Assembly: GCF_003334255.1 (NCBI RefSeq) | Contig: NZ_QOWU01000228.1 | Strand: one strand, 5' to 3' | DNA length: 510 nucleotides | Origin: Escherichia coli | Lineage (GTDB): Bacteria; Pseudomonadota; Gammaproteobacteria; Enterobacterales; Enterobacteriaceae | Notes under the pieces: model-generated | What the model saw: only the letters and a program-made list of their open reading frames with translations | Databases searched by the model: none | What the model was told of the DNA's origin: nothing | Made by a program: the position numbers and the translations under genes | Shown here: positions 1 to 510 of the stretch, piece by piece | Layout: each line of letters begins with the position of its first letter | Position numbering within the stretch: the first letter of the stretch is position 1

Positions 1-138
1 GGCCTTGAACTGAAAGCGCCTGTAACTGATGACATCAGCAGAGCACTGGCTTTTGCCATTAAGTGGGTGGCGGTCGGTGTTGCTGTGTCCCCGATGCTGT
101 ATGGGCTGGCAAAACTGGTCATTGCGTTGAAATCGTGA
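1..138 (+). CDS. 3' end of an unidentified ORF (5'-truncated by the window); C-terminal 45 aa with a hydrophobic, possibly membrane-associated tail
   Basis: Frame 1 is the only + strand frame open from position 1 (frames 2 and 3 hit stops within the first 30 nt). It translates to [45 protein letters not shown] and ends at TGA 136-138. The stop sits immediately before the RBS of the next gene, giving operon-like packing. No family recognised; it does not resemble the C-termini of lambda R or P22 gp19 endolysins as I recall them. Confidence 0.4.
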
Positions 139-139
139 A

Positions 140-146
140 GGGAGGA
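140..146 (+). promoter_or_regulatory. Shine-Dalgarno (GGGAGGA) for the small membrane protein gene
   Basis: GGGAGGA at 140-146, core GGAGG at 141-145, about 7 nt upstream of ATG 153. Strong match to the anti-SD complement with canonical spacing. Confidence 0.6.
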
Positions 147-152
147 TTAAGC

Positions 153-284
153 ATGTCAGACAAACTCATAACGCTGGCGAAGATCCTCTGTGTAATTGTC
201 GGCATTTCATTTTCACTAATGCTGGTTGCTCTTTTTCTTTCCATGGCCTGGATGATGTTGTCTTCGTCGGGGCTGCTGGGGTGA
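153..284 (+). CDS. Small single-pass membrane protein, 43 aa, function unknown (lysis-cassette-associated)
   Basis: ATG 153 preceded by a strong SD; stop TGA 282-284. Translation [43 protein letters not shown]: short charged N-terminus (D, K, K), then about 26 uninterrupted hydrophobic residues, then a short Ser/Gly tail, consistent with an N-in single transmembrane helix. The track ORF 63-284 shares this frame, but its first 30 codons start at GTG without an RBS and overlap the frame-1 ORF, so ATG 153 is the likelier start. Confidence 0.6.
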
Positions 285-295
285 ACATAAACCGA

Positions 296-510
296 ATGCT
301 TTCCGCGTTTATCGTTATTCTGCTGGTGGCCTGTGGAGCGCTGTGGATGGCAACAGACCATTACCGTGATAACGCGATTACCTACAAAGCGCAGCGCGAT
401 AACAAAGCCAGTGAACTGAAGCTGGCGAACGCAACCATTACTGATATGCAGGTGCGCCAGCGCGATGTTGCTGCGCTCGATGCAAAATACTCGAGGGAAT
501 TAGCCGATGC
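296..510 (+). CDS. Rz: Rz-type inner-membrane spanin (i-spanin), N-terminal part; 3'-truncated by the window
   Basis: Frame 2 from ATG 296 reads [71 protein letters not shown] and is still open at the window end. N-terminal hydrophobic signal-anchor ([18 protein letters not shown]) followed by a charged, helix-prone periplasmic region. From [14 protein letters not shown] to [13 protein letters not shown] it closely matches lambda Rz as I recall it (memory, not a database hit). Missing from the ORF track, presumably because it has no stop inside the window. An alternative in-frame start is GTG 281. Confidence 0.85.
493..498 (+). promoter_or_regulatory. Probable Shine-Dalgarno (GAGGGA) for the embedded Rz1-like gene
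   Basis: GAGGGA at 493-498 lies inside the Rz reading frame a few nt upstream of ATG 507. Lambda has AAGGAG at the equivalent position ahead of the Rz1 start (recalled). Confidence 0.4.
507..510 (+). CDS. Rz1: Probable start of the embedded o-spanin (Rz1-like lipoprotein) in the +1 frame of Rz; only the start codon is inside the window
   Basis: ATG at 507-509 is in frame 3, i.e. +1 relative to Rz. It spans the D and A codons of the Rz motif ELADA, which is where lambda Rz1 starts (MLKLKMM...) as I recall it. The coding body lies beyond the window, so the signal peptide and lipobox cannot be checked. Confidence 0.5.

Follow-up and report, generated by a model that had tools for sequence, protein, structure and literature searches.

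A conserved 43-residue membrane protein gene next to Rz in the lysis region of Stx and related Escherichia phages

The DNA analysed here, a stretch of 510 nucleotides from Escherichia coli that is called the window below, carries a 43-codon open reading frame (ORF) just upstream of the spanin gene Rz. Judged by sequence comparison, this ORF is a genuine, conserved and already catalogued hypothetical protein of the phage lysis region, and there is little doubt that it is a translated gene. The existence of the gene is not new since it is already in RefSeq, in PHROGs and in a published RIBOseq list. The role of the protein is a more tentative matter. The best guess is that it may be a dispensable late-operon accessory of the membrane steps of lysis, that is, a modulator. 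The gene sits in the operon that controls cell burst and the release of toxin and virions.

The ORF and its lysis cassette

The window contains the following features.

1–138, + strand: 3' part of a 60-aa gene (p60; WP_021566721.1, PHROG 1115), encoding its C-terminal transmembrane segment; stop codon TGA at 136–138
140–146, + strand: Shine-Dalgarno sequence GGGAGGA of the 43-aa ORF
153–284, + strand: 43-aa ORF, stop codon included (WP_001280932.1; PHROG 4906; homologue of Sakai ECs_1966/XECs191)
183–257, + strand: predicted transmembrane helix of the 43-aa protein, residues ~11–35; N-in, C-out topology predicted by the positive-inside rule
281–283, + strand: GTG in the Rz frame overlapping the stop of the 43-aa ORF (GTGA); probable Rz start, judging from other Rz alleles
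296–510, + strand: 5' part of the i-spanin gene Rz (PHROG 13), from the ATG used by PGAP; continues beyond the window end
507–510, + strand: first ATG of the embedded +1-frame o-spanin gene Rz1 (lipobox VVSAC), which is cut by the window end; a homologous ORF is present in L003

The 43-aa ORF runs from the ATG at 153 to the TGA at 282–284 and is intact over its 43 codons. The Shine-Dalgarno sequence, read directly, lies 7 nt 5' of the ATG. The stop is separated from the Rz ATG at 296 by an 11-nt gap, and the GTG in the Rz frame overlaps the stop. A preliminary description of this DNA had seen a well-formed small gene with a Shine-Dalgarno sequence, an ATG, one hydrophobic helix, a stop 11 nt before the Rz ATG and an overlapping GTG, and all of these are present. 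It had also doubted that the preceding ORF is an endolysin, correctly, as the frame at 1–138 encodes the C-terminal part of a 60-aa membrane protein. The GC3 of the 43-aa ORF is 0.59, similar to that of the neighbouring genes, and shows no compositional anomaly.

The window is 100% identical to DNA of Escherichia phages PhiR12_1, PhiR12_2 and PhiR12_5, and hundreds of E. coli chromosomes have prophages with the identical sequence. It corresponds to positions 5001–5510 of the locus from E. coli 118UI (L001). In the annotation of this locus the order starts with a class II holin gene (3358–3573), followed by a YdfR-family gene and the lysozyme gene R (4266–4799). After R come the 60-aa gene (4956–5138), the 43-aa gene (5153–5284) and Rz, annotated as 'lysis protein' (5296–5754), with terminase genes further 3'. 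The gene order in the PhiR12_1 phage record is the same. The N-terminus of lysozyme R is MNAKIRYGLSAAVLALIAAGAP, a Gly/Ala-rich segment, and SAR endolysins with a Gly/Ala-rich type of N-terminal segment have been described for Stx phages (PMC8136144). The N-terminal segment suggests that lysozyme R is a SAR endolysin. Rz1 is intact in the Rz +1 frame, with its first ATG at window position 507. The window thus comes from a complete phage-21/933W-type lysis cassette, and the 43-aa ORF is co-oriented with the surrounding holin, lysozyme and Rz/Rz1 genes.

Two earlier ideas about this locus can be set aside. It had been proposed that the small gene stands in place of the endolysin gene R, but R is present about 350 nt upstream; the 43-aa ORF is part of an R–Rz insertion and no substitute for R. 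It had also been proposed that the prophage is decayed. The cassette is not decayed because holin, lysozyme, Rz and Rz1 are all intact and identical DNA is found in propagated phages.

The predicted protein

The charges of the 43-aa protein are limited to D3, K4 and K10, and the 33 residues after K10 are all uncharged. The 19-residue Kyte-Doolittle mean peaks at 2.89 (residues 11–29), and AlphaFold2 predicts a single helix over residues 2–38 with a mean pLDDT of 89, in agreement with the earlier description of a single-pass membrane protein. Since lysines are found on the N-terminal side only, the positive-inside rule points to an N-in, C-out orientation. About 8 residues extend beyond the helix, and the C-terminus, LSSSGLLG, is uncharged. 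The single cysteine, Cys13, sits mid-helix and there is no lipobox. Residues K4, L5, G17, S19, F20, L24, V25, W33 and L36 are invariant in the family and S21 is nearly so; the helix carries a small-xxx-small face formed by G17xxxS21. According to these predictions the protein would be a type II inner-membrane protein that consists of one helix and hardly any soluble part, the N-in topology being the one expected from its charges.

The protein matches PHROG 4906, a family of unknown function, with an E value of 2.1e-23, residues 1–43 aligning with profile positions 7–49 of 49. Its PHROG matches are confined to families of unknown function and include no spanin family, while the adjoining Rz does match one. 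Pfam gave nothing at E ≤ 0.001 (the best match is DUF3930, at 0.095), NCBIfam and PDB sequence searches gave no match, and the PADLOC defence profiles gave no family at E ≤ 1.

Distribution and upstream contexts

The 43-aa ORF is present in 1750 of 5426 complete E. coli genomes (~32%), at 4658 places and with as many as 11 copies per genome. A tblastn search found it in 276 phage records, mostly of Stx phages; each of the 276 matches spans 80% or more of the query, and every one of the matches listed takes in residues 1–43. Carriers include Phi24B, Min27, the Sakai prophages, Shigella Stx phages and most sequenced Shiga-toxin phages. The family forms 129 clusters at 90% identity, all labelled 'hypothetical' and all from Escherichia wherever an organism is given. 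Searched exhaustively with HMMER, 1.84 billion representative proteins gave 29 matches, all of them within the ORF's own narrow family. The family is narrow yet abundant.

Similarity between the window and Stx phages starts exactly at codon 1 of the ORF, and the homology block ends directly after its stop, depending on the Rz allele. Three unrelated upstream contexts were found, and each gives a start signal at the same place. In the first, the 60-aa ORF lies upstream and GGGAGGA is used. In the second, an ORF for a membrane protein of about 30 aa, ending in ...LIxAIK(G/R), lies upstream with AAGGGG or AAGAGG. The third is the 933W-type context, where the upstream gene is the antirepressor gene ant; the ant stop codon TGA shares bases with an ATG (TGATG) that precedes codon 1 by a few codons, and codon 1 itself is ATA. 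The 933W-type alleles start 1–6 codons earlier, and the window allele starts at family codon 1.

The R–Rz junction houses variable genes that are not lysis genes, such as antirepressors. Salmonella prophages have the 60-aa family (PHROG 1115) directly before Rz without the 43-aa gene, behind three different holin/endolysin combinations, and in a few loci PHROG 4493 (a paralogue of the 60-aa family) or a 35-aa hydrophobic ORF is found directly before Rz. Several unrelated small hydrophobic ORFs therefore occur at the junction before Rz, in a minority of phages. A universal 'slot' for such ORFs before Rz was considered and rejected, as an endolysin-sized ORF abuts Rz, with no small ORF between, in 132 of the 143 lambda-type and Salmonella-type Rz loci that could be classified. 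These counts uphold the earlier statement that the endolysin gene directly precedes Rz in lambda-type cassettes. In the Qin prophage of K-12, rrrQ abuts rzpQ without a small ORF, and a named K-12 homologue of the 43-aa ORF is likewise rejected. Since most lambda-type Rz genes, including that of Qin, work without such an ORF, the 43-aa gene is at most an accessory.

Expression and annotation

Strand-specific RIBOseq of E. coli O157:H7 Sakai by Hücker et al. in 2017 listed the homologue as a translated small gene, XECs191 (PMC5597208). In LB its transcriptome RPKM was 30.0, its translatome RPKM 12.6, its ribosome coverage value 0.43 and its coverage 0.55; the gene was classified as 'real', and its product was predicted to lie in the inner membrane and to have one transmembrane helix (PMC5597208). 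The signal is low, and it was obtained without induction in a strain that has the gene in several copies. In current RefSeq the XECs191 peptide is ECs_1966 of prophage Sp10, located between the antirepressor gene ECs_1965 and Rz. The ribosome occupancy that the preliminary description had proposed to check is thus supported in a homologue.

A sigma-70 consensus scan of the + strand between R and Rz found no promoter; weak or non-sigma-70 promoters are beyond the reach of such a scan. A strong terminator-like hairpin is located just after R and upstream of the 60-aa ORF (L001 4890–4922) and is kept in the L093 lineage and in Salmonella. It is the only terminator-like site between R and Rz, and there is none after the 43-aa ORF. 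As no + strand promoter was found and a terminator lies upstream, expression of the 43-aa ORF should depend on antiterminated late transcription. The simplest reading of the sequence is that it would be expressed from the Q-antiterminated late transcript along with the lysis genes.

No antitoxin RNA family on either strand and nothing else relevant in the region was found in Rfam. The only nearby antisense promoter-like match in a scan of L001 3200–6400 is at 4992–4963, inside p60 and about 160 nt upstream, and it does not face the 43-aa ORF. An RNA element in place of a gene was rejected on the negative Rfam result and on the folding around the Rz start, which shows no special structure (z = -1.0).

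These results bear on the possibility that the peptide damages membranes, depolarising the inner membrane in the manner of a type I toxin or a holin. Its size and single, very hydrophobic helix do resemble such peptides, and its gene is located in a lysis cassette. Against this, there is no Pfam match to the Hok, Ldr, TisB, Ibs or holin families and no antitoxin RNA family, and the sole antisense promoter-like match falls within p60. The protein also lacks a charged C-terminal tail and a dual start, the cassette already has a class II holin, and genomes carry up to 11 copies of the gene. A membrane-damaging peptide is accordingly very improbable.

Genes of this size were said in the preliminary description to be routinely missed by annotation. 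This is not so in the present case, for PGAP annotates the ORF as WP_001280932.1 and the family is recorded as PHROG 4906 and ECs_1966, but the statement does hold for many phage GenBank records, including those of Min27, VT1-Sakai and Phi24B, which omit the gene. Literature searches by peptide strings, accession and PHROG identifier found it in no paper text; the Sakai RIBOseq paper lists it in supplements only, and it goes unmentioned in a survey of Stx-phage genomes.

Sequence variation and selection

All 17 distinct DNA alleles keep 43 aligned codons without an indel or a stop. The lack of stops is not decisive alone, since one antisense frame is likewise open in all tested alleles; the +2 frame is also open in some. 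The antisense and the sense frame have wobble positions in common; no start is conserved in the antisense frame, its length ranges from 68 to 123 aa, and it is read here as a probable by-product. Frameshifted or fused variants of the ORF exist and are rare.

For pairs of alleles with 25–34 differences, the Nei-Gojobori dN/dS is 0.25–0.5 in frame versus 0.7–1.9 in the two shifted frames. The variable sites by codon position, 26:25:31 across the alleles, are uninformative. Under simulated random mutation an open frame with an uncharged core is rarely kept (P = 0.011–0.31 per allele), and the hydrophobic uncharged core together with G17, S19 and F20 is retained at dS up to ~0.8. A different pattern is seen between L093 and the window, where the ORF has 17 non-synonymous and 3 synonymous differences (dN/dS 2.1); the corresponding values for the neighbouring genes are 0.09 for lysozyme, 0.23 for the 60-aa ORF and 0.33 for Rz. 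Across the alleles the protein evolves fast. What selection mainly preserves is its length, its hydrophobicity and a small conserved core, and the constraint on individual residues is weak.

Could the ORF have no function at all, either arisen by chance or left over from the decay of a larger gene, and be carried along with Rz? The nearly uniform variability over codon positions, the open antisense and +2 frames, the occasional frameshifted or fused variants and a weak similarity to the transmembrane segment of Rz (z up to 3.4) are what such an origin might leave behind. That similarity, however, is not significant after 20 comparisons, and a chance ORF would not be expected to have start signals at the same codon in three contexts or recombination junctions exactly at its start and stop. 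Neither the 17 alleles nor the 276 phage records contain indels, the hydrophobic core is retained more often than by chance, most comparisons give a dN/dS under 1, with higher values in the shifted frames, and the RIBOseq call for the Sakai homologue is strand-specific. Absence of function is the least credible of the readings considered here, and a translated gene remains the preferred one.

Relation to Rz

In 89 of the 96 loci with the 43-aa ORF, a conserved Rz motif lies no more than 110 nt beyond its stop; the sample is dominated by near-identical loci of the window type. The distance is about 290 nt in 4 loci, where extra small membrane ORFs lie between, and the motif is absent in 2. Conservation (1750 of 5426 genomes and 276 phage records) and synteny with Rz (89 of 96 loci), which the preliminary description had proposed to check, have both been confirmed.

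The start of Rz in the window allele deserves comment. Other Rz alleles start at the ATG of the sequence MNRVLC. The window allele has ATA at this position and a GTG two codons upstream. GTG 281 is probably the true start because the ATG of other alleles is ATA here and because starting at the GTG keeps Asn-Arg before the transmembrane segment. Rz in this allele would then probably be translationally coupled to the 43-aa ORF. The annotated starts are different: PGAP uses ATG 296 and the PhiR12_1 record uses window position 347, and the latter would remove the transmembrane segment. Rz of the window type has no good Shine-Dalgarno sequence of its own. In another Rz allele the stop of the 43-aa ORF is 7 nt before the Rz ATG, and this Rz has its own Shine-Dalgarno sequence, AAGAGAG.

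The link to Rz is not obligatory. A divergent family member (P0124) belongs to a phiP27-like phage with Phage_holin_8, Phage_holin_3_7 and a GH108 endolysin. It follows ant and a ~30-aa ORF and is succeeded by a lipoprotein-like small ORF (PHROG 7528), HNH and terminase genes, with no Rz.

These observations bear on the suggestion that the ORF is a translational coupler, the peptide itself having no function and the ORF serving to deliver ribosomes to Rz after an insertion broke the ancestral stop-start overlap of endolysin and Rz. The GTGA overlap in the window allele, the short distance of 7 nt between stop and ATG in the other allele, the poor ribosome-binding site of window-type Rz and the weak residue constraint are all consistent with it. 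A mere coupler, however, need not keep its uncharged core, G17, S19 and F20 at dS up to ~0.8, nor stay intact where Rz is absent or where other ORFs intervene. There is also no special RNA structure at the Rz start, and the other Rz allele can rely on its own AAGAGAG. A coupling function by itself is improbable.

Proposed role and significance

The reading that the 43-aa protein is a dispensable modulator of lysis may be developed as follows. Translation of the ORF would be driven by its own strong ribosome-binding site, and as its stop overlaps or abuts the Rz start, ribosomes finishing the ORF could be handed to Rz. The protein would then contact another membrane protein of the cassette, helix to helix, by way of its G17xxxS21 face. 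Candidate partners are the phage-21-type class II holin, the membrane-tethered endolysin and Rz, and the outcome of the contact may be a tuning of lysis timing or efficiency. In favour of a lysis role are the co-oriented placement in an intact cassette, Rz as the neighbour in 89 of 96 loci, the neighbour-like GC3, the negative + strand promoter scan with a terminator upstream, and the unrelated p60 at the corresponding place before Rz in Salmonella prophages. The phiP27-like phage without an adjacent Rz, the weak residue constraint and the many Rz genes with no such ORF speak against it. A helix-helix contact in the inner membrane is plausibly the only way the protein acts because it has nothing but the helix and the conserved G17xxxS21 face. 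The transmembrane segment of Rz tolerates replacement, and this would make a specific partner helix in Rz less likely. A homology link to lysis was not obtained from Pfam, NCBIfam, PADLOC or PDB, and none of the candidate roles first put forward (lysis modulator, spanin or endolysin accessory, toxin) was backed by the sequence-family searches.

Nearly as likely as a lysis accessory, though doubtful in its own right, is that the gene is moron-like cargo unrelated to lysis. The R–Rz junction would then be an insertion hot spot, and the gene would travel with ant, the 60-aa ORF and the ~30-aa ORF. A product of this kind might possibly act on the host membrane, for example in superinfection exclusion or by blocking a membrane protein of the host or of a competing phage. 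The presence of antirepressors and other variable non-lysis genes at the junction fits with cargo, as does the translational coupling of the ORF to ant in 933W-type phages. In the phiP27-like phage, ant, the ~30-aa ORF and the 43-aa ORF have moved jointly to a place with no adjacent Rz. Fast amino-acid evolution, with dN/dS above 1 in one lineage, is what would be expected of a conflict gene; the RIBOseq signal is low in uninduced lysogens, and most Rz genes lack the ORF. On the other side, the consensus scan found no promoter of its own, no terminator follows it, no PADLOC family matches it, its GC3 is like that of its neighbours, and it is tightly packed onto the Rz start in 89 of the 96 loci.

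Returning to a role in lysis, a broader view is that the 43-aa ORF, the 60-aa ORF and the other small ORFs before Rz represent an unrecognised class of bare-helix lysis microproteins. Coupled to Rz in translation, they would tune the final membrane events of lysis in Shiga-toxin and related phages, for example holin triggering, endolysin release or spanin activation. This broader view is rather unlikely; if true, such a class could affect the timing of toxin and virion release.

The significance of the gene depends on which role it has. A lysis modulator would be a new component in one of the best-studied lysis systems and would bear on the kinetics of Stx release. Cargo would mean another fast-evolving phage membrane microprotein. 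A useful outcome in any case is a cleaned-up annotation: a real gene with a fixed start and stop, an Rz start that is probably GTG 281, and a set of records that omit the gene. The interest to specialists is modest and would rise with a lysis phenotype in Stx phages.

Comparison with known systems

Small membrane antiholins and holin regulators are found in or near several lysis cassettes, including lambda S107, phage 21 S71, T4 RI, P1 LydB and P2 LysA, and they tune timing by binding the holin. S107 and S71 are made from alternative starts of the holin gene and are not separate genes, RI acts via a periplasmic domain, and LysA is a multi-pass membrane protein of ~140 aa. The role proposed for the 43-aa protein is similar, but by Pfam it shows no homology to any of these proteins, and it has no soluble domain. 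That the protein is itself a holin was rejected: there is no profile match and no charged C-terminal tail, the gene is downstream of the endolysin gene, where holin genes usually lie just upstream, and the cassette has its class II holin.

The type I toxins Hok/Gef, Ldr, TisB, Ibs and ShoB are also hydrophobic single-helix proteins of less than 50 aa that are often found in prophages. The 43-aa gene differs from them in having no family match, no antitoxin RNA match and no module of its own, and in lying inside a late operon.

Rz and the 43-aa protein are encoded by adjoining genes and have the same predicted N-in, C-out topology, with a faint similarity of their helices (LCVIV versus LCVVI). 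When the protein was aligned locally with the N-termini of five Rz proteins and compared with shuffled sequences, z reached 3.4 (uncorrected p ~0.01), for lambda Rz only. Descent of the ORF from a duplicated Rz transmembrane segment was rejected, as the similarity is not significant over 20 comparisons. An i-spanin was rejected on account of the ~8 residues past the helix, which leave no periplasmic coiled-coil, and the lack of a spanin match. A u-spanin or o-spanin was rejected since there is no lipobox and the true o-spanin, Rz1, is embedded in Rz.

The releasin gp25 of phage Mu is a non-holin membrane protein that is encoded near endolysin and spanin genes and aids lysis with a SAR endolysin (PMC9239132), and in this it is like the 43-aa protein as proposed here. 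It is a protein of 99 aa with N-out/C-in topology, a 73-aa acidic cytoplasmic domain and a DUF2730 match, and it is found in transposable phages only (PMC9239132). The 43-aa protein has the opposite predicted topology and no such domain. A releasin was rejected because there is no Pfam/DUF2730 match, the protein has only 43 residues and its lysines are on the N-terminal side.

The closest counterparts come from the same junction. Sakai ECs_1966 belongs to the same family, occupies the same position between ant and Rz and shows no structural difference from the 43-aa ORF. The 60-aa protein is unrelated to the 43-aa protein in sequence; its cytoplasmic head of ~35 residues is charged, and its C-terminal helix is the weaker of the two. 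Its family (PHROG 1115) and the paralogues PHROG 4493 and PHROG 3246 are nevertheless, like the 43-aa protein, small type II membrane proteins encoded between endolysin and Rz.

Divergence of the 43-aa gene and the reading frames around it

The allele of the 43-aa gene in locus L093 was compared with that of the window. Between L093 3749-3880 and window 153-284, 17 changes are non-synonymous and just 3 are synonymous (dN/dS 2.1), and the length and hydrophobicity of the product are retained despite these changes. For the same pair of loci the dN/dS values of the flanking genes are 0.09 for the lysozyme, 0.23 for the 60-aa ORF and 0.33 for Rz. The pattern in the L093 lineage may reflect diversifying or relaxed selection.

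The 43-aa gene is covered in full by an open frame on the other strand:

window 119-361, minus strand, 80-aa antisense ORF

In each of the ten alleles examined the corresponding frame is likewise open, and it shares its wobble positions with the sense frame. The antisense ORF looks like a compositional by-product and not a gene, because its ends and its length (68-123 aa) differ among alleles.

On the 3' side, the annotated start of Rz, in the region of window 281-296, is probably wrong. The window allele has ATA in place of the ATG with which other Rz alleles start, and a GTG at window 281, in frame with Rz, overlaps the stop of the 43-aa ORF (GTGA). PGAP places the start at ATG 296 and the GenBank record of Escherichia phage PhiR12_1 places it at window 347, a position from which the Rz transmembrane segment would be lost.

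Conserved non-coding stretch upstream of the 60-aa ORF

The interval from the endolysin stop to the 60-aa ORF is conserved in the E. coli locus that contains the window (L001), in L093 and in a Salmonella prophage (L099):

L001 4800-4955, 156 nt, non-coding, some 50-200 nt 5' of the window
L093 3390-3545, counterpart
L099 about 2830-2990, Salmonella counterpart

This stretch is kept even with a different upstream endolysin enzyme (GH19). At its 3' end lies a strong intrinsic-terminator-like hairpin, AAAACCCCGTTTG...CAAGCGGGGTTTT, with a T-run; one pair of the hairpin is G-T in E. coli and A-T in L093. The stretch had no match in Rfam; it may correspond to a regulatory leader or to the 3' terminus of a short transcript.

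Variable gene content of the lysis cassette

The cassettes that were compared vary in the small genes that they carry and in where these are placed:

L098 3001-3192, L099 3001-3192 and L100 3001-3192, 60-aa family genes (PHROG 1115) of Salmonella prophages
L091 3861-4322, module of ant, ~30-aa ORF and 43-aa ORF in a phiP27-like prophage, inserted 3' of a GH108 endolysin
L001 3578-4160, YdfR/DUF1327 gene and an oppositely oriented 90-aa hypothetical gene, between holin and endolysin
L155 and L170, about 1400-1505, 35-aa hydrophobic ORF (MGATMSMICFFMAALLAFNGNDAWPWFLAVGVLMS) just upstream of Rz
L087 1817-2380, run of four consecutive small membrane ORFs separating lysozyme R from Rz in phage vB_EcoS-783R2

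In L098 and L099 Rz lies directly 3' of the 60-aa family gene and the 43-aa gene is absent; the holin and endolysin types on the 5' side differ between the two. L100 has the gene behind a third holin/endolysin type, without Rz after it; L101 and L102 instead have a relative of 66 aa, which comes after tail-fibre genes. The phiP27-like module has no recognisable Rz after it; the next ORF, of 51 aa, has the lipobox LLVGC (PHROG 7528).

The holin abuts the lysozyme in relatives L003, L085, L086 and L089, and the holin-endolysin interval of L001 is another variable insertion point of the cassette. The 35-aa ORF of L155 and L170 shares 4 nt with the Rz start and adds one more to the unrelated small ORFs at the junction before Rz.

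The run in vB_EcoS-783R2 consists of a ~30-aa ORF (PHROG 6632), the 43-aa ORF, a 38-aa fragment of the 60-aa family and a 28-aa paralogue (PHROG 4493), and looks like a small array that arose by duplication and recombination.

Follow-up and report, generated by a model that had tools for sequence, protein, structure and literature searches.

A lambdoid prophage Rz gene with ATA at the family start position, flanked by in-frame GTG and ATG codons

The i-spanin and o-spanin genes Rz and Rz1 of phage lambda, members of the family phrog_13/PF03245, are the closest described counterpart of the genes studied here: in both, Rz has an N-terminal helix with a shared stretch of protein sequence after it, Rz1 lies in its +1 frame, and the pair is downstream of the holin and endolysin genes in the late operon. 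Lambda Rz begins at an unambiguous ATG (MSRV) that overlaps the stop of the endolysin gene R by 4 nt (ATGA). Another lysis protein of the same phage, the holin S (S107/S105), has a pair of in-frame starts separated by a few codons and a basic residue that only the longer product carries, and its two products have opposing functions that have been shown, together with a regulatory RNA structure. The membrane-targeting signals of lysis proteins sit at the N-terminus, so these proteins cannot be recognised and studied properly unless that end is assigned correctly; Rz is a class II inner-membrane protein, N-in and C-out, and spanin starts are known to be often mis-called (PMC6139136). Overlaps of -4 nt (ATGA or GTGA) are the commonest coupled geometry and a standard one for termination-reinitiation (PMC10666635).

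The locus described here is a 510-nt stretch of Escherichia coli DNA (the window), and the question of where its Rz gene starts is an ordinary problem with one modestly interesting feature that touches no major open question.

The Rz junction and its public annotation

At window positions 277-298, within the late lysis cassette of a lambdoid prophage, a 43-codon membrane ORF meets the i-spanin gene Rz; the genes of the cassette run in the order holin, YdfR, endolysin, two small ORFs, Rz/Rz1. The holin, YdfR and lysozyme genes are upstream of Rz on the same strand. We refer to the window allele as type A, a label for alleles with ATA at 287-289, a 2-nt spacer and an in-frame GTG. The features of the window are as follows.

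1-138, + strand: 3' part of a 60-codon ORF with a hydrophobic C-terminus, annotated as a CDS at 2956-3138 of locus L001
138-146, + strand: strong Shine-Dalgarno (SD) sequence of the 43-codon ORF, AAGGGAGGA, 6 nt 5' of ATG 153 (hybridisation -11.3 kcal/mol)
153-284, + strand: 43-codon single-helix membrane ORF with its TGA stop at 282-284 (ORF listing and annotation)
269-272, + strand: GGGG, the sole candidate SD for GTG 281, weak (-5.4 kcal/mol, aligned spacing 5)
278-284, + strand: GGGGTGA, a strong conserved SD that takes in the final Gly codon and stop codon of the small ORF (-10.6 kcal/mol)
281-510, + strand: i-spanin gene Rz (phrog_13, PF03245), which runs past the window end to a stop at window-equivalent 752-754
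281-283, + strand: GTG, candidate Rz start (157-aa product MNINR...), in a 4-nt GTGA overlap with the small ORF stop
287-289, + strand: ATA, aligned with the family ATG start; lost ancestral start and possible weak non-canonical start (alignments, phrog_13 profile)
293-295, + strand: CGA, Arg codon homologous to lambda Rz Arg3 (ungapped alignment to lambda and sister alleles)
296-298, + strand: ATG, candidate Rz start (152-aa product MLSAF...), annotated in RefSeq as WP_371739992.1
299-352, + strand: region coding for the N-terminal membrane helix of Rz, read from the translation
507-509, + strand: ATG start of the embedded o-spanin gene Rz1, in the +1 frame relative to Rz (annotation, lipobox)

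Profile searches match the 60-codon ORF, the first of the two small ORFs that separate endolysin R from Rz, to phrog_1115 (E=1.4e-42) and the 43-codon ORF to phrog_4906 (E=2.1e-23), both of unknown function; the 43-codon ORF is undisrupted in nearly all type-A loci, with a dN/dS of 0.4-0.9 against relatives. The Rz ORF matches the phrog_13 Rz-like spanins (E=4.5e-75), and PF03245 (Phage_lysis) is precomputed on all 120 of its listed close homologues. The partner o-spanin is embedded in the +1 frame of Rz, has an undamaged lipobox (LVVSAC) and is annotated as an Rz1 family lipoprotein at 2007-2192 of locus L003.

The Rz start is ambiguous in public annotation, as an earlier note on this DNA had suspected, and database gene calls for the same allele use four starts, namely GTG 281, ATA 287, ATG 296 and ATG 347, the last of which would remove the membrane helix. 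GTG is chosen in the largest protein clusters (P0001 and P0003), PGAP begins at ATG 296 in many complete genomes and on the ATA in P0045 (locus L209) and P0066 (L210 and L211), and some RefSeq genomes carry no Rz annotation at the locus. None of the three alternative Rz protein versions had an exact match in the cluster collection, and literature searches yielded nothing usable on the PhiR12 source phages or on the profiling of start sites in this prophage gene. Start-site datasets from K-12 are inapplicable, because the Rz of its Qin prophage is of another type (DUF2514).

Loss of the ancestral ATG

Sister Rz types B, C and D, found in Stx and other lambdoid prophages (e.g., Stx1_14040 and PhiR12_3), share the cassette and the SD motif with type A, and their Rz coding DNA is 83-90% identical to it; type B also has a small upstream ORF ending in GGGGTGA. 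These alleles keep an ATG (MNRV/MSRV) 1-7 nt past the stop, with the GTG out of frame, whereas type A combines ATA with a 2-nt spacer and a GTG that is in frame, and also differs in residue 4, which is Met or Ile, and in its helix sequence (LSAF...). The start ATG of the sister alleles and of lambda, which encodes MSRV or MNRV, aligns with ATA 287-289 of the window: sister alleles read GGGGTGAAAGAGAGATGA[A/G]CCGTGTT or GGTGGTGA[T/A]ATGAACCG in this region, lambda reads ATGAGCAGAGTC and the window reads GGGGTGAACATAAACCGAATG. Positions 2-154 of the phrog_13 profile align to residues 4-157 of the GTG product, leaving Ile3 (ATA) opposite position 1. Comparison with homologous Rz genes, which the earlier note had proposed, supports that note's point that a GTG start would place an Arg ahead of the helix, and also shows what it missed, that the homologues' ATG corresponds to ATA 287 and that the family start codon has mutated to ATA in type A. 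The start is ambiguous because the ancestral ATG is ATA, and translation of type-A Rz must begin either at the GTG two codons upstream or at the ATG three codons downstream of it.

The overlap at the junction is as first read, with g281, t282, g283 and a284 forming a same-strand GTGA in which GTG 281-283 overlaps the TGA at 282-284 and shares its reading frame with ATG 296-298 and Rz. A 2-nt spacer after the stop of the small ORF brings the pre-existing GTG of GGGGTGA into the Rz frame. No other canonical in-frame start occurs from the preceding stop in that frame (128) to ATG 296. Given the base composition, a canonical start within 5 codons before ATG 296 is expected by chance about 26% of the time; the GTG/TGA overlap alone is statistically unremarkable, and matters only since the family ATG is ATA here. 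GTG 281 would share the overlap geometry of lambda R/Rz, but the overlapping codon in type A is a GTG two codons upstream of the homologous start, and its partner is the 43-codon membrane ORF, not the endolysin. The arrangement resembles studied -4 overlap pairs (Huber et al. 2019, PMC6728339; PMC10666635) in geometry, strand and the presence of an SD in the last codons of the upstream gene, but the downstream start is known in those pairs, whereas type A has a candidate GTG and a second start 11 nt downstream.

Two lines of argument about the history of this region were set aside. Proteins beginning MNRMLSAF or MNRILSAF were considered as proof of LSAF alleles with a real ancestral ATG and rejected, as their DNA shows PGAP starts placed on ATA; the pattern ATGAACCGAATNCTTTCCGCGTT has no match in viral contigs. 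A parsimony case for a type-A ancestor that lacked ATG 296 (outgroup GTT, L061 ATT, window ATG) was withdrawn: L061 differs very little from the L060 haplotype and probably branches from within haplotypes that carry the ATG. Its closeness to L060 also makes the ATT of L061 probably derived rather than ancestral, a point against GTG 281.

Candidate start codons and their ribosome binding sites

The GGGGTGA motif, which the earlier note placed at 277-283 and which occupies 278-284, was described there as a weak and distant SD for ATG 296. It is indeed distant, with an aligned spacing of 12-13 nt, but it is not weak: its helix of about 7 bp with the anti-SD (-10.6 kcal/mol) is comparable to the small ORF's own SD and optimally spaced for ATA 287, at an aligned distance of 4. 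This spacing is 4-5 in both type-A sub-lineages despite their different upstream genes, the motif is invariant in alignment A1 and occurs also in sister alleles whose GTG is out of the Rz frame, and in sister alleles it lies 3-8 nt (aligned) 5' of the real ATG. GGGGTGA is positioned for the ancestral start at 287. The SD available to GTG 281 (GGGG, 269-272) is not kept in the AGC haplotype, and positions 269 and 273 vary among haplotypes.

A simple initiation model that includes local folding gives total free energies of +8.8 for GTG 281, +4.1 for ATG 296 and -4.9 for the small ORF AUG, which has an aligned spacing of 6 and is the best initiation site in the window. No promoter-like site was found between the 43-codon ORF and Rz, and the poor scores of the independent Rz sites together with this negative result fit a dependence of Rz on upstream translation. 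With structure removed, the window haplotype scores -7.96 at AUG 296 and -5.47 at GUG 281, the AGC haplotype (L005) prefers the GUG (-9.97) to the AUG (-7.96), and in the L061 sub-lineage no canonical site outscores the GUG, at -7.95, the adjacent AUG reaching -2.67. Scores for GTG 281 and ATG 296 lie within about 3-fold of each other, and the departure of the ATG 296 spacing from the 5-nt optimum carries a penalty of about 4 kcal/mol, roughly 6-fold.

The residue ahead of the helix differs between the candidate products. Lambda Rz begins M-S-R-V, so the Arg at residue 3 cited in the earlier note is real; close alleles with an ATG start all encode MSR or MNR, and among 37 diverse Rz-family representatives whose N-terminal helix is clear, 34 have K or R before it. 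Codon 293-295 is translated only when initiation occurs at GTG 281 or ATA 287, which makes GTG 281 the only canonical start that retains the pre-helix Arg, and makes the predicted orientation of Rz start-dependent.

We infer, tentatively and with somewhat less than even confidence, that the functional i-spanin is made from GTG 281. After terminating at UGA 282-284 of the small ORF, a ribosome would start again on the GUG that overlaps this stop (a -4 overlap), and the resulting MNINR-helix product would retain the conserved cytoplasmic Arg that N-in, C-out insertion would require. ATG 296 would probably also fire at a comparable level, giving an Arg-less 152-aa form, and the share of ATA 287 would be a few percent at most. 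The proposal that the GTGA overlap is compatible with coupling holds, since -4 is a standard geometry (PMC10666635) and lambda R and Rz overlap likewise, and coupling of Rz to upstream translation is plausible. The further proposal that coupling is specific to the small membrane protein does not hold: across alleles Rz starts from a 4-nt overlap to 8 nt downstream of the preceding stop, near the end of whatever gene precedes it, be it R in lambda, a methylase in L061 or other ORFs elsewhere.

Several observations touch on GTG 281. ATG 296 lies at +11 from the stop, and re-initiation drops by 40-80% at +14 nt (PMC10666635), which speaks for the overlapping codon. Against it, GUG is intrinsically the weaker initiator (10-100% of AUG), the model without structure favours AUG 296 in the window haplotype, and the GGGG SD is weak and unconserved. 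A search for family alleles starting directly at the GTGA overlap (GGGGTGARCCG...) returned one unrelated chance match only; that no other family allele starts there likewise counts against GTG 281.

The earlier note had offered GTG 281 and ATG 296 as the two possible real starts; the Arg favours the first, and the second scores equal to or slightly better than it in the model. That Rz starts mainly or solely at ATG 296, the RefSeq choice, is a less probable but serious reading. Ribosomes bound at the GGGGUGA SD, or retained there after termination, would take the first AUG downstream, the 152-aa Rz lacking the Arg would still insert correctly, and positions 285-295 would be only a spacer left over from the former 5' end. 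AUG initiates most strongly of all codons, this one outscores GUG 281 both folded (+4.1 against +8.8) and unfolded (-8.0 against -5.5), a minority of E. coli gene pairs lie +9 to +12 nt apart and carry an SD between them (PMC10666635), and PGAP makes the same choice in many complete genomes. The codon is present in 40 of 42 type-A haplotypes and absent only where another ATG arose upstream. Its SD spacing is nevertheless far off the optimum, and its product lacks the basic residue seen in 34 of 37 diverse relatives, with a charge balance across the helix that is about neutral by hand count, so that orientation would not be enforced. ATG 296 moreover aligns with Val4 of the sister alleles, and Met, Ile or Val at this position looks like ordinary helix-edge variation.

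The L061/L210/L211 sub-lineage, which has ATT at the 296-equivalent position and intact Rz (166-167 codons) and Rz1, manages without ATG 296. Initiation at the nearest canonical codon further downstream would leave out the helix, so translation must include the (M)(V)SINR extension in this sub-lineage, which counts for GTG 281 and against ATG 296. This sub-lineage gained an ATG immediately 5' of the GTG, an observation against GTG 281, and the presence of exactly one nearby ATG in each sub-lineage fits equally well with the ATG being used in both.

Initiation on ATA 287 itself, which would yield a low-level 155-aa MNR... protein from non-canonical AUA initiation at the well-spaced strong SD, is improbable. 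The codon sits exactly at the family start position, GGGGUGA keeps its distance from it in both sub-lineages although their upstream genes differ, and AUA initiation is measurable in reporters, at about 1-2% of AUG (bioRxiv 10.1101/063800). That level is well below the output expected of the flanking GUG and AUG even with their poorer SD geometry, AUU (infC, pcnB) is the only confirmed non-canonical start in E. coli, and the PGAP calls on ATA in L209, L210 and L211 are homology transfers, not evidence.

Conservation of type-A Rz and a possible dual start

The type-A allele is present in 609 of 5426 complete E. coli genomes, and its carriers include ST131 and STEC strains, Stx1a phages and plaque-forming phages, e.g., PhiR12_1. 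GTG 281 occurs in all 42 type-A haplotypes, always 3 nt ahead of the ATA, in a census whose search patterns fixed ATAAACCGA and the T, G and A of GTGA, and in part of which positions 287-295 were also fixed; of the GTG letters G281 alone carries information, because the patterns fixed the others and T282 and G283 also belong to the upstream stop. Conservation of the GTG therefore says little about its use, as two of its letters lie in the stop and the motif is an SD also where the GTG is out of frame. Within 285-295 the haplotypes vary by A285G (Asn/Ser) and by a single C286T that is silent when read from the GTG, too few changes to tell coding sequence from spacer.

The N-terminal half of type-A Rz has a dN/dS of 0.23-0.31 at a dS of 0.22-0.38, a within-type comparison confounded by mosaic recombination with ATG-start alleles, and the full-length ORF is kept in 156 of about 170 loci; from these two observations we conclude that type-A Rz is still expressed from some start. 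That loss of the ATG instead left Rz unexpressed or decaying, spanins often being dispensable and the flanking starts accidental, is the least probable reading: the start codon has mutated, some RefSeq genomes do not annotate the gene, a few loci have truncated ORFs of 30-147 codons and the in-frame GTG is about at chance expectation, but these points are outweighed by the embedded Rz1 retained intact with the full ORF, the low dN/dS, the spread of the allele in genomes and plaque-forming phages, and two canonical starts with usable SDs that flank the lesion.

The junction has the pattern of a dual start, in which two closely spaced in-frame starts (GTG 281 and ATG 296) enclose the CGA codon, so that the longer form alone has this basic residue, an Arg. 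This resembles lambda S, likewise a lysis-cassette membrane protein with paired N-terminal starts; type-A Rz differs in that no special RNA structure is predicted around its starts (z = -0.97) and its two products are hypothetical. We consider it doubtful that GTG 281 and ATG 296 are a true i-spanin dual-start motif, and give the same low weight to a variant in which the locus is a case of natural AUA initiation in E. coli, with the AUA kept at the ancestral position by the optimally spaced SD. If the dual start were real, the MNINR... form would insert N-in, C-out and function, and the Arg-less form, with mixed or inverted topology, would titrate or delay spanin activity in the manner of S105/S107. 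Type-A Rz illustrates cleanly, in nature, how a gene can lose its ATG and survive on flanking start codons, and it offers a simple test of the effect of a single N-terminal Arg on spanin topology.

Lysis cassette around the junction

Escherichia phage PhiR12_1 (PV340549.1 23647-24156; locus L001) matches the window at all 510 bases (100% identity), as do many E. coli chromosomes. The annotated surroundings are a lambdoid late lysis cassette, in the order class II holin, YdfR, lysozyme (R), 60-codon ORF, 43-codon ORF, Rz with embedded Rz1, and terminase genes.

Features at the junction
Window 1-138 (L001 2956-3138), + strand: 60-codon ORF, ending at 138; phrog_1115 match, function unknown
Window 153-284, + strand: 43-codon ORF; phrog_4906 match, function unknown
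Junction to past the right window edge, + strand: Rz; phrog_13 'Rz-like spanin', E=4.5e-75
From window 507, + strand: Rz1, embedded in Rz

Every close Rz homologue carries PF03245. The 60-codon ORF, which follows endolysin R and precedes the 43-codon ORF, has a hydrophobic C-terminal helix, and many Stx and lambdoid prophages carry the 43-codon membrane ORF together with Rz; the cassette thus holds two genes for small membrane proteins of unknown role. The 43-codon ORF has a dN/dS of 0.4-0.9, indicating weak constraint, and its own start has also shifted between alleles, since some (e.g., L006 986-1132) have ATA as first codon and ATG one codon upstream (ATGATATCAGAT). A terminator-like hairpin with a 14-pair stem and T-rich tail (L001 2890-2922, ~80-110 nt left of the window) separates the 60-codon ORF from the endolysin gene within what is presumed to be a single late transcript, and an antisense 80-codon ORF (window 119-361, minus strand) crosses the junction with no sign of being a gene.

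The family start codon in type-A alleles

As an earlier note on this DNA had read it, GTG 281-283 overlaps the small ORF stop (TGA 282-284) in frame with ATG 296, and translation confirms that it adds N-I-N-R codons before that ATG. Reading back from ATG 296 to the stop at 128 in the same frame, GTG 281 is the sole canonical start; one is expected within five codons ~26% of the time, so the overlap motif by itself is not beyond chance. We aligned the junction with relatives, including 80 loci that a protein-guided search of viral contigs had yielded.

Junction sequences
Window (type A): GGGGTGA-AC-ATA-AAC-CGA-ATG
Type B (same small ORF upstream): GGGGTGA-AAGAGAG-ATG-A[A/G]C-CGT-GTT
Types C and D (other upstream genes): GGTGGTGA-[T/A]-ATG-AAC-CG[T/C]-GTT
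Lambda (ATGA overlap onto R): GT-ATG-AGC-AGA-GTC

The alignment runs without gaps from the junction through the HYRDN motif, so that ATA 287-289 takes the family ATG position, which is neither of the two starts the earlier note had proposed; AAC-CGA is homologous to Asn/Ser2-Arg3 and ATG 296 to Val4. Positions 2-154 of the phrog_13 profile align with residues 4-157, with Ile3 opposite position 1, in agreement with ATA as the old start. On this comparison, type A is without its ancestral start codon. Because the ancestral ATG is gone, the Rz start in type A is truly ambiguous, as the earlier note held, although its two-way choice overlooked the ancestral site. Where other types have a stop-to-start spacer of 1 or 7 nt, that of type A is 2 nt, a length that would bring the GTG of GGGGTGA into the Rz frame by happenstance; alternatively, GTGAAC-ATAAAC may be an imperfect 6-nt duplication of ATGAAC, another history of the same bases.

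Of 5426 complete E. coli genomes, 609 have a junction of the window type, defined by 95% or higher identity over 255-330, and Stx1a-converting phages carry related haplotypes. Some 170 type-A loci resolve into 42 haplotypes over 153-510, all with G281 and with ATA always 3 nt after, and changes at 285-286 are limited to A285G (Asn/Ser) and one C286T; search patterns fixed 287-295 in part of this census, one regex also fixing T282, G283 and A284, and the same junction sequence is found in the protein-guided sample, which is free of those constraints.

Predicted initiation and coupling

Starts were scored with our own simplified RBS-Calculator-style script.

Modelled initiation (hybridisation in kcal/mol)
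Small ORF AUG 153: SD AAGGGAGGA; hybridisation -11.3; aligned spacing 6; dG with folding -4.9
GUG 281: SD GGGG 269-272; hybridisation -5.4; aligned spacing 5; dG without folding -5.5, with folding +8.8
AUA 287: SD GGGGUGA; hybridisation -10.6; aligned spacing 4; dG without folding -10.6, with folding -1.6, start-codon term omitted in both
AUG 296: SD GGGGUGA; hybridisation -10.8; aligned spacing 12, penalty 4.0; dG without folding -8.0, with folding +4.1

The GGGGTGA stretch, previously placed at 277-283 and called a weak SD, lies one base further right, at 278-284, and its pairing with the 16S 3' end about equals that of the small ORF's own SD. The model predicts that GTG and ATG would be used together, GUG 281 and AUG 296 within roughly three-fold of each other. 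Both are predicted to be much weaker than the small ORF start, except where translation of the preceding gene opens up the region. For L005, the AGC haplotype, the better score goes to GUG (-9.97 against -7.96 for AUG). RNA structure around the starts is unremarkable (z = -0.97), and nothing promoter-like lies between the small ORF and Rz.

Re-initiation is commonest and most efficient at -4 overlaps and falls by 40-80% at +14 nt (PMC10666635); GTG, ATA and ATG 296 lie at -4, +2 and +11 from the small ORF stop. From this tight spacing we infer that Rz is plausibly coupled to upstream translation, as had been suggested, though not to the small membrane protein in particular: across the family, whichever gene precedes it, Rz starts somewhere between a 4-nt overlap with that gene's stop and 8 nt past it.

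Weighing the candidate starts

We tentatively favour GTG 281, at a little short of an even chance, as the start yielding functional Rz, because its -4 GTGA geometry is like the -4 overlap (ATGA) of lambda R/Rz, it retains the conserved Arg, it is the sole canonical start common to all type-A alleles, and the extension is translated in a sub-lineage with ATT at 296. Lambda Rz begins M-S-R-V, confirming the Arg at residue 3 noted earlier, and all close ATG-start alleles begin MSR or MNR. In 34 of 37 Rz-family cluster representatives (50% identity, 140-170 aa, clear N-terminal hydrophobic stretch), that stretch is preceded by one or more K or R residues. By hand count, the GTG product carries +2 on the cytoplasmic side (amino terminus and Arg) versus about +1 in the 15 residues past the helix, a bias absent from the ATG-296 product. 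Under the positive-inside rule, an Arg-less Rz would not be forced into an N-in, C-out topology. Rz needs that orientation (PMC6139136). A distant Rz homologue (P0160, 51% identity; MNINFSWRMMVIGVLL...) shares the MNIN beginning of the GTG-281 product, probably by coincidence.

ATG 296 alone is a serious rival, if a less likely one, with a stronger codon, a better model score in the window haplotype and a pattern of one ATG per sub-lineage. The other sub-lineage comprises genomes with a Dam-like methylase between the small ORF and Rz (L061, L071, L147 and those behind L210 and L211).

Inserted gene
L061 707-1474; L210 and L211 716-1483: Dam-like DNA methyltransferase (PF02086)

Here the junction reads TGA-CAGGGGGC-ATG-GTG-AGC-ATA-AAC-CGA-ATT-CTT, the insertion junction falling exactly at the GGTGA motif and placing ATG directly before GTG (L061 model scores: GUG -7.95, adjacent AUG -2.67). 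The 296-equivalent codon is ATT, probably derived, further downstream the first canonical start is a GTG within the helix, and Rz and Rz1 are intact. A functional i-spanin there must then include the SINR extension, which is thus compatible with function. This does not prove GTG use in the window, because ATG directly precedes the GTG and because the nearest haplotype, L060, bears ATG 296; exactly one nearby ATG per sub-lineage can be read for either start. A regulatory role for the GTG and ATG pair, on the model of the lambda S dual-start motif, is speculative and in our view improbable.

Initiation at ATA is similarly doubtful: predicted AUA use is an order of magnitude below that of GUG 281 or AUG 296. 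In its favour, GGGGUGA keeps an aligned spacing of 4-5 to ATA in both type-A sub-lineages (types B, C and D: 3-8, measured to the genuine ATG). Published efficiencies relative to AUG are about 1-2% for AUA and 10-100% for GUG (Hecht et al., bioRxiv 10.1101/063800). Least likely, and quite improbable, is a silent or decaying Rz: type-A sequences have a dN/dS of 0.23-0.31 over the N-terminal half (dS 0.22-0.38), which argues for continued protein-level selection, an argument weakened by visible mosaic recombination with ATG-start alleles. Rz1 is intact in type A, and the ORF from GTG has 157 codons at 144 loci and 166 at 12, with a handful truncated. The juxtamembrane segment (window 338-362; homologous in L052, L060, L061 and L073) has two forms, one ALSLGLNHYR, which pair freely with different helix and start types; the sequences indicate mosaic recombination within the first 30 codons of Rz.

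Public annotation gives four different Rz starts for the same DNA.

Annotated Rz starts
GTG 281: 157 aa, MNINR...; largest protein clusters (P0001, 374 members; P0003, 980 members)
ATA 287: 155 aa, shown as MNRMLSAF...; PGAP, checked on L209, L210 and L211 DNA
ATG 296: 152 aa; WP_371739992.1
ATG 347: PhiR12_1 record (L001 3347); membrane helix removed, an annotation error

Some RefSeq genomes (L003, NZ_CP144885.1) have Rz1 annotated at the locus without Rz, also an annotation error; erroneous start calls are a known difficulty with spanin genes (Kongari et al. 2018, PMC6139136).

Follow-up and report, generated by a model that had tools for sequence, protein, structure and literature searches.

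A probable recombination seam between the membrane anchor and the periplasmic domain of Rz in a widespread Escherichia coli prophage

Does the Rz spanin gene of this Escherichia coli lambdoid prophage have a single history, or was its membrane anchor joined to a periplasmic domain of different descent? We addressed this question in a stretch of 510 bases (the window; negative positions lie upstream of it and positions above 510 downstream), which had a 100% match in the lambdoid prophage lysis cassette of E. coli 118UI and also in isolated phages of the PhiR12 series, PhiR12_1 among them. Matches to the window were present in 1807 of 5426 genomes. Records matching it at ≥99% numbered 477 (E. 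coli), and at least 80% of it was covered in 1033 records. E. coli genomes often carried several lambdoid prophages, with a median of 2 places per genome. The annotated order of genes was class II holin, YdfR, lysozyme R (177 aa), ORF1, ORF2, Rz with embedded Rz1, and terminase, so that Rz lies late in the lysis cassette, downstream of the holin and the endolysin. The following features were recognized in the window:

1–138, plus strand: 3' two-thirds of ORF1, a small membrane protein of 60 aa (annotated CDS WP_021566721.1)
153–284, plus strand: ORF2, a hydrophobic small protein of 43 aa (annotated CDS WP_001280932.1)
281–510, plus strand: 5' half of the Rz i-spanin gene (Pfam PF03245, E = 2e-49; phrog_13, E = 2e-73)
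287–358, plus strand: N-terminal transmembrane anchor of Rz, 24 codons, of a non-lambda class termed W (from segment identities)
343–358, plus strand: 3' sub-block of the anchor, of WMATD as against SLGLN type, with a second internal junction at about 342/343
356–403, plus strand: conserved junction block of 48 bases, codons 24–39, first residue D/N, corresponding to bsq7 of Sf6
359–510, plus strand: beginning of CC1, the periplasmic coiled-coil domain of Rz, lambda-like (88.8% identity to lambda)
507–510 (ATG 507–509), plus strand: start codon of Rz1, the o-spanin gene embedded in the +1 frame and truncated where the window ends

The Rz reading frame extended past the window end, to 754, and matched PF03245 (E = 2.2e-49, model positions 1–125 of 126) and phrog_13 (E = 1.7e-73); the Pfam model starts only after the HYRD residues. 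Annotation of the start codon was inconsistent: PGAP places it at ATG 296, and the PhiR12_1 record has it at window 347, a choice that would leave the protein without its anchor. The true start is probably GTG 281, overlapping the ORF2 stop as GTGA. This GTG/TGA overlap was kept in 44 of 44 loci of the window's subtype, and one locus (L078) has ATT at the equivalent of window 296. Translated from GTG 281, the anchor as read from the sequence would comprise an unbroken 18-residue hydrophobic run with an Arg before it. The original prediction had placed the N-terminal segment at 296–358; its end agreed with our results, as the break falls after base 358, but its start probably has to move to 281. 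Within this start region (window 281–298), relatives with ATG at the equivalent of 287 carried ATA and a 5-base deletion that brings the GTG in frame. For the embedded gene, translation from 507 gave MRELKMKLFALTLPLVVSAC..., which aligned with lambda Rz1. The product has 60 aa and a lipobox-like sequence, LVVSAC, and it matched the Pfam Rz1 model PF06085 (E = 1e-19); GAGGGA at 493–498 is its likely ribosome-binding site.

Comparison with lambda revealed an abrupt change in similarity. A blastn search against lambda 45000–47000 returned a single alignment, covering window 359–732 at 82% identity, and no alignment to lambda S, R or Rz upstream of window 359. In lambda Rz, as in the common relatives of the window's gene, exactly 24 codons precede the His codon; an ungapped comparison of the two anchors is therefore possible from window 287 onward, and this register of 24 codons on each side was used in the Fisher and shuffle tests. 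In this register, window 287–358 matched lambda Rz codons 1–24 at 25 of 72 bases (35%), and codon-shuffled lambda anchors gave 20.7 ± 3.8 matches, with 15% of shuffles reaching the observed value. In comparison, 135 of the 152 bases at 359–510 matched lambda Rz (88.8%; Fisher p = 2.4e-16 for the difference), and a max-chi-square scan placed the best breakpoint after base 358. The pairwise alignment to lambda Rz thus showed a sharp break at 358/359 and not uniform divergence. The proposal that lambda Rz is followed almost codon for codon from about 359 was borne out, as was its counterpart, that the anchor part and everything upstream are unrelated to lambda S-R-Rz. Two gapped treatments of the anchor were discarded: a global alignment of the gene from ATG 296 with its lambda counterpart placed gaps throughout the anchor, which masked the equal 24-codon length, and MAFFT anchor identities of 50–57% were inflated by inserted gaps.

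Between window 359–510 and lambda, dN was 0.06, dS 0.43 and pS 0.33; for the anchor, synonymous divergence was saturated (pS 0.66). CC1 of the window was 91% identical to Min27 and about 88% identical to lambda. The lambda-homologous block ended near window 719–732, outside the window. Near the 3' end of Rz (positions 6719–6800 of locus L001, window 719–800), where lambda homology stops, Min27 was about 100% lambda-like with bor downstream; unlike in Min27, bor was missing downstream of Rz in the window's prophage.

The descent of the two segments was examined in a set of Rz genes comprising 80 relatives of the window's Rz and 80 relatives of lambda Rz from IMG/VR, with lambda, P22, ES18, HK97, 4A7, mEp460, 689R5, Min27, phi191, SF11, EPP-1 and Sf6 added. 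The search with the lambda Rz protein yielded near-identical lambda-type loci alone (96–100%), and intermediates were chosen individually from the phage collection. Two anchor classes were apparent, with identities of 60–100% within and 32–39% between them. The lambda class comprised lambda, HK97, 4A7, 689R5, mEp460, P22 and ES18 (mutual identity 72–100%), and the W class the window, Min27, phi191 and L073 (60–81%), where L073 denotes the IMG/VR locus IMGVR_UViG_2851933302_000002. The window's anchor was 35% identical to the lambda class and 65–81% identical to Min27, L073 and phi191. Both classes share the length of 24 codons and the residues M1, R3, V4, L19 and N/D24, and they may go back to a single ancestral segment as very old alleles instead of being imports from an unrelated gene.

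The periplasmic part fell into two types that cut across the anchor classes. CC1 of type one was found in the window, Min27, L073, lambda, 689R5 and mEp460 (82–99%), and type two in phi191, HK97, P22 and 4A7 (92–97%). Each anchor class was found with each periplasmic type, the four combinations being represented by lambda, HK97, phi191 and the window. Lambda and HK97 were 99% identical in the anchor and 52–79% in the remainder; phi191 and HK97 were 39% identical in the anchor and 95% in the remainder; and phi191 and the window were 81% and 60–71% identical, respectively. L073 was 35% identical to lambda before 359 and 100% identical from 359 to about 520, and it was 100% identical to the window's Rz over 524–628. 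Its Rz looks like a recent three-part recombinant of W-class anchor, lambda block and window block. A PHI test on 91 unique Rz genes gave 0.469, against 0.707 ± 0.010 in 1000 permutations (p < 0.001). A recombination breakpoint at the boundary between transmembrane and periplasmic domains, as first proposed, is supported by the four combinations, the conserved lambda-class anchor, the switch of L073 at 359 and the PHI result.

Exchange was not confined to this position. Stx phages of the phi191/P13374 type were 93.5% identical to window 281–342 and then carried a different 16-base end of the SLGLN type, and all four combinations of 5' and 3' anchor halves occurred. Further recurrent junctions were located at window −115, −106, −69, −46, 22, 139/153, 275–285, 320–325, about 510–525 and about 719–732.

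The seam coincides with a boundary that has already been annotated in another phage. In the GenBank record of Sf6 (NC_005344), a feature named 'bsq7; boundary sequence' lies at Rz bases 70–117, AATCATTACCGTGATAATGCAATCGCCTACAAAGAGCAGCGCGATAAA, and it aligned to window 356–403, position for position. Among 14 diverse Rz genes, mean pairwise identity was 0.45–0.62 over the 72 anchor bases, 0.85–0.93 over 359–400, and lower again beyond, so that the block at 356–403 is a conserved stretch with a non-homologous flank. In a spread sample of 677 phage records (query base 159 corresponding to window 359), alignments starting exactly at window 359 were obtained for lambda, 434, ES18, P22, HK97, HK542, CUS-3, mEp213, mEp460, 4A7 and a Klebsiella phage, with overall identities from 67% to 86%. 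The codons of the HYRDNA block were nearly invariant, but in a sample in which two tight clusters and preferred codons predominated. The pattern of four combinations and the patch in L073 put the junctions at the 5' edge of this block. As in the window, bsq7 of Sf6 is a conserved island of the same 48 bases (codons 24–39) flanked by non-homologous modules; the left flank differs, being a lambda-class anchor in Sf6 and a W-class anchor here, that is, an alternative module at the same boundary. The boundary-sequence concept reportedly goes back to Clark et al. 2001, on HK620, and Casjens et al. 2004, on Sf6, and the bsq features of Sf6 presumably follow their idea. The stretch of HK620 at 33000–38297 was without the lysis genes of that phage.

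The anchor classes also differed in the DNA that precedes them. We sorted 170 loci by the sequence upstream of Rz, 86 of them lambda-class and 84 W-class. The set was gathered by taking the nearest relatives of two query proteins and is therefore not an unbiased census of how anchor class and gene context go together. In the lambda class, the Rz start overlapped the endolysin stop in 86 of 86 loci, whichever of four endolysin families was present (lambda R, P22 gp19, the 4A7/phage-21 type or the window's lysozyme type). In the W class, Rz lay at least about 300 bases from a window-type lysozyme in 83 of 84 loci, and in the remaining one (L076) the upstream sequence was too short to tell. The intervening DNA consisted of ORF1-ORF2, ORF2-ORF1, ant-ORF2, ORF2 alone, or about 300 bases without these ORFs. 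Thus, in this biased sample the W-class anchor occurred only where Rz was separated from the endolysin by an extra spacer, and the entries of the phage collection, likewise no census, agreed with this link. The window's endolysin family was directly fused to lambda-class anchors in 689R5, mEp460 and L150. Because the same endolysin family occurs with both anchor classes, the anchor class follows the variable spacer and not the holin-endolysin module. The suggestion that the anchor and the upstream genes came from a different lysis module would consequently apply to the linked spacer upstream of Rz and not to a different holin-endolysin module.

In eleven loci (L047-L050, L053-L055, L057-L059 and L064; about 2140–2400 in most), the order was ORF2 then ORF1. 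There, ORF1 was cut to its C-terminal 40 hydrophobic residues and started at a GTG overlapping the ORF2 stop (GTGA). Because the truncated ORF1 starts at the same GTGA, the ORF2 stop itself is a module junction.

Taken from sequence comparison, the 5' half of Rz is very probably part of a predicted functional i-spanin gene in which modules of different histories were joined by recombination at the seam. Codons 1–24 can be placed in the anchor class of Stx-phage-like prophages and have no detectable nucleotide similarity to the lambda/P22 anchor, codon 25 onward can be placed in the lambda-type Rz lineage, and the seam maps to the 5' edge of the conserved block of about 48 bases annotated in Sf6 as a boundary sequence. 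Related phages would have recombined repeatedly at this block, either by homologous exchange within the conserved stretch or by illegitimate exchange followed by selection for intact domains, and the exchanged segment would have begun immediately downstream of the endolysin stop codon and ended with Rz codon 24.

The seam could be real and the imported part nevertheless be the other one, namely periplasmic CC1 from a lambda-type Rz brought into a resident gene with a W-class anchor, in which case the anchor and the upstream genes were not acquired. We regard this as a possible but somewhat less likely course of events. L073 carries just such a patch, lambda-identical from 359 to about 520 between a W-class anchor and a window-identical 3' part, and the further junctions at about 510–525 and 719–732 are in keeping with it. 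On the other hand, CC1 of the window is about equally near to Min27 (91%) and to lambda (88%), with a dS of 0.43, and a recent donor could not be singled out. In the sample, anchor class and upstream context went together without exception, which co-transfer of spacer and anchor fits at least as well.

A history without any recombination, in which anchor and periplasmic domain descended together and the anchor diverged past recognition under little constraint beyond hydrophobicity, appears very improbable. It draws on three observations: an artificial anchor works in lambda Rz, which speaks for weak sequence constraint (PMC5295617); the W-class anchor is more diverged than CC1 (69% against 91% between the window and Min27); and another i-spanin pair is homologous save for the N-terminal anchor (Kongari et al., PMC6139136). 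However, the 47 mismatches among the 72 anchor bases (65%) are at shuffle level and exceed the neutral ceiling of 0.33 taken from the adjoining synonymous sites (p = 2e-8). Moreover, the lambda-class anchor is 72–99% conserved between phages whose periplasmic parts are 52–80% identical; it is therefore not free to drift, and relaxed constraint cannot explain the break. The existence of all four combinations of anchor and periplasmic part, and the 100% identity of L073 to lambda directly after the seam, likewise speak against an undivided history. That the seam is an artefact, from a chimeric contig joining two prophages or an annotation error, is scarcely credible: several lambdoid prophages per E. 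coli genome can confuse short-read assemblies, although no positive evidence of this was found, but complete genomes and isolated phages contain all 510 bases unchanged, among the 477 records at ≥99% and the 1033 covering at least 80%.

Returning to recombination at the conserved block, recombinants would remain viable because all that the anchor does is hold Rz in the inner membrane, and the coiled coils and the embedded Rz1, which act in membrane fusion, stay together. The anchor domain of lambda Rz comprises residues 1–24, and the protein remains fully functional when residues 5–24 are replaced by an artificial transmembrane segment (Cahill et al., PMC5295617), which makes the anchor an interchangeable tether. 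The coiled coils and embedded Rz1, which are bound to co-evolve, sit together across the seam from the anchor. Judged by the dS of 0.43 to lambda, the exchange is an old event, common to the whole Stx-phage-like group and not peculiar to the window's prophage. Mosaicism has been modeled both as homologous exchange at short conserved boundary sequences and as illegitimate exchange with selection (PMC3233612). Neither the direction of transfer nor the choice between homologous and illegitimate exchange can be read from the sequence.

Lambda Rz/Rz1 (PF03245, PF06085) offers the closest comparison. In both systems the N-terminal anchor of Rz has 24 residues and periplasmic coiled coils follow it, and Rz stands last in the lysis cassette with an Rz1 lipoprotein gene embedded in the +1 frame; the product of the window's gene may also have the type II inner-membrane topology of lambda Rz. 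In contrast to lambda, the 72-base anchor of the window's gene is unrelated at the nucleotide level (35%), the gene follows two small ORFs with no overlap of an endolysin stop and likely starts at a GTG overlapping the ORF2 stop, and its extreme 3' end and the downstream DNA differ. The Stx phages 933W/Min27 and phi191/P13374 share with the window the W-class anchor family (Min27 69%, phi191 81%), ORF2 directly upstream of Rz, and inserted DNA that separates Rz from a SAR-type lysozyme R. Unlike the window, they carry ant, an antirepressor gene, in the place of ORF1; Min27 Rz starts at its own ATG with a ribosome-binding site, and phi191 has a P22/HK97-type periplasmic domain.

With its module border at a domain boundary and with both proposed mechanisms fitting the seam, the window is one more instance of lambdoid mosaicism, from which it differs in nothing essential. 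The modular theory of lambdoid phages is reportedly that of Susskind and Botstein, and Juhala et al. 2000 are said to have described the pervasive mosaicism of these phages. As far as the alignments indicate, the seam is an ordinary case of such mosaicism; its boundary was annotated before, and the prophage that carries it is very common. The view of it as a typical domain-boundary swap was confirmed as an unexceptional case. It offers a clean worked example of domain-boundary mosaicism and has little weight beyond annotation, for which it implies that whole-gene Rz trees would be misleading.

A more far-reaching reading, which we consider unlikely, is that the two anchor classes go with different modes of spanin expression, that the conserved block enables phages to exchange the context in which Rz is expressed, and to take up additional genes between endolysin and spanin, while the fusion machinery stays intact, and that ORF1 and ORF2 are unrecognised lysis modulators. 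The lambda-class start overlapping the endolysin stop suggests translational coupling, and W-class Rz would, if this reading were true, be expressed from a ribosome-binding site of its own or through coupling to the small ORF2.

ORF1 and ORF2 lie between the endolysin and the spanin (window 1–284; L001 5956–6284), both with good ribosome-binding sites, and were present on at least about 1000 contigs. ORF1 starts 44 bases before the window and matched phrog_1115 (E = 1e-42), a family of unknown function; ORF2 has the consensus Shine-Dalgarno sequence GGAGG 7 bases before its ATG and matched phrog_4906 (E = 2e-23). Neither had a match in Pfam, NCBIfam or PADLOC, and their cluster names were 'hypothetical protein' in every case. 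Both showed signs of purifying selection, with dN/dS between diverged copies of about 0.04 for the C-terminal part of ORF1 and 0.25–0.55 for ORF2. Two widespread small membrane-protein genes thus sit in the lysis cassette without an assigned role. Between the endolysin and ORF1, outside the window at −110 to −78 (L001 5890–5922), there is a strong terminator-like hairpin with a 14-bp stem and runs of A and U on its flanks (−21.6 kcal/mol, z = −4.5). A minus-strand Rfam rimP-leader hit over the hairpin was sub-threshold (E = 0.34) and was taken as chance. The mosaic junctions at −115, −106, −69 and −46 flank this hairpin.

Follow-up and report, generated by a model that had tools for sequence, protein, structure and literature searches.

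A lambda-type Rz1 start codon very probably nested within Rz in a widespread lysis module of Escherichia coli prophages

Is an ATG in the +1 frame of an Rz-like gene the initiation codon of a second, embedded lysis gene, or is it a by-product of coding for Rz? The question arises in a 510-nt stretch of Escherichia coli DNA (the window, by which we mean the whole stretch analysed), where an ATG close to the 3' end had been described as the start of Rz1, the o-spanin of a two-component spanin, at the position equivalent to that of lambda. The window ends 1 nt after this ATG, and the body of Rz1 was read from public records that are identical to it or related. All 510 nt are found at 100% identity in the Escherichia phages PhiR12_1, PhiR12_2, PhiR12_2_star and PhiR12_5, for which a literature search gave no relevant paper. 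E. coli chromosomal prophages match it too, with 100% identity in several hundred genomes and with 477 records at or above 99%. In 1,032 of 5,426 E. coli genomes a single place covers 80% or more of the window, most of the exact matches being chromosomal prophages; against these 1,032 genomes, full-window matches occur in just 7 of the 273 matching phage records.

By homology, the host gene is a lambda-type Rz. Its product shares 72% identity with lambda Rz and hits PHROG 13 ('Rz-like spanin') at 3.6e-74, its Cys96 and Cys150 align with C99 and C152 of lambda Rz, and the part lying in the window encodes an N-terminal hydrophobic stretch, taken as the transmembrane segment, and the predicted first coiled-coil region. 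The gene starts at GTG 281 or ATG 296 and runs 244 nt past the window. PGAP, which names the product 'lysis protein', uses the start at 296; this is probably a mis-annotation, with GTG 281 as the likely true start. The upstream start is favoured because one related locus (L067) has ATT at the position equivalent to 296 and ATG-GTG upstream of it. The homologues of Rz begin M-N-R-V-L, and the aligned codon in the window is ATA (287-289), indicating that the ancestral Rz ATG is gone; a start at GTG 281 would give Rz a cytoplasmic Arg, like that in the MSR of lambda. The GenBank record of PhiR12_1 begins Rz still further downstream, at window position 347, and the transmembrane segment would be lost with that start.

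The elements from which an Rz1 start was proposed are located as the preliminary description had placed them, in both coordinates and frames (Table 1): the ATG is in frame 3, the +1 frame of Rz, whether the latter is read from ATG 296 or GTG 281. The Shine-Dalgarno (SD)-like GAGGGA is formed by the Rz codons TCG-AGG-GAA (Ser-Arg-Glu). Pairing of its GAGG with the 3' end of 16S rRNA is predicted at -6.4 kcal/mol, which falls in the best 5% of positions across 800 nt; the spacing of 10 nt from GAGG to the ATG is longish, and the SD is weaker than that of lambda. A frame-3 TAG stands two codons upstream of the ATG, and the Rz1 ORF therefore cannot begin earlier. Over the Rz part of the window, counted up to position 543, frame 3 contains nine ATG, GTG or TTG codons; of these, only 507 and the in-frame starts within its ORF give an open frame of more than 28 aa (61 aa). 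The ATG by itself is weak evidence for an Rz1 start. ATG trinucleotides and purine-rich runs are common, and most annotations of these genomes list only Rz; both would fit a reading in which the ATG and the GAGGGA are chance features of Rz coding and the +1 ORF encodes nothing. The sequence downstream of the window bears directly on that reading.

Table 1. Features of the Rz/Rz1 region within the 510-nt window
Feature	Position	Strand	Evidence
5' part of Rz (i-spanin)	281..510	+	translation, lambda Rz identity, PHROG 13, PGAP
Shine-Dalgarno-like GAGGGA for Rz1	493..498	+	anti-SD duplex, conserved codons
TAG stop, frame 3	501..503	+	frame-3 translation ...NTRGN*PM
Rz1 (o-spanin) ATG and first base of codon 2	507..510	+	homology, lambda alignment, PGAP, intactness

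When the sequence is extended downstream, frame 3 remains open from 507 for 61 codons in 13 public loci that carry the exact window. In PhiR12_1 (locus L001) the product is a protein of 61 aa, MRELKMKLFALTLPLVVSACGSTPPVQVPCVKPPAPPAWIMQPAPDWQTPLNGIISPSESG, encoded at L001 4507-4692 inside Rz (4296-4754) and ending, stop included, at the window-equivalent position 692. Its stop codon (L001 4690-4692) lies 62 nt before that of Rz (4752-4754), so Rz1 is fully embedded in Rz. The same arrangement holds in all 43 distinct non-lambda Rz sequences, in which Rz1 starts at offset 211 of the Rz CDS (frame +1) and ends at offset 397 of 459; lambda is equivalent. The product also has the features expected of an o-spanin. 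A PROSITE-like (PS51257-like) lipoprotein pattern matches MRELKMKLFALTLPLVVSAC, residues 1-20, and comprises a positively charged N-terminus, a hydrophobic core with a mean Kyte-Doolittle value of 2.2 and the lipobox V-S-A-C20. Cys20 is followed by GSTPP, the mature part is Pro-rich, with 11 Pro among its 42 residues (26%), and the ORF ends inside Rz, as had been anticipated. Neither of the outcomes named beforehand as counting against an Rz1 start, an early stop in the frame or the lack of a signal peptide and lipobox, was thus seen. VVSAC is present in every Rz1 homologue. A second Cys lies at residue 30, followed by PPAPP at 33-37; this Cys30 is found in 42 of the 43 distinct non-lambda variants, the remaining one (L056) having Ser. 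Lipoproteins without Asp at position +2 after the lipidated Cys are sorted to the outer membrane by the Lol rule, and this destination is predicted for Rz1, in which +2 is Gly or Val, not Asp, and +3 is Ser. Profile and pairwise searches concur, with Pfam Rz1 (PF06085) matching residues 20-60 at E=8.1e-22, PHROG 3198 ('Rz-like spanin') at E=2.5e-31 and lambda Rz1 in BLASTP at 69% identity and E=6e-26. A Pfam LysC match to Rz1 was insignificant (E=0.052). NCBIfam gave no hit to Rz, to Rz1 or to either of the small ORFs upstream of Rz (see below), which shows a library without a matching model and is not evidence against a gene.

The position proposed for the start is indeed that of lambda: in the alignment with lambda (J02459) the ATG occupies the same column as the lambda Rz1 ATG (GCCGATGCG here, GCTGATGCT in lambda), with SD-like purines and an upstream TAG in the same places. 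The lambda ORF used for this comparison gives Cys20, Cys29 and Pro32-36, in agreement with the published numbering (PMC5295617), and the equivalence therefore holds. The two genes share an embedded +1 frame, a start within the ELADA codons of Rz and a TAG upstream with one codon between. Their products share a length class (61 aa here, 60 aa in lambda), the lipobox Cys20, a second Cys for an intermolecular disulfide and the core CVKPP..PPAWIMQP.PDWQTPLNGIISPSE. They differ in one extra linker residue after Cys20 here, which puts the second Cys at 30 rather than at 29 as in lambda; in PPAPP here versus PPPPP in lambda; in Ser or Asn here versus Arg59 of lambda, near the dispensable C-terminus; and in the weaker SD match, GAGGGA here versus AAGGAG in lambda. 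Lambda Rz1 is 25% Pro, with Cys29 and P32-36; one position of its P5 stretch tolerates Ala, and it remains functional when cut back to residue 55 (PMC5295617). The Ala of PPAPP falls at the very position of the P5 stretch that tolerates it, and the residue that is Ser or Asn here corresponds to the Arg59 that forms a salt bridge with Rz E150 in lambda.

Using 80 related loci from viral contigs together with lambda and three annotated records, we obtained 44 distinct Rz coding sequences, all 44 of which carry the +1 ORF, 60-61 aa long and with a lipobox. With seven further E. coli chromosomes containing the exact window added, the 13 exact-window loci all encode an Rz1 of 61 aa and an Rz of 152 aa; downstream of the exact window they differ slightly, giving five Rz1 variants, every one of them intact. 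The gene-within-a-gene architecture of an intact two-component spanin, as first proposed, is thus supported by a whole Rz1 ORF in the 13 exact-window loci and the 44 distinct Rz genes. The variation within Rz points in the same direction: third codon positions are variable at 14 of 62 sites in the overlap, as against 53 of 90 outside it (Fisher p=1.2e-5), or, by segment, at 39 of 70 before the overlap, 14 of 62 inside and 14 of 20 after it, and their mean pairwise diversity is 0.198 before, 0.057 inside and 0.209 after. These comparisons of sequences indicate that both overlapping frames are under purifying selection. The reading of the ATG and GAGGGA as chance features of Rz is effectively refuted by an ORF that is open for 61 codons, matches Pfam Rz1 at 8e-22, has a lipobox and is intact in every locus examined, by the suppression of synonymous-site variation of Rz in the overlap alone (p=1.2e-5), and by a PGAP annotation, in E. 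coli strain TC_EC10, which calls Rz1 and not Rz.

The codons around the start are also conserved. Asp71 of Rz, whose codon contributes the A and T of the ATG, is encoded by GAT and never by GAC in 84 of 84 loci; AGG-GAR is the same in all 83 loci tabulated, and the Arg codon within the SD is AGG, a rare codon that Rz uses at just this one of its 18 Arg positions. Nine loci, representing three distinct Rz sequences (L037, L031 and L039), have TAT in place of the upstream TAG, and the ATG, SD and body of Rz1 are unchanged in them. The TAG is removed by the replacement of Ala with Ser at Rz codon 70 (TCC for GCC), and an upstream ATG then starts a +1 ORF of 75 aa. Longer upstream +1 ORFs of this kind (75 aa in L037, L031 and L039; also one in L047) were considered as pointing to a different start and rejected, being due to the loss of the TAG or to an unrelated ORF, with the Rz1 ATG and body the same.

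A genuine Rz1 could also start downstream of 507. In such a case it would begin at Met6, the ATG at the window-equivalent positions 522-524, 15 nt downstream and outside the window, and the ATG at 507 would be a by-product of the GAT-GCG of Rz, arising automatically wherever an Asp encoded by GAT precedes Ala. Such a precursor would have 56 aa (MKLFALTLPLVVSAC...) and would mature into the same lipoprotein. All homologues, and lambda too (MLKLKMM), keep Met6, and a signal peptide of MK plus a hydrophobic core is still plausible from it. We nevertheless regard a start at Met6 as unlikely. The predicted anti-SD pairing is only -3.0 kcal/mol at 522 (32nd percentile) versus the -6.4 at 507, the corresponding lambda Rz1 values being -8.3 and about 0. 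The rare AGG that makes the SD for 507 is invariant, and the GAT is never GAC in the 84 loci. The substitution of Met1 by Lys in lambda Rz1 abolishes lysis, so downstream ATGs are insufficient in lambda; signal-sequence mutations such as this one were classed as abolishing translation or processing (PMC5295617 Table 3). Moreover, local RNA structure at 507 is no stronger than in shuffled sequences: the predicted fold of the 101 nt around the start has -25.5 kcal/mol, weaker than the shuffles (z=+1.2), with no structured element, and at most it suggests that the Rz1 initiation region is not occluded. The start at 507 is thus strongly favoured over that at 522; a dual-start device, in which Met1 and Met6 together tune the dosage of the o-spanin, is conceivable but unlikely. 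Together, these comparisons make it very probable that an intact lambda-type Rz1, the o-spanin of a two-component spanin, is initiated at ATG 507-509 and lies wholly inside Rz in its +1 frame.

Existing annotations record this gene unevenly. In strain TC_EC10, PGAP places the 'Rz1 family lipoprotein' WP_071606003.1 at exactly the coordinate of ATG 507. This protein, one of the Rz1 variants that follow the exact window, occurs on 907 contigs, and the same 90% cluster bears the names 'Lipoprotein Rz1' and 'Spanin outer membrane subunit' of Traversvirus. The Rz1 proteins of Stx-converting lambdoid phages (Traversvirus and relatives) and of E. coli prophages belong to one 90%-identity protein cluster, with no difference of substance from the Traversvirus-type Rz1; the PhiR12_1 variant is the 907-contig variant apart from four residues. 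The exact PhiR12_1 variant is absent from a collection of 15 billion proteins, because the nested gene is uncalled there. We considered whether it might be an unusual protein and rejected this in view of the four-residue difference and the under-calling of nested genes. Of the nine E. coli records inspected, eight have Rz alone ('lysis protein') in their PGAP annotation; TC_EC10 has only Rz1 and no Rz, and the PhiR12_1 record has a truncated Rz and no Rz1. Gene callers disallow fully nested genes, and this is why Rz1 is missing from the annotations. Rz1 itself is already known as a textbook feature, and the locus adds no new biology beyond the lambda paradigm; the value of the finding lies in the correction of annotations, in which nested Rz1 genes are routinely missed.

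The genes around the pair are those of a lysis cassette. In the matching records the order is a 71-aa class II holin, a YdfR/DUF1327 gene, a 177-aa lysozyme and a 60-aa ORF, followed by a 43-aa ORF, Rz, more small ORFs and the terminase. We take the holin to resemble the pinholin of phage 21 and the lysozyme to be of the SAR type; the N-terminus of the latter is weakly hydrophobic and Gly/Ala-rich. The upstream part of the cassette had been called non-canonical, and this is true only in so far as two small ORFs are inserted between R and Rz, with the holin and endolysin genes present further upstream; the insertions being small, the upstream part is that of a normal holin, endolysin and spanin cassette. 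With Rz1 confirmed, this widespread E. coli prophage module has a complete set of holin, endolysin and two-component spanin genes. The downstream part had in turn been described as probably functional. Here, intactness and constraint were observed, and function is what the two of them suggest; the residues needed for spanin action (Cys96 and Cys150 of Rz, Cys30 and the Pro-rich region of Rz1) are present.

Whether 'functional cassette' is too strong for the source genome depends on the state of its prophage, which could be defective or cryptic, with the pair intact but unexpressed or no longer selected. Most exact matches are chromosomal (1,032 genomes at 80% or more coverage), and cells in ordinary shaken laboratory culture lyse without spanins, as lambda Rz/Rz1 mutants show, which leaves room for such decay. 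Moreover, a strong terminator-like hairpin (L001 3890-3922, 79 nt upstream of window position 1) directly follows the lysozyme gene and stands between R and the small ORFs upstream of Rz; it has a 14-bp stem, AAAACCCCG...CGGGGTTTT, followed by a T-rich tail, and would part Rz/Rz1 from R unless late transcription is antiterminated. Lambdoid late transcription, however, is Q-antiterminated and reads through terminators, and would pass this hairpin. Further, the identical sequence is present in deposited phage genomes with MG1655 and E. coli C as listed hosts, which implies propagating phages; the holin, endolysin and terminase genes flank the pair in normal order; and the dual-frame constraint shows selection across the lineage. 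We therefore consider a cryptic, unselected pair to be very unlikely.

The two-component spanin reading places the pair in a known mechanism. Lambda Rz, a type II protein of the inner membrane, has coiled-coil periplasmic domains; Rz and Rz1 form disulfide-linked homodimers via C99 and C152 of Rz and C29 of Rz1, and the spanin complex crosses the periplasm and fuses both membranes once the endolysin has removed the murein (PMC5295617, PMC6139136). By analogy, ribosomes would initiate at GAGG-N10-ATG in the late transcript, from which Rz would be translated too; the 61-aa Rz1 precursor would be exported and receive its lipid at Cys20, signal peptidase II would cleave it, and Rz1 would then dimerise via Cys30 and bind Rz at the C-terminal end of its periplasmic domain. 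Once the murein had been destroyed by the pinholin-type holin and the SAR-type endolysin, the Rz/Rz1 complex would fuse the inner and outer membranes and so finish lysis. Kongari et al. 2018 (PMC6139136) surveyed 528 two-component systems, of which 182 are embedded spanins. The LysB/LysC pair of P2 (overlapped) and PseT.3/PseT.2 of T4 (separated) follow the same logic of an inner-membrane subunit and an outer-membrane lipoprotein (PMC6139136), whereas Rz1 here is fully embedded.

Two small ORFs together form the insertion between the endolysin gene and Rz. The first, of 60 aa (L001 3956-4138), starts 45 nt before the window and has its tail at window positions 1-138; it has a C-terminal hydrophobic segment, belongs to PHROG 1115, for which PHROG assigns no function, and is found in 59 of the 84 loci, with a mild excess of variation at third positions (19/20/32 over the three codon positions). 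The second, a very hydrophobic ORF of 43 aa at window positions 153-284, lies directly upstream of Rz and has the strongest SD of the window (GGGAGGA, -11.3 kcal/mol). It belongs to PHROG 4906, again with no function assigned, and is present without stops or indels in 76 of the 84 loci; its variable sites fall evenly on the three codon positions (21/18/22), and in some variants the start codon is ATA rather than ATG. Its putative product could tentatively be seen as a small, uncharacterised membrane protein that is coupled in translation to the spanin genes and serves as an extra component of the lysis cassette (e.g., by modulating the spanin or the pinholin), an idea to which we give rather little credence. 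The TGA stop of the ORF (282-284) overlaps GTG 281 as GTGA, an arrangement typical of translational coupling.
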